64,000 nucleotides of DNA from Nitrospirota bacterium (GTDB lineage Bacteria; Nitrospirota; Nitrospiria; Nitrospirales; Nitrospiraceae). The notes beneath the pieces are model-generated. The model was not told where the DNA came from and made no database searches. It worked only from the letters and a program-made list of their open reading frames with translations. The stretch spans positions 384,001-448,000 of the forward strand of contig CAVPBK010000009.1 of assembly GCA_963701855.1 (NCBI GenBank), given 5' to 3'. The stretch's first letter is position 1. Each line of letters starts with the position of its first letter. Shown one piece after another: positions 1-64,000 of the stretch. The translations under genes and the position numbers were made by a program.

Positions 1-435
1 AATATCATTGCCGCCGCCCGAGAGCAAAATGGCTTTAGGTTTCACACCCCGCCGAAGGAGCTTTTCAATCAAACGGGTAAGATCGTTTAGCTGGTTGTCA
101 CCGTAGGCCATCTCCTCGATTGGGTCACCCTTATGCGCCACCGACTCGACATCATACCCATGATTATCTTCCAATTCTTTAAGGACGTCATGGAATGGGT
201 AATCAAACCACGAGTCACCCTCCGAGACAAGGACGCCTGCCGTTTGCATGACCGTGGCCCTAGCGACCGGCATGCCCTTTCGAGGAATTGCCTGGATGCG
301 TAGCGCGAGCGGCTTGGGGTGCGCTTTGAGAGCTTTGGCACGAGTCTTTGACGCGGCGGCACGGAGTTTCAAAATCTCGGCTGCATGCCGACGGCCGACA
401 TGCATCGCTTCCAATATACGTTTGTCGTTGGCCAT
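1..435 (-). CDS. SGNH/GDSL-family hydrolase, 5' part (runs off window start)
   Basis: Absent from the ORF track; translated by hand from ATG at 435 (GGAGAG upstream): MANDKRILEAM...LVSEGDSWFDYP...VESVAHKGD...ILLSGGGNDI. GDSW matches block I and GGGND matches block III. Confidence 0.85.
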   Translation of the reverse strand, partial: MANDKRILEAMHVGRRHAAEILKLRAAASKTRAKALKAHPKPLALRIQAIPRKGMPVARATVMQTAGVLVSEGDSWFDYPFHDVLKELEDNHGYDVESVAHKGDPIEEMAYGDNQLNDLTRLIEKLLRRGVKPKAILLSGGGNDI

Positions 436-467
436 TAGATCTCTCCGGTCAAATCGTTTCAGAACTA

Positions 468-1310
468 TTAGGACCGACGGCGTGATTTCTTTCTTTTAGA
501 TGAGGACTTCTTCGTGGGTTTTGCAGCATGCGAGCCATGAGGTTTGGGATAGATCTTGCCCACGAATGCATAATCTGATTTATCAATGTCTAATCCTCCA
601 ATAATCGGCTTGCCGTCCTTCGTAATGATCCCAGGAATCTGATAACACATGATCGACTTAGGATCAGCATGCGCTGTGCCCAGAAGCGAGGACTCCTCTA
701 ATGGTGTCAAGACCTGTTGTTCAACCTCTTGCCGAGACCAGCCTTGCGTGTTTCTAAAATACTTAATCGCCTTCTCCGGATCAATTTTTGCCACCAATTC
801 TCGCCGCATATGCTCGTGCGGAAAGCCCATTGTATGACCAGTCTCATGGCGGACCACACGGTGATATTCCGATTCAGGCGTATTCATGGTGAATGATTCC
901 AGATTCATTGTGGGGGCACCGGCCTGGATACTGAGGATATCCGTGCCCAGATAGGACCAATAACCGTCCCCTACCGTACGGGCAATGCGCACTTCCGGGT
1001 CGGTTTTGGCCTCCACGAATCTGACGTTAGCTGTTTTATTCCATGCATTCATATGCGACAAGATCCGAGTTCGAAGCGCCTTCGGTGGATTATCAAGAAA
1101 TCCGACCGTTAGTCGTACGCCCCCTGCGTGCCAGTACTTCGTCGTCAGCACGGCAATATGCAGGGGGTGGGGATTAAATCCCGTGATAGCCCGCATCAGC
1201 CGCTCGATCGGGGGATGATTCACAGGATTGATCTCCGACGCCATGCGGGCTGCTGATACCCATTGACCGCGCGGCAGCACTTTCGGCATACAGACAATCG
1301 GTTCGCTCAT
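468..1310 (-). CDS. Astacin-like (M12) zinc metallopeptidase, no signal peptide
   Basis: HETGHTMGFPHEH fits the metzincin HExxHxxGxxH motif; Met-turn SIMCY; GYWSYLG; start moved to the ATG at 1310 behind GGAGGT. Confidence 0.9.
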   Translation of the reverse strand: MSEPIVCMPKVLPRGQWVSAARMASEINPVNHPPIERLMRAITGFNPHPLHIAVLTTKYWHAGGVRLTVGFLDNPPKALRTRILSHMNAWNKTANVRFVEAKTDPEVRIARTVGDGYWSYLGTDILSIQAGAPTMNLESFTMNTPESEYHRVVRHETGHTMGFPHEHMRRELVAKIDPEKAIKYFRNTQGWSRQEVEQQVLTPLEESSLLGTAHADPKSIMCYQIPGIITKDGKPIIGGLDIDKSDYAFVGKIYPKPHGSHAAKPTKKSSSKRKKSRRRS

Positions 1311-1358
1311 AAATGACCTCCCTAAATTGAATGGCATGGGTGAATGAACAACTAGATG

Positions 1359-2141
1359 CTACCGATATGTGCGTAACCTTTGTGTCCTTTTGTTACCCAA
1401 CGTCGATGCGAGCTTGTATCGGACGGATCGGCGGGTTCCTCTCGCCAGATTTTTAATGGCCATGCGTTTCTTCGCGAGATCATCGGGCATAAAGGTGTCA
1501 GTCTTGTTCCGGGCTGGGTCAAAGAATCCGATATAGCCACCCGGATTAACCGAGAAGGACCGCAAGGTCTTCCCGTTGTGAATCCGTGCAAGAAAATCGT
1601 TTCGTCCGCCCAACTCATCCTCTCCGGTGAAGTAAAGAGGCAATACGAAATTGGACACCTCCACGCCATCGATGAGATAGGTTTCCGCCTGCACGGCATC
1701 GCACATTTCGAACCAGTGAAAGACAGTTTTCTTGGGATTTCTCGGATGGGGCCCTGAGACAAGGAGATTGGCCTGAGCATCTCCAACCAGCTCCAGCGCC
1801 TCATGCGACAACGTGACTGTCCAGGCCTCACCGAGCTCCTTCGCAATCTCCGTGAACACAAATCCATAGGGAATGCCACGGTTGTTTCTGTCGTGATAGC
1901 CAAGTGCATCTTTGACTTCGTCGACTTCGTTCCACAAATAAATGACGGCATCCCCCCGTAAATCCTCGAGGTGTTGCGCTTGCGGCTTCTTCCCGCTTCG
2001 CCCCTCCAGCCGAAGGCTCGCGCCGAATGACCAATAGGGCTCGAAATCCTGCTTGATCTGGCGATTGATCGCACGAATCGCCTGCAGGATTTCCTCGTCG
2101 CTCAGTGCCCCATGTGTATGGTTGATGATCGATATCACCAT
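1359..2141 (-). CDS. Hypothetical zincin-like protein with HExxE motif
   Basis: ALGYH, TLSHEALELVGD and FEMCDAV motifs; GGAGGT RBS before the ATG at 2141; 260 aa. Confidence 0.7.
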   Translation of the reverse strand: MVISIINHTHGALSDEEILQAIRAINRQIKQDFEPYWSFGASLRLEGRSGKKPQAQHLEDLRGDAVIYLWNEVDEVKDALGYHDRNNRGIPYGFVFTEIAKELGEAWTVTLSHEALELVGDAQANLLVSGPHPRNPKKTVFHWFEMCDAVQAETYLIDGVEVSNFVLPLYFTGEDELGGRNDFLARIHNGKTLRSFSVNPGGYIGFFDPARNKTDTFMPDDLAKKRMAIKNLARGTRRSVRYKLASTLGNKRTQRLRTYR

Positions 2142-2565
2142 GGTATTCACCTCCATTTCACCAAACAACAAGCACAAGATATGCCAGCTATGTAAGAAGC
2201 CAGCACGCAAATATTCACTGAGGTTTGAGCGTCTATATCGTGGCAGATTAACCCTGGATGAATCTTTTCTGATTCGTGCCCGTGCTCAAACAGATTCATT
2301 GGCAAGAATTCTGGGTTTGAATGGAGACGAACCGCAGGCAAGTCTCCCGGCACAACATAAGGTGGACGTGGAAAGGGGCAGGTCTTGCAACTATTCACAC
2401 CTAACGGGGAAGTCTTCCATTTGGGAGAGAATAAGGATGAGAGACGACATCGGACAGGTGGGCGATCAGCGAGGCTGAGGAGACTGTTCAGACTGAATTG
2501 GTCCTGGCATCTTCCTATTCTGGTTACACCCATTTGGGCGATGCACATCACAAAATTCTTGTCGC

Positions 2566-3339
2566 TTAGTGGGTCCAGATCTTTACAGGAGTCGATTCGA
2601 ACGGATACACATGAATCATCCATCCACCGGCTTGCGGAACAAATCGTCCGCCTGCTTGCCGGCACTCTGACTCCGTGGCAATCGTCCCCTTGCCTCCGAG
2701 TTGTTTCCGGGTCATACGGCGTCTACTGCCGTCCGGCTGGAAACAGAGATTGACGTGGGCATGCCACTGCGCGACGCTCAACGGAATGCGCTCGTTCAAC
2801 TGGTCCTCGCTCATATCTCTCGGCGCGGTATACATCGCCCCTTCGAGTTCATAACCATCCCCAGCCTTCTTATATAACAGTGCGGTCGGTTCGGCCGGAT
2901 CAAAGCGAACCTTGGCCATAAGGCGACGCTGCTTATTGGCGAAATGATAATGTTTGGGCGTTCGCTCGGGGTGAAGCGAAACATAGCCATCGCCCATAGC
3001 CACCCGATAATCCTTGTACTTGGCAAGGGCCTGTCGCAGAGTCTGCACGATCTGATCGGCACGCCCGGCATCGTCTGCGTTCGCCGGCCGCAACTCCGTC
3101 CATCTCATGTGGGGCCCGAGATGTTTCTGATGCGGAACCATCATATCGACAGTCCCCTCCCCGTGATCATGACGATCCATATCCATGCTCTGGGTAGCAG
3201 ACTCTCCCTGCGCTGACTCACCCGCCTGAGCCGAACGAGCACCATCCATGAGAAACAACAAGATCCCTGAGAAGGCAACCACAAGGCCCAGGGAAAACCT
3301 GAGCCAGCGCATTGATGTTCGAATATCTTGACCGGCCAT
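2566..3339 (-). CDS. Exported hypothetical protein with His-rich motifs
   Basis: N-terminal hydrophobic segment; HYHF, EPTALLY, WHAHVNLC and WMIHVYPF motifs; GGAGGG RBS; paralogous pseudogene at 44192-44930. Confidence 0.8.
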   Translation of the reverse strand: MAGQDIRTSMRWLRFSLGLVVAFSGILLFLMDGARSAQAGESAQGESATQSMDMDRHDHGEGTVDMMVPHQKHLGPHMRWTELRPANADDAGRADQIVQTLRQALAKYKDYRVAMGDGYVSLHPERTPKHYHFANKQRRLMAKVRFDPAEPTALLYKKAGDGYELEGAMYTAPRDMSEDQLNERIPLSVAQWHAHVNLCFQPDGSRRRMTRKQLGGKGTIATESECRQAGGRFVPQAGGWMIHVYPFESTPVKIWTH

Positions 3340-3531
3340 GGTTGCCCTCCATTGGAACCAGAAGATCACATGCCCACCATGGCAAACATCTTATCCCGCA
3401 TATTGCCTTAACACCAGACATGCAGCGTAGACAGCCTTTACAAAACTCAAGCTCTCTACGTGAACCGTGAGGAGTTCTAAGAGACGAGCGACGAGATGTC
3501 AGAAACAAATTGAGAGGCAGGCAGCGACTAT

Positions 3532-5058
3532 TCAGACTGAAATGGCTCCTATTACTTTTCCACCTCTCGCATCACCTCCGGTCACTGTCGAAATTCCAAG
3601 ACTCTTCAATATTTGAATTAACTCCGAGTCGAGCTCCGTCAAGCAAGCAATGCAGAGCATCTCTCGTGGCCGAGTAAACGCCACATATCCAAGTCTGCAT
3701 TTGTCTTGTTTGTCGGCAACGCGAAGTAACGGTTCAGTCTGCAGCCATTTCCTTAACTCCGTGAGGCTTTTCGCAACTACAAGTGCCGCGTCTGCTTGCA
3801 GCCCTTTAGCCTTGCGAATCGAAGAATAGCATTCAGCCGCCTGTGACAAATTCCCTCCACCGAATTCAATGCTGAGACGACATAAGCGGTCTTCGATCAG
3901 GTCAATGCGTGAGTTCGACACTTTGTGGCCAAAGGCATCGAAGACAAGCACCTTAAGTTGTTCAATTCCGTACTGCCCTGCACGAAGCTCTCTGAGTAGC
4001 CGAACGCCAACGGTTCGCAATTGAAGCCGTGTCAACCCCAACTCCTCGCAAATTCTCCTTTGACTGCGATCGAGCGCAAGAGACAAAAGGTCAAGTGCAT
4101 CTCCAAGAAGGGTATTGGTCTTTCGTCCGTCATTCGAGATTGGACTTAATTTGAACTGCTCACGAACAGAGTCGAATGTCGCGTTCTCCTCCGAGAGATA
4201 TAGCCGTGTCCGTTGCTCTTCTTCAATTTCAACATTCTCACTCAACGCCTGATAACGTCGAACGATTTCTTCAAGAGCAGTGGCGGGAATGAAAAGAACT
4301 CTGGGTTCTCCACGATAAGGCTTGACCGGTATTTGCTGTACATCTACGCGAAACTGATTCACAAACGTGACGATTTCTCCATTTGACCGGTGGTTCTCGA
4401 TGATTTGTTGCACTTCGGCCTGCTTTTTGAATCGGAAGAATGGAATTTTGTCGAACGACGGTGGCTTCTTACCCCGATACCCAAAACTCATCACATACTG
4501 CTCAGAATCGCCGACAACATATAGTCTGGTTTTCTCGGCCTTGTGGAAATGTTCAAAAACCTCAAACATTCCAATATCCGTATCTTGAAATTCATCGACA
4601 AAAAGGTACGCAATCCGTCCGCAGATAAGATCTCGCATGCCTGGTGTCTCCAGAACCTGACGAGCTTTCGGGATCATCGAGGAATAGGGAACAATCCCCT
4701 TTTTGATCAGATTCTTCTCGTAAGCAGCGGCCCCTGCTGGTCCTACTTTGTCGTATGGATCAATCGCCACATATATTCGATCTTCAGGAAGTAACTTCAG
4801 AAGTTCCGCGCACGGCATCAGAAGAAATCGATTCACAAAAGAATGGATAGTTCCAACAAAAATATTGCTCGGAACCCTGGGAACTCTTTCAACAAGACGA
4901 TCATGAATAGTGTTCGCAGCCGCGTTAGTGTATGTAACGGCTGCAAGACATCGATGTGGCGGAAGGATTGGAATCGCGGCCACAATTTCGTCGACCATCG
5001 CATGCGTTTTCCCAGCACCAGGACCCGCCTCAGCAAACTTGGGTTTCGGCAACTTCAT
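3532..5058 (-). CDS. gajB: UvrD-like SF1 helicase, Gabija GajB-like
   Basis: AGPGAGKT, VTYTNAAA, GTIHSF, DEFQD, GDSEQ, ENHRS and YVAFTR motifs; short (508 aa); 4 bp downstream of the OLD nuclease. Confidence 0.8.
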   Translation of the reverse strand: MKLPKPKFAEAGPGAGKTHAMVDEIVAAIPILPPHRCLAAVTYTNAAANTIHDRLVERVPRVPSNIFVGTIHSFVNRFLLMPCAELLKLLPEDRIYVAIDPYDKVGPAGAAAYEKNLIKKGIVPYSSMIPKARQVLETPGMRDLICGRIAYLFVDEFQDTDIGMFEVFEHFHKAEKTRLYVVGDSEQYVMSFGYRGKKPPSFDKIPFFRFKKQAEVQQIIENHRSNGEIVTFVNQFRVDVQQIPVKPYRGEPRVLFIPATALEEIVRRYQALSENVEIEEEQRTRLYLSEENATFDSVREQFKLSPISNDGRKTNTLLGDALDLLSLALDRSQRRICEELGLTRLQLRTVGVRLLRELRAGQYGIEQLKVLVFDAFGHKVSNSRIDLIEDRLCRLSIEFGGGNLSQAAECYSSIRKAKGLQADAALVVAKSLTELRKWLQTEPLLRVADKQDKCRLGYVAFTRPREMLCIACLTELDSELIQILKSLGISTVTGGDARGGKVIGAISV

Positions 5059-5062
5059 TGCC

Positions 5063-6991
5063 CTAGTTTCCCTTTATGAAGTCAAACGCCTGAGAAATAT
5101 ATTTGGGAATTGTCAATTTCTTGGGTGGGCGACTGTCCTTCTCTGCAACCTTCTCATCTTCTGCTAGAACGGAGATCAGATTAAAAGCAAACTCGGCCTT
5201 ATGGCTTTCGATTTCGGCGAAGAAAGCATCTACGTTAATGTCATTTGTTCCAGTCTCAGCTCGGAGTTTTGGGCCGTTGCTTGGCTTCGTCATGGTGAGC
5301 GCCAAGAACAGAAGTTCCTTCCCATCACCAACCTTATTCGATGAGACGAGCTCCTTCTCAAATGTACTCTCGGTCGTGACCTGAATTTTGATGTGTGGAG
5401 TATCGTTGAAGTCCGCCTGCAGTGATGCGGCTCGGTTTTCGACTTTTGTCCCTGAGTCACTATCTGTGAGCACCACGCACTTCTTGAAGAAACCATTTTT
5501 CACGATCGTCAGAAAATGTCTAAACGCAATGCCATTCACATTAATAATAGTGCACCCGATACTTTCGAGTGACCTATCTGCATTTTGCTCAAAAAGTTTG
5601 GGGATGACAATTTGCTCTGCAATACCCTCAACGAGAATGAGCCGTCGCGCGAAAAACATTCGAGATTTCGTCGCATCGAGATAAAGACTCAAAAAACGAA
5701 CAGCCGCATCATCTTTTTTAGGGTCGATGTCTTTGAGGACATAGTGTGCGGCAATGGAATCGTCTAAATCTCGCCGAAATAGTACTACCGTATTTGGGAG
5801 AGAAAGCTTCGCCGCCACATGAGTGGAATGCGAGGTCAGAATCAACTGAAGCGACTCGGATTGCCCCTTCCTTATGTCCTCGATGTTTCTGGCTAGGTGG
5901 TCCTGAAGATGCGGATGCAAATGGGCTTCAGGCTCCTCGATTCCAACCAGGCGAAAACAGACAAAGGTATCATCTCCTGCTGAACTATCGGGAGTTTTAG
6001 CCAATTGCGATAGCACAAGTGCCACATAGAGAAGGTTATTCCTACCAAGGCCATTGCGAGCAACCGTAATGGGGTTTGCGCCATAGGTCATCCCGATCTT
6101 CTTTAAGAACTCGGCTGCATCGGGAGCGACAAATTGAAGTCCAACGGAGTGGTTCTCACCTGGAGTATCAAGCGACACACGTACAAGTAATTGCTGAACA
6201 TCAGTCTTGATCGCAACGAGTGAGGGGTCATTATCGATTGCGTTCTTCAGATCGCCAATCAGTCTCTTGATATCTGTGTATCGAGAATCGCTACTCTGCC
6301 GAAGAACGCGAAACAGTAGACGTTGCTCGCCGCCAGCGACCAGTTCTCGCTCTGCGTCACGAAGCGCATCGAGAATCTCAACACGAAGCATTCTTAGCAG
6401 CCAGGATTCGCATTCATTCGAAGGACGTCCGCCTCCGTAGATCGTGTAGCGGTATTCAGCAATCGGGAATTCAACATAGCCACTATATTCCGGCTCCTCC
6501 GAACCAACACCGGGATCTGGATTCGCCTTCTTGTCCTGTGCTTTTCGGTGAGCAATTGCCTCTCGTTGCTCCTTAACCCATCTGTCACACTTGAAGTTCC
6601 CTCTCACTGCGAACCGATATGTCACACATGCCTCGGTCAAATCTGGCTTGCTATACCAGTCACCAACGACAGCGTGCTGGTCATCTTGAATCTTGCTCAG
6701 GGTTGCATGGATCTCTACTTCCGGAAACACAACCTTATCAACGTCAATGGATTGATCGGCGACTTGTTTCTTGAAAGCGATAACAGTCAGGTAATTAATA
6801 TCGTCAATTTCAAGATTCCGATGTTGAATGACAGAGATCTCCTGGCTGAAGAGTAGGGAAATTGCAGCCAGAAGATTCGTCTTGCCGATGTTGTTCTCAC
6901 CTAATATGAGCGTGAACGGTCGCAGATCCATCACAAATGGTGGGTCGCCAAAGTTCCTAAAGTTCTTGATTCTGAGATTGCTCACATACAT
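5063..6991 (-). CDS. gajA: OLD-family ABC-ATPase/TOPRIM endonuclease, Gabija GajA-like
   Basis: IKNFRNF, GENNIGKT (Walker A), IEEPEAHLHP (Walker B), TSHS, and TOPRIM LVEG...TDSD. Confidence 0.85.
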   Translation of the reverse strand: MYVSNLRIKNFRNFGDPPFVMDLRPFTLILGENNIGKTNLLAAISLLFSQEISVIQHRNLEIDDINYLTVIAFKKQVADQSIDVDKVVFPEVEIHATLSKIQDDQHAVVGDWYSKPDLTEACVTYRFAVRGNFKCDRWVKEQREAIAHRKAQDKKANPDPGVGSEEPEYSGYVEFPIAEYRYTIYGGGRPSNECESWLLRMLRVEILDALRDAERELVAGGEQRLLFRVLRQSSDSRYTDIKRLIGDLKNAIDNDPSLVAIKTDVQQLLVRVSLDTPGENHSVGLQFVAPDAAEFLKKIGMTYGANPITVARNGLGRNNLLYVALVLSQLAKTPDSSAGDDTFVCFRLVGIEEPEAHLHPHLQDHLARNIEDIRKGQSESLQLILTSHSTHVAAKLSLPNTVVLFRRDLDDSIAAHYVLKDIDPKKDDAAVRFLSLYLDATKSRMFFARRLILVEGIAEQIVIPKLFEQNADRSLESIGCTIINVNGIAFRHFLTIVKNGFFKKCVVLTDSDSGTKVENRAASLQADFNDTPHIKIQVTTESTFEKELVSSNKVGDGKELLFLALTMTKPSNGPKLRAETGTNDINVDAFFAEIESHKAEFAFNLISVLAEDEKVAEKDSRPPKKLTIPKYISQAFDFIKGN

Positions 6992-7235
6992 GAATCTATT
7001 CCTGCTTCTTCACTATGTCATCTGCGGCGGACTGCTTCCGCTCTACCTAGTCGTCAGGGCAGCTCTGTCTTTTGGAGTGAAAAACAGGCATAAGCTACTT
7101 TTAGCCGAGTACTGTGTCAACACAAGGGGGGCCTAGTTCGCGGAAAAAGTACCCGCCTAGACCGACTTACAAATGTTCCCTCCAAGCTCGCTCGTTTCTC
7201 CCCTCCCCTCTAGGGCGAGCAGTCCGATTTTCAAA

Positions 7236-7336
7236 GGGAGGGTGGCCTGAATCGGTCTCCCACTGCGCGCGTCCAACGAGGCCCTTCCGAGGGCGCGCGT
7301 TGCGCGAGCACAGGAGACCGATCAGGCCGCCCTCCC
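7236..7336. repeat. Palindromic dispersed repeat (copy 1, intergenic)
   Basis: Arms GGGAGGGTGGCCTGAATCGGTCTCC / GGAGACCGATCAGGCCGCCCTCCC enclose the core CACTGCGCGCGTCCAACGAGGCCCTTCCGAGGGCGCGCGTTGCGCGAGCA; the core recurs near 7722 and, split, at 47302/47421. Confidence 0.85.
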
Positions 7337-7341
7337 AGTCC

Positions 7342-7378
7342 CTCTGGAATTTTTCCCTTCCACTCTGGAATTTCTCCC
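7342..7378 (+). promoter_or_regulatory. Tandem putative activator-binding sites
   Basis: CTCTGGAATTTTTCCC and CTCTGGAATTTCTCCC start 21 bp apart, about 100-140 bp upstream of a sigma54 motif; a related pair lies near 47051-47087. Confidence 0.55.
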
Positions 7379-7480
7379 CAACTCCCTCTCCCATTCCCCC
7401 TCATCAGTCACATCTATATATTCATCGTAACTAACTGACTTTATTAACTATTCAATCGTTCTTCTCTTCATCTTCGAGCC

Positions 7481-7496
7481 CGGCACATTCCCTGCT
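7481..7496 (+). promoter_or_regulatory. Sigma54 (-24/-12) promoter
   Basis: CGGCACATTCCCTGCT has the exact GG-N10-GC spacing, follows an AT-rich tract, and is repeated identically at 47189-47204. Confidence 0.7.
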
Positions 7497-7512
7497 GATA
7501 TCCCCCTATATA

Positions 7513-8070
7513 ATGGTAGCGCACCCCTCCATCCTCTTGATCGAAGACAGCCCCGGCGAGTGCGAACTGTTTCGCCTGGCACTGATCCAAACCACTTTCG
7601 ATGTCGTCCTCTATACCCAGCATGACGCAGATGCCGCGCTCCACTTCTTACAAGACCGAGTCAGTTATAATCCCAACATCTCCTTCCAATACGCTTCTGG
7701 CGAGACGGCTGGAGTGGGCTCCACTGCGCGCGTCGAACGAGGGCCTTCTGAGGTCGCGCGTTCCGCGAGCAAAGAGACCATGCCAGCTGCCTCGCCCTCC
7801 CTTATCCTGCTCGATCTCAAGCTCGGCCGACGGAATGGTTGCGACTTTTTGATTCGAGTCCGGGCCGATACCCGTCTCTCTGCGATCCCTGTCGTCGTCT
7901 TCACCACATCAGATGACCAGACCGACTTGGCACACTGCTACGCCAACGGCGCGAATGGGTATGTCGTGAAGCCCGGCACGTACGACAAGCTCGTTCACTG
8001 TACCGGCGACATCTGTCGGTATTGGCTGAGATGGAATCGATCCCTCTTAACGGCTGAAACCCGATGCTGA
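7513..8070 (+). CDS. Single-domain response regulator (Rcp1-like receiver) with internal insertion
   Basis: ILLIEDS, LILLDL, VVVFTTS and GANGYVVKP motifs; stop overlaps the RND start (ATGCTGA). Confidence 0.85.
   Translation: MVAHPSILLIEDSPGECELFRLALIQTTFDVVLYTQHDADAALHFLQDRVSYNPNISFQYASGETAGVGSTARVERGPSEVARSASKETMPAASPSLILLDLKLGRRNGCDFLIRVRADTRLSAIPVVVFTTSDDQTDLAHCYANGANGYVVKPGTYDKLVHCTGDICRYWLRWNRSLLTAETRC
7699..7796. repeat. Palindromic dispersed repeat (copy 2), in frame inside the response regulator
   Basis: Arms GGCGAGACGGCTGG / CCAGCTGCCTCGCC enclose CACTGCGCGCGTCGAACGAGGGCCTTCTGAGGTCGCGCGTTCCGCGAGCA. Confidence 0.85.
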
Positions 8071-11000
8071 CCCGCGCTTCGCTCAAAAATCCATACGCCG
8101 TCATCGCGATCAGCCTCATTGTTATCATTCTAGGCGTCGTCTCCTACCAGAAAATGGTGGTGGACATCTTCCCGGAGATCAACATGCCGGTCGTGGCGGT
8201 GGCCACGTTCTATAAAGGCATGGGGCCGTCGGAGGTCGAAGGCGCCATCACATTGCGACTGGAGCAAGCTTTTCTTCAGGCCTCTTACATCGACCACATC
8301 GAGTCTCGTTCCTTGCCCGGTGTCAGTCTCATCAAGATTTACTTCCATTCCTCCTATGACGTAAACGCTGGGCTGGCCGAAATCACCAGCCTCACCTATG
8401 CGAACCTGAAATTTCTGCCGCAAGGGATCTTTCCCCCGATCATCATCAAGTTCGGGGCTGCCAGCTTGCCTATTGCCATCCAGACGACCAGCAGCGAGAC
8501 GATGACGGAGAAGGAAGTGCGGGACCTCGCGTATTTCAACGTACGTCCGCAACTGGGTGGCGTACCAGGAGTCGCGTTCCCAACCACGTTCGGAGGGACG
8601 GTTCGCCAAGTCACGATCTTTCTCGATCCCGAACGCATGCTGGCTCGTGGTGTTTCCACTCACGAGATTGTAAATTCGGTGAACATGCAGAGCGTCCTCC
8701 TGCCGGCTGGGGACGTGAAAATCGGCGACTTCGATTACAACGTCTACACGAATAGCATGATCAAGGTCGTGGACCAAATGAACGACATTCCCATCAAGAT
8801 GGTGAACGGAGTGCCGTTGTTCTTGCGAGATGTGGGGAAAGCCGTGGACTCCACGATGATCCAGACCAACGTAGTACGGATCAATGGCAATAGGGCTGTC
8901 TATCTTCCTATTCTGAAGCAGGCCGGAGCCAACACCATAGCCGTCATCGATGGGATCAAGGAGGTCCTGCCTAAACTGATCAATATTCCGAAGGACCTGG
9001 CGATCAAGTTGTTGTTCGATCAGTCCCTCTATATCCGCCAGGCCATCAAAACACTGGAGCATGAAGGGCTTCTTGGGGGAGGGCTCGCCTGTCTGATGGT
9101 CCTGCTGTTCCTTGGGAGCCTGCGCTCAACCCTCATAGTCGCCATGGCGATTCCACTGTCCATCACGGCCGCTTTCATTGGTCTCTACTTCACCGGCCAC
9201 TCGGTGAACATCATGACGCTCGGCGGATTGGCACTGGCCGTTGGACGGTTAGTCGATGACGCGATTGTCGTCGTCGAAAACTTTCATCGCCATATGGCGA
9301 TGGGAAAGACTTCTTCCCAAGCGGCGGCTGATGCCGTCAACGAAGTGGCTCTCCCCATGCTCATTATCACCATTACGGTCTTCCTCGTCTTCTTGCCCAT
9401 CGCGTTTTTCACGGGCGTGATCAAGTTTTTGTTCGTGCCGCTTGCTCTCGCAGTGGCCTATGCCATGATGGCTTCCTACGTCGTTGCACTGACCCTGGCC
9501 CCTGTTTCGATGGCACGGTTGCTTCGTGACCATGCAAGCCATGCACAGGGAGGGGCTCCTGCCGTGTATCAAGGACGCTTCACCGCGTTCTGGAATCGCC
9601 TCAACATCTTCGACCCATTTGTTGAACGATACGTGCTCCTCCTGCGCTGGTGCTTGGTTCACAAGGTGATCGTGATTGTCACGGTCACGGCAATCTTCGT
9701 CGGCTCCATGTTCATGGCTCCTCTGATGGCGACGGAGTTCTTCCCGAAAGTAGATGCCGGTTCGTTCGTCCTCAACGTCTCGGTTCCTGAGGGCACACGA
9801 ATTGAAAAAACCGAGGCGATCGTGGCCAGGGTCGAGGGGCTCATTCGGGATGCGATTCCCGCGGCAGAGTTGGATCAGATCGTGTCGAACATCGGAGTTC
9901 CGCAGGGCTGGATGGTGCTCTACACACCGGTGAATGGTCCCCATCAGGCCTTCGTGCTCGTGAGTCTGAAGGATGACCATGATGTCCGCACCGATGACAT
10001 CATCATGAAGTTGCGCCAGTCGTTTCGTCGTGAGTTGCCAGGAGTGAAATTCTCCTTCCAGACTGGCGGGATCGTCAGTGATGTGATCAATGCCGGCTTG
10101 CCCGCGCCAATCGATATCAAAGTGAGCGGTCCCAACATGGGGGATCTTGCGGCAACGGCCAACATGGTTCGGGATCTTGTAGCAGCGATTCCCGGCACGG
10201 CAGATGTACAGGTTCGGCAGGGTATGGACTATCCTGAAATTCATCTCGATATCAATCGAGACAAAGCCTCCTTTGTTGGGCTCAATGAGTCTCAGATCGT
10301 GACGGATTTGGTCACCGGGCTCTCGTCAAATGTTACCTTGAACCCCGGCTATTGGATCGATCCCCGGACAAATAATGCCTATTTTGTCGTGACCCAATTT
10401 CCTGAGCAGATCTTGCTGGAGTTCGATGATTTTCTGAACATGCCGCTCGTAGGGACATATGTAGACAAGCCGATGTCGGTCAGTGCCGGTGGTACCAGGC
10501 TCAGGGGCAGTTCATTGGTGCTCACCCAAACACCCTTTCCAGAACAAGTTCGCTTGCCAGGTGTGATCTCGACCGGGGGGAGCCCCGTCCTCCTGCGAGA
10601 TCTGGTGGATGTCGTTCGAAAAGTCGGTCCTGAGACCGTCGATCACTTCAACTTGCAGCGAACGATGGACGTGCTTGTCAGCGTCCCTGGTAACGATCTG
10701 GGGCATATCGCGACTCAGATCGAACAGTCCGTGGCGAAGCTCAAGATTCCGAAGGATGTGGTGCTGACCTTCAAGGGGGAAGTGGACAGTATGCGCGCGG
10801 CGATTTCTGGATTTGCCTGGAATCTGCCGATGGCGATGGTATTGATCTATTTGGTGATGGTGGGGCTGTTTCGTTCCTGGCTCGATCCCTTTGTGGTCAT
10901 GTTTGCCGTCCCGTTGGGATTTATCGGGGTAATCTGGATGTTGCTGCTGACCCATACCTCGGTCAATGTGGAATCGATGATCGGCACCCTGATGATGATC

Positions 11001-11333
11001 GGGATCGTCGTATCTAACAGCGTGCTCCTGGTGGATTTCGCGAATAACAAGTTGCGCGAGGGCATGCCGATCGAGGAGGCCGTTGTGGAGGCGGGGCGTC
11101 TCAGAATCAGGCCCATTCTCATGACGTCACTCGCCACGGTGTTTGGGTTAGCACCGATGGCGCTGGGCATCGGGGAGGGAAGCGAGAGCAATATGCCGCT
11201 CGCGCGCGCTGTGATCGGAGGCTTGACGGTCTCGACGTTTATGACATTACTGTTTATTCCGGTTCTGCACGCGATCGCCCGCCGGCGTTCAGCAGCCGGC
11301 CAGACTGAAACTGAAAGAGGCGAGGTTCGCTGA
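8064..11333 (+). CDS. RND efflux transporter permease (AcrB/CusA superfamily)
   Basis: 1089 aa; VDIFPEI, GRLVDDAIVVVEN, EFFPKVDAG, RIRPILMTSLAT and PLARAVIGGL motifs. Confidence 0.95.
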   Translation: MLTRASLKNPYAVIAISLIVIILGVVSYQKMVVDIFPEINMPVVAVATFYKGMGPSEVEGAITLRLEQAFLQASYIDHIESRSLPGVSLIKIYFHSSYDVNAGLAEITSLTYANLKFLPQGIFPPIIIKFGAASLPIAIQTTSSETMTEKEVRDLAYFNVRPQLGGVPGVAFPTTFGGTVRQVTIFLDPERMLARGVSTHEIVNSVNMQSVLLPAGDVKIGDFDYNVYTNSMIKVVDQMNDIPIKMVNGVPLFLRDVGKAVDSTMIQTNVVRINGNRAVYLPILKQAGANTIAVIDGIKEVLPKLINIPKDLAIKLLFDQSLYIRQAIKTLEHEGLLGGGLACLMVLLFLGSLRSTLIVAMAIPLSITAAFIGLYFTGHSVNIMTLGGLALAVGRLVDDAIVVVENFHRHMAMGKTSSQAAADAVNEVALPMLIITITVFLVFLPIAFFTGVIKFLFVPLALAVAYAMMASYVVALTLAPVSMARLLRDHASHAQGGAPAVYQGRFTAFWNRLNIFDPFVERYVLLLRWCLVHKVIVIVTVTAIFVGSMFMAPLMATEFFPKVDAGSFVLNVSVPEGTRIEKTEAIVARVEGLIRDAIPAAELDQIVSNIGVPQGWMVLYTPVNGPHQAFVLVSLKDDHDVRTDDIIMKLRQSFRRELPGVKFSFQTGGIVSDVINAGLPAPIDIKVSGPNMGDLAATANMVRDLVAAIPGTADVQVRQGMDYPEIHLDINRDKASFVGLNESQIVTDLVTGLSSNVTLNPGYWIDPRTNNAYFVVTQFPEQILLEFDDFLNMPLVGTYVDKPMSVSAGGTRLRGSSLVLTQTPFPEQVRLPGVISTGGSPVLLRDLVDVVRKVGPETVDHFNLQRTMDVLVSVPGNDLGHIATQIEQSVAKLKIPKDVVLTFKGEVDSMRAAISGFAWNLPMAMVLIYLVMVGLFRSWLDPFVVMFAVPLGFIGVIWMLLLTHTSVNVESMIGTLMMIGIVVSNSVLLVDFANNKLREGMPIEEAVVEAGRLRIRPILMTSLATVFGLAPMALGIGEGSESNMPLARAVIGGLTVSTFMTLLFIPVLHAIARRRSAAGQTETERGEVR

Positions 11334-11344
11334 ATGGAGTAGTC

Positions 11345-12535
11345 ATGGAGGGATCATGTATGCTTGCTGAGGGAGCTTCGTGGGGGGATATGACACAGAC
11401 GTCGCGGGTCAAAATCGTCCTAATGGTTGCCGCGGGGCTCTTTCTTCTTGCGGCAGCCTTGATGATAATCCAGGGCCAGTACCCGACAGTGTCCGCACCC
11501 AATACAGATCGGGACTCGGCTCAGTCTTCTGCCCACCAGGTCCAAGTATTGAAAGTGCAACGGCGCGACATTAGCCAGACCCTGACTCTGCCGGCAAATA
11601 TCTCTCCTTGGTACCAAGCCACATTGTACGGAAAGGTCTCTGGCTATGTTAAATGGATCGGCTTCGACAAGGGCGATGTCGTGAAGCAGGGGCAGTTGCT
11701 GGCCGTATTAGATGCGCCCGAGATCGAAGACCAATACAAGCAGGCTGATGCCGATTACCAAATCAAGAAAGTCACGTATGAGCGGTACCTGAGCGTCTGG
11801 CAGGATAATCACGATATCATCGCCAAGCAGGATGTGGATGTGGCCAAAGCCGCGGCTGAATCGGCGAAACATCAGCGAGACAGCCGCCGCACCTTACTGG
11901 AGTACACCAAAGTCTATGCTCCGTTTCCAGGCGTGATCACGGCTCGGTTTGCTGATCCAGGCGCACTCATCCAGTCGGCGACCGGTTCGGCAACGCAAGC
12001 GGCGCCGCTGTTCACGATCATGGATATGGATAGCGTCAGGATCTATGTGAATGCCCCGCAGGAAGCTGCACAGTTGGCGAAACCAGGGCTTCCCGTGACG
12101 ATGACCGCACGTGAATGGTCTGAAGAATTGCAGGCTTCGATCACTCGGACCACCGAGGCCCTGGATCCAGCCACCAGAACATTGCTGGTCGAAATCGATG
12201 TGCCGAACAAAGACCATCGGCTGCAGCCTGGGATGTTCGTCAAGGTGGCGCTCCATCTGCAGCAACATCCGAACGCACTGGCGATTTCTCCCGCCTCCGT
12301 TGTTCCGAGCAAAAACGGACAGGAGAAATCTGTGTTCGTAATCGATTCCGGCAAGGCCAAACTCGTTCCCGTGAAAGCCGGCATTGATGACGGGATCTGG
12401 GTGGAAGTGGTGGAAGGACTGACCGGCGAAGAAGAAGTGGTCGTCGTCGGCAAAAACGGGTTGGTCGATGGGCAGACGGTTCAATCGTCCCCTTACAACC
12501 TTCCAAACGGCAAAGCAGCCAAGCAGAAAATGTAA
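11345..12535 (+). CDS. RND periplasmic adaptor (membrane fusion protein)
   Basis: N-terminal TM; KVSGYV...GDVVKQGQLLA lipoyl-like half; APFPGVIT; LDPATRTLLVE; LQPGMF. Start uncertain. Confidence 0.92.
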   Translation: MEGSCMLAEGASWGDMTQTSRVKIVLMVAAGLFLLAAALMIIQGQYPTVSAPNTDRDSAQSSAHQVQVLKVQRRDISQTLTLPANISPWYQATLYGKVSGYVKWIGFDKGDVVKQGQLLAVLDAPEIEDQYKQADADYQIKKVTYERYLSVWQDNHDIIAKQDVDVAKAAAESAKHQRDSRRTLLEYTKVYAPFPGVITARFADPGALIQSATGSATQAAPLFTIMDMDSVRIYVNAPQEAAQLAKPGLPVTMTAREWSEELQASITRTTEALDPATRTLLVEIDVPNKDHRLQPGMFVKVALHLQQHPNALAISPASVVPSKNGQEKSVFVIDSGKAKLVPVKAGIDDGIWVEVVEGLTGEEEVVVVGKNGLVDGQTVQSSPYNLPNGKAAKQKM

Positions 12536-12581
12536 CATTCACAGAGGGAACGGTCGAGACGTTTTCCGGAGGCGACCCCTC

Positions 12582-14003
12582 ATGCAACAGTCCATCACCA
12601 AAATTTTAATTATCGCACTTATTGCGGGCAGCTCCCATGTCGGTCTCGCACAATCAAGGGAACAGTCGCCATCGGCGGAACCAACTGTATCTCGTCCTGC
12701 CGTAAAACCTGCCGGCTCTCTGCTGCCGCTCGATGAAGCCATCAAAACCGGTCTTGCCACCCATCCGCTGATCGAGCGTTCGCGCTATAGCTTACTCCTT
12801 ACAAAGGCTCTGACCCGTCAAACGCAAGGTGAACGCTATCCCTGGCTTGAAGCCTCCCTCGCCGGAAGCAGCGGTTCTATGCGCATTGTGACAACTGATG
12901 GCAAAGCGATTCACGATCGTGGTGGGCATGGGTTCGATCCGGGCGGCGCGCTCGCGCATCATAACCAGAACATGTTGTCCGGCGGGTTCATGCTCAATCA
13001 ATTGATCTCGGATTTTGGCTACACCGCTCATCGCATTCTCGCAACCGAGGCCAATGAAGCAGCCAGTGAAAAAGAAATTCTGACGAACAAAGCCTTCGTC
13101 ATCCTCAATGTTCAAAGGGCCTATCTCAACTGTTTGCTTCAGAAGAGTTTGGTGACGATCGCGGCTGAGACGGTCAAGCAGCGGCAAGCCGTCCGTGATC
13201 AAGTGCAGGCGCTGTATAAACATCAACTCAAATCGAAAGTCGATCTGGACTTGATGTTGGTGGAAGTCTCGAATGCTGAGCTCTCGCTGATCAAAGCGAA
13301 GAATGAGATCAAACAGTCTTTTGCTGCCTTGAACAACGCGATGGGCATCGAAGGCCCGGACCAGTACGAACTGGAACAAATCCCTATTCGCGTGACTCCA
13401 AGCCAAGCGGTCGACACATTGGTTGCCACCGGGCTCAGCGACCGGCCAGAGCTCCTAGGCAATCGGGACCGTCTGGTCGCCACCGAAGAATTGCTCAAGG
13501 CGGTCAAGGCCTTGAATTTTGGTTCCCTCTCTGCCGTCGGCTCGATCGGCATGACCAAATACGGCGATGTGCATGATAGTGGCATTCCTTCCGATGGCGT
13601 AGCCCCGTTTTGGGGGTATGGCGCCACGATGAAGTTCCCTCTCTTCACAGGATTCAGGATTCAGAGTCAAATCAAAGAGGCCAGCTACCGCAAAGGGGAA
13701 ACGGAAGAAGAACTCCAGAGCCTCGCGAATGAGATCGTCTTGCAGATTGTTCGGGCCTATCTCACCAAGACGACGAATGCCGAGCAAATCGCACTCGAGC
13801 AGGAGCGCGTGACCTTTTCGAAAGAGGCGTTGCTGCTGTCACAAGAGCGCTACCGCCTTGGCTTGAGCCCGATCGTAGAGGTCATCCGCGCGACGGCCGT
13901 GTTGTTCGAATCCGAATCTCGCTTGGCGGAAGCCCGGTATATCTATAAAACCAGTGAGTCAGTGGTCGCCTATGCTACAGGCCAAGAGTACAAACGCTTC
14001 TAG
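12582..14003 (+). CDS. TolC-family outer membrane factor 1
   Basis: Signal peptide; LDEAIKTGLATHP, QLISDFG, PLFTGFR and ERYRLGLS motifs; GGAGG RBS. Confidence 0.9.
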   Translation: MQQSITKILIIALIAGSSHVGLAQSREQSPSAEPTVSRPAVKPAGSLLPLDEAIKTGLATHPLIERSRYSLLLTKALTRQTQGERYPWLEASLAGSSGSMRIVTTDGKAIHDRGGHGFDPGGALAHHNQNMLSGGFMLNQLISDFGYTAHRILATEANEAASEKEILTNKAFVILNVQRAYLNCLLQKSLVTIAAETVKQRQAVRDQVQALYKHQLKSKVDLDLMLVEVSNAELSLIKAKNEIKQSFAALNNAMGIEGPDQYELEQIPIRVTPSQAVDTLVATGLSDRPELLGNRDRLVATEELLKAVKALNFGSLSAVGSIGMTKYGDVHDSGIPSDGVAPFWGYGATMKFPLFTGFRIQSQIKEASYRKGETEEELQSLANEIVLQIVRAYLTKTTNAEQIALEQERVTFSKEALLLSQERYRLGLSPIVEVIRATAVLFESESRLAEARYIYKTSESVVAYATGQEYKRF

Positions 14004-15360
14004 ATGCCTGGCCTGTGTGCTGGTCATCATTACGTGGGGGGTGAACACTTCGCTCGCCGCGGAGCAGATGTCACCCCGTCCCATGTCTGCGGCCGGCACT
14101 CCATTGAGCTGGGAGCAGGCGATTCGAACAGCACTTGAGAAACAGCCGCTCATCAAAATGGCGGAGCATGAGGCCCTGGAATCCCATGCCCTGGTCAAGC
14201 AGATCGAATCAGCCAATTATCCACAAGTAAGCGGCATTGTCTCAAGTACTGCCGGAAACACCAGAGTCCTGGGCAACCTCGGGATCTCAGGCTCACTGCC
14301 AAAACCCACCAACTACCTGACGACTCCCGGCATTCGCGCAGATTACCTCATCACGGACTTCGGTCAGACGGCTCATCGAATTCTCTCTCAGAAGTCGCTC
14401 GCAGCGTCCGCCGAGAAAGCCGTGTTGACTGCCAAAGCACTCACTATCTTGAGCGTGGAGCAGGCCTATCTCAATTGCCTGAAGCAGCAGCGGCTCGTGG
14501 ACATCTCCCGCGAAGTCTTGAATGAACGCGAGTTGATCCGACAACAGACGGAGACGTTCTACCGACGGCAATTGCGATCCAAGTTGGACTTGGATTTTGC
14601 ATCGGTCGAGGCTAATCGGGCAGAAGTGCTGTTGATCAAGGCTCAGAACAACCTTGTATTGGCATTTGCCGCACTGAATACTGCCATGGGTCTGCAGGGT
14701 CCCGGGGACTACCTCTTGGAACAGGCGGTCCTCGTAGTCACGTCTAGCGCAAGTCCTGAATCACTGGTTCAGGACGCGCTGAATCAGCGACCGGAGTTGC
14801 TCGGAAGCAAAGACCGTATACAGGCGGCGGAAGAGGCGCTGCAGGCAGCCAAGGCCCTTCGCTTCGGATCGGTGACCGGGATCGGCACCATGGCCTACAC
14901 CTGGTGGGGCCATGAGGAACGACCCAGCGGAAAAGACGTCAGCAATCCCGGCGCAAAACTGGGATGGTACGGACTTGGCGGGACCAGTTCATTCCCCTTA
15001 TATACCGGCGGCCGCATTGAAGGCCAAATCGAAGAGGCCGATGCCCGGAAAGGCGAGACCCAGGCCACCACTCGATCGATCACCAACGATATCGTGCTGC
15101 AAGTCGCGCAAGCCTATCTCAGCCGGCTGACCGCCGAACAGCAGATTAAGGTTTCGGAAGAGAAGGTCGCCCACGCGCGCGAAGCACTGACCCTCGCTCG
15201 CGAGCGGTACAAAGCCAGCCTGGGCTCTATCCTCGATGTGACGACCGCGACGACCGATCTCTTGAGCGCCGAGGTTGGGCTCGCAGATGCACAGTATGAC
15301 TATCGAGCCAGTGAAGCCGCGCTCGCTTACGCGACAGGAGTTGAATATGCGCGATATTGA
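13972..15360 (+). CDS. TolC-family outer membrane factor 2
   Basis: LSWEQAIRTAL, LITDFG, PLYTGGR and ERYKASLGS motifs; paralogous to both neighbours; start uncertain (13954 or 13972), overlapping the end of OMF1. Confidence 0.9.
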   Translation: MLQAKSTNASRCLACVLVIITWGVNTSLAAEQMSPRPMSAAGTPLSWEQAIRTALEKQPLIKMAEHEALESHALVKQIESANYPQVSGIVSSTAGNTRVLGNLGISGSLPKPTNYLTTPGIRADYLITDFGQTAHRILSQKSLAASAEKAVLTAKALTILSVEQAYLNCLKQQRLVDISREVLNERELIRQQTETFYRRQLRSKLDLDFASVEANRAEVLLIKAQNNLVLAFAALNTAMGLQGPGDYLLEQAVLVVTSSASPESLVQDALNQRPELLGSKDRIQAAEEALQAAKALRFGSVTGIGTMAYTWWGHEERPSGKDVSNPGAKLGWYGLGGTSSFPLYTGGRIEGQIEEADARKGETQATTRSITNDIVLQVAQAYLSRLTAEQQIKVSEEKVAHAREALTLARERYKASLGSILDVTTATTDLLSAEVGLADAQYDYRASEAALAYATGVEYARY

Positions 15361-16786
15361 CTCCACGCGATGGCAGATCGCACGTCGGTTCTCTTGGTGT
15401 CTATGGTGCGTGCTGGTCTTTGCTCTTGTATCCGGCGGAACCTGCTGGTCGGCGGAGCGTGCTTCTGAGGGCCCTGCACAGCCGCTCGCGTACCCGCCAT
15501 CGCCGCATGTTCCTTTATCGAAGGGAGCCTTTCTGGGATACGAGTCCGCGATTCGCATCAGTCTTGATCGTCATCCGCTGCTTCGTCGATCGAAGCAGAC
15601 TGCTCTCGCCGCGGAGGCAGTCACGGATCAGGCGGCGGCTCGCTACTACCCGGAATTGAATGCCTATGCGATTCAGACCGGAGGGACCGTTCGTCCGCTC
15701 AGCGCGTTCAACGTGGGTGGGGCACAGAATAAGCCGACCTCCTACGTGGAAAGTGCGGGATTTCGGGCGGACCAGCTGATTTACGATTTCGGTCAAACTG
15801 CGCACAAAGTGCTGGCGGAGCGGGCTGGCCAGGAGGCGACTGAAAAAGATATCCAGACACACAAGGCGACGGTGATTCTGAGGGTGCAACAAGCCTATAT
15901 CCACTGCCTCCGACAAAAGCGCCTCATCGACATTGCAGAAGAAACCGTGCGGGAACGTGGAGTCCTGCGTGACCAAGTAGCAACTTTGTATAAGCGGGAG
16001 TTGAAGTCCAAACTCGACTTCGACTTCATGTCGGTCGAGCTCAGGAATGCCGAGATTCAGTTGCTCCAAGCCAAGAACGAACTCCGGGCTGCGTTCGCAG
16101 GACTCAACAACGCCATGGGAATCCGGGGCTCAGAAGACTACACCTTGGAGGATCTCCCTACCGCCTCTTCGTCGTCGAGCACACTGGAAACACTGATCAC
16201 TCAGGCACTGGGGGATCGCCCGGAATTACTCGCCACAGAGGATCGGATCACACAGGCGGATGAACGACTCAGTTCGGCCCACGCCTCGAACCTTCCCACG
16301 ATCGCAGCCCAAGGAATGTCGGGCGTTATCCACTTCAGTGATGCCCCGCTGAACCAATATGCCGGTTCACATCCAGGGCAAACCAATCTGTGGTGGGGTG
16401 CAGGAGCCATGGTCTCCATGCCCATATTTACTGGATTTCTGATCGAGAACCGCGTGGCTGAAGCGCGACAACAAAAGTACAAGGCTGAGCAGCGGAAGGT
16501 CGATCTGTCAAACAGAATTGCGTTGGAGGTGATGGAGGCCTACCTGACACTGCAAACGGCCCGGCAACAGATTACCGTCGAGGAGAAGGAAGTTGAGTCA
16601 GCACGCAGTGCGCTCACCTTGGCCAAGGAACGATATCGGCTGGGGCTGTCTTCCATTGTCGATGTCACCACGGCGACCACGGCTCTTTTGCTGTCTGAAG
16701 TTCGACTGTCCGAAGCACGATATGCCGTTCAGGTTGGCATCGCGGCCGTTGCCTTCGCCACCGGGATAGGGTATCAGCAGTTTTGA
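15347..16786 (+). CDS. TolC-family outer membrane factor 3
   Basis: AGGAG RBS inside the 3' end of OMF2; QLIYDFG, PIFTGF and ERYRLGLSS motifs. Confidence 0.9.
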   Translation: MRDIDSTRWQIARRFSWCLWCVLVFALVSGGTCWSAERASEGPAQPLAYPPSPHVPLSKGAFLGYESAIRISLDRHPLLRRSKQTALAAEAVTDQAAARYYPELNAYAIQTGGTVRPLSAFNVGGAQNKPTSYVESAGFRADQLIYDFGQTAHKVLAERAGQEATEKDIQTHKATVILRVQQAYIHCLRQKRLIDIAEETVRERGVLRDQVATLYKRELKSKLDFDFMSVELRNAEIQLLQAKNELRAAFAGLNNAMGIRGSEDYTLEDLPTASSSSSTLETLITQALGDRPELLATEDRITQADERLSSAHASNLPTIAAQGMSGVIHFSDAPLNQYAGSHPGQTNLWWGAGAMVSMPIFTGFLIENRVAEARQQKYKAEQRKVDLSNRIALEVMEAYLTLQTARQQITVEEKEVESARSALTLAKERYRLGLSSIVDVTTATTALLLSEVRLSEARYAVQVGIAAVAFATGIGYQQF

Positions 16787-16891
16787 CCAGCGAGTCCAGC
16801 TGGGTGATTCACCAAGTTCGTACAAGCCGAACATGAACATAGAGAATCAACCGTACCCACCTTGTTATGAGCATCCTGGTGCTGGGATGAC

Positions 16892-17537
16892 GTGTCTATG
16901 GGGAGCGAGAAGCCGGTGAACTGGATAGGCGACCGGTTGAATGCAAGCATCTCGCGCATTATGGGCGTGTTAGGTGGAGTTGTGGTGACCGGCATTGTGC
17001 TGGTCCTTCTGGCCATCGCATCGGTGAACGTAGTTGATACCCTCGTGATTGAGCGGGCCGCCGCGCAAGACCGTCTGGATGCGTTTCTGCGAGCGGCAAC
17101 AGCCATAAGCCGCATCGTTGGAAACACAGGCGGCGATCTTCGCGACGTGCAAGCCGTGAACACGGCCTTCGTGGACATCATGGAGTTGCGTCCCGGCCTC
17201 CGGCATCTGAGTGTCTACGATGTCTCGGGTGATCCCGGCCCGCTGGTCACGAGCACAAATCCGAGAGACGCTCCCACGATGTTGAGCGATCAGGATCGGA
17301 TCTCCGTGCGGGCTGGACGGGCCGTGACCAGATTTGACGATGGGCCGGGATGGGGAGATGGTGCCTGGTACGGACCATGGGCTTGGAGGGGGCTATGGAG
17401 GGGCCATGGCGGTACCGTCCGATCTCAAAGTTAAAGCATGGTCAAGAACAGGAAAGAACCTAGACCTTCCGGGCGGGGGATCATGGCAGATTTCTGTGAT
17501 TCGGTACACGGACTTCGAGGAATCCGCATCCACGTGA
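16892..17537 (+). pseudogene. Chimeric remnant: N-terminus of a membrane sensor-like protein joined to the C-terminal part of a lipoprotein paralogue
   Basis: One TM plus a periplasmic-like domain stops near 17340. It is followed by G/W/Y-rich frameshifted sequence (GGGYGGAMAVPSD, VIRYTD) resembling the tails of the 17904 and 19057 proteins. Confidence 0.55.
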
Positions 17538-17564
17538 CGATCGAGAGCGAAGAAGGTGATGAAC

Positions 17565-17840
17565 ATGTCGGCGCCACATAAGTTCGATCTGGTCTATACC
17601 GGGAGCGGGCCGGCCAGCCAGCGATCGGCGATTTCATCGGCGAAGATGGGGAAGCGTATCGCGGTCGTTGAATGGAGACGCTTTTTCGGTGTCCATGCGA
17701 TTGGAACCGGTGCAACCAAGGTCATTCACATAGGGCAAGCGATGCTCGATCTGGATGGCGGGACGAATCATTTTCTGCGCACTGTGTTCAACTACCCGAC
17801 GTTGACCGAGTGCTACAAGGTGGCAGCGCTGGATGCGTCA
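17565..17840 (+). pseudogene. Internally deleted sthA paralogue
   Basis: N-terminal FDLVYTGSGPASQRSAISSAKMGKRIAVVE is joined directly to C-terminal GVHAIGTGATKVIHIGQA...VFNYPTLTECYKVAAL; both match the ends of 20479-21879. Confidence 0.9.
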
Positions 17841-17903
17841 CTACACTGTCGCCGTACCACAGGGGCATCAGGCTTGAACGCGGGAAGGAGTGGTGAGTTC
17901 CAG

Positions 17904-18530
17904 GTGTGTCAGTGTCTAAAACAGCCTCGCGTTGAGGGAGTCTTCTTACTTCTGTCGGTCCTTGCCCTGTGTCTGCTCTTCTCAGGATGCACAAGCGTGG
18001 ACACCATCCTCCTGACCAGCGACAGATTTCCCCCCAAGGAGTCTGCGGATGAAGTCGCCGTGCTGGAAGCGAAACCGACCCGACCTCATCGAGAACTCGC
18101 GGAACTGCGGATCGGCGATAGTTGGCTCAGTTTCGGCAGCTTGCAGCGAAAGATCTTGAATCAGGCCGCCACTCTGGGAGCCGATGCAGTGATCTTTGCC
18201 AAACCGCAAACCGTGACTCTGCACGAGGTGGCGTATCAACCGATGTATGATTCGTGGGGCTACGACAGTCCGTATTATGGAACTCCGTGGGGGTATGGGG
18301 GGTATGGCGGTCCTTTTGGGTCGTGGGGCCCGTGGGGTGGAAGCTACTCCGGCAGCGTCGCGGTTCCGTACGACGAGGTCACAAGAATGTTCATGGGAAC
18401 AGCCATCCGTTATACGGAAGCGACAGACTTTGACGATCGCACACAGTCAGGAGAAGCATGGTTACCGAGAAAAGAACCCATCACCAAGGATTCGTCAGAC
18501 GGAGGGGCCGATGAGCCCGTAGAGAAATAG
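17904..18530 (+). CDS. Putative lipoprotein
   Basis: Lipobox LFSGC; AATLGADAVI; Gly/Tyr/Trp-rich low-complexity tract; GTG start approximate. Confidence 0.75.
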   Translation: MCQCLKQPRVEGVFLLLSVLALCLLFSGCTSVDTILLTSDRFPPKESADEVAVLEAKPTRPHRELAELRIGDSWLSFGSLQRKILNQAATLGADAVIFAKPQTVTLHEVAYQPMYDSWGYDSPYYGTPWGYGGYGGPFGSWGPWGGSYSGSVAVPYDEVTRMFMGTAIRYTEATDFDDRTQSGEAWLPRKEPITKDSSDGGADEPVEK

Positions 18531-18698
18531 AGATTTCTGAGGGGAGAAAATTTCCGCGCGAGTTCAAAGATCAAGGGAAGCCGGCAGTTCCTTCGAACAG
18601 ATGCATGGGCCAGACCGCAGGTTCGTAGAGTGCGAAATGGTATGCACGGAGTAGTGGATCTGTCGCATGCGTAGTGACCGAAGAAGTTTGCTACCGCC

Positions 18699-19064
18699 AT
18701 GCCCATGCGGAGACTGCCGCAACTCGTAGTTTCCTTCTCTTTGCTTCTGCTGAGCGGAGGCTGCTCCACTGACCAGAGCCCTGTGCTGGCTGGGGTGTTT
18801 CAAACGTGGGATGACGTCATCACTCGCTGGGTCGGCCAGCAGAAAGTTGACCTGTATTACGAACTCGGCCCTCCTCAGTTTCATAAGGAAGCGCAGGACG
18901 GCATGGAGGAACTGGTCTGGGATATGACACGGCCAAGTCTGCCGGGCCAAGCGGAGATCTATGGCACGCTTCCGCTCTACGGAAATAGAGTAGATTGTCG
19001 GCTCTTCTTCTTTGCCAATGCGCAAGGGGTCATCAAGACCGGCCGGCGTGTAGGGTGTGATTAG
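18699..19064 (+). CDS. Putative lipoprotein
   Basis: Lipobox LSGGC; ELGPP motif; C-terminal Cys pair. Confidence 0.7.
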   Translation: MPMRRLPQLVVSFSLLLLSGGCSTDQSPVLAGVFQTWDDVITRWVGQQKVDLYYELGPPQFHKEAQDGMEELVWDMTRPSLPGQAEIYGTLPLYGNRVDCRLFFFANAQGVIKTGRRVGCD

Positions 19065-19617
19065 GGCTCATGTCTGGATGATCATTATGAATCAGCTTTA
19101 CATCAGCGCGGCATCACGTTGTTCTGTCAGGTCATCCGGGAGGCGGCTCCACCGTGCGGCACGGTATGGATTGATCCTATCTGCTTTGTTTCTGCTGACG
19201 GCATGCGTGTCGGTGCGCGTCGAACCATTGACCCATGAGTCCTATCCGCCTCGCGTCAGTGGCGAACCAGTCCAATGGCTGGAGACTGAGCCCGACTCTC
19301 CGTATGTCAAGCTGGCCCGGATCATTGCGACGAGTCAGAGTGCGGATGAAGACCGGCTACGCGACAAGATTCTGGCTCGTGCGAGTATGATGGGAGCTGA
19401 CGCAGTGGTGCTGGGGAAATCTGATGTGTTGGAATCGATGGGGCCGAGTCCTCCATATGAATCCACCATGGGTCCGGGGTTGGGTAATTTTGGCCTATAC
19501 GGAGGGGGCTGGTGGAATTATTACGACCCCTGGAGTTTTGTGCAAAGCACGGCGGACCAGACTGAATGGACGGAATATTTGTCCGGTACAGCCATTCGTT
19601 ACGTGAACCAGAAATAG
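19057..19617 (+). CDS. Putative lipoprotein, paralogue of 17904-18530
   Basis: LTAC lipobox; ASMMGADAVV; GTAIRY shared with the paralogue; start uncertain. Confidence 0.75.
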   Translation: MIRAHVWMIIMNQLYISAASRCSVRSSGRRLHRAARYGLILSALFLLTACVSVRVEPLTHESYPPRVSGEPVQWLETEPDSPYVKLARIIATSQSADEDRLRDKILARASMMGADAVVLGKSDVLESMGPSPPYESTMGPGLGNFGLYGGGWWNYYDPWSFVQSTADQTEWTEYLSGTAIRYVNQK

Positions 19618-19848
19618 ACGCATCGCGGATCGTGCGCGAAGGGGTTGAGCCTTACCGATGAACCGGCGGCGGGTTTCTACGGCTCTTCCTCCGACAGGTA
19701 GGCGGAGCGGGGTCACACCGTCGACGAGCAGGCCCTGGATCCGGTGCAAACACATGCGGTGCCTGTTGCGGTGCTGAATGAAGCTCCTGAACAGCCATAA
19801 CGTTCAGAATGAATCGAGGTTGTCGAATTCTCGCATGAGGGAGGGTGT

Positions 19849-20334
19849 ATGATGATACACAAATTGTGGATACTTGCCGGATTTGTGCTTGTGATGAGCG
19901 TCACGGCCTGTGCCGGCCCCAGCCAGATTGATCGCGAACATGTCTCACCTGGCGATCCGGTCATTGGTCTGTTGAGCAAAGGCATTGCGCGACTGAACGT
20001 TAACATCAATGCGTTGTCAAAGCGCATGAACGATGTTCAGCAGGCGTCGGCGGAAACGGACCCCGTGCTGCGGGAATTGCAGGCTCTGGATCTATCGGGA
20101 TGGCAGCTGCATCAGCAGCAATGGGTATTGCAGCGCGATCATCTTGTCTTGGCCCGCGACGTCCTTCAGCAGGCGTATAAGAGCCAAGGAGAAAAAGAAC
20201 GACTGCTCGTCCAGTGGCGCCAACACTGGACACTCTACGTGAACGCCATAGAGGAATTGCGTCAAGAACGACAACACTTAGAGCGTAAGCATCTGGAGGT
20301 GGAAGCCCGGTTGGTTGAACGTGGGCTTCAGTGA
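19849..20334 (+). CDS. Coiled-coil lipoprotein, hypothetical
   Basis: GGAGGG RBS; VTAC lipobox; Q/E/L/R-rich helical body. Confidence 0.7.
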   Translation: MMIHKLWILAGFVLVMSVTACAGPSQIDREHVSPGDPVIGLLSKGIARLNVNINALSKRMNDVQQASAETDPVLRELQALDLSGWQLHQQQWVLQRDHLVLARDVLQQAYKSQGEKERLLVQWRQHWTLYVNAIEELRQERQHLERKHLEVEARLVERGLQ

Positions 20335-20478
20335 ATGCCAGCAGCCATGCGTGCGAACGAAAAGATCGTGATGGAGACACTGGGTCACTTGGTAGGAATG
20401 CTTGTAGGCGGCAACCAATCTGGTTTCTGCAACGTGACGGAATCAAGTTAGAGCACGCTATGAACCATGGAGGATCCG

Positions 20479-21879
20479 ATGCCTGAGCTATACGATGTTG
20501 ATCTTTTGTGCATCGGGAGCGGGCCCGCCGGTCAACGCGCAGCGATTCAAGCGGCAAAGCTGGGAAAGCGCACAGCGGTGGTGGAGCGGCAACAGATCAT
20601 CGGTGGGGTCTGTGTCGCCACCGGCACGATTCCCAGCAAGACATTCCGGGAAGCCGTGTTGTCCTTCGTCGCTCAAGACACCCTGGGTGATGGGCATCTC
20701 GGCCATCATCTCAAAAGCCGCCCGACTGCGGAGCAGTTGTTGCGGCGCGTAGAAAACGTCATCCAGCGAGAAGCCCAAGTCGTGGAAGATCAGCTTTGGC
20801 GAAATGATATCCCATTGCTTCGGGGAGAGGCTTCCTTCAAAGATCCCCATACGCTGATGGTGGTGTCCGCGCAGGAGTGGCGGACGGTAACGGCGGACAA
20901 GATTCTGATCGCGGTAGGTACCCAACCGGCGATCCCTCGTGGCGTGAACCTGGATGGAGAATTCGTCCTGACCAGTGCTCAGGTCATGCTAATGAAGCAC
21001 TTACCTCGGAGGATGGCGGTGGTGGGAGCCGGGGTTATTGGCATTGAATACGCCTCCATGTTTGCAGCTTTGGAACTCGATGTGACGGTGATTGACAAGC
21101 GGGAACGCCCGCTCGAATTCGTGGATGAAGAAATCGTTGAAGAACTCATGCATCAAATGCGCAATCATGAGGTGACATTCCGCCTTGGCGAGGCCGTGGA
21201 GAGAATAGAAATCGCCGAGGGCCCCCCACGCCACGTTGTCATCCATTTGGAATCCGGGAAAGTGATTGTCTCCGATCTAGTCCTCTTTTCGGCCGGGCGT
21301 GTAGGCGCGACCACTCAGTTGAATCTCACGGCGGCAGGGCTGACCGTAGATCCGCGCGGTTTGCTGACCGTCGACCCGTTGTTTCGGACTCAGGTGCCGC
21401 ATATCTTTGCCGCAGGGGATATCATTGGCTATCCCAGCTTAGCGGCGACCGCTGCAGAACAAGGCCGCTTAGCCGCCTACTCAGCGTTTGGGGTAGAGTC
21501 GAAACCCATGGCCACCCATTTCCCTGTGGGGATCTATTCGATTCCTGAAATTTCGATGGTAGGAGCTTATGAACATGAATTGACGACCAACAAAGTTCCG
21601 TACGAGACCGGGGTCGCTCGGTATCGTGAAATCGCCCGAGGCCAAATTCTTGGCGACGACAGCGGACTGGTGAAGCTCCTGTTCCATCGAGAAAATCATC
21701 GGCTGCTGGGCGTGCATGCCATCGGCACCGGCGCAACCGAACTGATCCATATTGGGCAAGCGGTCTTAGGCCTGGATGGAGGACTCGATTACTTTCTGGA
21801 CACAGTGTTCAACTATCCCACCCTTGCCGAGTGTTACAAAGTCGCCGCCCTGAACGCCTCGAATAAACTGGCGCGCTAG
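20479..21879 (+). CDS. sthA: Soluble pyridine nucleotide transhydrogenase
   Basis: IGSGPAG, GGVCVATGTIPSK (CxxxxT type), GAGVIGIEYAS, IGYPSLA and VFNYPTLAECYKVAA motifs. Confidence 0.93.
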   Translation: MPELYDVDLLCIGSGPAGQRAAIQAAKLGKRTAVVERQQIIGGVCVATGTIPSKTFREAVLSFVAQDTLGDGHLGHHLKSRPTAEQLLRRVENVIQREAQVVEDQLWRNDIPLLRGEASFKDPHTLMVVSAQEWRTVTADKILIAVGTQPAIPRGVNLDGEFVLTSAQVMLMKHLPRRMAVVGAGVIGIEYASMFAALELDVTVIDKRERPLEFVDEEIVEELMHQMRNHEVTFRLGEAVERIEIAEGPPRHVVIHLESGKVIVSDLVLFSAGRVGATTQLNLTAAGLTVDPRGLLTVDPLFRTQVPHIFAAGDIIGYPSLAATAAEQGRLAAYSAFGVESKPMATHFPVGIYSIPEISMVGAYEHELTTNKVPYETGVARYREIARGQILGDDSGLVKLLFHRENHRLLGVHAIGTGATELIHIGQAVLGLDGGLDYFLDTVFNYPTLAECYKVAALNASNKLAR

Positions 21880-21942
21880 ACTCGTGAGGACGATGAATGG
21901 TTTCGAACAACTTGTGTTCGCCATCCGGAAGCGCTCGGGCCT

Positions 21943-22692
21943 ATGAAGCTTGTGGTAAAAATTGTCTTCTTTGCGATGGTCTTCTCGGCAACGTTTTTCT
22001 TTCTTCATGCGACGGATGCCACTAAAGCCGTGATGAGAGATGATCTCGATGACCTAGGGGGCATCCCCTGGTTGTACTCCGCAGTCTGTCTCATTTTCAG
22101 CATCTTGGTCGGGTTTGTCATCCAGCATGAATGGGACAACTGGAACGACTTCGTGGAGGCAATTAATGGAGAACTCAGTACCCTACGGTCCCTGTGGTTG
22201 TGGTCCCAGCATGTCCCTGACTGCGCAACAGAATTACGAGAAGCCATGAGCCAATATTTGACTGTGACGATCGAGGACGAATGGCGGACAAGCGCGATGG
22301 GCGAGAGTGAGGTCGCCGACAAGGCCCTCGCTGTTCTACAAGAGGAGGCCTCTACGCTCTTTCAGCATTCGGACCTCAACATGACCACCGTTGGGATCAT
22401 TAGTGATCTCCTGCGACACCGGGAACATCGCCTGTACTCGGGTCAGCGGCACATGCCGAAGATTTTGAAAGTGACGGTCGGATTCGCCGATGGATTGGTG
22501 ATCGTCCTGTCGTTGTTCATCGGCGTGAAACATTTGTGGCTGGATTACCTTTTCACCCTCAGCATCGCGTTGCTGGCTTATGTCGTCTATCTGGTGGTCA
22601 ACGACTTGGATCATCCGCTCCGACCTGGGATTTGGCATGTGACATCCAAGCGGTATGAGCGTCTGCTCGCCCAGCTTCAGCAGCAGACATGA
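21943..22692 (+). CDS. DUF4239-like (bestrophin-like) membrane protein
   Basis: Four hydrophobic segments; IFSILVGFVI..W; C-terminal DLDHPLRPG. Confidence 0.7.
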   Translation: MKLVVKIVFFAMVFSATFFFLHATDATKAVMRDDLDDLGGIPWLYSAVCLIFSILVGFVIQHEWDNWNDFVEAINGELSTLRSLWLWSQHVPDCATELREAMSQYLTVTIEDEWRTSAMGESEVADKALAVLQEEASTLFQHSDLNMTTVGIISDLLRHREHRLYSGQRHMPKILKVTVGFADGLVIVLSLFIGVKHLWLDYLFTLSIALLAYVVYLVVNDLDHPLRPGIWHVTSKRYERLLAQLQQQT

Positions 22693-22950
22693 CGCTGTGG
22701 AATAGGGTGGTTCGCAAGCAAGGCAGAGTCGCATGAGAAGTGGCGTGGAGACGACCAACGCGCACTCTCAACTCAGGGCCGCACAGGACAAAAATTAGAA
22801 AAATGTATGGGGGGATGTGCCGAACGGTAACGCCTTGGTATCCTCGCCTGCGTGGCCGCGAATGCGCCAAGCTCCGTCCTCATAGACCACATGGTGAATC
22901 TCGTACCACCAGCGCCAGGCCTGCAAACACGAACGTCAAGACCGTCGGCT

Positions 22951-23562
22951 CTACTGATTGCCACTCCCGAGCGGCTGCTTGATGCTGACCGCGCCGTGCA
23001 GCTCTCCTGCCTTGTAGCCCGTAGCCGCATCGAAGGGATACCGCGTCCTCAGCACGGAACGAATCGACTCCGGAATCTGATCACTCGGCCCGTGACAGAA
23101 CAGACATTTCCGCTGAATTATAATTGGCTTCATGAACCGGAAGTACTGACCAGCTGGCTCCGATACGACTTCATGATGGGTCATGTCCGCAAATGCCTCC
23201 CCTTTCGCGGCGCGCTCGGAAAATTCAGCCAGCACCTTCTGCTCCCAGGCATCCGGCATCCCGAGCAAGGGATTGCGCACACGAGTCCCCACGCGTGTCA
23301 CCCGCCAGCCATGCTCCCGAGATAGCCGGCCAGCGATGTTCTGGGCAAGTTCGGCATACACCTTGATCGTCTCTGTCGGACCACTCTTGATCATCTCCCT
23401 CGTCACGGCCTCGCCCAGCTCTCCCAGGAATTCCTCGGCAACTTCGCTGGCCACCTGTTCGCGCTCGGTCTGATCGGCATAGGCCATACTTGTCGCGATC
23501 ACAAGAACTGCGACGCTTCCTGCGAGTGCTCTCACAATACGAAATCTGTTCCTTGCCATCAT
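22951..23562 (-). CDS. DUF3365 (Tll0287-like) periplasmic c-type cytochrome
   Basis: RNP...PDAWE, FRFMKPI, CLFCHG haem motif, YPFDAATGYKAGELHGAVSI; signal peptide; start approximate. Confidence 0.88.
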   Translation of the reverse strand: MMARNRFRIVRALAGSVAVLVIATSMAYADQTEREQVASEVAEEFLGELGEAVTREMIKSGPTETIKVYAELAQNIAGRLSREHGWRVTRVGTRVRNPLLGMPDAWEQKVLAEFSERAAKGEAFADMTHHEVVSEPAGQYFRFMKPIIIQRKCLFCHGPSDQIPESIRSVLRTRYPFDAATGYKAGELHGAVSIKQPLGSGNQ

Positions 23563-23775
23563 GCCCACCGCCACCCATTCCGCCTCCATGCTGTCCCTCG
23601 ACACCAAAATCCCCCTCGTACAGCTATCCATCATCTGACGCCTCTCAGGTGTAGATACCGTGAGATAGAAGGAAATGCCATAGACTCTCATTCTTCTTCG
23701 CCACAAATCTAGTGGTGAGAACTTTCCCTACGACTTGTCTCAGGTTTGGGGCTGTTTGCACACCCATGTCCTTTA

Positions 23776-23984
23776 CTAGCAGGCTGTTGACAAAGTCCGC
23801 CAGCGGCGTTCTCGCGGCGCTCAGAGGCTCAACGTACGGCAAAGAGTACGCTTCGCCTCTTCACTTGCTGCGGCCTTGCTGGACGGCCATTCTGAACAGC
23901 CTGCGAGGAACCCTGAAAGAGTCTGTGGACATCCAAGTGCTCATGGTTTCGATATGCTCAAGTAGTTTGTCAACTGCCTGCTAG
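23776..23984. mobile_element. Non-autonomous miniature inverted-repeat element (MITE)
   Basis: CTAG-CAGGCTGTTGACAAA ... TTTGTCAACTGCCTG-CTAG (18/19 inverted match including the flanking CTAG); an internal second end TGAACAGCCTGC at 23893-23904; no transposase. Confidence 0.8.
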
Positions 23985-24086
23985 CCACAGGGAGCAGTCC
24001 ATTTCCCCGCGCCTTCTCTCCTCCTTCCCGATCACGCTGGCGGTTTTGCTAGCTCAACACACCGGCAGGAAAACAGGGTGCTGGTC

Positions 24087-25127
24087 TCAAAACCGATAGC
24101 TGCCCCCGAGCGAATAGATCGTGTCGTGGAAATCTCGCGTCACAACTGTCGAGGATCCCTGAGTCTGTTGGAAAGACGCCAAAAGGCTCGCCGCAGCGGT
24201 GAGGCGATAGCGTAACTCAGCCATACCCTGGTGGATATTATCATGCCGGTTGAGATGCGTATCCCCGAGCAGCTCACTGGTAAAGTCCTTGCGTCGGTAG
24301 ATATACCCTAGATGCAGGGAGAGCGACTCGATCAGCGTGAGGTCAGCTCCGGCCGAGACCGCGTGCAATCGGTACGAAACATCGTCATTGAATTGGGTAT
24401 TGCTGCGGCCATCGGCCAAGCCCCGTTCATAGAGGTAGCCCAACGACACCGCCATGCGCGGATTGATGAGGTACTGTAGCTGTGAACCGATGGTCCAGAA
24501 ATTCGTGTCACGCTCCGCGAACGCATCGTTATACGAACGGAGGCCATAGCGCCCAATGAGCGTCAACGTCCACGATTCGTTCACTCGATGTTCGAGCTCC
24601 GCGCGCCACGTCTGCGAGGAGACACGTTCCTCTTGGATCAGGTTGTTCCCGGTACGGCGCTCGATATTGGGGCCCAGGAACTGGTCGGGCACATTCCGGT
24701 ACCGGATGAGGAGCGACGTGTCAGGGGAGAGCCCCTGCTTGAATTGCAGCCGATAGTCGCCGAAGTTGAAGATCGGATTATTAGTATAGATAAACCCCTG
24801 TGCTTTGATGGAGAGCTCGTTAGGCCCGAGCTTCGACGAAGAAGATCGGATCACCTCGAGCGAGGGATCCCAGATGACATCGGAGAGCTGACTCGGGAGG
24901 GCGGTCGGTTGGCTCGGGTCTTCGCTGAATTTCAGGCGACGGGCCGCAGAAAAATTGGTCACATTATTGGTGTACGAAACCTTGCTCTCGGCAATGGCGG
25001 ACCATTCTGCCGTGACGCTGCGCGGGAAACAAAGCAGGACCAAGAGTCCGAGGGAAAAGAGGAGACTTGTAGGGACAAAGCACCGGGCCATAAAGGCCCA
25101 CATTTGGTTAACTGAAGGTCCGCACAT
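24087..25127 (-). CDS. Putative outer-membrane beta-barrel protein
   Basis: Signal peptide, alternating amphipathic strands, C-terminal GGSYRF; start uncertain. Confidence 0.75.
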   Translation of the reverse strand: MCGPSVNQMWAFMARCFVPTSLLFSLGLLVLLCFPRSVTAEWSAIAESKVSYTNNVTNFSAARRLKFSEDPSQPTALPSQLSDVIWDPSLEVIRSSSSKLGPNELSIKAQGFIYTNNPIFNFGDYRLQFKQGLSPDTSLLIRYRNVPDQFLGPNIERRTGNNLIQEERVSSQTWRAELEHRVNESWTLTLIGRYGLRSYNDAFAERDTNFWTIGSQLQYLINPRMAVSLGYLYERGLADGRSNTQFNDDVSYRLHAVSAGADLTLIESLSLHLGYIYRRKDFTSELLGDTHLNRHDNIHQGMAELRYRLTAAASLLASFQQTQGSSTVVTRDFHDTIYSLGGSYRF

Positions 25128-25313
25128 ATCGCAGTACCTGCCAGGCTTCTTCTCCCGTCAGCACGAGCAGAACAAAGGGAGTCATCGCCGTTAAGAAACT
25201 AGCGCCTAACGGCGTCACGTGAGTCTCGCTCCTCACCTTGTCTCGCACCACTCCGCCATTTTTCGACGAACCGTGATGAATATTCCGGTGCTAACGACAC
25301 GTCGCGCGGATTA

Positions 25314-27734
25314 CTACTTCCTCTGCTTGGCTCGCGCCAAGGCCAGAGCCATAGCCATCGTGCCGGTGGGCTGTGGCTGGCGAACCGGAGCGTGCTGGGG
25401 TGTCGGCGGACGCCGGTCACGCGGTTCGCGTGATGCTCCCGTGGAGACCTCGATCGGCGCGCGATTTGAAGATGATGTACTGCCTGCTGCATCGTCGATG
25501 CACATGGTCAGGGAAATGCGCTGGCGCTTCACATCGACGTTTAGCACCTTCACCTTCACGATCTGGCCAGGCTTGACGACCTCATGGGGGTCCTTGATGA
25601 ATTTATTGGCCAGCGCGGACACGTGCACAAGACCGTCCTGATGCACGCCGACATCGACGAAGGCGCCGAAGGCCGCGACGTTCGTCACGACCCCTTCGAG
25701 AATCATGTCTTGTTGTAGATCGGTCAGAGACTCAATACCTTCTTGGAATGTGGCCGTCTTGAATTCCGGGCGCGGATCGCGGCCCGGTTTTTCCAACTCG
25801 TTCAGAATGTCGCGCACCGTCGGCAGGCCGAACTTCTCATCGGTAAAATCGGCGGGAGATAATCCCTTGAGCACCGCCGGCTGGCCCATGACGTCCACAA
25901 TACCTTTGCTGATACGTGTGAGAATGCGCTCGACCACCGGGTAGGCTTCCGGATGGACCGAAGAGCGATCCAGCGGATTATCGCCACCGTTGATGCGCAG
26001 AAACCCGGCGGCCTGCTCGAACGTCTTGTCACCTAGACGCGGTACCTTGCGCATCGTAGTACGATTCTGAAATGGGCCGTTCGCATCACGGTACTCGACG
26101 ATATTTTTCGCCAGCACCTTGTTCAGACCCGACACCCGTTCAAGCAATGGAGCGGAGGCTGTGTTGACGTCCACGCCCACGGCATTGACGCAGTCTTCAA
26201 CTGTGGCATCGAGCGATCGTGCCAGCGCCCGTTGGTTCACGTCGTGCTGATATTGGCCGACGCCGATTGCCTTGGGATCGATCTTCACCAGTTCAGCCAG
26301 CGGGTCTTGCAGACGTCGTGCGATGGAGACGGCGCCGCGCAGACTGACATCCAACTCAGGAAACTCCGCAGCGGCGAAGGCCGATGCTGAATAGACCGAG
26401 GCGCCGGCCTCGCTGACCACGATCTTGAGCACTTTGTGTTCCGGCTTCTGAGCCGTGACTAATTTAATCACCTCAATGGCCAGCTTGTCGGTCTCCCGGC
26501 TGCCGGTCCCGTTGCCGATCGAAATCAGCTCGACGCCATGCTGCACAACCAACCGTGCCAGCGTCGCCAACGAGCCCTGCCAGTCATTGCGCGGCTGGAG
26601 CGGGTAAATGGTCGTGGTCTCCAGCAGCTTACCGGTTGCATCGACCACCGCCACCTTGCAGCCCGTGCGGATGCCGGGGTCGAGGCCGAGCACGGCCTTC
26701 GGGCCCGCAGGCGCCGCCAGCAACAATTCATGCAAATTGCGTCCGAAAATCTTAATCGCCTCGGCTTCCGCCGCTTCGCGCAACTGCACCAGCAGTTCCA
26801 CCGAAAGATGTAGATGTACCTTGCCTCGCCAGGTCCAATCGCAGACGCCCATCAGCCATTTGTCCGCACGGCGGTCACGGTCTTCAATACCGACATGCGC
26901 CGCGATCGTCGCGACACAGGGATGCGGCGTCACCGCTTCCAGTGCCTCGCCCAGGCCCAGTTCAATTTTCAACACACCCAGCGTGCGGCCACGGAACAGC
27001 GCCAGCGCGCGGTGCGAAGGAATGGTGCGGATGGTTTCAGCATACGCATAGTAATCCCGGAACTTTTCTTCCTGGGCCGTTTCCTTTCCTTTCATCACGG
27101 TGGACGTGACGACGCCCTGGTCCCACAGACGAGTACGCAATTTCGCGAGCAGCTCGGCGGTTTCGGCAAAACGTTCGACCAGAATGTCCCGCGCACCCTC
27201 AAGCGCAGCTTTTGCGTCCGACACATTGATGGCCTCAACACCCTCGGCAGCAGGCCTTACGATCAGATACTTCACGGCTTCCTGTTCCGGGTCGAGCGTC
27301 GGATCGGCGAACAAGGCATCGGCCAGCGGCTCCAGCCCTGCCTCGCGCGCAATCTGCGCTCGCGTGCGCCGCTTGGGTTTGTAGGGCAAGTAGAGATCTT
27401 CCAACGTTTGCTTGGTTGCAGCCGCTTCAATGGTCCCGCGCAGTGCATCGGTGAGTTTGCCCTGCTCCTCAATCGACGCCAGAATCGCCGCGCGGCGCAG
27501 CTCCAATTCCCGCAGATACAGCAGGCGCTCTTCCAATGTGCGCAAGTGTGTATCGTCCAAGTTGCCGGTGGCCTCCTTACGATAGCGCGCGATAAACGGC
27601 ACGGTCGAACCTTCATCGAGCAAAGCGACCGCAGCCGCGACCTGGCTGGGTCCCACACCAAGTTCCTTGGCGATGAGTGGAACAATCTTCAGCTGCGCTG
27701 CGTCTGAAACCGTCTGGGTGATTGGAGAATCCAT
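25314..27734 (-). CDS. tex: Tex-family transcription accessory protein (S1 domain)
   Basis: [43 protein letters not shown] and S1 [18 protein letters not shown] motifs. Confidence 0.97.
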
Positions 27735-27988
27735 CTGTATCCGTTACCGTTCTTTCCGAAAGCGGTATCGTGCTGAGTGCCGGCCACTCGAAGCACCCGC
27801 TTTCTTCTTGTTAAGGTGCGTGGGAGATATTGGTCCGTGGAATTAGTTCATACTCAGCGGGCTGTAGGAAGCTCACGACAAGTGTACTGCAAAAACCCCC
27901 GCGTATCTAGCCGGAACCACATGAGCCACTGACCTTCGGCTAGATCTCAGCTTAAGACTCCGTTACACTTCTCGATAAGGAGAGACCG

Positions 27989-28885
27989 ATGCGGGATGAC
28001 AGGATGACCAACTACTATACGTTGCTCGAACTCTTGCCCACAGCAACGGAAGTTGAGATCAAAAAGTCCTGGCATGAACAAATCCAGGTCTGGCATCCGG
28101 ATCGCTTCAACCATTCCCCGACGTTGCACCGAAAAGCGGAAGCCCGGACACAACTGATCAACCAAGCCTATCAAACCCTCAGCGACCCCATCGCACGCGC
28201 ACGCTACGATGCCACAACCGAGCCCTCGACCTCCCGCAGACAGCCGCCACGGCCTTCTCCTGCATCAGGCCCATCGTCTGAATCCTACGCTTCTCCTCCG
28301 CCACGCGCTCAACAGACTGCACGGTCTCGCCAGGGCCCTCGCGGGCCCCAATCGCTCATGATGCTTTCGCGGCAAGGCCAACCCAAAACCATGGTGCCGG
28401 CCATTACGATGCTCGTCGACAGCCACGAGCATCTCCCCTACGAGTTTGAACATCTCGTCCGCATCGCCGGAACTATTCGGCAGACGCTTCCGGCGGGTGA
28501 TTACGCCATTGCAGAAGCCCCTGAGATTTTTTGCGTCGAACGCCGGCGCGTGGAAGAGTTCAACACGATCTTTTCGAATCCCTCCGATAACCGATCGCCC
28601 TTTCTCCAAGAACTCGAACCGCTCCTGGACTACCCGCATCGGTTTCTCGTCATCGAAGGAACGCTTCAGTCCACCAAAGGTAGCGGACGGCTTGGCGAAT
28701 ATCACAAGAACGGCATGATGGATTTCTTGGATGCCCTGACGGCGCGATTTGGGATTACGATCATTTATGCGGACAGCCGGGAAGAAGCGGAAGAACGAGT
28801 GGCAAATCTGGCCGCCCTGCACTACGCCTACCACTTTGCCGAGCAGCAGGGACTCGGCCGCTGCCTCGCGGAGGACGATTTGTAG
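27989..28885 (+). CDS. J-domain (DnaJ) / ERCC4-like nuclease fusion protein
   Basis: N-terminal NYYTLLEL...WHPDR...INQAYQTLSDP..RARYD; Pro/Ser linker; C-terminal LVDSHE...LPAGDY...CVERR...FLVIEG; AGGAG RBS. Confidence 0.82.
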   Translation: MRDDRMTNYYTLLELLPTATEVEIKKSWHEQIQVWHPDRFNHSPTLHRKAEARTQLINQAYQTLSDPIARARYDATTEPSTSRRQPPRPSPASGPSSESYASPPPRAQQTARSRQGPRGPQSLMMLSRQGQPKTMVPAITMLVDSHEHLPYEFEHLVRIAGTIRQTLPAGDYAIAEAPEIFCVERRRVEEFNTIFSNPSDNRSPFLQELEPLLDYPHRFLVIEGTLQSTKGSGRLGEYHKNGMMDFLDALTARFGITIIYADSREEAEERVANLAALHYAYHFAEQQGLGRCLAEDDL

Positions 28886-28971
28886 AGCTGCTGGACGATG
28901 AGAAGCCGTGTTTCGTAAAACGTGAAATGTTTCTCGCATTCAGCGGGAGCAAACGACACTACGCTCTCCGC

Positions 28972-29436
28972 TCAAGTCTTCGCTCCAAATCCCATCTGCC
29001 GCCAGGCTTCGTAGATGACCACGGCCACTGCGTTGGAAAGATTGAGGCTTCGGTTTCCAGGGACCATGGGGACGCGGATACGCTGTTGCGCGGCGACGCT
29101 TCCTAGAATCTCAGCCGGCAACCCACGGCTTTCCGGACCAAACACAAAGACATCACCGGCAGCGTAGTTGACCATATCGTATTGTTGTGCGCCTTTGGTG
29201 GAAACGGCAAACAGTCGGCGATCTTTCACGCTGGCAGCGCAATCGGACCAACTTTCATGGACCGTGATCGTGGCGAATTCGTGATAGTCCAATCCCGCCC
29301 GAAGCAACTGCTTATCCTCCAGAGAGAAGCCCAGCGGTTTCACGAGATGCAGCCTGGCGCCCGTGTTGGCGCAAAGGCGGATGATGTTGCCGGTGTTCGG
29401 AGGAATTTCCGGTTGATAGAGAATGACGTCGAACAT
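28972..29436 (-). CDS. trmL: tRNA (cytidine/uridine-34-2'-O)-methyltransferase
   Basis: PEIPPNTGNIIRLCANTG, RAGLDY, FGPESRGL and RSLNLSN motifs. Confidence 0.96.
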   Translation of the reverse strand: MFDVILYQPEIPPNTGNIIRLCANTGARLHLVKPLGFSLEDKQLLRAGLDYHEFATITVHESWSDCAASVKDRRLFAVSTKGAQQYDMVNYAAGDVFVFGPESRGLPAEILGSVAAQQRIRVPMVPGNRSLNLSNAVAVVIYEAWRQMGFGAKT

Positions 29437-29644
29437 GACGGAGATCAGAACCTATGGCTGATGGCCATGGACTATAGCACGAAGACAGAGAATCCTGACC
29501 CCTTGTCATGGCCGCTATTTGTTCTTGCGTGACCCCTCAGGCTATCAGCTATAGGAGATACGCTCTTCAGGTTTCTGATGTGGTGGTTCATTTCACCACT
29601 CCAGGGCTTCTTGGTATAGTGAATGTGAATCAACGACGGTTTCT

Positions 29645-31414
29645 ATGTTCATGAATAGATCGTTGCTATCTCACATGCACGGCCCTACCGCCCGGCCACA
29701 ATATTGTTCCATCGCTATCCTCATTGGTGCGCCACTGGTGTGGACTCTCACGATGGGTCTTTCTGCTCTCGCGGAAGACCCGTCGTTACGTTCAGAGGAG
29801 CACATCGCCGAACAAGCAGAAGCGGCCTGGGAGAGCGGTGCGATCACCCCTGCGCTCGCGATTCTTGACCAAGGGATTCAAGACTATCCTCACGCGCTCA
29901 CACTCCAGAGATTGCGCGCCGATATTCTCACCACATCCCGAGGCCCCCGAGAGGCGGTTGAGGCCTATGAGACGGTCCTCGCCAGTACACCAACCGCGTT
30001 GGATGTCCGATGGGCCAAGTGGAGCGTGTTGACTCGGTCGGGACAGGGGAAGGAATCCATCGCCGAGTTAAGACGCATCACAGAGATCGATGTAGGAAAT
30101 CCGTTGGTTCACCTGCGACTGGCGCAAGAACTCCGGAAACTCGATCGTCTTGAGGAGTCGCTCGAATCGTATAAGAAGGCCGTGGAACTCTTGCCGGATT
30201 TGCTCGCCTGGCGATTAGCGTTGGCCCGGGCTCGGTTTGACGTCCTGGATTATGAAGGCGCGGATAGTGATGTACACTACGTATTGAAAAAGATGCCTCC
30301 CGGTTCTCCGCTGGAACTTCCCGCCAAGAATCTGCTCGCACAAGTGAATGGAAACTCCATCGATCGAGGCCGACGCTTCGATCCCGTTCTGACCAAAGAA
30401 ATGACAGGGGCACAGCGCAAGGAATGGGCCTCCATTCGCGCAGAGGCATGGAGACTCTTCTCGATGGGCCGATATCAGGAGGCCGAGCCCATCTATCAAA
30501 GAATGCTGGCCCTTAATCCCAACGATGCTCTAGCCAATTATCAATTAGGGCTCACTCTCATGCAGCTAGGCCGATGCAAGGACGCACTGACCGTGTTTGG
30601 GAACTTGTCCAACCTTGATCCCAACGACGAGGACTACGCAGACACGGTGTATCGGATGGGTCAATGTTTCGTTGAGTTGGAACAATGGGAAGATGCCTTC
30701 GTACATTTCCAAACCCTCTATGATGCCGCCGTCGAATTTGAGGAAGACAACAAAAACGTTCGACTCCCGCCCGACACCCGTGTCATAGATAAGAAAAAAA
30801 TCGCACGATGGATCGAGAAGGTGCGTCCCCATGTTCCCGAATTGGCACAAGGAAGAGCCGATGAGGCTATGAACCGCGTCCCCCCGGATGATTCGTCTCC
30901 GGTCACAGTCTCTCCAGAGGAAGAGCTGTACGCAAGAGCGGCCGAGCAATTTAAGCCCCAGAACCCAATAGACCAGCGAGCGTCGCTCATGGGCAGAGAC
31001 GCCGACTTCAGTTGGTTTCGGTTTGTCATCCCGGCTAGCAAGATCGTGCGGGACGATTTCCCCACAGGCGCCCATGAATTTATTCCCTTGAACCCTGGGG
31101 ACACCTTTCCGACTACACAGGAAGAGATCTACTTGGTCTTTGGACTGGTGTCTGCCTCCTTTGATGCGGTGTCACTCACCGCCCGCTGTTTCTTGGAAAC
31201 ATCTGAGATGACCGGAGAGCAACCCGTCATGGCACAGGACCGTGTCATGACGACCATGAATGACCAGTCAGGCTATTTTATGTTAACCCCTCCAAGAACC
31301 GGATGGACCGCCGGCCTCTATCACTGTGGGTTGATCGCAGGAGAACGGACATCTGCCGATACCCTTGTGGACGAAGTCAGATTTCGTATCATTGCGCCAC
31401 CCCGGTCCTCCTAA
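29645..31414 (+). CDS. Exported tetratricopeptide-repeat protein
   Basis: Signal-like segment; multiple TPR units; beta-rich C-terminal domain. Confidence 0.8.
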   Translation: MFMNRSLLSHMHGPTARPQYCSIAILIGAPLVWTLTMGLSALAEDPSLRSEEHIAEQAEAAWESGAITPALAILDQGIQDYPHALTLQRLRADILTTSRGPREAVEAYETVLASTPTALDVRWAKWSVLTRSGQGKESIAELRRITEIDVGNPLVHLRLAQELRKLDRLEESLESYKKAVELLPDLLAWRLALARARFDVLDYEGADSDVHYVLKKMPPGSPLELPAKNLLAQVNGNSIDRGRRFDPVLTKEMTGAQRKEWASIRAEAWRLFSMGRYQEAEPIYQRMLALNPNDALANYQLGLTLMQLGRCKDALTVFGNLSNLDPNDEDYADTVYRMGQCFVELEQWEDAFVHFQTLYDAAVEFEEDNKNVRLPPDTRVIDKKKIARWIEKVRPHVPELAQGRADEAMNRVPPDDSSPVTVSPEEELYARAAEQFKPQNPIDQRASLMGRDADFSWFRFVIPASKIVRDDFPTGAHEFIPLNPGDTFPTTQEEIYLVFGLVSASFDAVSLTARCFLETSEMTGEQPVMAQDRVMTTMNDQSGYFMLTPPRTGWTAGLYHCGLIAGERTSADTLVDEVRFRIIAPPRSS

Positions 31415-31565
31415 CACACGCAGTTCAAAAGAATACGCACCTCGAGAAGCGTCCATCAGGAAGCGTTTCACTAATTAAGCGATTCAAGCGACAAGAATCT
31501 AACGTGCTGGACAGCTGGTGGAGGACAAACGACATGGCGATCGGAGGAGCGGTTCCTCACGATGC

Positions 31566-32123
31566 CTATAAAGGAAATGCCACCGACTTGGTAAACCAAA
31601 GCCGCTGGACGACACGAAATACCAAGACCGCCACACCAGACGGCAGCCAGATCCATAGTGCTTCGCTGGCTAGGATCCGAACACCATATTCGCTGAAAAA
31701 TTCGCTGACGCCGATTGGAGACACAAGGACCGGTCGCACAGGGAAAAAATACCTCGTCGTTTCAAATGGAGCGAAAAACCCCACGCCCAACCCCCCATTT
31801 GTGATTGAATCGAGTACGCCATGTGACGCGGTACAGAAAAAGAAATAGAGAAAGAGTCCCGTCATCGCTACCGTTCCCTTGCCTCGATACCACACCGCAA
31901 CAATACTCCCGGCTAACAGCGCCGCAAACACGACCGAGTGCGTCAGCCCACGATGGCCCCACAGATCACCGTACTGGATGCCAAAGTAAAACCCGATCAC
32001 ATCCAGATCCGGCACGACCGAACAGAGCGCACCCAAGACCAGCTCACGCCAACTCAGTTCCTTGCTCTCAAAGGCCTTCCCCATCGCCAGCGCCACAATG
32101 GCATGGGAAAATGCAGACGCCAT
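31566..32123 (-). CDS. YdjM/YbcI-like membrane metal-dependent hydrolase
   Basis: FSH, VPDLD, HRGLTHS, SHGVLD..T.GG.G and RYFFP motifs. Confidence 0.9.
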   Translation of the reverse strand: MASAFSHAIVALAMGKAFESKELSWRELVLGALCSVVPDLDVIGFYFGIQYGDLWGHRGLTHSVVFAALLAGSIVAVWYRGKGTVAMTGLFLYFFFCTASHGVLDSITNGGLGVGFFAPFETTRYFFPVRPVLVSPIGVSEFFSEYGVRILASEALWIWLPSGVAVLVFRVVQRLWFTKSVAFPL

Positions 32124-32394
32124 TCGACACCTCTTACTGCGATTCTGGAACCGTGAGACCCTACGCCTGGAAAGCCGGCGCGTCAAGAACAGGGTGATGG
32201 AGAGGGAGGAACGGGTGAGAGCAAGAGAGCAGAGACTGTGGTTTATAGGTGATGGCTCGGATAGACCACTGTCTGTCTGGAACAGGCATTAGCCATGGTT
32301 TCAAAAACTCCATCTCTGACTCCTGACATTTGCGATACGCGCATCGCTGCATGCGCGAGGCGAACAACGTTCACCAAAAACGAGAACCGGACAC

Positions 32395-32775
32395 CTAACT
32401 TCCAAGATTGAGCAATGCGGGAGATGCGCGTTTACCAGAACGGGTCTTCAGCAGTTGAATAAGCTCAATTCGCAGCGTGCGATTCAGACGTTGCCGTGCC
32501 TCAAGCGGCAGGCGAAGAAACTCTACCCCGAACTGATTGCCCTGGACCCATTTGATCGTGCCGAGGTCAATAGACAGCGCCGGCGTCTGATTGGGGAGCA
32601 GAACACTCACGCGCACGTCACTGCCGCAAAGAACCTCGCGATCGCACATGACGGAGCAACCCATCAGCGATAGGTTGCTCAAGGTACCTTCGCCGACAAA
32701 TGGAGCTCCACCGAAGATGACAGGACAGAAAAGCGGGAATCGATGATAGGTTCGAGAATAACGAAGTGGCGCCAT
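32395..32775 (-). CDS. PilZ-domain protein
   Basis: RTYHR (RxxxR) and NLSLMG (NxSxxG) c-di-GMP motifs; FGVEF. Confidence 0.88.
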   Translation of the reverse strand: MAPLRYSRTYHRFPLFCPVIFGGAPFVGEGTLSNLSLMGCSVMCDREVLCGSDVRVSVLLPNQTPALSIDLGTIKWVQGNQFGVEFLRLPLEARQRLNRTLRIELIQLLKTRSGKRASPALLNLGS

Positions 32776-33095
32776 CACAGCCTCCGTGACGCAGGATTGT
32801 ACCGAGGGAGGCACTGTGAACGGTATCCTACCTTAGGAGGGGAAGTCCTAACCGGTTGCTTTTGTTTGGTTGAACCAGAGAGACCACAAACGACGAGAAT
32901 CGGACGCGAGTGACCTGAGGCATTCGAACAGTAGAGTATTCCCCTTTATCCACACCGTATGCAGCTTAGGACTCCTCTATCCTACATGAATCATGCGGGT
33001 GAACTATCCCATAAATAATAATTCTCTTTCGATGGACCAAGTCATGTCCTACACTGACTATGCAAGAAGGACATCGTGTCATCAGAGGAGCGCCC

Positions 33096-34187
33096 ATGAC
33101 GAGCCAAGAGAAGCAAGCCCATACCATAAAAGTATTGGTCATTTTCGTCTTGAGCCTCTGGTTTTTCGTGTCGGCAGAGTCTCTTGGCATCTTAGAGGCC
33201 GCTATTGGAAAGGACGAACCTCCGACATTTGTGGCCTGGCCTGAGAAGGGGTTAGGGCTTTCGATCGACTTAGCCGGTTTCAAAAAAGACATCGACCAGG
33301 TCAAACCGGACGGTCGCCGCTATCTCACCGCCTCACATCCCAAGACTGGACTCAACGTGGCAGTCACCCTTGAGAAAGTACCGACCCAGGTTTCAGCACA
33401 AGGATGCAGGGAACAACTCCAACTGATACGGAACGGCCCGTTAGTCACCCATGGGCAAGACATCAAACTCAACGCCGCCGGTAAAACACCGACTCTTGAA
33501 TATACCCTGCGCAAGTTCCGGGGAGTCCGGCTGGATCAGAAAAATATGTATGCCTGCATGGCACAAGACAACGTCTACGCCGACATCCAACTTTCGAAGA
33601 TGCACTACACCGCAGCCGATGCGCCACTCTTTCAATCAATTCTCGAAACCGCCCGCTTGCAGCCAGAACCCTCACAGATCATACAGTCCCAGCTGCCAAC
33701 ACTGCCAAAGATCATACAGCCCCAGCCACCAGCACCGCCCAACAGCAGGGAATTACTCGATATAGGAACCGCACTCTACCGGCAGAACAACTACGCCCAA
33801 GCCATTCCACCCTATCAAAAAGCATTCGATCTTGAAAAAGTAGAGCCGCAACTCGACCGGAATCTTTGGCGCGTCCTAATCGACAATTTAGGCATGGCCT
33901 ATGAAATGACCGGCCGCCTCAAGGAAGCAAAAGCCACGTTTCAACAGGGAATACAAGCCGACCCCACCTATCCGATGTTCCACTATAATCTGGCCTGCAC
34001 GTTTGCAGAAATGAACGACCTCGATCATGCCATGCAGTCGCTCACCATAGCGTTTCGCCATCGCAAGAATCAGAATCCTGCCGACAAGGGAATGCCCGAC
34101 CCACGCCAGAACTCATCCTTTCAGCGCTTCATGAAGAATGAGACCTTCCGTAACCTGGTCAACGATCTAACCCCATCAAAGAGCTAG
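33096..34187 (+). CDS. Exported protein with C-terminal TPR domain
   Basis: GAGGAG RBS; signal peptide; NLGMAY, YNLAC and DPRQNSSF motifs. Confidence 0.8.
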   Translation: MTSQEKQAHTIKVLVIFVLSLWFFVSAESLGILEAAIGKDEPPTFVAWPEKGLGLSIDLAGFKKDIDQVKPDGRRYLTASHPKTGLNVAVTLEKVPTQVSAQGCREQLQLIRNGPLVTHGQDIKLNAAGKTPTLEYTLRKFRGVRLDQKNMYACMAQDNVYADIQLSKMHYTAADAPLFQSILETARLQPEPSQIIQSQLPTLPKIIQPQPPAPPNSRELLDIGTALYRQNNYAQAIPPYQKAFDLEKVEPQLDRNLWRVLIDNLGMAYEMTGRLKEAKATFQQGIQADPTYPMFHYNLACTFAEMNDLDHAMQSLTIAFRHRKNQNPADKGMPDPRQNSSFQRFMKNETFRNLVNDLTPSKS

Positions 34188-34415
34188 CCCACTGATTCAT
34201 GAACGTGTCTGCTGCAATCTCAGATTCGCCGCTAGATTCTCCATCACTCGTCGTTTGTGAAGCGTATCTCGAATAGGCCGCCTCCCGTGAAGCATCCATC
34301 GTGACACGTTTTTGGGATTTAACGAGAGACGGACGAAGAGATCCGAGCGACAAAGACCGGACGCGGTGGGAGACCGGCCGGCTAAGCCTTAAGATCTGGC
34401 AAGTCCCTGCTTCGA

Positions 34416-34916
34416 TCAGGCAACTGAGTCATGTCTTGGGAGCTTTGTCCCTGCTCGGAAGGTATGCCGCTTCAATTGACTGATGAGATAGAGCACAATG
34501 ACCAGATTCAACAGCAGCAAGCCGACCCGAAGCATCGATACCCGTTCAATGACCTCGTAGAGTTCGAACGGAAGCAGCAGGCTCGTCGAGACCACCGTCA
34601 GATACGCAGCCCAGGTGAGCTCCAGCCACAATCCGATGCCCTCCACCAACAACATCCCCGCATAGCCCAAACTGACGAGCCCCGCCAGCAGCACACTTTG
34701 AGACTGAAGCGCATCCACCTTCAGAACTAGCGCATGAATGAGGCGAGAGTCGGCATTCAAATGCAGCGCTTCGATCAAAAGCGAGAACAGCGTGGCAATC
34801 TCAGCATGCATTAATTTGAGGAGGCCCAACCCGAGGACGAGTAAGAGCAGCCCCTTCACCACCTTGAACACCGCAATTACGGCCAGGCCTGGATGGTGTG
34901 CGCGTGCCGTCATCAA
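34416..34916 (-). CDS. DUF2127 membrane protein
   Basis: IAVFKVVKG, EGIGLW, WAAYLTVV and LPFELYE motifs. Confidence 0.85.
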   Translation of the reverse strand: MMTARAHHPGLAVIAVFKVVKGLLLLVLGLGLLKLMHAEIATLFSLLIEALHLNADSRLIHALVLKVDALQSQSVLLAGLVSLGYAGMLLVEGIGLWLELTWAAYLTVVSTSLLLPFELYEVIERVSMLRVGLLLLNLVIVLYLISQLKRHTFRAGTKLPRHDSVA

Positions 34917-35032
34917 TTCGACAGACTATCACAAAGGACAAGGTGCGGACACCGTAGACAGGCGGGGCTCAGGAAACGGACAGGTTGGATCGTAGCGGCC
35001 GTTCGGGCGGTTCGGTCACAACCGTAGCGGCT

Positions 35033-38000
35033 TCACACACGAAGCTGCTCAAGAAGGGCTCTTGCCTCTATCAATTCACGATTGTCGACGCCTTCATGAA
35101 ACTTGACGCACACAGCATTCAACGTCCGTATGGCCTCATCGACCTTATGGCGTGTCTTCCAGAATCTCGCTAGGCTCATGGCCGTTCGAAGCTCCAGCAT
35201 AGTTGCATGCTGATCCTGCGCAATCCTCAGAGCGTCGCACAAACATTGTTCTGCCGCATGGACTGATTCGTCGGATTGATCGGATTGCCCGAGCAGCAGT
35301 TCGCCTTTCAGTCGCAGCAGTTCAGCTTGCCAAAACAGTTCTCCCCCAGGTACGGCGAGCTTCCGCGCTTCCTCAATAGCACTCAAGCCTTCGTCAATGC
35401 GGTTCTTTCGTAAATAGAGTTCTGCAAGCAACGCCAATGACAATGTGTTGTTGATATTTGCACCTGTGACCCGAGTAGCGGAAAGGCCGTTGATTAACAT
35501 GCCGAGACCATCCTCTCGCCCCAGTTCGGCCAACGCCCAACCGTGAAAGGTCGTCGACCATGCCAACCCCAATTCAAATCCGTATTGTGTGGAAAGCGCA
35601 ATGGCTTCGCTAGTGAGATCCAGCGTTCTCTGTGCATTGCGAATAGTGGAATAGAGCCAGGAAAGCAGACATAACGTATACACCCGATTGAATGGGTGTT
35701 CCAACTCCCTCGCCCTACCGATGGCCTCAAGCGCCAGCGGTTCAACTTGCTCAACCTCACCTAGAAACCATAATGTCCTGGCCAGATGAAGCCTCGCGGC
35801 TATGCCGGGATCTTGGCCATAGAGAAAGGCATGTGAACGGTGTTGAGTCGGATCATAAAGAGATGTCGTAGTGAGCAGGTGGGTTTTTGCTTCATTGAAC
35901 AGGCCAAGGGGTAAATAGGTCGTACCTAAACTCCGGTGAGCTTCAATCAGTAGGTCCGAGCTTTGTTCGCGGACAGCCAGAGCGAGGAGATGTTCGGCTA
36001 GGTCGCGAGCCGTGGCGAGTTGCCCTCTGACCAGATGGAATACCCATAACCCCCAATTGGCACGAAACTCATGGATACAATCGACGATCCCCCGTGACAA
36101 ATCCTTCGCCCGGCTATAATTGTGTTCCATATCGTCGGATGCATAGCCTTTGACCGACAGCAGAGGGGCTCCGCGTGCGATGAGCAACTCCAACTCCATG
36201 GCATCGCGCTCCCGGCCTTGCGGCAGATCCTTGAGCACGTCGAGCGCCCGATTAAAGTGGTGGAGCGCTTCGATAGTGGCTGATCGTTCCGCATCTCTCC
36301 GGGCCGCACGAAACCAATATTCAACCGCGGGCCCTGCGAGCCCTGCCTGTTCATAATGAAATGCCAGGAGTTCCGGTTCCCGTGTGACACGCTCGGCAAA
36401 ACGACTCTCCAATGCCTTGGCGATTCGAGCATGGAGTAATCGGCGAGGCTTCTTGGGGAGTGTACTGTAGGCCGCCTCTTGGACGAGCGCATGCTTGAAG
36501 TGGTAGGTCGCATTCGGGATCTCACCCTCTTGAAAGATCAGCCCGGACGCGACGAACACGTCGAGGGCATGCTTCAACTGGTTGTCTGTCGCGTCGACCG
36601 TTGCCTGCAGCAATTCGTAGGTAAACTCCCGTCCTATCGCAGCTCCGGTTTGGACAATGTCTTTGGCCGGTCCCAATCGGTCCACCCGTTCCATGAGCAA
36701 CGCGTGCAGACTGTCCGGAATAGGCAGTTCCTGTAATGGACCCTTCAACGTAAACGCATGGCTCCCCTCAGCCAGCAGTCCGGATTCAACCACATTTTCC
36801 GTCAGCGCTTCGATATAGAGAGGCACGCCGTCGGTTTTCGCCAAAATCGCCTGCTGCACTTCGGGAGGCAGCACCTTTCCTCCTGTCAGCGCCGCCACGA
36901 GTTCGGCGCTCTGTCGACGTGGAAGACGGCTAAGCGTCAGGAACGTCACGTGACTATAGTCCGCCCACACCGGCTTGAAGTCGGGACGAAAAGCGATCAC
37001 CAACAACACGCGCATCTGCCGGATGCGGTCAATGATGCGTGTCATGAGGTCCTGCGTGGTGGGATCGAGCCAATGGGCATCTTCCACGATAAACAACAGG
37101 GGGGAACGATCGGCCAGTCCTTGTAGATGACGCACGACGGCTTCCAACGTCATATTTTTGCGTTTTTCAGCCGACACATTGAGCGGCGGGTATCGGTGAT
37201 CTCCCGGGATCGAGAGCAGATCCTCCAGCAAAGAAATGGCTTCCTCGTTATCGATGCCGCTCTCGCTCGCCATGACGTCGAGCTTCCGCCGTTGCACCTC
37301 GGCACTGTCCTGACTCGTGAGTCCTGCGATCTCCCGCAGAAAGTTGATCGCGGGATAGAGCGCAGTATTGGTATGGTAGGGCGAACATTGAAATTGCACC
37401 CTCTGATACTGCTCATTGGAGAGACGGTCACAGAAACGACGGATCATTCTCGACTTTCCAATACCGGCCTCACCACAAAGAAGCACCACCTGCCCTTCGC
37501 CGCCGATCGTTTCACGCCAGCGACCCAAGAGGAGAGCGACCTCATCTTCTCTGCCGACGAAATTGGTGAGTTGAATGGCTTGATAGGATTCAAACCGGCT
37601 GGTCGACGACTTACTGCTCAGCACCTGCCAGGCTTGGACTGAACTGTCGAATCCCTTCAGAGAAAAGGCGCCAAGATCCACGACATCGAACGCATTGCCG
37701 ACATGACGTTTCGTCACCGGGTCGATGATCAGCTGATTGGGTTGTGCCAGGGCCTGAAGGCGGGCGGCAAGATTCGGGGTTTCGCCGAATACCGACCGTT
37801 CCTTGGCGGTGTCCTGCCCCATGACTTCACCGACAACGACCGGACCGGTCGCAATTCCAATACGTGCAGCAATACCAAACTCCGGATGGGGATTTTCTTG
37901 AGTGAGTCTCTTCACCGTATCCAGAATAGCCAATCCGGCATAGACGGCTCGTTCCGCATCGGTTTCGTACGCATGGGGATATCCAAAATAGACCAACATC

Positions 38001-38437
38001 CCGTCACCCATGTACTTGGCGATGTAGCCGTTGAACCGGCCGACCGCTTGGGTGCAGCCGTCTAAAAAACGTCGGATAATATCCTGGAGGTCTTCAGGGT
38101 CCACACGGCGAGACAGAACGGTCGAATCCACCAGATCACAAAACATCACCGTCAACTGACGACGTTCGGCTTGATCTCGTTCGGGAGGGGATGGTGACGG
38201 GCTCGGACTGACGGCGCTGGGGAGAGATCCCGGGCCCACCACGTCAGCGCGCGATGGCAATTGCGCAATCGCGCGCAAGAGAATTTTCCGATGTCCCAGT
38301 AACACACCCAGCGATTCCAGGTCGCCCTGATTCAGCTCGGGGAGGATATCCCACGTAATCGCATTTTTTTCAAATGCCTCACGGTAGCTCCCGAGACCCA
38401 GATTCTCCAGCCACGCTGAGAGACGATCAGGCATCAT
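35033..38437 (-). CDS. SAM + class III nucleotide cyclase + STAND/AAA NTPase + TPR protein
   Basis: WLENLGLGSY (SAM); FCDLVDST, KYMGDG and TPNLAARL (cyclase); FVGR, GEAGIGKS and EDAHW (NTPase); FKHAL; helical repeats. Confidence 0.92.
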   Translation of the reverse strand: MMPDRLSAWLENLGLGSYREAFEKNAITWDILPELNQGDLESLGVLLGHRKILLRAIAQLPSRADVVGPGSLPSAVSPSPSPSPPERDQAERRQLTVMFCDLVDSTVLSRRVDPEDLQDIIRRFLDGCTQAVGRFNGYIAKYMGDGMLVYFGYPHAYETDAERAVYAGLAILDTVKRLTQENPHPEFGIAARIGIATGPVVVGEVMGQDTAKERSVFGETPNLAARLQALAQPNQLIIDPVTKRHVGNAFDVVDLGAFSLKGFDSSVQAWQVLSSKSSTSRFESYQAIQLTNFVGREDEVALLLGRWRETIGGEGQVVLLCGEAGIGKSRMIRRFCDRLSNEQYQRVQFQCSPYHTNTALYPAINFLREIAGLTSQDSAEVQRRKLDVMASESGIDNEEAISLLEDLLSIPGDHRYPPLNVSAEKRKNMTLEAVVRHLQGLADRSPLLFIVEDAHWLDPTTQDLMTRIIDRIRQMRVLLVIAFRPDFKPVWADYSHVTFLTLSRLPRRQSAELVAALTGGKVLPPEVQQAILAKTDGVPLYIEALTENVVESGLLAEGSHAFTLKGPLQELPIPDSLHALLMERVDRLGPAKDIVQTGAAIGREFTYELLQATVDATDNQLKHALDVFVASGLIFQEGEIPNATYHFKHALVQEAAYSTLPKKPRRLLHARIAKALESRFAERVTREPELLAFHYEQAGLAGPAVEYWFRAARRDAERSATIEALHHFNRALDVLKDLPQGRERDAMELELLIARGAPLLSVKGYASDDMEHNYSRAKDLSRGIVDCIHEFRANWGLWVFHLVRGQLATARDLAEHLLALAVREQSSDLLIEAHRSLGTTYLPLGLFNEAKTHLLTTTSLYDPTQHRSHAFLYGQDPGIAARLHLARTLWFLGEVEQVEPLALEAIGRARELEHPFNRVYTLCLLSWLYSTIRNAQRTLDLTSEAIALSTQYGFELGLAWSTTFHGWALAELGREDGLGMLINGLSATRVTGANINNTLSLALLAELYLRKNRIDEGLSAIEEARKLAVPGGELFWQAELLRLKGELLLGQSDQSDESVHAAEQCLCDALRIAQDQHATMLELRTAMSLARFWKTRHKVDEAIRTLNAVCVKFHEGVDNRELIEARALLEQLRV

Positions 38438-38491
38438 GAGTCACATCGTGATTGGACATTTCTGCCTCAGTTGGGATACGGTCGTTCACCT

Positions 38492-38647
38492 ATGAAGAAC
38501 AGCGCGTCTACGGACACAATCGATACAAGGCCTGCCAAGCGGCACGTCGAGCGCTGGCTGGTTGGCATGGCAATGACCGTCCTGGCCTATTTGATGGAAA
38601 AAGCCATGTTGCGTTCGATCAAGCGCAGCGGCACGAAATCTTCGTAA
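38492..38647 (+). CDS. Small (51 aa) putative membrane peptide
   Basis: Hand translation MKNSASTDTIDTRPAKRHVERWLVGMAMTVLAYLMEKAMLRSIKRSGTKSS; one hydrophobic stretch and a basic tail; no clear RBS. Confidence 0.4.
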   Translation: MKNSASTDTIDTRPAKRHVERWLVGMAMTVLAYLMEKAMLRSIKRSGTKSS

Positions 38648-38681
38648 CGGAATCGACCTGCCTCATCACCCACTCTCATCT

Positions 38682-39752
38682 TCACCGCCCTCGCAGCAGA
38701 TCGATCACCAGGCCGATGGTCAAGAGACCGGCCACGATCCCGAACGTGATCGGAGCCCAATCCGCAACTCCCGCCGCCGTGACCGTGAGTCCGCCGGCCA
38801 AAATACTCGCCGCAGCGGTCAGACCGAGCACGAGACGCCGTCCCGTGCGGTGGACCATATCCTCAGGGTATTCGCCCGGAAATTCACCACAAGCTTTTCA
38901 CCGGAGCGAGCCCCGACGAGGGTTTCGACCGCTTCGATGACGCGCACGGTACACCCAATTCCTGCTCCGAGACCCGGACAACCTCACTCTCGGGCATCGG
39001 CGGCACGCGGCTCTGCAACAGGGCCAGTTCTTCAATGTACTCGACCGGAAAGAGATCCGGTCTGGTCGACAACACTTGGCCACATTTCGAAAATGTCGGA
39101 CCCAATTCCTCCAGGGCTTCTCGGAGACGCTTAGCCTGTCGGCGGCGGATGGTCACGTCCCGTTCGCCGGATTGACCGAACAGTTCTTTGAGACCGTGCT
39201 TCGCCATCACACTGGCGATCCTCGCCGCTCGAGCCAGCAGCCGGGGCTCAAGAGGCGGGACTTCAACTTTCAACAGATGAACGTCCTGGCCGGAGCCCAA
39301 TGCAGTCTGACCGCCAGACGGGAAGGTGTTCACGATGATCACAGTGCAGCGGGCATTGTGACTGATGCGGTTCGGTACGTTGCCGAGCAAAAGCTCCTTC
39401 CGTCCCGCCATGCCGGAATTACCGACCACGAGAACATCGACAGCTTCCTGCTCGACGGCGCGGACGATCGCGGAAGCCGGATCGGCATCCATCACGACTA
39501 AGGCACGGCCACGCTCCCCGGCGACCTGCCGCACTTAGACCGCCAGCTCATCGTCAGCGGCAGCAGAGCGTGTCCGTTCGGCTGCGCTGAATTTTGTGGC
39601 AGCCGGATAGTGCGGAACCTGCACCTGTACCACGAACAGCTCTGCGTTAGCCGGCGAATCGGCAGCCAGCGGACGGAGCGGTCGGCGCTTTCAGAACGGT
39701 CGGTGCCAACCATCACACGCCGTATGGCGCTATTTTCAGCAAGACCCGTCAT
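38682..39752 (-). pseudogene. Universal-stress-protein / ABC1 (AarF/UbiB) kinase fusion, disrupted
   Basis: USP motifs VMVGTDRS and LVVGNSGM...[23 protein letters not shown]1 start [20 protein letters not shown]; kinase core missing; frameshifts and a stop; C-terminal TM pair retained. Confidence 0.85.
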
Positions 39753-40148
39753 ACACTTCGATCGCCCTTTATGAAGATCTGCATCGGTATCGACAAAGTC
39801 ACGTTGTCCCGTAACCCGTCTCAGAAATTCCGTTCATTACCCCAATACTAAACCGTTGAAGTATACGCCTCACCTCACAGAAAGGACACTTGCCGGCGGC
39901 CACACCCGCGCGAGGCCTGTATCGAAAAGCTCTAATTCCATGACGACGCTGATGGCAATACCTGCTCGATGCCCGCTACGGTCACGAGAGAGGAACGACG
40001 ATTCACAAACCAATGAGGATCACACCGGAGGGCCGCTGGCAGGACTGAAACAACCTGGTTGAGATCATCTAGATATTGCTACAAGGCCGGACCCTCAAAT
40101 CTTGTCCATGTGTGGAACTGACAATTGCACGCCGGGTTGTGGAAACCC

Positions 40149-40535
40149 TTACTTCTCGATCTCGAACCCGTCGCTTTTCCACCAGCGCCAGCCTCCGTCC
40201 AACTCCATCACCGGGTAGCCCTTCTTCGTAAATTCCACTGCCGCCGATGCCGCAAGATGACACACGTGTGAATAACAATAGAGGACATTGATCTTATCCT
40301 TGCGTAGGATGGCTTTGAGCTGCTTGGCGTTACCCCATTGGTCTTTCGGCAAATTGGCCGCTGCCGGGATATGGCCCTCGGCATAATCTTCTGCGGCCCG
40401 CACGTCTACGACATTCACAGGTTGGCCCTGCTTCATCCACCGCTCCAACTCAACAGGACCGGTCGTGAAGGACAGCTTGTCCCGAAAGTACTTTTTGGCT
40501 TTCGCTGCGCTGGGAATCTTCATCTTTGCGGCCAT
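40149..40535 (-). CDS. Rhodanese-like domain protein
   Basis: VVDVR, YAEGHIP, YCYSHVC and LDGGW motifs. Confidence 0.9.
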   Translation of the reverse strand: MAAKMKIPSAAKAKKYFRDKLSFTTGPVELERWMKQGQPVNVVDVRAAEDYAEGHIPAAANLPKDQWGNAKQLKAILRKDKINVLYCYSHVCHLAASAAVEFTKKGYPVMELDGGWRWWKSDGFEIEK

Positions 40536-40738
40536 GCTCTTCCTCCTCTATGTTTCAACACAATGTCGCTCACCCTTCGAAGCTGTATCTTCACCCAACC
40601 GCTTGCTCCATCCTCTTTTGTCCCACACACCGGGGTACCCTGTCGACGGCCACAAACGGGTGACCTCTCCGGTCGACACGGTTGCGCCATCATCCATGTC
40701 GACCGGTGAAAAGCCGGTTCTCTGCTCACATCAACCCG

Positions 40739-40993
40739 CTACTGCGCATAGTTCTCGACGACGACCGGCGGACGAACCTGAGCCATGCCTGGATCCTGAC
40801 CGGCGTCACGCAGGCCTCGGCGCTGCCGCAACAGATCCCAGCATTGATCCAATTCAACTTGGATTTTCGCGAGCTGCTCCCGGTCGGCGCCGGGCGACGC
40901 CCCTCCCGTCCCTTGCGCGTATAGTCGATGCTCTTCTGTCACCAGCTTCTGGATTTGATTCAAGACCGTTTGATCTTCGTCATAATCGCTCAT
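40739..40993 (-). CDS. DUF2630-family small protein
   Basis: LVTEEH.L...LDQCWDLLRQRR...VRP..VVENY.Q. Confidence 0.85.
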   Translation of the reverse strand: MSDYDEDQTVLNQIQKLVTEEHRLYAQGTGGASPGADREQLAKIQVELDQCWDLLRQRRGLRDAGQDPGMAQVRPPVVVENYAQ

Positions 40994-41016
40994 AGATGCC
41001 TCCTTTCTACATCATC

Positions 41017-41700
41017 TTACGATGGTCCGACAGGAATCAATGCGCCGTTGATCGCAGCCGTGTCATCAGACATGAGCCACACGAGCAGCTGCGCGATCGA
41101 CTCCGGTTTTACCCAGGTGGATCGGTCGGCATTGGGCATACTCCCCCGGTTTGCCGGCGTGTCGATCGTTCCAGGAAGAATGCCGTTCACCGTAACCCCG
41201 GCTCCTTCCAACTCCAGCGCCAGGACTCGTATCAACGAGACGAGCGCCGACTTCGCCACGAGATAGGCCGCCGCTCCGGGAAACGGTTCCAGCGCCACAC
41301 GCGCCGCGATATGCACAAGACGGCCCCTCCGCCTGGCCGTCATATGTGGGATCACTGCCCGAGACAACAAAAACGCCAACGTCACATTCAGCGAGAGCAT
41401 CTTCTCCCACTGCGCCGCATCAGTGTCGACGGCCGTTCCCGACACAAACCCTCCCACAAGATTGATCACACCATCGATTCGCCCGGCCTGTTTCACCGTG
41501 TCCGCCACCGCCCGCATCACCTCGGCCTCATTCGTGACATCGGCCGCGAATCCTCCTCGCCGCTCAATGACGTCCTGAGGCAGCACCCGATCCACGATCA
41601 TGATCGTCGCTCCCGCTCCGGAGAGAATCGGCATGACGACAGAACCCAGTCCGCCTCTAGCCCCGGTGAGAAGAATGACTTTTCCATCCAGCCGCATCAT
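41017..41700 (-). CDS. Short-chain dehydrogenase/reductase
   Basis: TGARGGLG, YLVAK and PGTIDT motifs. Confidence 0.92.
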   Translation of the reverse strand: MMRLDGKVILLTGARGGLGSVVMPILSGAGATIMIVDRVLPQDVIERRGGFAADVTNEAEVMRAVADTVKQAGRIDGVINLVGGFVSGTAVDTDAAQWEKMLSLNVTLAFLLSRAVIPHMTARRRGRLVHIAARVALEPFPGAAAYLVAKSALVSLIRVLALELEGAGVTVNGILPGTIDTPANRGSMPNADRSTWVKPESIAQLLVWLMSDDTAAINGALIPVGPS

Positions 41701-41719
41701 CCGCTCTTGCGTTCTTTCT

Positions 41720-42466
41720 TTAGACTTCCAGGTCTTGATTGGTTTCCCATATGAGCACCTCCGCTCCCCTGCCGGCGTCAGCCGTCAGTCGCCGCGCGCC
41801 GGCTGCCACGAGACGGACGGCATCGCCGTGGTGAAGCACATCAGCACCCTCGAGTTCGGCACCCCCCTTGGCAATGAAGAGATGCACATACGGAGCATCG
41901 GGGATCTGCACCGACTCCCCGGGCTTGAGTCGCCCACCCCATAGCACCGCACCTCGCTGTTTGATGGAGATGGCGGCCTCATGGCCGCGCCCTGAAGCGA
42001 TGGGGATCAAGCCGCCCCGGTCCAGCGCTCCGTTAATGTCCAGTTGCTCATAACTCGGATTGATATGTTCCGTATCCGGCGGCACCCACATCTGGATAAA
42101 GTGTACGTCCTTGTCATCCATCGAGTTCATTTCCGAGTGCCGAATCCCGGTACCGGCACTCATGCGCTGGGCCAACCCGGGATAGAGAATGCCGATATTG
42201 CCCTCCGAATCTTTATGCTCAAGTTCGCCGTCGAGCACCCAGGTCACAATTTCCATATCGTGATGAGGATGCGTACGGAACCCCATCTCGGGCTTCACCA
42301 CATCATCATTACTCACCAGAAGCAGTCCATGATGGGTGTTCAGAGGATCATAGTGGTCTGCAAAACTGAAGCTATGATGGGAATCGAGCCAACTGATCTG
42401 TGTGTGAAACCGCTGATAACTGCGGCGAATATCGATGTGGGATTGAATAGCCTCTCGTGTGCTCAT
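41720..42466 (-). CDS. Pirin-family protein
   Basis: HSFSFADHYDP, GFRTHPHHDMEI, HKDSEG and MSAGTGIRHSE motifs. Confidence 0.95.
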   Translation of the reverse strand: MSTREAIQSHIDIRRSYQRFHTQISWLDSHHSFSFADHYDPLNTHHGLLLVSNDDVVKPEMGFRTHPHHDMEIVTWVLDGELEHKDSEGNIGILYPGLAQRMSAGTGIRHSEMNSMDDKDVHFIQMWVPPDTEHINPSYEQLDINGALDRGGLIPIASGRGHEAAISIKQRGAVLWGGRLKPGESVQIPDAPYVHLFIAKGGAELEGADVLHHGDAVRLVAAGARRLTADAGRGAEVLIWETNQDLEV

Positions 42467-42502
42467 GATGTGTTCCTCCCCTGATCACGCCGATCCGAGC
42501 GA

Positions 42503-42544
42503 GGAAGACGATGGGCAGGGAGAACCCCTGCCCATCCTGCTTCC
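42503..42544. terminator. Stem-loop downstream of the catalase-like gene
   Basis: GATGGGCAGGG-AGAAC-CCCTGCCCATC inverted repeat; no clear U-tract. Confidence 0.45.
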
Positions 42545-42551
42545 GGCCTGA

Positions 42552-43559
42552 TTACTGTGTCTTCGCCCGCCGAGATAACGACACGATATACGCCGCCGAA
42601 CGATCGGCAATCATCGGGTCGGCGGCTTCAATGCCTGGAACCAGCGCTCCCGGCATGAAGAGCAACTGCTTCTCTGCGGCCTGACTGTCTTTCACCGCTT
42701 TGGTAATCACAAGGCTGCCCAATTCGATTTTCTTACGGGAATCCGGCCAGGCAATCGTGGGATCGTCGATCTTGTCGTCCGGTTCGGCCACTTGCAGAAG
42801 TACTTTGAACTTGACCGGACCGTGATGAACCCGATCGCGAATCTCCTCGGCCAGATAATCAGGACCCTTCTTCGAGAGCTGCCCGCTGGTGAGAACCTTA
42901 ACTCCAGCCACAGGTTGAAGCTGATAGCGCCCGAAGGTGGCTGTCCCCTTCGCATTCGTGAACTTAAATGAATTCACACCGAAATAGGCCAGGGTCCCAA
43001 AGCTCACAGGGGGCGGCTTCGGGGATTCTACGAAGGCCTTCGTGGCAGGATGAGTGCTCAAGAACGTGTCGAGCGCCGTCGGTTTGGGACTGTCGGGTTT
43101 GCTCGCAGCGATCGCCAGAAATAAGTCTCTCACCTCAGCGCCCGTCGCGACGGGGAATCCATTGAACGAATGGGCCACAATGTCTGTGACCGACTTGTCG
43201 GGGAGATGAAACTTTACTGCCATACCGCGAGGACCTGCCCCCGGTTCGGTGTCCGGAATCGTCGGCACTCCCGGGCCATCGGAGAACCGAACGGTCACGG
43301 GAATTGCGGCCTTTTTCTTTTGAAGATGTGCGGCCTTGCTCACAGCCGCGGCCGAAGCGCTTGGAGTGAACGATCCTTCCAGGACGATGCCCTTCGCATG
43401 CGCAGCGCGGGCTCCAGGATGCACACCGAACACCCCGTTCATGGCGTCCACGGTCTGTTCAGCTTGCGATTTCTCTCCGGCAGGCGTTTCTTGAGCGACT
43501 GCGACTGCGGGAATGGCGAGAGAGAAGACTATCGGCATTGCTGCGAGTGATTTCCACAC
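42552..43559 (-). CDS. Exported catalase-related peroxidase (SrpA-like)
   Basis: Signal peptide; RAAHAKG (distal His), VRFS, RGMAVKF and RSAAY (proximal Tyr). Confidence 0.9.
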   Translation of the reverse strand: MWKSLAAMPIVFSLAIPAVAVAQETPAGEKSQAEQTVDAMNGVFGVHPGARAAHAKGIVLEGSFTPSASAAAVSKAAHLQKKKAAIPVTVRFSDGPGVPTIPDTEPGAGPRGMAVKFHLPDKSVTDIVAHSFNGFPVATGAEVRDLFLAIAASKPDSPKPTALDTFLSTHPATKAFVESPKPPPVSFGTLAYFGVNSFKFTNAKGTATFGRYQLQPVAGVKVLTSGQLSKKGPDYLAEEIRDRVHHGPVKFKVLLQVAEPDDKIDDPTIAWPDSRKKIELGSLVITKAVKDSQAAEKQLLFMPGALVPGIEAADPMIADRSAAYIVSLSRRAKTQ

Positions 43560-43641
43560 GGAGTGCTCCTTTTGTTAAAGTGGCTCCCTTCAAAGAGGGC
43601 AGAGAAACAAGAGACTACGCCTTTGCAGCCCCCCTGGTGTA

Positions 43642-43969
43642 TCAAGCGGAGAATCCGCCGTCAATCGACAGACTCGCACCGGTGATAAAACCGGCCTCAG
43701 GACCGGCGAGATAGGAGACCAAGTCTGCGATCTCGCCTCCCTTGCTATAGCGCTTGAGGGCCATGAAGCTCTTCTGCGTCTCGGCAAATGGTCCGCTCGA
43801 TGGCACGCAGCACTTCACCGGCCTTCGTCTGATCGCCGGCATAGGTAATCGCAACGGCCGCGCCGTCCTGCGCCAATCGTTTCGCAATCGCCGCCCCGAT
43901 CCCACACGATCCACCCGTGACCATGGCAACCTTGCCCGCGAGTTTCTTTGTCGATGTCTCGGTTGTCAT
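43642..43969 (-). pseudogene. Internally deleted SDR oxidoreductase
   Basis: N-terminal VTGGSCGIGAAIAKRLA is joined out of frame to C-terminal GPFAE...ITGASLSIDGG; the catalytic middle is absent. Confidence 0.88.
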
Positions 43970-44191
43970 GGCAGTGCTCCGTTGTTGAAGTCTTCCACTG
44001 TTCGGCACTACCACAGCGACTACGGACTGGCCGTAAGGGGAAATTCTGAACTTGCGAATAGGGCAATTGCAAGCAGGAGGAACAGGATCAACGGTCAGGG
44101 GGGAATTCAGAAGGAGCAAGTGGCCTGCAAAGCTGAGGCCTCATTCGCACGACACACCGTCACGACTCATACTGACTCCAATCTGTCGCTC

Positions 44192-44930
44192 TTAATGGGT
44201 CCAGATCTTTACGGGAGTCGATTCGAAGGGGTACACATGAATCATCCACCCGCCGGCTTGCTGACACTCTGATTCCGTGGCAACCGTCCCCTTGCCCCCA
44301 AGTTGTTTCCGGGTCATGCGGCGTCCACTGCCATCGTGGTGTGAAACAGATATTGATGTGGGCATGCCACTGCGCAACGCTCAAAGGAACACGCTCGTTC
44401 AACTGGTCTTCGCTCATGCCTCTCGGCGCGGTATACATCGCTCCCTCGAGTTCATATCCATCCCCGGCCTTCTTATATAACAGCGCGGTCGGTTCGGCGG
44501 GATCAAAGCGAATCTTTGCCAGGAATCGGCGCTGCTTATTGGCGAAATGATAATGCTTAGGCGTTCGCTCTGGATGAAGGGGAACATATCCGCCGTCCCT
44601 GGCTGCCCAGTAATCTTTGTACTTGGCAAGGGTCTGTCGCAGAGTCTGCACGATCTGACCGGCACGCTTGGCGTCGTCTGCATTCGCCGTTCGCAACTCC
44701 GTCCATCTCATGTGGGGGCCGAGATGTTTTTGATGAGGGGTCATCATGTCGACAGCGCCATCGGCATGATCATGCTGATCCATCGACGCGTCCTATCCCT
44801 GTGCTGACTCTCCCGCCTGAGCCGGGAGCCCACCATCCATAAAAGCGACCACATTCCCTGACAAAGCCAACACACAGCCTAGAACAAATCTAAGACAGCG
44901 CGCTGAATATCGAGCAGTTTAGTCAGTCAT
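44192..44930 (-). pseudogene. Degenerate paralogue of 2566-3339
   Basis: Long near-identical peptide blocks; in-frame TAA (codon 4) and TAG, a +1 frameshift after NICF, and an 8-codon deletion. Confidence 0.92.
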
Positions 44931-44987
44931 CGTGGCACTCATGGTCATAAGAATTACCCTCTCGGCATGGCGCATCGCACCTCCGGT

Positions 44988-45914
44988 TTAATCGCATACC
45001 TTAAACTTGGACTGCTGACAGCGCCGCGTCATCTCCTGCGCCTTCACAATCTGCGCGGCCGTCATCTGTGAGGCCGCAAGGTCCCGATTCTTCTCGGCTT
45101 CCCTTCCATCAACGCCGCCCAACGCCTCAGAAGCGACGCTGTGCCACATGTACGCGCGAGCAAAGTCCTGTGGGACACCCCGCCCCTTGGCATACATCAA
45201 ACCGAGATTGCTCTGTGCATTGGCTTGCCCCTGCTCGGCCGCCCGACGAATCCACTTGAACGCTTCCCGATCGTTCTGCGGTACAACATGCCCCGCGTAA
45301 TACATGACGCCCAGATTGCTTTGTGCATGTGCATGTCCCTGGTCAGCCGCAAGACGGTACCACTTTGCGGCTTCCTGAGCGTTCTGTGGGATGCCCTGTC
45401 CCTTGCTATACATCAAGCCCAAATTGAACTGCGCCGATGCGTAGCCCTGTTCCGCCGCTTTGCGGTACCAATAGACGGCTTCTCAAGCGTCTTGCGGGAC
45501 ACCCTGTCCCTTGGCATACATCACACCCAGATTGAACTGCAGTGAGGCGTCGCCCTGCTTCGCCGCAAGCCGAAACCACTTCTCGGCTTCCTGAGCATTC
45601 TGCGGGACACCCTGCCCATTGAAATACAGCATACCCAGATTGAACTGCGCCGACGCGTGTCCCTGTTCTGCCGCCTTCCGGTACCACTGCACAGCTTCCG
45701 TGTCGAACTGGGGAACGCCCTGTCCCATCTCATACATCACACCCAAACTGAACTGCGCTCTGGCGTTGCCCTGGTCAGCGAGGGGACGCAAGAGCCGCGC
45801 CGCCCTTGTATAATCGCCACGATTGTACGCCGCCTCCGCATCCTCAATGGCATCCGCTGCCGCGACTGTCGCACAGGCCACTACCAAGAAGACTGCAAAG
45901 AGAAAACGTCGCAT
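44988..45914 (-). pseudogene. Sel1-repeat exported protein interrupted by one in-frame TGA
   Basis: AQFNLG.MY..G.GVPQ repeats; both ORF halves share a frame: ...PQDA*EAVYWYRKAAEQG, with the stop at 45483-45485. Confidence 0.88.
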
Positions 45915-46050
45915 CGCTCACCTATCTTTCCACTGAGAGACAAGAATCGATTAAAAGCGCTTCATAGCTAAACGCTGGTTCCTGATAGCTTCAGTCCCGA
46001 GCCGAATGGTGCAATGCGAGCCGGCATACAGCTGGCCTGCACCCTCCTTC

Positions 46051-46584
46051 CTACCGTCGGCTCCCACCTTTGACGCAACGAGGGCGAAATGAGGAACTGA
46101 CTGTCCAGCGGTTTCGCTTCCAGAGTAAGAGCGCAAGCGCGAGGGTCAACGCGGTTCGAGCCGGAAGTGTCGGTTCAAATGTCATTTCAAACCCCTCTTC
46201 GATCCTGCTGTTCTGAACCTCATTGCCTACATTGTCAGAATCGAGCAGGATCGTTGGAACAGGGCTCATCTCGGCTTCGACGTAGCGGAGGCAGACATAG
46301 ATTCGCTTTCCCGAAGGTGGCAGCGCACAGATCATCACGTCACGCACACAGATCTCGTTACCGGTGGGATCGATCGCAAGACCAGGACTGAGCACCACCC
46401 GCTGACTGCTCCCTTCCTTCCCGACAGCCACGGACAAACCTGACACAATCCCATCACCAAAGACGAGCTGATTTCTCAGCCGCTGTTTTTCCAAGAAGTA
46501 GATGTGCTCCGCCGTAAGATCGTCGACGCTCAATATCTTCCCAAAGAAATAGCGAGGCCGAGAAAACACCATTCGACGAACCAT
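46051..46584 (-). CDS. Hypothetical protein resembling phage-tail/contractile-injection-system associated domains
   Basis: RPRYFFGKILSVDDL..E..Y...R..N..V.G.GIVSGLSV...VLSPGLAIDPTGNEI pattern; the family association is from recall. Confidence 0.55.
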   Translation of the reverse strand: MVRRMVFSRPRYFFGKILSVDDLTAEHIYFLEKQRLRNQLVFGDGIVSGLSVAVGKEGSSQRVVLSPGLAIDPTGNEICVRDVMICALPPSGKRIYVCLRYVEAEMSPVPTILLDSDNVGNEVQNSRIEEGFEMTFEPTLPARTALTLALALLLWKRNRWTVSSSFRPRCVKGGSRR

Positions 46585-47188
46585 ACAATACCTTCTTATT
46601 ATGCGAACGGAGAAATAGTGCCAGGCTACTTTGCGGAAAGCAGAGTGTCAACGGATGGATTGGTAACATGCATACATTTCAGAAAGCAGGTAGGATCGGC
46701 TCGAACACGACTCAGACACGGTGGGCGACTGGCGGGGCAGATGCGACAGAAATCGAGAATGCTCTCATCTCTCCTCTCCTTTCAAACTTTTTGATCATCC
46801 TGGTTCAGAATAGGCCAGTCGATAGGTCACGATCAAAGGATACTTGGAATAGTCCCAGTATGCGCGCGTCGGACAAAGTATAAATGCTCCCTCCAAGCTC
46901 GTTCGTTTTCCCCTCTCCTCTAGGGCGAGATAGTTCTTCTTGGGGTGGTGTTGACCTGAGCGCCCAGCCGCTCTTGCAGCGGGGTCTTTACACCGGGTGG
47001 GGTGCGAAGCCGGCTGGGCTGGTCAGCGATAGGACACGCTCTCGTGGCATTCTAGAATTTTCCCATTCTTCTCTGGAATTTCCCTCATTTCCCCTATCCT
47101 CTGTTACATGATTAATTACATCACCTTTCATGTCACAACTTGCTATTATTACTTGCTATTAAATCATTCATATATTCATTTTCCATCA

Positions 47189-47204
47189 CGGCACATTCCC
47201 TGCT
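47189..47204 (+). promoter_or_regulatory. Sigma54 promoter, duplicate of 7481-7496
   Basis: Identical CGGCACATTCCCTGCT. Confidence 0.6.
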
Positions 47205-47222
47205 GACCTCCTCCATATAATA

Positions 47223-47295
47223 ATGGTGACGCACTCCTCCATCCTCTTGATCCAAGACAGCCCCGGCGAATGCAAACTCCTTCGCCAGGCGCTAG
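47223..47295 (+). pseudogene. 5' remnant of a response regulator paralogous to 7513-8070
   Basis: MVTHSSILLIQDSPGECKLLRQAL versus MVAHPSILLIEDSPGECELFRLAL, then runs into repeat sequence. Confidence 0.85.
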
Positions 47296-47301
47296 CCAAT
47301 G

Positions 47302-47505
47302 ACTGCGCGCGTCCCATCGGAAGACCAAGGTTAAGGTCGAGGTTGAGGATCGAAAAAATACCGAGACGGATTGATTGGTGCTCAGCCTGAGCCTCAACCT
47401 GAACCTACTTCTGTAGCTAAGGCCGCGCGTTGCGCGAGCACAGAAGATCATCAGCTTCCCATCCCCTCTTCTGTTCCGAGAGCACAGGAGACCAATTAGG
47501 CTTTC
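47302..47505. repeat. Palindromic repeat copy 3, interrupted by a hexamer-based hairpin
   Basis: ACTGCGCGCGTCC ... GGCCGCGCGTTGCGCGAGCACAG is split by AGGTTAAGGTCGAGGTTGAG / CTCAGCCTGAGCCTCAACCTGAACCT. Confidence 0.75.
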
Positions 47506-47527
47506 CTCACTCATCTAGTGTGCCGCG

Positions 47528-47744
47528 AGCCGGGAATCTGTATAATCCGGCACCGGCATCCCGATGGACAGACCGCACGACTCAACCTTGTGAAAACACT
47601 GACTTCTCGCCCCTAACAGATCCGCTGGCTCATCCTTGCCCTACTGTTTCTCATCAGCGTCATCACCTATGTCGACCGTGTCAATATCTCCGTGACCGCG
47701 CGGCAGATGATGCCGGCCTATGGGATAACCGATCAGGAAATGGG
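47528..47744 (+). pseudogene. Duplicated promoter and 5' end of the MFS gene (direct repeat of 49549-49765)
   Basis: 217-bp colinear copy; codon 9 TCA has become TAA. Confidence 0.9.
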
Positions 47745-47809
47745 ACAGGAAAAGGGGGCAGGCTGAGCTAGCCCAGTATGTTGATCATTAGAGCTAGCGC
47801 CAATGTTGG

Positions 47810-49249
47810 CTAGAACTGATTCCAGAGCAGTTGGTTTGTGACTTCGTGGTGAAAGAGCACTTCCGAAGCCTTCACCCTTGTCCCGAGCTCTTTAGGAGAA
47901 CGATCCGCCACCAACTGTTTGAAGCTCGCATACTTTTTCTTGCTGTCTTCGCCAAGGATCTCGGCAATAAACTTTGACGATTTGAACAGCGCAATCGCAT
48001 CATTGATGTCACTCGGAAGGAATCGCACAGGGCCTGGTGTCGTCTCGTCCTTTTCTAGGCGTTCCCCGTCGAAGCCGGTCCTGAGCATCGTGTATAGCAC
48101 GAGGTAGGGATTGGCATCGGGGGCGACTGAACGCAGCTCGATGCGCGCCGTTTTTTCGTTGGCCATCGGAATGCGGATCATAGAACCGCGATCGATCGCC
48201 GAGACCTTGACCTGGTTCGGCGCTTCAAAATGTGGATCCAGACGCCGATAGGCATTCACTGACGAATTCAGTACGAGACATATCTCGGACGCGTGATTCA
48301 GGAGTTTGAGAATGAAGTCCCAGGCCACATCGGAAAGGCCATCTTTCCCTTTCGCATCGTGGAAAATATTCTTACCGTTCTTGTTCAAGGAAAAATTGGT
48401 GTGCATGCCGGAACCATTGATCCCAACGAATGGCTTTGGAAGGAACGTCGCCGTGTGCCCCATGGATCGAGCCGCTTGGCGACAGATCAGTTTGTACAGC
48501 TGCACATGGTCTGCCGCACGCACTACATCCGCATAGGAAAAGTTCATTTCGAACTGCGAGGGCGCGACCTCTGGATGATCTTTTTCGTTTTTGAAGCCCA
48601 GTGCACGCTGTGCCTCCGCCGACTTATCAATGAACTGGCGAAGCGTGTCCATCGGAAGGGAGTGATAGTACCCGCCCGATGAGATGAGCTTAAACCCGTC
48701 CTCGCCATAGCGTTGCTCGGCGTTCTGCCCATCCACAAGGAAGCCTTCTATTTCGCAGGCCGCATACGCGGTCATACCCTGCTTTTTCTTGAGATTCTCC
48801 GTGTACGATTTCAGCACGCCACGGAAGTCGCTATGATACGGCGAACGATCACCGTTTAAAACGGACGCAAAGAAGATCACCTTCCCTGCCCCAATCACAT
48901 CGGCCGGAAAGTAACGGATGGACGGCCAGTCAACTTCAAGACGCAGGTCCGACTCATGTTGCGGCGTGAACCCACGGATGGACGACCCGTCAAACGTCAG
49001 ATTCCCCAGCGACTCTAGAAGAAACTTCTTGTCGTAATCGAGCATGTGAAGGCGGCCTTCAATATCCGAGAAACACAACGTCACGGCCTTGATATGCTTC
49101 TCTTTTTTCAACCACGCCGTATATTCCCGCTCCAGCTCTTTTGCGCCGGCCTTCTCGGCACGCTGTGCCGCCTTGAGATTCATTTCTTCAAGCTCGTCAT
49201 ACGGGATCTCAAGGAAGGACTTTAGCTCAGCGGATTTAATCTTAGCCAT
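47810..49249 (-). CDS. glnA: Glutamine synthetase, type I-like, atypical
   Basis: FDGSSIRGF, EIEGF, HPEVAPSQFE, PKPFVGINGSGMH, YRRL, FEAP and RIELRS...ANPYL motifs. Confidence 0.88.
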   Translation of the reverse strand: MAKIKSAELKSFLEIPYDELEEMNLKAAQRAEKAGAKELEREYTAWLKKEKHIKAVTLCFSDIEGRLHMLDYDKKFLLESLGNLTFDGSSIRGFTPQHESDLRLEVDWPSIRYFPADVIGAGKVIFFASVLNGDRSPYHSDFRGVLKSYTENLKKKQGMTAYAACEIEGFLVDGQNAEQRYGEDGFKLISSGGYYHSLPMDTLRQFIDKSAEAQRALGFKNEKDHPEVAPSQFEMNFSYADVVRAADHVQLYKLICRQAARSMGHTATFLPKPFVGINGSGMHTNFSLNKNGKNIFHDAKGKDGLSDVAWDFILKLLNHASEICLVLNSSVNAYRRLDPHFEAPNQVKVSAIDRGSMIRIPMANEKTARIELRSVAPDANPYLVLYTMLRTGFDGERLEKDETTPGPVRFLPSDINDAIALFKSSKFIAEILGEDSKKKYASFKQLVADRSPKELGTRVKASEVLFHHEVTNQLLWNQF

Positions 49250-49485
49250 GGTTCCTCTTTAATGCGCTCTTGGCGCGAAAGTATAGCTCTGAATACACAC
49301 GACGCATCCAATAGCACGCCCCTTGGATTCACAATCACCCCTGATCAGAGAACCCCCCAAGGAGCGGCTACCGCGTATGGACTCAGTCTGTCATGTCTCT
49401 TCTGAGCGCGCAAGGGTTTGCGATCACGCGCATCGAGCACACACCGGAAAAACGGAAACAGCCGCTTCGGCTGCAAAGGCCGGAC

Positions 49486-49511
49486 GTGCCCCGTAGCACG
49501 CTACGGGGCAC
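49486..49511. repeat. Perfect 12-bp inverted repeat
   Basis: GTGCCCCGTAGC-AC-GCTACGGGGCAC. Confidence 0.7.
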
Positions 49512-49610
49512 TCGGTGATGAAGAAAATTGCGGGCTGGTAGTGACTCAAGCCGGGAGTCTGTATAATCCGGCACTGACATGCCCATGGACAGACCGCACG
49601 ATTCAACTTT

Positions 49611-50897
49611 GTGAACACACTGACGACTCGCCCCTCACGGATCCGCTGGCTCATCCTCACCCTGCTGTTTCTCATCAGCGTCGTCACCTATATCGACCGC
49701 GTCAATATTTCCGTGACCGCGCGGCAGATGATGCCGGCCTATGGGATGACCGATCAACAGATGGGCTGGGTATTCTCGGCCTTCGTCGCCGGCTACGCCC
49801 TGTTTCAAATTCCCGGTGGATGGCTGGCCGATCGCTGGGGAGTCCGTGTGGTGCTCACCATTGCACTCCTCTGGTGGTCGATCTGTACAGCCTTCACTGC
49901 CATGGTGGCTGCCACGTCGCTCGCGAGCCTCTTCGGGGTTGTCGGCGCGCTGATGCTCGTGCGGTTTTCTCTGGGTGTGGGAGAAGCCGTGGCGCTGCCT
50001 GCCTTCAATCGCGCCGTCACCAACTGGTTACCGGCTGATAGGCGCGGCCTCGGCATCGGGCTCGCGATCGGAGGCATCGGGCTAGGTTCCGCCATGACTC
50101 CGCCCATTGCCGCATGGGTGATGGTGAACTGGGGATGGCCGACCGTGTTCTATCTTGCCAGCTTGCTTGGAATCGGAATGGCTCTCGTCTGGTGGCTCCT
50201 CTCGCGCAACCACCCGCACCAACATCCATGGGTGAATGCGGGTGAACAGGCCCTGCTCAAACATGAACCGGCCACGACCACAGCCGTGCCCTGGCGAACG
50301 TTCAGTCAGACCCCCACCATCTGGTGGCTGGTGATCAGCTACAGTTGCCTCGGCTATGTCGCCTACGTCTATCTGTCCTGGTTCTACTTATATCTCGTAA
50401 ATGTTCGAGGATTCGATGTGCTTCGCGGCGGATTCTATGCCTCAGCTCCCTTTCTGGCCATGTTGGTATTTTGTCCTCTGGGCGGCTGGGTGACGGATCG
50501 ACTCGCGACCCGCTACGGTCTCACTACCGGGCGGGCTGTAGCCGGCATGGCCGGCATGGTCCTGGCCGGGCTCTCGATTGCGCTAGGTGGCGCCGTCGAC
50601 TCTCCCTTTTGGGCGATCGCCAGTCTGTCATTCGGCGCTGGCTGGCTCTATTTTACGGTCGGCGCCTACTGGGCCTCTACGACCGATCTGTCAAAAACCC
50701 ATGCAGGGACACTGTCAGGGCTCATGAATACCGGCGCCAATATCGGCGGGGCCATCTCACCGACCCTGACGCCATGGCTGGCCCATCAGTGGGGCTGGCC
50801 GGTCTCGTTAGGCGTGGCCGCAGCCGTAGCCATCGTGGGCGGAGTCTTGTGGATCAAAATCGATACAGGAAAGGGATTGGAACAAGAAAAGTGCTGA
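49611..50897 (+). CDS. MFS transporter, anion:cation symporter-like
   Basis: YIDRVNISV, QIPGGWLADRWG and GEAVALPA motifs; about 12 TM segments. Confidence 0.92.
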   Translation: MNTLTTRPSRIRWLILTLLFLISVVTYIDRVNISVTARQMMPAYGMTDQQMGWVFSAFVAGYALFQIPGGWLADRWGVRVVLTIALLWWSICTAFTAMVAATSLASLFGVVGALMLVRFSLGVGEAVALPAFNRAVTNWLPADRRGLGIGLAIGGIGLGSAMTPPIAAWVMVNWGWPTVFYLASLLGIGMALVWWLLSRNHPHQHPWVNAGEQALLKHEPATTTAVPWRTFSQTPTIWWLVISYSCLGYVAYVYLSWFYLYLVNVRGFDVLRGGFYASAPFLAMLVFCPLGGWVTDRLATRYGLTTGRAVAGMAGMVLAGLSIALGGAVDSPFWAIASLSFGAGWLYFTVGAYWASTTDLSKTHAGTLSGLMNTGANIGGAISPTLTPWLAHQWGWPVSLGVAAAVAIVGGVLWIKIDTGKGLEQEKC

Positions 50898-50992
50898 GTT
50901 GGTAGAACATTTTACTGCGACTCCCGATCGTATACACTCAGCACTTTTCTGAGGCCTTGCCTCCCAGGCTGCGTCCTTGCTAGTTTGGTCGT

Positions 50993-51514
50993 ATGACTAT
51001 GCAATTTCAAAAAATCGATCCGCGCGTGACCATTACGACACCCTTCGGAGAAATCAAGATTCGGTTCTACCCGGACGACGCGCCACGTCATGTCGAGAAC
51101 TTTCTCAAGCTTGCCAAGATGGGGTTCTATCATGGCACCACCTTCCATCGCGTCGTTCCCGGATTCATCATTCAGGGCGGCGACCCGTTGAGCAAGGACT
51201 CCGACCGTTCCCTGCATGGGTCTGGTAGCCCCGGCTACTGGTTGGTACCGGAAACCAGTGACCGTCCGCATAAACGGGGCGCCATCGCAATGGCCAAGGT
51301 GCCACGGGAGAGCAACAGCACAAGGGACCCCAACGATAACGGCTCGCAATTCTATATCTGTGTCGCGGACTGCAGCGGACTAGACCGAACCTACACCGTC
51401 TTCGGCGAAGTCTTTCGAGGCATGGAGGTGGTGGACAAAATCGTCGCTGCCCCACGCGATGAATTTGACAATCCCCTGAAGCCGATCCCCATGACCGTGA
51501 CGGTCAAAGAGTAA
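50993..51514 (+). CDS. Cyclophilin-type peptidyl-prolyl isomerase
   Basis: FYHGTTFHRVVPGFIIQGGDP, GSQFYI and YTVFGEV motifs. Confidence 0.95.
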   Translation: MTMQFQKIDPRVTITTPFGEIKIRFYPDDAPRHVENFLKLAKMGFYHGTTFHRVVPGFIIQGGDPLSKDSDRSLHGSGSPGYWLVPETSDRPHKRGAIAMAKVPRESNSTRDPNDNGSQFYICVADCSGLDRTYTVFGEVFRGMEVVDKIVAAPRDEFDNPLKPIPMTVTVKE

Positions 51515-51557
51515 CGCCCCCTGGCCTAGCTTTTGTTTGACTTGGCCAATTCAAGTT

Positions 51558-51606
51558 ACGATTGTTTACTTGATACAGGGTACAGGTGTGTCAAGTAAAC
51601 AGTCGT
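51558..51606. terminator. Long hairpin between convergent genes (bidirectional terminator candidate)
   Basis: ACGATTGTTTACTTGATACA / TGTGTCAAGTAAACAGTCGT, a 20-bp stem with G-U pairs. Confidence 0.65.
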
Positions 51607-51627
51607 GAAAATCAATCACTTGCTGGC

Positions 51628-52149
51628 TCAATCTTTGTCTGAGTTTGTGCTCTCTCGTAATTTTTGTAGTGCGTTGAGGATTTCAGCTGGCCGAGGCGGA
51701 CAGCCGGGAATACGGACATCGACAGGAATGTGTCGCGCCACTGGGCCAGTCACGGCATAGCTGCCTTTAAACATGCCGCAGTCGATCGCACAGTCGCCGA
51801 GCGCGATGACAATCTTCGGGTCCGGCGTTTGTTTATATACGTCTTTCAATGCTCTTTCCATGTTAACGGTGACCGGTCCCGTAACCACCAACGCGTCCGC
51901 ATGGCGCGGCGACGCTGCGATGTGTATGCCGAACCGCTCGATGTCATAAACCGGGTTCGCCAGCGCATTCATTTCCATCTCACACGCATTACAGGAGCCG
52001 GTATCCACCGCGCGAAACGCCAGCGAGGAACGGAACGGCTTGGCTTTGTCTCTCGCCTCCGATGTCGGCGCATCCACAGTCGGTGCGGCTGCGGGATGCT
52101 GGCCTGTTACAACTCCTGCTCTCAGGCTCTTTTTGAGGATACGAAACAT
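51628..52149 (-). CDS. hyfI: Ehr/hydrogenase-4 small subunit (NuoB-like, Fe-S)
   Basis: GSCNACEME, SPRHAD, GDC and PGCPP motifs. Confidence 0.88.
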   Translation of the reverse strand: MFRILKKSLRAGVVTGQHPAAAPTVDAPTSEARDKAKPFRSSLAFRAVDTGSCNACEMEMNALANPVYDIERFGIHIAASPRHADALVVTGPVTVNMERALKDVYKQTPDPKIVIALGDCAIDCGMFKGSYAVTGPVARHIPVDVRIPGCPPRPAEILNALQKLRESTNSDKD

Positions 52150-52239
52150 GGGTCCTCCTCTCTTTGCAGGCACGAGGCGAGAGGCTATGGGTTATCCTTC
52201 TCTGTCCCTGGCCTCCAGCCTCTGACCTTTTACCTTCTC

Positions 52240-53832
52240 TTACAAATCATTCCCCGCATAGGACAGATTAAAGCTTTTGTTGATGAGCGGGAAGTCCGGA
52301 ATGATATTTCCGAGCACGGTCTGTTGGATCGCAGGCCAATTCGCGAACGAGGGGTCACGGACTTTACAGCGATGAATGGTCCCGTTCTCTCCCGCCATCA
52401 CCATGTACAGAATTTCACCACGCCAGCCTTCGACGGCTGACAAGGCCCATTCACGAGCTTGTGCCCTGCGACTGGATTCGACGGCGACAGGCCCCTGCGG
52501 AATCTTCAAACGAATCTCTCTGACTAGCCGCATGGACTCATGGATCTCATCCATGCGAACCCGCATCCGCGCCCGCACATCTCCATAGCGATAGTTCACC
52601 ACCTTGACGGGAAGCTCATCGTAGGCTGCAAACGGTCGATCGCGACGGAGGTCTTGATCAAGGCCCGACGCCCGTCCGACGACTCCCACTACCGCATGAT
52701 CCCAGGCCGTGCGTTCCGTCAGGACACCGGTGGTCTCCAGCCGGTCTGTTAGGGAGGCGTTGTGGGTGATGATCAATTCCAGCTCCGAGAAGTCCTTTTC
52801 GATCCGGTCCATTTCAGCAACAATCATGGTCAATTGTGCCGCTGTGAGATCGATTGCGACTCCACCAACCCGGTTGACTCCACGAAGAAATCGTGAGCCT
52901 GTCAGCTTGTCGTTGAGCTGCATGACCTGCTCTTTCATCCGGCCACAATGGGCATGGGGTAGTGCGTAGGCTGTATCGTTACAGATCGCGCCCACGTCGC
53001 CAATATGATTGTGGAGTCGCTCCAGTTCAAGAAACAGGCTCCGTAGATATCGTCCACGGCGTGACACCTCTAAATGGAGCAGCGCTTCGACCGCCTGGCA
53101 GTAAGCAAGACTATGGCCGACCGTCGTATCGCCGGATACTCGTTCGGCTAATGGAACCGCTGCGGTCAATGTTTGCTGCTCGAACAGCTTCTCGACTCCG
53201 CGATGTGTCCAGAAATGATGCAGCTCAAGTTGCATGATGGGTTCACCAGCCACGGAAAATCGAAAATGGCCCGGCTCGATGATACCGGCGTGGATTGGGC
53301 CCACCGGTACTTCAAACACTCCTTCCCCTTCAATGCGGCGGAAATGGTGTTCGCCTTGCTGACGACCCAGGACGCGGTTCCAAGGGAAATCCTTCTTGAG
53401 GGGGTGTGTCCCTTTTGGCCAGTGTTCGTGCCGAATCAGGCGTCGCAAGTCCGGATGTCCCTGCGGAATCATTCCAAACATGTCGCGAATCTCTCGCTCG
53501 TACCACTTTGCGGCATGAATGTGCGGCGTGATGGAGGGGAACAGCCGATCTCCCTCCGCGAGCTCAGTGGACAACACCACCCAGCTTTGGGAAGCCCCCA
53601 GGGTGAACAGATAGTGCAATCCACAGGCTTCGCGAATAGGACGATTGTCGACAGCCCATAAGAGTGTCAACCGGCCATGCAAGCTCGGTTGGGTATGGAG
53701 GTGATGGGTGATCGCCGGCAAGAGATCCTTGGGGACCAGAAAATGAGAGAACTCTCCCTTCGCTGCCTCATCCTGCACGATAAGCGGGAAAGCGGCCTTA
53801 AGTTCTTTGTCATAGATCCTCGTTTCTGCCAT
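52240..53832 (-). CDS. hyfG: Ehr large subunit (NuoCD/HyfG-like) without Ni-Fe cysteines
   Basis: WYERE, GPIHAGIIEPGHFRF, HRGVEK and ELERLHNH motifs; ERVSGDTTVGH and NKSFNLSYAGNDL stand where the two CxxC motifs would be; start at 53832 behind GGAGG. Confidence 0.88.
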   Translation of the reverse strand: MAETRIYDKELKAAFPLIVQDEAAKGEFSHFLVPKDLLPAITHHLHTQPSLHGRLTLLWAVDNRPIREACGLHYLFTLGASQSWVVLSTELAEGDRLFPSITPHIHAAKWYEREIRDMFGMIPQGHPDLRRLIRHEHWPKGTHPLKKDFPWNRVLGRQQGEHHFRRIEGEGVFEVPVGPIHAGIIEPGHFRFSVAGEPIMQLELHHFWTHRGVEKLFEQQTLTAAVPLAERVSGDTTVGHSLAYCQAVEALLHLEVSRRGRYLRSLFLELERLHNHIGDVGAICNDTAYALPHAHCGRMKEQVMQLNDKLTGSRFLRGVNRVGGVAIDLTAAQLTMIVAEMDRIEKDFSELELIITHNASLTDRLETTGVLTERTAWDHAVVGVVGRASGLDQDLRRDRPFAAYDELPVKVVNYRYGDVRARMRVRMDEIHESMRLVREIRLKIPQGPVAVESSRRAQAREWALSAVEGWRGEILYMVMAGENGTIHRCKVRDPSFANWPAIQQTVLGNIIPDFPLINKSFNLSYAGNDL

Positions 53833-53846
53833 AGCACTCGTCCCTC

Positions 53847-55403
53847 CTAATGAAGCAAGAGTATTTTGGTCGCCTGTTCCAGCAGTTGCCGTAAGAACTG
53901 AGGGATGAAGAAACCAAATCCCACCAGCGCCGCGGCGAAAACAATCATAGGTAGGTGACCTAACGTCAAGCTTTCTCCTCGAACGATACCTTCTGGGGGG
54001 ATCCCCCAGACCATGCCGGTGATGCGATAGAGCAAGCCGCTGGACGCTACAATCGCACAAAGCAGAAACAGCCCGGTGAGGCCCAGGCTGCTAAACTGAC
54101 CCGACGAGGCAAGAGCCACCATGCCATTGCTATTAGTCAACCATTGTCCCGGAGCCCCTTCCGCAGACAGGGCCAAGACCACTTGCATTTCGCTGACAAA
54201 TGACACGAAAGGGGGAAGGGCTGACAAGGCCAGCCCCGCAATCATCAATGCCATGGCCGTCCAGGGCTGCGCGATAGCCAGCCCCTGCACCTGACCTATC
54301 TCCACCGTGTGAAAGCGACGATGAATGTCGCCCGCGGCAAAAAACGCCATCGATTTGGCAAAGGCATGGTTCAGCAGATGCAACAGCCCGCCGAAAGTAC
54401 CCAGCGGTCCTCCAACCCCGAATCCGATCATGGCGATCCCCATATGCTCGATACTGGAGTAGGCGAACAGCCGTTTATAGTTGTGCTGGATAAGGATGAA
54501 AAACGCTGCCGTGACAAACGAGGCAAACCCGAGCAATGTCAGCAACCCACCGGTGAAGGCAGGCGAAAGGGCGTGGTCGACAATCATCCTCATGCGGAGG
54601 ATCGCATAGACCGCCACAATTTCGAGGACACCCGCGAGCATGGCCACCACCGGCGCCGGCGCCTCAGTGTAAGCATCTGGCAGCCAGCTGTGCATGGGCA
54701 CGAGCCCCACTTTGGTGCCATAGCCCACCAAAATAAAGATGAAGGCCAACTTCAGCACATGCGGATTCAACCGGTCGGCTACGGGCAGTAACTGCGTCAC
54801 GTTCAAGGCCTCGCTGGCATCACCCAGCACATGCAGCGATGAATAATAGGTAAGCACCACGCCGAAGAGTGCAAGAGAAATCCCGACCGAACACAAGATG
54901 AGATACTTCCACCCGGCCTCCAAGGATTCTCGTCGTCGCCAGAAGGCAATCAGGAAAGTCGTGGTGAGCGTCGTCGCCTCGATGGCTACCCATTGCACTC
55001 CGACACTGTTGGCAATGGTCGCAATCACCATCGCCAGCAAGAACATGTGAAAGAGAAAAAAGAACACGTTGAGTCGTCCGGGCGCGATCACGCCTCGCGC
55101 GACCTGCTCATCCATATAGGAACGCATGTAAAGCGAACAGGCCAGTCCGACTGCCCCGATGATGAAGAGGATGAAGGCCGACAAGGCGTCGAGATAGACT
55201 AACTGTCCCAAAGCCGTGAATGGACCGTCTGTCAGCACAGTCCGAGTAATCATGATTTCTGAGGCCACGAGCAGGCTTATACTCGTGAGGTTGATCGCAT
55301 GGAGCAGTGCGGACCGATGAATGATCAAGCTCAGCCCCCCCGCGAGGAGCGGGGCGATCAACAAAACAACCACTTCGATCATTGTCATGAACCCTTCACT
55401 CAT
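53847..55403 (-). CDS. hyfF: Antiporter-like membrane subunit HyfF
   Basis: WVAIEATT, EAGWKY, GTKVGLVPMHSWLPDA and KRLFAYSSIEHMG motifs. Confidence 0.9.
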   Translation of the reverse strand: MSEGFMTMIEVVVLLIAPLLAGGLSLIIHRSALLHAINLTSISLLVASEIMITRTVLTDGPFTALGQLVYLDALSAFILFIIGAVGLACSLYMRSYMDEQVARGVIAPGRLNVFFFLFHMFLLAMVIATIANSVGVQWVAIEATTLTTTFLIAFWRRRESLEAGWKYLILCSVGISLALFGVVLTYYSSLHVLGDASEALNVTQLLPVADRLNPHVLKLAFIFILVGYGTKVGLVPMHSWLPDAYTEAPAPVVAMLAGVLEIVAVYAILRMRMIVDHALSPAFTGGLLTLLGFASFVTAAFFILIQHNYKRLFAYSSIEHMGIAMIGFGVGGPLGTFGGLLHLLNHAFAKSMAFFAAGDIHRRFHTVEIGQVQGLAIAQPWTAMALMIAGLALSALPPFVSFVSEMQVVLALSAEGAPGQWLTNSNGMVALASSGQFSSLGLTGLFLLCAIVASSGLLYRITGMVWGIPPEGIVRGESLTLGHLPMIVFAAALVGFGFFIPQFLRQLLEQATKILLLH

Positions 55404-56065
55404 TCCTTCAACACGGTGAGGTGGCTTGTATCCACGCTGTCGAACGCGTCTTGTAAGCGATTCGTATAGATCCCCGCGATCAACACCGCGATGAGCACGT
55501 CGAAGAACACCCCCAGTTCGACGATCAAGGGCATCCCGTAGGTGGCGGCCGTAGCCCCCAAGAACAAGCCGTTTTCCATGACCAGAAAGCCCACCAGCTG
55601 CGACACAGCCTTTTGTCTCGCAATCATCGTGAACAAGCCGATGAGCACGATCGCGAAGGCGATGGCCAGAGAATCACGGGTGAGCAGAAAACCAAGCGGA
55701 AGAATGGGTTGCGTAATAAAGAAGGCCAGCATGACGAGGGCGCCGCAGATCAGCAAGCCGGCCGGTACGTTGATGTTCATGACCAATTCTCGCTTGACGT
55801 TGAGACGTTCAATGACCTTTTTCAAGACCCGCGGGATGATGATCACTTTAATCAGGCAGGTCAGCCCAGCCGCAATGTAGATATGGTGGTTCCCAGTCAG
55901 AAACGCCACCAGGGCTGCCGTTAAGACGAGAAAGGCCGACTGCAGTGCAAACAAGTCGACACAGGCGGAGAGCCGCCGCTGCGCCACGATGGCGAAGCAG
56001 GTTAACAGGAGTAACGCCGAGCACAAGTCGACGAGTTGCGATCCAATATGAGAAGAAATCTGCAT
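55400..56065 (-). CDS. hyfE: Membrane subunit HyfE
   Basis: MENGLFL and MPLIVELGVFFD motifs. Confidence 0.9.
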   Translation of the reverse strand: MQISSHIGSQLVDLCSALLLLTCFAIVAQRRLSACVDLFALQSAFLVLTAALVAFLTGNHHIYIAAGLTCLIKVIIIPRVLKKVIERLNVKRELVMNINVPAGLLICGALVMLAFFITQPILPLGFLLTRDSLAIAFAIVLIGLFTMIARQKAVSQLVGFLVMENGLFLGATAATYGMPLIVELGVFFDVLIAVLIAGIYTNRLQDAFDSVDTSHLTVLKE

Positions 56066-56069
56066 CTGT

Positions 56070-57020
56070 TCAGCTCCGAAGAATATAAAAGAACAGCAGT
56101 CCGAGTAACGCCAGGATAAAGGCGACGCCCAGGAGTTCCGTCACGCGGAACAACCGCAATTTTGCGAACATAGACTCCAGGATCCCGATCAACACCGCAA
56201 GCCCTGAGACCTTCAATAGGTAAGCTAATACCCCGATCCCCATCGCGGTGGGCGCCAGCGTAGTCGCAATTCCCCAGGGTGCGAAGACGTTGGCGATCAG
56301 AGAGAGAAACACGGCCAACTTCAGGCCGGCTGCCCATTCGATTAGAGCGAGATAGCGACCCGAGTATTCCAGGACCATCGCCTCATGGATCATTGTCAGT
56401 TCAAGATGCGTCGCTGGATTATCGACCGGTACCCGCCCAGTTTCAGCCAGCGCCACGATTAAGAGAGCTGCCAATGCCATCAGATACGGCGATGGGTCCG
56501 TCGCGATCCCTTCCAACAGTGCGGTCTTATGGACAATGGTGCTCAGGTTGGTCGATCCCTTGGTCAACGCAATCGCAAAGATAGAGAGGATCATGGCTGG
56601 TTCGGTCAGGGAGGCAACGATGGCCTCGCGGCTGCTTCCCATCCCACCGAAGGCTGAACCGGCATCAAGGCCGGCCAACATCAGGAAAAATGTCCCCAGC
56701 GCCAGCAAATACACAACCGCAATAATGTTGCCGACAAAATCGAGCGGCGTAATAGACACAAAGATTGGGAGCAACAGTCCGGCGGCTAGCGTAGAAGCAA
56801 ACACAATGTATGGTGTCGCGGTGAAGATCCACGAGGTCGTGGTGGAGACGACTGGTTGTTTACGGAAGAGCTTGGCCAGGTCCGCATAGGGCTGAAAGAC
56901 ACTGGCGCCCTGCCGTAATTGCAAACGCGCCTTGACCTTCCTGATCAGTCCCACAAGGAACGGTGAGACCGTCAGCAAGACAATCGTTTGAGCAACAACG
57001 AGAATAATGGCTTGCAACAT
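56070..57020 (-). CDS. hyfC: NuoH-like membrane subunit HyfC
   Basis: RKVKARLQ.RQG, FGGMGSSRE and ETGRVPVDNPATHLELTMIHEAM motifs. Confidence 0.92.
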   Translation of the reverse strand: MLQAIILVVAQTIVLLTVSPFLVGLIRKVKARLQLRQGASVFQPYADLAKLFRKQPVVSTTTSWIFTATPYIVFASTLAAGLLLPIFVSITPLDFVGNIIAVVYLLALGTFFLMLAGLDAGSAFGGMGSSREAIVASLTEPAMILSIFAIALTKGSTNLSTIVHKTALLEGIATDPSPYLMALAALLIVALAETGRVPVDNPATHLELTMIHEAMVLEYSGRYLALIEWAAGLKLAVFLSLIANVFAPWGIATTLAPTAMGIGVLAYLLKVSGLAVLIGILESMFAKLRLFRVTELLGVAFILALLGLLFFYILRS

Positions 57021-57024
57021 CCGG

Positions 57025-59052
57025 TTACACCGCGAATAACAACAGGGCGATGAGTGTGACGAAGATATACGCCAAGTACAGGTGCAGACTTCCCCCCTGA
57101 ATGACTCTTAGCCGATCGGCCATGCCGATGAAGCATGCGACCACGGGATCGTAGAGATATTTCTGGAAGACCGGCTCAATATGGAATTCGAAGTGCCGAC
57201 GTTTGGCGAAGTACCGCGACTCTTCAAGCAACTCCGTCTCCAACTTCACCGTCGGCTGATAAATCGCGGCGAAGACTCGTTTGATCGGCTGAACAAAGCC
57301 AGTCGCGGTGTACTCCATTCGGGGCGTGAGGTTGATCCCGCAGCCCCAGGTCTTGTAATAGCGCTGTTTCACAAGACCACCGAATGCCGCTACGAGCCCA
57401 AGCCCGAGCATCGACAGCGCCACCAGCAGCAGAGCCAAGGCCGGCGTTGAGAGGCTGGAGAATTCCACATTCACCGGGGCCAGCGCCCAGCCATCCAGCG
57501 ACAGCACTTTTCCCTCGATCGACAGACCGGCAAATGGCGTGACCACACGGTCTAACATCGGAACGACGACCATGGGTGCAAGGCCGAGCAACACACAGAC
57601 CACTGCCAGCAGGCCCATCGCGATACGCATGGTAATTGGCACTTCCTCTGCCTGTCGCGCATGGGAACTCCGTGGGAGGGCTAAAAAAGAGACTCCGAAT
57701 GCCTTGGCGAAGCAGGTCAGTGCCAACACGCTGGTCAGGGCCAGCATTGCCGCAGCAAGCGGAAGCATGAATTTCAGCAAGACCGCTGGGAGGTGAAAAC
57801 TAAGGAAGAGACTTTGAAAGACCAGCCACTCGCTGACGAATCCGTTGGTGGGAGGCAAGGCAGAAATCGACACGGCTCCGATCAAAAAGAAGGCCCCGGT
57901 CCAAGGCATGCGTCGGAGCAGGCCACCATACTCCTCCATGTTGCGCGTGTGGGTGGCATAGAGCAGCGAGCCGGCGCCTAAGAACAGCAGCGCCTTGAAC
58001 ATGGCATGGTTGATCGTATGATAGAGCCCGGCCAGCAACCCCAAGGCGGCAAATTCTGTGAGGCCGTAGGTCTGAAAGATCATCCCGGCACCGATGCCCA
58101 ACAGGATGATGCCGATGTTCTCCACGCTGTGGTACGCGAGCAGACTTTTCAGATCATGCTCCATCAGCGCATACATCACGCCCAGCAAGGCTGACACCGC
58201 TCCGATAACCAGCACGATAAATCCCCACCACCAAGGGAATTGGCCCCCGAGGAAATCGAAGTACACTCGCACGAGCGCGTAGATGGCGGTTTTGATCATC
58301 ACGCCCGACATGAGGGCTGAAATATGCGACGGCGCCGAGGGGTGCGCGTAGGGCAGCCAGACGTGGAGCGGCACAATGCCTGCTTTGGTGCCGAACCCGA
58401 TCAGGGCCATCAGAAAAGCCAGGGTTCTCATCCCTTCGGGCAAAGGCTGCGCCGGATGCCGGAAGGCCTCGAACGAGAACGACCCACCTGCGTGGAAGAA
58501 GATCAAAAAGGCTAGGATGATAAACGCCGTTCCGAGATGTGTCATGACGAAGTAGAAAAACCCTGCATAACGCACCTCCGCCTTCTCGTGTTCCGTCACT
58601 ACGAGGAAATAGGACAGCAATGACATCAGTTCCCACACGATCAGGAAGAAGAACCCGTTGTCGGCAATGACCACGAGTGTCATTGAGAGAAGAAATCCGT
58701 TAAATAGCGCCCCAAGCGCTGCGATCGAGGCACGCCCATAAAATTTGGTTACGTAGCCGATCGCATAGATCGAAGCGGCCAAGCCAGCCACCGAGATGGT
58801 CAATACGAATAACGACGCTAAGGGATCGAGTCGGATTGCGAAGCTCAGAAAAGGAATGGTGGATTGTACTGAAGCGGTCCAGGGTTCCGGTGCGAAGAGG
58901 CCGGTCACTCCGAGCAAGATGCCTGCTCCACTGGCCAGACCGGCGGACCCATGCGCGAGGATGTTTTGTACTGCTGGCTTGGTGGGAAAGCACAGAGGGA
59001 GAAGCAGTCCGCCTATGTAACTTGCGAAAACTAGAAGAAACAGATTCTGCAT
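57025..59052 (-). CDS. hyfB: Antiporter-like membrane subunit HyfB
   Basis: WELMS, KAGIVPLHVWLPYAHP, AYHSVENIG, WGCG and RMEYTA motifs. Confidence 0.92.
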   Translation of the reverse strand: MQNLFLLVFASYIGGLLLPLCFPTKPAVQNILAHGSAGLASGAGILLGVTGLFAPEPWTASVQSTIPFLSFAIRLDPLASLFVLTISVAGLAASIYAIGYVTKFYGRASIAALGALFNGFLLSMTLVVIADNGFFFLIVWELMSLLSYFLVVTEHEKAEVRYAGFFYFVMTHLGTAFIILAFLIFFHAGGSFSFEAFRHPAQPLPEGMRTLAFLMALIGFGTKAGIVPLHVWLPYAHPSAPSHISALMSGVMIKTAIYALVRVYFDFLGGQFPWWWGFIVLVIGAVSALLGVMYALMEHDLKSLLAYHSVENIGIILLGIGAGMIFQTYGLTEFAALGLLAGLYHTINHAMFKALLFLGAGSLLYATHTRNMEEYGGLLRRMPWTGAFFLIGAVSISALPPTNGFVSEWLVFQSLFLSFHLPAVLLKFMLPLAAAMLALTSVLALTCFAKAFGVSFLALPRSSHARQAEEVPITMRIAMGLLAVVCVLLGLAPMVVVPMLDRVVTPFAGLSIEGKVLSLDGWALAPVNVEFSSLSTPALALLLVALSMLGLGLVAAFGGLVKQRYYKTWGCGINLTPRMEYTATGFVQPIKRVFAAIYQPTVKLETELLEESRYFAKRRHFEFHIEPVFQKYLYDPVVACFIGMADRLRVIQGGSLHLYLAYIFVTLIALLLFAV

Positions 59053-59067
59053 GTGCGTGTGGCTGGG

Positions 59068-60000
59068 CTACCGCTCCTGACGAATTAAGGTCGGCACGAG
59101 GTGGCTCAGGACATCGTCGGTGATACCAAACCGAGTATAATTAGTGTCCGACTTCTCGTTGGCGTACAGGCGACCGGTGGGAGTGGGGATTTTTATGTCC
59201 ACCGTCACTTGGCTCTTCGGCTGGATGATGATGGTCTGTTCCTTCATGCCGCTGAGGTACGGATGCCAGATCAACATCTTGTACGTGCCGGGAGGGATGT
59301 CGCCGATTTCAAATCGACCATCTTGGTCGGTCATCGCATAGTAGGGATTTTCCATCGCCAGCCCCCAACTCTCCATGTAGGCATGGACGCCGCATTGCAT
59401 GACGAATACCTTGCGTCCCTTCGTCAGGTTGACGAACTGCTTCATCGGTTCGCCGGCCTGGTGCTTGTGATACATTGCCGCGTCATCGCCCCGATCCTTG
59501 AGGTCTCGCGGATGGTGCGGATTTATCGGGAGCGGCACGTTGAAGAGCATGCGTGGGCCAAGCTGAGAGGTCTCATAGGCCTGAATATCATGCATGACCG
59601 GATCCATATTCACGACGACCACGTCACTCTTCTCGCGCATCACGGTCGTGAAGGGAAGGAACCGGCAATCCTTGGCTTCGATGTGCGGTGCCTGCTCGTG
59701 CAAGAATGATTTCCCTTTCTCGACATTTTCGAGATACACCACCACGTCACGGAACTGTCCGGCTTGACTCGCGTTGAAGGGCTGGAGCAATCTCCACCCC
59801 TGGCCGTCTGAAATCCGCCCGCAGTAGACTTGATCAGGAAGCGTGATCAGGTTGTAGCCCTTCGGCCTGGGAACCTGGCCTTCGAGGAAGAGGGTTCCAC
59901 TGAGGCTTCCGCCGTCCGTCACGGCAATTTCCTCATAAGCCCAAGCCGGCACTCCGAAGCCGATAGCGGCTAATATCGCTGCTGTAATTACAAGATGCAT
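59068..60000 (-). CDS. Periplasmic carboxypeptidase-regulatory-like / cupredoxin-like protein
   Basis: Signal peptide; DCRF.P, NMDPVMHD, QCGVHAYM and DIPPGTY..LIWH motifs; start at 60000 behind GGAGG. Confidence 0.75.
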   Translation of the reverse strand: MHLVITAAILAAIGFGVPAWAYEEIAVTDGGSLSGTLFLEGQVPRPKGYNLITLPDQVYCGRISDGQGWRLLQPFNASQAGQFRDVVVYLENVEKGKSFLHEQAPHIEAKDCRFLPFTTVMREKSDVVVVNMDPVMHDIQAYETSQLGPRMLFNVPLPINPHHPRDLKDRGDDAAMYHKHQAGEPMKQFVNLTKGRKVFVMQCGVHAYMESWGLAMENPYYAMTDQDGRFEIGDIPPGTYKMLIWHPYLSGMKEQTIIIQPKSQVTVDIKIPTPTGRLYANEKSDTNYTRFGITDDVLSHLVPTLIRQER

Positions 60001-60046
60001 TGGATCCTCCTTGTTTTCAATTAGAGCCGCGGCATGAGTTCTCTGT

Positions 60047-60361
60047 TTATGTGTTCGACTGCAGGGGGCGCCCGATCCGAAGCCGACAGCGGGCCATCCC
60101 CTCCCTCGCTTTGAGATTATTCGAGTCATCGGCTAACACAGCTTTCCAGTTGAAGAGGGCTTCTTCATATTGTCCCAGCTCTTCCAGTACCGAGGCGAGG
60201 TCACACCTGACCAGAATATCCCTCGGGCAGATAGTCAGGAGCTTCTCCAACCGTGCCGCTCGATCGACCCATGATTCAGTCAAATGGTTAGGGGACATTG
60301 AATCCGACGCTCCGGAGATCCTCTTGTTCATGTTTCTTCGACTCTTCCTTGTTTCTTTCAT
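60047..60361 (-). CDS. Small TPR protein
   Basis: DLASVLEELGQYEEAL..WKAVL...NLKAREG; start may be at 60331. Confidence 0.7.
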   Translation of the reverse strand: MKETRKSRRNMNKRISGASDSMSPNHLTESWVDRAARLEKLLTICPRDILVRCDLASVLEELGQYEEALFNWKAVLADDSNNLKAREGMARCRLRIGRPLQSNT

Positions 60362-60464
60362 TAATGCCAGAACTCACGACTGCCCAGGTCTTGCTTTCAT
60401 ATCTTCCCAATGATGATTTCAGGATCAGATGGCGCCTGAGAACAAGATCTTAACCATGAGTCAA

Positions 60465-60480
60465 TGCAGGGAGAATGCCG
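60465..60480 (-). promoter_or_regulatory. Sigma54 promoter of the TPR / Cu-protein / hyf operon
   Basis: Minus-strand CGGCATTCTCCCTGCA with GG-N10-GC spacing. Confidence 0.7.
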
Positions 60481-60585
60481 TGAACGGCTCGCCATGTATC
60501 AGCGCGCGCGGGTGAACGAAATTGCAGACTTAGGGTCTTGGTGTTGACGTCCACGAGGATCGGTACGACTCGCTGTCTCGACGCA

Positions 60586-60702
60586 TGCAAGATTTGCAGA
60601 TTTCGATCCAGTATTGGTGTAAGAAGGCTGCATTTCTTGCAGAGCCGGACACGATTCCCTATCGCGTAAGGATTCGGGCATCCTGACCATGCAAGATTTG
60701 CG
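60586..60702. promoter_or_regulatory. Three TGCA-N5-TGCA enhancer-like palindromes
   Basis: TGCAAGATTTGCA at 60586-60598, TGCATTTCTTGCA at 60629-60641 and TGCAAGATTTGCG at 60690-60702. Confidence 0.7.
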
Positions 60703-60760
60703 AATCAGCAGGGGGTGGGCTATTGAAAGATGTCTGAAACCGTGGAACGGAGAGAGGAGG

Positions 60761-62119
60761 TTAATCTCGGATGCCGTACTCCTTAATCTTATATTGAAGC
60801 GCCCGTAGGCTAATCCCTAAAAGTTTGGCAGCTCTTTCCCGGTGGTTTGTCACCTCTGCCAACGTGCGCCGAATCACGTTCAGCTCGATCTCTTCGAGGG
60901 AAGTCCCTAGCGTGACAAGCATGGTTCGAGAGTCTTCCTTGCTGGCCTGAATCTCTTCCGGCAAGTGTTCCGGCTGAATCGTCTTGTCACGGACTGTTAC
61001 CACCAACCGCTGCATGAGATTCCTGAGTTGACGAATGTTTCCGGGCCACCCATACAACCGCAAAAGCCGCATCGCTTCTTCTGATATGTCTTTCGGCTCA
61101 CGGTGATGCTGGGTAGCGCACTCTGTGAGAAACCGGTCTACCAGCAGGGGAATATCATCTGATCGATCCCGGATCGGCGGGAGGTGGATGGGCACGACAT
61201 TGAGCCGGTAGTAGAGGTCTTCTCGAAAGTCTCCTTGGTTGACTGCTTCTTCAAGATTACGATTGGTGGCGGCGATAATCCTGGTATCGACTTTGAGCAG
61301 CTTCGTTCCGCCCAGACGCCTGAATTCCTTCGTCTCCAACACTCGGAGAAAATCAACTTGCGACTTGAGGGACAGCTCGCCCACCTCATCCAACAACAGC
61401 GTGCCGCCATCGGCGAGTTCGAACCGCCCCATCTTGGTCATCGCGGCGCCGGTAAACGCGCCTTTTTCGTAGCCGAACAACTCGCTTTCGAAAAGATTGT
61501 CCGGTAGGGCCCCACAATTCATCGTGATGAACGGACCGATGGCTCTGGGGCTCTTATGGTGGATCGCCCTGGAAATGAGTTCCTTGCCGGTCCCGCTTTC
61601 TCCCGTCAGCAACACCGCGACATCGCTGTCCGCCACCATCTCCACCAGATTGTAGACCCGCTGCATCGGCTCGCTCTCGCCGACCATGTGATCGAGGCAC
61701 GCCCTGGTCTCGAGGCGATCCCGGAGCTGCTTGTTCTCGGTGGTTAACGCATGTCGCTCCAGCGCCTTGGCGATGACGAGGGGGAACCGTTCGCGATCGA
61801 TGGGCTTCGTAAGATAGTCATAGGCTCCACAGCGCATCGCCTCGACTGCCGTATCGATTGACCCGTAGGCGGTCATCACCACGACTTCCGTATCCGGCCA
61901 TCTGTCTTTGAGACGCCGCAAAAACTCCATACCCCCGATACCGGACATCCGGAGGTCGGTGATCACCAACTCCGCAGAGACCGCTTCCAGGCTCGCCAAC
62001 CCTTCCTCTGCCGTGGCCACTCCGCGTACCTGGTGCCCCTTCTTCTCGAGCATCGTGACCAACGCCCCTCGGATATTGATCTCGTCATCCACAACGAGAA
62101 TATTCTCGCGTGGTTTCAT
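60761..62119 (-). CDS. Sigma54-dependent response regulator (NtrC/AtoC family)
   Basis: Receiver domain, GESGTGKE, ESELFG..KGAFTGA, LLDEVGE, FREDLYYRL and C-terminal HTH. Confidence 0.96.
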   Translation of the reverse strand: MKPRENILVVDDEINIRGALVTMLEKKGHQVRGVATAEEGLASLEAVSAELVITDLRMSGIGGMEFLRRLKDRWPDTEVVVMTAYGSIDTAVEAMRCGAYDYLTKPIDRERFPLVIAKALERHALTTENKQLRDRLETRACLDHMVGESEPMQRVYNLVEMVADSDVAVLLTGESGTGKELISRAIHHKSPRAIGPFITMNCGALPDNLFESELFGYEKGAFTGAAMTKMGRFELADGGTLLLDEVGELSLKSQVDFLRVLETKEFRRLGGTKLLKVDTRIIAATNRNLEEAVNQGDFREDLYYRLNVVPIHLPPIRDRSDDIPLLVDRFLTECATQHHREPKDISEEAMRLLRLYGWPGNIRQLRNLMQRLVVTVRDKTIQPEHLPEEIQASKEDSRTMLVTLGTSLEEIELNVIRRTLAEVTNHRERAAKLLGISLRALQYKIKEYGIRD

Positions 62120-63513
62120 GAGATCATCGCCAAGGACTTCGCCTTCTCGGCTGCAACAGGAAACGTCAGCACCGTGGTGGTACCGATCCCCGGGGTGCTG
62201 GATACCTGGATGGTGCCACCATGATCTTCCATGATGCGATAGGCGATGGCGAGACCCAGACCGGTTCCGCTGGACTTTGTCGTGTAGAACGGTTCAAACA
62301 CCCGCGCGAGCTCTTCTTTCTTGATGCCGATTCCTGTGTCCTTCACCGACACAACGAGCCAGCGCGTGTCGTGGGCCTGACGGGCCTCGGCCACGACGCG
62401 GCAGAGGCCGCCGTTTGGCATGGCATGAAACGCATTGACGACGACATTCACCAGGACCTGACTGATGGCCGCCTCGTCGCCCAGAACGGACGGCAACGAT
62501 CCCTCCACCGCCTGTTCGAGACGGATCTTCCGTTCCTCCGCTTCGAATTGCATCAGCGCCATGATGTGCTCGATCAGGTCAGAGATGTTCACCTCGTGGA
62601 GGCCGACCGACCCAGGGCGGGCGAACTTCATGAAGTTGTCGAGAATGACTGAGAGGCGGTGGCATTCCGCGTTCAAGACATGGAGATAACGCGCTCCCTG
62701 TTCCGGCAGGGAACGCGCCTCCTTGAGTTCTTCTTCCAAGAGGTGGAGATTCAGGTCCATGGCACTCAGGGGATTCCGCAACTCATGGGCCACTCCCGCC
62801 GACAACGTGTGTAATGCGGCCAGCTTATCTGCGACGCGGACTCGTTGCTCGAGCGCAAGCCATTCGGTGACATCCTGAGCCTGCAGGATGACGCCGGCCG
62901 GTTCTGCATCGTCCCCTGTGAGCTTGGCTGTGCTCACCCGAATCGTGTGCGGGGTCCGGTCCTGGCTCTCATAGGGCAAATCTTTCTGACTGACATGTTG
63001 GTGACGCTTGAGTGCCCCTTCAAGCACTGCTCGGATGGTCTCTCCCCTGGCAAATACGGTTTCGTACGAATTCCCGAGCAAATCCGCCGCCGATCGTTTG
63101 AGGACTGCCTCCGCCGTTGGATTGATCACCGTGATTACTCCGTTGGGATTCACCGTGAGCACGCCGGTCGGAATGCTCTCAAGGATGTTCCGCGCCAGCC
63201 CCTTCACTTCTTCGAGTGTCCGTTTGGTGCTGTCGTAGTGGAGGAAGGTGATGACCGCCGCGATTCCGATCGCACTCACCAAAAATATCAGCACGGTGAC
63301 GACGATCAGATCGTAACGCGACCGCCACAGTGCGGGGAATAATTCTGTCGGAACGGCTTTGCCCTGTGTGAGCCCCTGGAGCAGCAGTTTCTCCTGCTCC
63401 AAACTAAAGAGCAAAATCACTGAGAGCACCAGGGCCAGGATCAGGACCACAGAGGCAATGAGCCTGTATGGAATCCTGCGAGAGAAGGCGGGTGTGGGGA
63501 TAGGCCTAAACAT
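62116..63513 (-). CDS. PAS sensor histidine kinase
   Basis: Two TMs, PAS, AHELRNPL, N box, DTGIGI, FEPFYTTK and GTGLGL. Confidence 0.95.
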   Translation of the reverse strand: MFRPIPTPAFSRRIPYRLIASVVLILALVLSVILLFSLEQEKLLLQGLTQGKAVPTELFPALWRSRYDLIVVTVLIFLVSAIGIAAVITFLHYDSTKRTLEEVKGLARNILESIPTGVLTVNPNGVITVINPTAEAVLKRSAADLLGNSYETVFARGETIRAVLEGALKRHQHVSQKDLPYESQDRTPHTIRVSTAKLTGDDAEPAGVILQAQDVTEWLALEQRVRVADKLAALHTLSAGVAHELRNPLSAMDLNLHLLEEELKEARSLPEQGARYLHVLNAECHRLSVILDNFMKFARPGSVGLHEVNISDLIEHIMALMQFEAEERKIRLEQAVEGSLPSVLGDEAAISQVLVNVVVNAFHAMPNGGLCRVVAEARQAHDTRWLVVSVKDTGIGIKKEELARVFEPFYTTKSSGTGLGLAIAYRIMEDHGGTIQVSSTPGIGTTTVLTFPVAAEKAKSLAMIS

Positions 63514-63670
63514 CTACATCAACTAGAACGGGAAAACATACTTTTTCATGTTAACACGCATGGTACAAGCTGTATACCCTGCGGCCTGGTCCTCAGCGAT
63601 AATGCTAGATGGTGTCTTATCCTAGGAGGACGCGCCGATCAACACCATCTCGATCGTCGAATTGCTCCTT

Positions 63671-64000
63671 GGTTTCAAACTTTTAACGCAACGAGGTGAT
63701 GAATGACCTCGCTAGGTTTCTGCCAGTGTAGCACGGCACGGGGACGGTCATTCAGCTCTCGCTGGACCCGCGTAATTTCCCGAGTCGAGACCTTGTTGCA
63801 CTCCGTCCCTTTCGGAAAGTACTGGCGGAGAAGGCCATTGGTGTTTGCATTCGTGCCTCGTTCCCACGGAGCACCGGGATGCGCGAAGTAGATGGTCATT
63901 CCGGTATCAATTGTGAACTGTTTGTGTTCGCTCAGCTCCTTGCCTTGATCATAGGTCAGGGTCTTCGTGATCTCCCGAGGCAACGATCTGAGTTCTTTCG
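63671..64000 (-). mobile_element. IS30-family element, right end (partial transposase and terminal inverted repeat)
   Basis: TLTYDQGKE, PWERGTNANTNGLLRQYFPKG and LNDRPR motifs; the ORF ends within GTTGCGTTAAAAGTTTGAAACC (63671-63692). Confidence 0.9.

Follow-up and report, generated by a model that had tools for sequence, protein, structure and literature searches.

According to section 6.2 of PMC8277102, outer-membrane channels of the OMF family are trimers of one gene product, and this holds for the described members of the TolC/OprM family, whereas at the locus considered here three paralogues (A, B and C) have been retained together. TolC, OprM, CusC, VceC, CmeC and MtrE resemble A, B and C in having two OEP repeats (PF02321) per protomer. 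A heterotrimer made of tandem paralogues in place of a normally homotrimeric pump part is described in PMC8277102 for MdtABC-TolC (MdtB/MdtC); there, however, the heteromeric part is the inner-membrane pump, encoded by two genes, while here one pump gene is accompanied by three channel genes. More than one OMF for a single exporter, as in the triplet, is reported for RsaFa and RsaFb of Caulobacter (PMC3034196), but these two genes, unlinked and interchangeable, belong to a type I secretion system and do not form a fixed triplet, and the accessible part of that paper mentions no heteromer of the two. The proteasome, MCM, TCP and Lsm are homomeric rings that became heteromeric by duplication up to their own subunit number (PMC7480870, accessible part); these are eukaryotic soluble rings, whereas A, B and C belong to a bacterial outer-membrane channel in which the barrel is shared among subunits. 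A literature search covering mainly papers outside the subscription journals found no described heteromeric TolC-family channel.

The locus lies in a stretch of 64,000 nucleotides (the window) from a Nitrospiraceae bacterium. On the + strand, a single-domain response regulator (7513..8070; PF00072) is followed by an RND permease of 1089 aa (8064..11333; PF00873, E 4.7e-216), a periplasmic adaptor (MFP) of at most 396 aa (11345..12535; TIGR01730, 191.7 bits against a cut-off of 94.9), and the OMF genes A (473 aa; 12582..14003), B (462 aa; 13972..15360, with an alternative GTG start at 13954) and C (479 aa; 15347..16786). The real start of the adaptor is possibly a few codons downstream of 11345. 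The permease-MFP-OMF-OMF-OMF layout of the original prediction is real, the PF00873, TIGR01730 and PF02321 matches following one another in that order, and a tripartite RND set of permease, adaptor and OMF is encoded together. The same prediction described the three OMFs as intact, homologous and diverged, in agreement with their full ORFs, their two PF02321 repeats each and a pairwise identity of 42-44%; its four OMF motifs were all found, slightly altered in places (B reads LRSKLDLD, C LKSKLDFD). The genome carries 12 other OMF genes, every one single, so that a tandem triple is not the norm of the host genome.

Single-OMF operons of Nitrospirota (regulator-RND-adaptor-OMF) are sisters of the triplet operon, which they resemble in gene order and pump subfamily; their RND is 51-74% identical to the triplet RND and their OMF 36-43% identical to A, B and C. 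They differ in having one OMF gene, with Gln at the gate position and a second surface loop that is shorter and more variable than in A, B and C, and they are natural homotrimer controls. In an IQ-TREE phylogeny of 43 rows, A, B and C each form one clade at 100/100, with (A,B) at 100/96 and A+B+C at 100/99, and FastTree on 157 rows gave the same clades; by these trees, the three genes descend from one triplication and have the topology ((A,B),C). They stand in the order A-B-C at 62 of 96 loci, the others being cut by contig ends (33) or a decayed remnant (1), and none of the 96 holds an intact one- or two-gene subset or a fourth copy, the searches having been ranked by likeness to A and so biased toward loci containing A. 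The suggested check that the paralogues form separate clades always kept as a triplet is borne out, and a variable copy number, named beforehand as evidence against the heterotrimer, does not occur within the A/B/C clade at these loci. Triplets are present in 38 of 371 genomes and under 14 genus codes (counted from the table), a distribution that excludes an assembly artefact or a recent duplication; none was found outside Nitrospirota among 15 more distant loci (L067-L081), a small sample, and ten weakly matching genomes that were searched again gave one match each, single-type by score alone.

The median dN/dS of A, B and C is 0.101, 0.107 and 0.104, respectively; all three are under purifying selection, and pseudogenes can be discarded. 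Across 29 complete loci, pairwise distances correlate at 0.88-0.91 among A, B and C, compared with 0.62-0.69 against the adaptor and 0.31-0.34 against the RND, and A correlates better with C, two genes off, than with the adjacent adaptor. At one locus (L054) A, B and C are inverted together, as one block, with respect to RND and adaptor. Inheritance of the three genes is block-wise and in part uncoupled from the pump.

Compared with the TolC family, A, B and C show subunit-specific loops, Arg/Thr/Thr at the position of TolC D374 and interface charges that are complementary across subunits. All three possess the two tandem OEP repeats (PF02321) typical of OMF protomers. By eye, hydrophobic leaders of 40-60 residues precede the core and are candidate N-terminal export signals. 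The AlphaFold2 model of A, the one subunit folded (mean pLDDT 76, pTM 0.68, with low confidence in the first strand pair and in loops), has the alpha-barrel/beta-barrel protomer fold and matches OprM/TolC at a TM of ~0.62-0.65 (E 4e-14). The periplasmic tip motifs align with TolC, and the three subunits share conserved tips and a largely conserved helical barrel (65 columns at least 90% identical in A, B and C). The surface loops, conserved inside each clade, differ from clade to clade; the first one of A is 12 residues longer and His-rich. At the start of the third barrel strand, the family Pro is kept in C, and Gly stands in its place in A and B. The gate residue aligned with TolC D374 is Arg436 in A, Thr425 in B and Thr442 in C, residues shared by most of the respective clades (A: 83% Arg; B: 96% Thr; C: 90% Thr; the singles have Gln), and the D371 equivalent is acidic in all three. 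The TolC-type double acidic ring (D371/D374) at the periplasmic gate is absent from A, B and C, and since it is also variable among known OMFs, its lack is no bar to membership of the family.

The interfaces were scored with couplings derived from 279 non-ABC family proteins, an earlier set of 166 having proved too noisy. Coevolution in this set recovers the H2-H7 and H4-H7 registers, and the column pairs include the match of TolC A159-S350, given as an interprotomer pair in PMC8277102. The score used the top 40 column pairs and was trained on non-ABC family members only; pairs 21-335 and 187-365 had been spotted by eye beforehand, although pair selection still came from non-ABC sequences only. 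With these pairs, one ring (B to A to C to B) beats homotrimers in 41 of 45 loci by couplings and in 43 of 45 by charge, a margin reached by 1.4% (couplings) and 0 (charge) of 661 held-out triples presumed to be homotrimeric; when the 47 nearest relatives were left out of training, the ring was best in 43/45 and 45/45, respectively. In the 3x3 matrix of couplings, the three self entries fall below the row/column expectation and the three ring entries above it. Presumed homotrimers favour opposite over like charges by 52:5 at pair 21-335 and 26:3 at pair 26-329 (weights), whereas most B proteins are like-charged at these pairs against B and opposite-charged against A and C, the two interface faces of B carrying charges of the same sign (K62/R368 and E67/E362); B-B contacts would break the charge rules of the OMF family. 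Both B-B and C-C interfaces score as like-charged, and A-A contacts are charge-neutral, pair 22-333 being Arg-Glu within A.

The controls gave a mixed picture. Within the protomer, the hairpin of repeat 1 chose self pairing in 36 of 45 loci, that of repeat 2 split 14/18/13 by couplings with charge leaning to self, and the control of H3 against H6/H8 failed, self being chosen in just 2/45. The score is noisy, picking the homo arrangement in 72-78% of held-out triples (homotrimers by presumption); without pair selection, the charge signal resides in H2-H7 alone, H4-H7 favouring self (3.6 vs -0.9), and an off-register shift gives a peak of similar size for the opposite ring. Paired mutual information across the 45 loci agrees weakly with the ring, with mean on-register z values of 0.07-0.17 for the ring, 0.02-0.08 for self and -0.07 to 0.08 for the reverse ring, and compensatory changes within the A/B/C clade amount to 1-3 independent events and are not significant. 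As the 45 loci go back to one triplication, they amount to a single observation of the interface preference, for which the level expected by chance is roughly 1-2%.

On the strength of these sequence comparisons, A, B and C are likely to be the subunits of one exit channel, a 1:1:1 heterotrimer whose ring order is predicted to be fixed. The original prediction of such a channel is indirectly supported by the stable clades, the fixed triplet, the block inheritance and, with mixed controls, the complementarity of the interfaces, which favours one order of the ring. The OMF trimer stoichiometry (PMC8277102, section 6.2), equal to the gene copy number of three, was counted in its favour; counted against it was the bias of E. 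coli paralogues of homomers, which are about five times likelier to stay homomeric (PMC7480870, accessible part). One triplication in a Nitrospiraceae efflux operon produced A, B and C; in the predicted ring, H7 of B would lie on H2/H4 of A, H7 of A on C and H7 of C on B. The channel would dock on the one adaptor through the tip motifs common to the three subunits and would serve the one RND pump in the manner of the single OMF of the sister operons. Complementary substitutions at the protomer interfaces would have led to a mutual dependence of A, B and C, which would account for the fact that no intact subset is kept. More tentatively, the three different surface loops may build an asymmetric lid, and the periplasmic gate may have changed from an ancestral Gln/Gln/Gln ring to Arg/Thr/Thr.

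The lack of a charge clash in A-A contacts and the conservation of the tips and most of the helical barrel across A, B and C (65 columns) would also suit a mixed pool, in which the subunits co-assemble in a ratio that is not strictly 1:1:1 and A3 or A2X channels exist beside ABC. The triplet would then be kept because a damaged member of co-assembling paralogues poisons the others, paralogue interference having been proposed as a retention mechanism (bioRxiv 10.1101/2025.06.13.659495, accessible part). We regard both the pool and this cause of retention as rather unlikely, since all self entries of the coupling matrix lie below expectation and the ring entries above it, and interference alone permits the clean deletion of a single gene, yet no intact subset was seen in the 96 loci. 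Alternatively, A, B and C could form three independent homotrimers that take turns on one pump, their individual surface loops and gates being suited to different conditions, to different cargo or to evading phages. OMF family members are as a rule homotrimeric (PMC8277102, section 6.2), E. coli paralogues more often stay homomeric (PMC7480870), RsaFa and RsaFb are alternative OMFs of one exporter (PMC3034196), and the surface loops are indeed kept within clades and distinct between them. Under this reading, however, the loss or relocation of a single gene is expected and was seen in 0/96 loci, RsaFa and RsaFb are unlinked while A, B and C move as one block, and the like-charged scores of B-B and C-C speak against self-assembly. 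Swappable channels, the other option of the original prediction, are disfavoured on these grounds, most clearly for B with its like-charged B-B contacts and less so for A, where A-A is neutral, and we hold them to be quite improbable.

If the genes had been amplified recently or neutrally, with redundant copies raising gene dosage, the tandem layout would be explained, and in Caulobacter the full secretion level needs both OMFs (PMC3034196, accessible part); but the paralogues are 42-44% identical while orthologues go down to 55%, and there is no homogenisation, the order is fixed and dN/dS is ~0.10 in each gene. The tree and the selection data already go most of the way to refuting dosage amplification, and we leave it a very slight chance.

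Returning to the heterotrimer, a bolder form of it, with an obligate three-gene channel of fixed order, an asymmetric lid (His-rich insert on A only), a periplasmic gate closed by one Arg in place of a symmetric ring and a task beyond that of a homotrimer, is possible though doubtful; the extra task, equally tentative, could be ligand-gated opening or a separate coupling of each subunit to the RND cycle with its three states. In one-protein TolC-family trimers any mutation is three-fold symmetric, whereas a three-gene channel, if real, lets one protomer be changed without the other two; this could reveal whether the protomers open the gate in concert or one at a time and how three subunits fold one shared beta-barrel, and the separately mutable subunits of an obligate asymmetric channel would allow a dissection of OMF gating. 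Such a channel would moreover be a clear example, from bacteria, of the passage from a homomeric to a heteromeric ring, for which the extant single-gene sister operons, whose pumps are nearly identical, serve as controls; testing is inexpensive, given the predicted ring order and the residue pairs already named. If neutral entrenchment is all that occurred, the evolutionary interest stays and the functional novelty is small.

The RND permease scores under the cut-off of all named NCBIfam subfamilies (NF033617, 607 bits against 1250), and its best PDB sequence match is MdtB. A heavy-metal RND of the CusA/CzcA type (TIGR00914, 423.5 bits against 701.45) and an HAE1 drug-efflux RND of the AcrB type (TIGR00915, 391 against 940; NF000282, 455 against 1250) were rejected, as was an MdtABC-type pump with tandem RND paralogues, the window holding one RND gene. 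The proton-relay positions of AcrB are Asp-Asp in TM4, Lys in TM10, and Arg and Thr near TM11; matched by eye to these positions, the Asp-Asp, Arg and Thr motifs are seen, the TM10 Lys position is Ser, and 39 of 61 relatives have an Arg in TM4. From family knowledge, the pump is presumably proton-driven. The proposal of a specialised export substrate found no backing: pumps 67-74% identical to the triplet RND adjoin one OMF gene, and no conserved cargo or pathway gene adjoins the triplet. Neighbour clustering found no conserved cargo gene beside the triplets; the largest cluster consists of signalling genes with regulator/kinase domains, and most neighbours of housekeeping type come from single-OMF loci. 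Nothing links the triplet to a cargo other than that of the single-gene form.

The OMF genes had also been described as overlapping at their ends and starts, as expected for translational coupling. At this locus B overlaps A by 32 nt (ATG 13972) or 50 nt (GTG 13954), depending on which of the two candidate starts of B is used, and C overlaps B by 14 nt, starting at ATG 15347 with AGGAG upstream. Gene A starts at ATG 12582 with GGAGG upstream (the database product P0001 is also 473 aa), 46 nt past the adaptor stop, so there is no adaptor/A overlap. In relatives, with the in-frame ATG/GTG closest to the upstream stop taken as start, overlaps occur at 53 of 70 B/C junctions, compared with 18 of 75 for A/B and 7 of 63 for adaptor/A; the B/C overlap is the sole conserved one among these, and coupling as a conserved feature holds for this junction and not for the others. 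Promoter and terminator scans gave matches at chance level. At the upstream end, the response regulator, which contains an in-frame repeat insertion, overlaps the RND start by 7 nt with its 3' end, and according to the loci maps a response regulator also lies upstream of several triplet and single-OMF sister operons.

The three TolC-family OMF genes, here called A, B and C, lie on the plus strand downstream of a response regulator (7513-8070), an RND permease of an unnamed subfamily (8064-11333) and an adaptor (11345-12535), all on the same strand, and A probably starts at 12582, B at 13972 (or 13954) and C at 15347. As originally predicted, the three are intact and mutually homologous, with pairwise identities of 42-44%, and the motifs named in that prediction are found in them. 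The overlap claimed for their ends and starts holds between the OMF genes themselves, B running over A by 32-50 nt and C over B by 14 nt, but not at the head of the triplet, where adaptor and A are separated by 46 nt. Among these junctions only the B/C overlap is usual across relatives (53/70 junctions, against 18/75 for A/B). The host genome holds 12 further OMF genes, every one of them single.

The triplet is real and conserved. OMF profile matches were obtained in 191 of 371 family genomes, with A/B/C-class genes in 38 of these, spread over 14 genus codes; the remainder belong to a more distant single type, i.e., operons with one OMF gene whose product is presumed to be a homotrimer. Since only four candidates were scored per genome, copy numbers were taken from loci. 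In a draw of 401 genomes from the phylum, A/B/C-class matches were confined to the host's own family. The loci carrying an A/B/C-class gene number 96 (genome and metagenome collections pooled, with seven known duplicates removed and some redundancy persisting between collections): the order A-B-C is found in 62, a contig end interrupts 33, and the last is a decayed locus, L110. Neither an intact one- or two-gene subset nor a fourth copy was detected among these 96, collected by searches ranked by likeness to A; the variable copy number that would have spoken against the heterotrimer was not encountered inside this clade. One OMF is broken in 3/62 A-B-C loci (L032, L055, and L047), and in L032 and L055 the RND gene is broken as well, which suggests assembly error in these two. 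L110 retains only a piece of B and a C that is both truncated and frameshifted (L110:11166-12700), lacks A and a cognate pump nearby, and its genome additionally holds an intact single-OMF operon. At another locus the gap between B and C is unusually long, 850 nt between cores compared to the usual 100-220 (L083:12404-13254).

In phylogenies built with IQ-TREE and FastTree (157 rows in the latter), A, B and C are each monophyletic (IQ-TREE supports 100/100), A and B are sisters (100/96), and the three form one clade (100/99) apart from the single type. The sister operons keep the order regulator-RND-adaptor-OMF with a single OMF gene, and some of their pumps, 67-74% identical to the window RND, fall among or beside the triplet pumps in phylogenies. 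In a comparison of 29 complete loci, the distances of the three OMFs correlated with one another at 0.88-0.91, with those of the adaptor at 0.62-0.69 and with those of the RND at 0.31-0.34. In locus L054 the ABC block is inverted as a unit, head-on to the RND-adaptor pair (L054:8019-15450), and in L175 the stretch after C holds a small remnant resembling an adaptor together with the 3' half of an OMF of the single type (L175:2200-2875), which looks like what a single-OMF operon would leave behind on being displaced by the triplet. Together with a median dN/dS of about 0.10 for each gene, these observations indicate that A/B/C behave as one exchangeable part filling the place of one OMF gene. 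In a further locus, neither RND nor adaptor is present within 6 kb upstream of A (L151:1-10049).

A is modelled with the TolC/OprM fold, and the adaptor-facing helical tips are conserved in A, B and C. The surface loops are conserved inside each subunit clade and differ between subunits, a 12-residue His-rich insert being confined to A; such conserved, subunit-specific loops suggest that the asymmetry may add a function. At the position of TolC D374, in the periplasmic gate (described in PMC8277102, section 6.3.3), Gln is found in single types, Arg (83%) or Gln (13%) in A and Thr in B and C. The start of the third strand is Gly in A and B, and Pro in all C, all single types and 99% of distant family representatives.

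From these sequences, A, B and C are likely to form a 1:1:1 heterotrimeric channel. H2 stacks on H4 (PMC8277102, section 6.2), and the A159-S350 link, from H4 to H7, is described in the same source as interprotomer. Coevolution was analysed in 279 family members from outside the A/B/C clade (effective number 170); it recovered H2-H7 and H4-H7 registers matching that description, and columns 21-335 and 26-329 showed strong coupling of opposite charges. Interfaces were scored on the 20, 40 or 80 strongest on-register pairs, by couplings or by charge; by couplings, the self arrangement was picked in 72-78% of held-out presumed-homotrimer triples. For A/B/C, the ring in which H7 of B faces A, H7 of A faces C and H7 of C faces B was best in 41-42 (couplings) or 43-45 (charge) of 45 loci, all of one common origin. 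Of 661 held-out triples, 1.4% matched its margin by couplings and none by charge; the margin persisted without the 47 nearest relatives in training and, for charge, was matched by 0.8% of random off-register pair sets. The main ring pairs, two key ones having been noticed by eye ahead of scoring, join A Glu65 to B Arg368, B Glu67 to C Lys379 and C Arg81 to A Glu377; further main pairs, at columns 190-361 and 25-325, are matched in size. Self contact in B would place Lys62 on Arg368 and Glu67 on Glu362.

Against a heteromer stands the roughly five to one prior for homomers among E. coli paralogues (PMC7480870), which spans all paralogues rather than operon-encoded sets with as many members as the ring has subunits. 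For an A-A contact no charge penalty was found. Control helices gave mixed results: self was chosen in 36/45 for the repeat-1 hairpin, couplings split the repeat-2 hairpin, and self was chosen in only 2/45 for H3 versus H6/H8. Without pair selection the signal lies only in H2-H7, H4-H7 favouring self, and compensatory changes inside the A/B/C clade were too few to count.

In the most likely reading, A, B and C would be exported and then fold as one 12-stranded barrel in fixed order; this putative channel would sit on the single adaptor and work with one RND pump, presumably proton-driven, and the mutual dependence of the subunits would account for keeping all three. The triplet swaps freely with single-type OMFs on similar pumps, which argues that the basic job of the channel is the same; no clue to the substrate was found. 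No heteromeric OMF was found in the literature searched, mostly outside subscription journals, and PMC4827864 adds nothing further on them. The nearest precedents are MdtBC, where it is the pump that is heterotrimeric (PMC8277102), and RsaFa/RsaFb, OMFs that are unlinked and interchangeable (PMC3034196).

Some features of the pump and its neighbours can be added. The window RND has Ser at what we take to be the AcrB proton-relay Lys position and Arg just ahead of the TM4 Asp-Asp (residues ~392-406, 978-992); in 18/61 relatives the TM4 site instead reads Asp-Asn-Asn or similar, which points to two relay variants in the subfamily. An in-frame insertion of ~37 residues (7661-7810) in the response regulator matches a dispersed repeat with ~95 further blastn matches in the genome, one copy lying just upstream (7191-7350); related insertions of varied length occupy the same site in 8/17 regulators of an alignment, belonging to triplet as well as single-OMF operons. 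A Gabija defence pair is encoded on the minus strand directly upstream, where GC is lower (3532-6991; GajA E 1.6e-216, GajB E 3.6e-122), and an astacin-like metallopeptidase match (PF01400, E 2e-07) is found at 468-1337, also on the minus strand. The N-terminus of an ORF at 17556-18530 resembles a fragment of soluble transhydrogenase, fused to an unrelated lipoprotein-like part; a full-length pyridine nucleotide-disulphide oxidoreductase is encoded further on, at 20467-21879.
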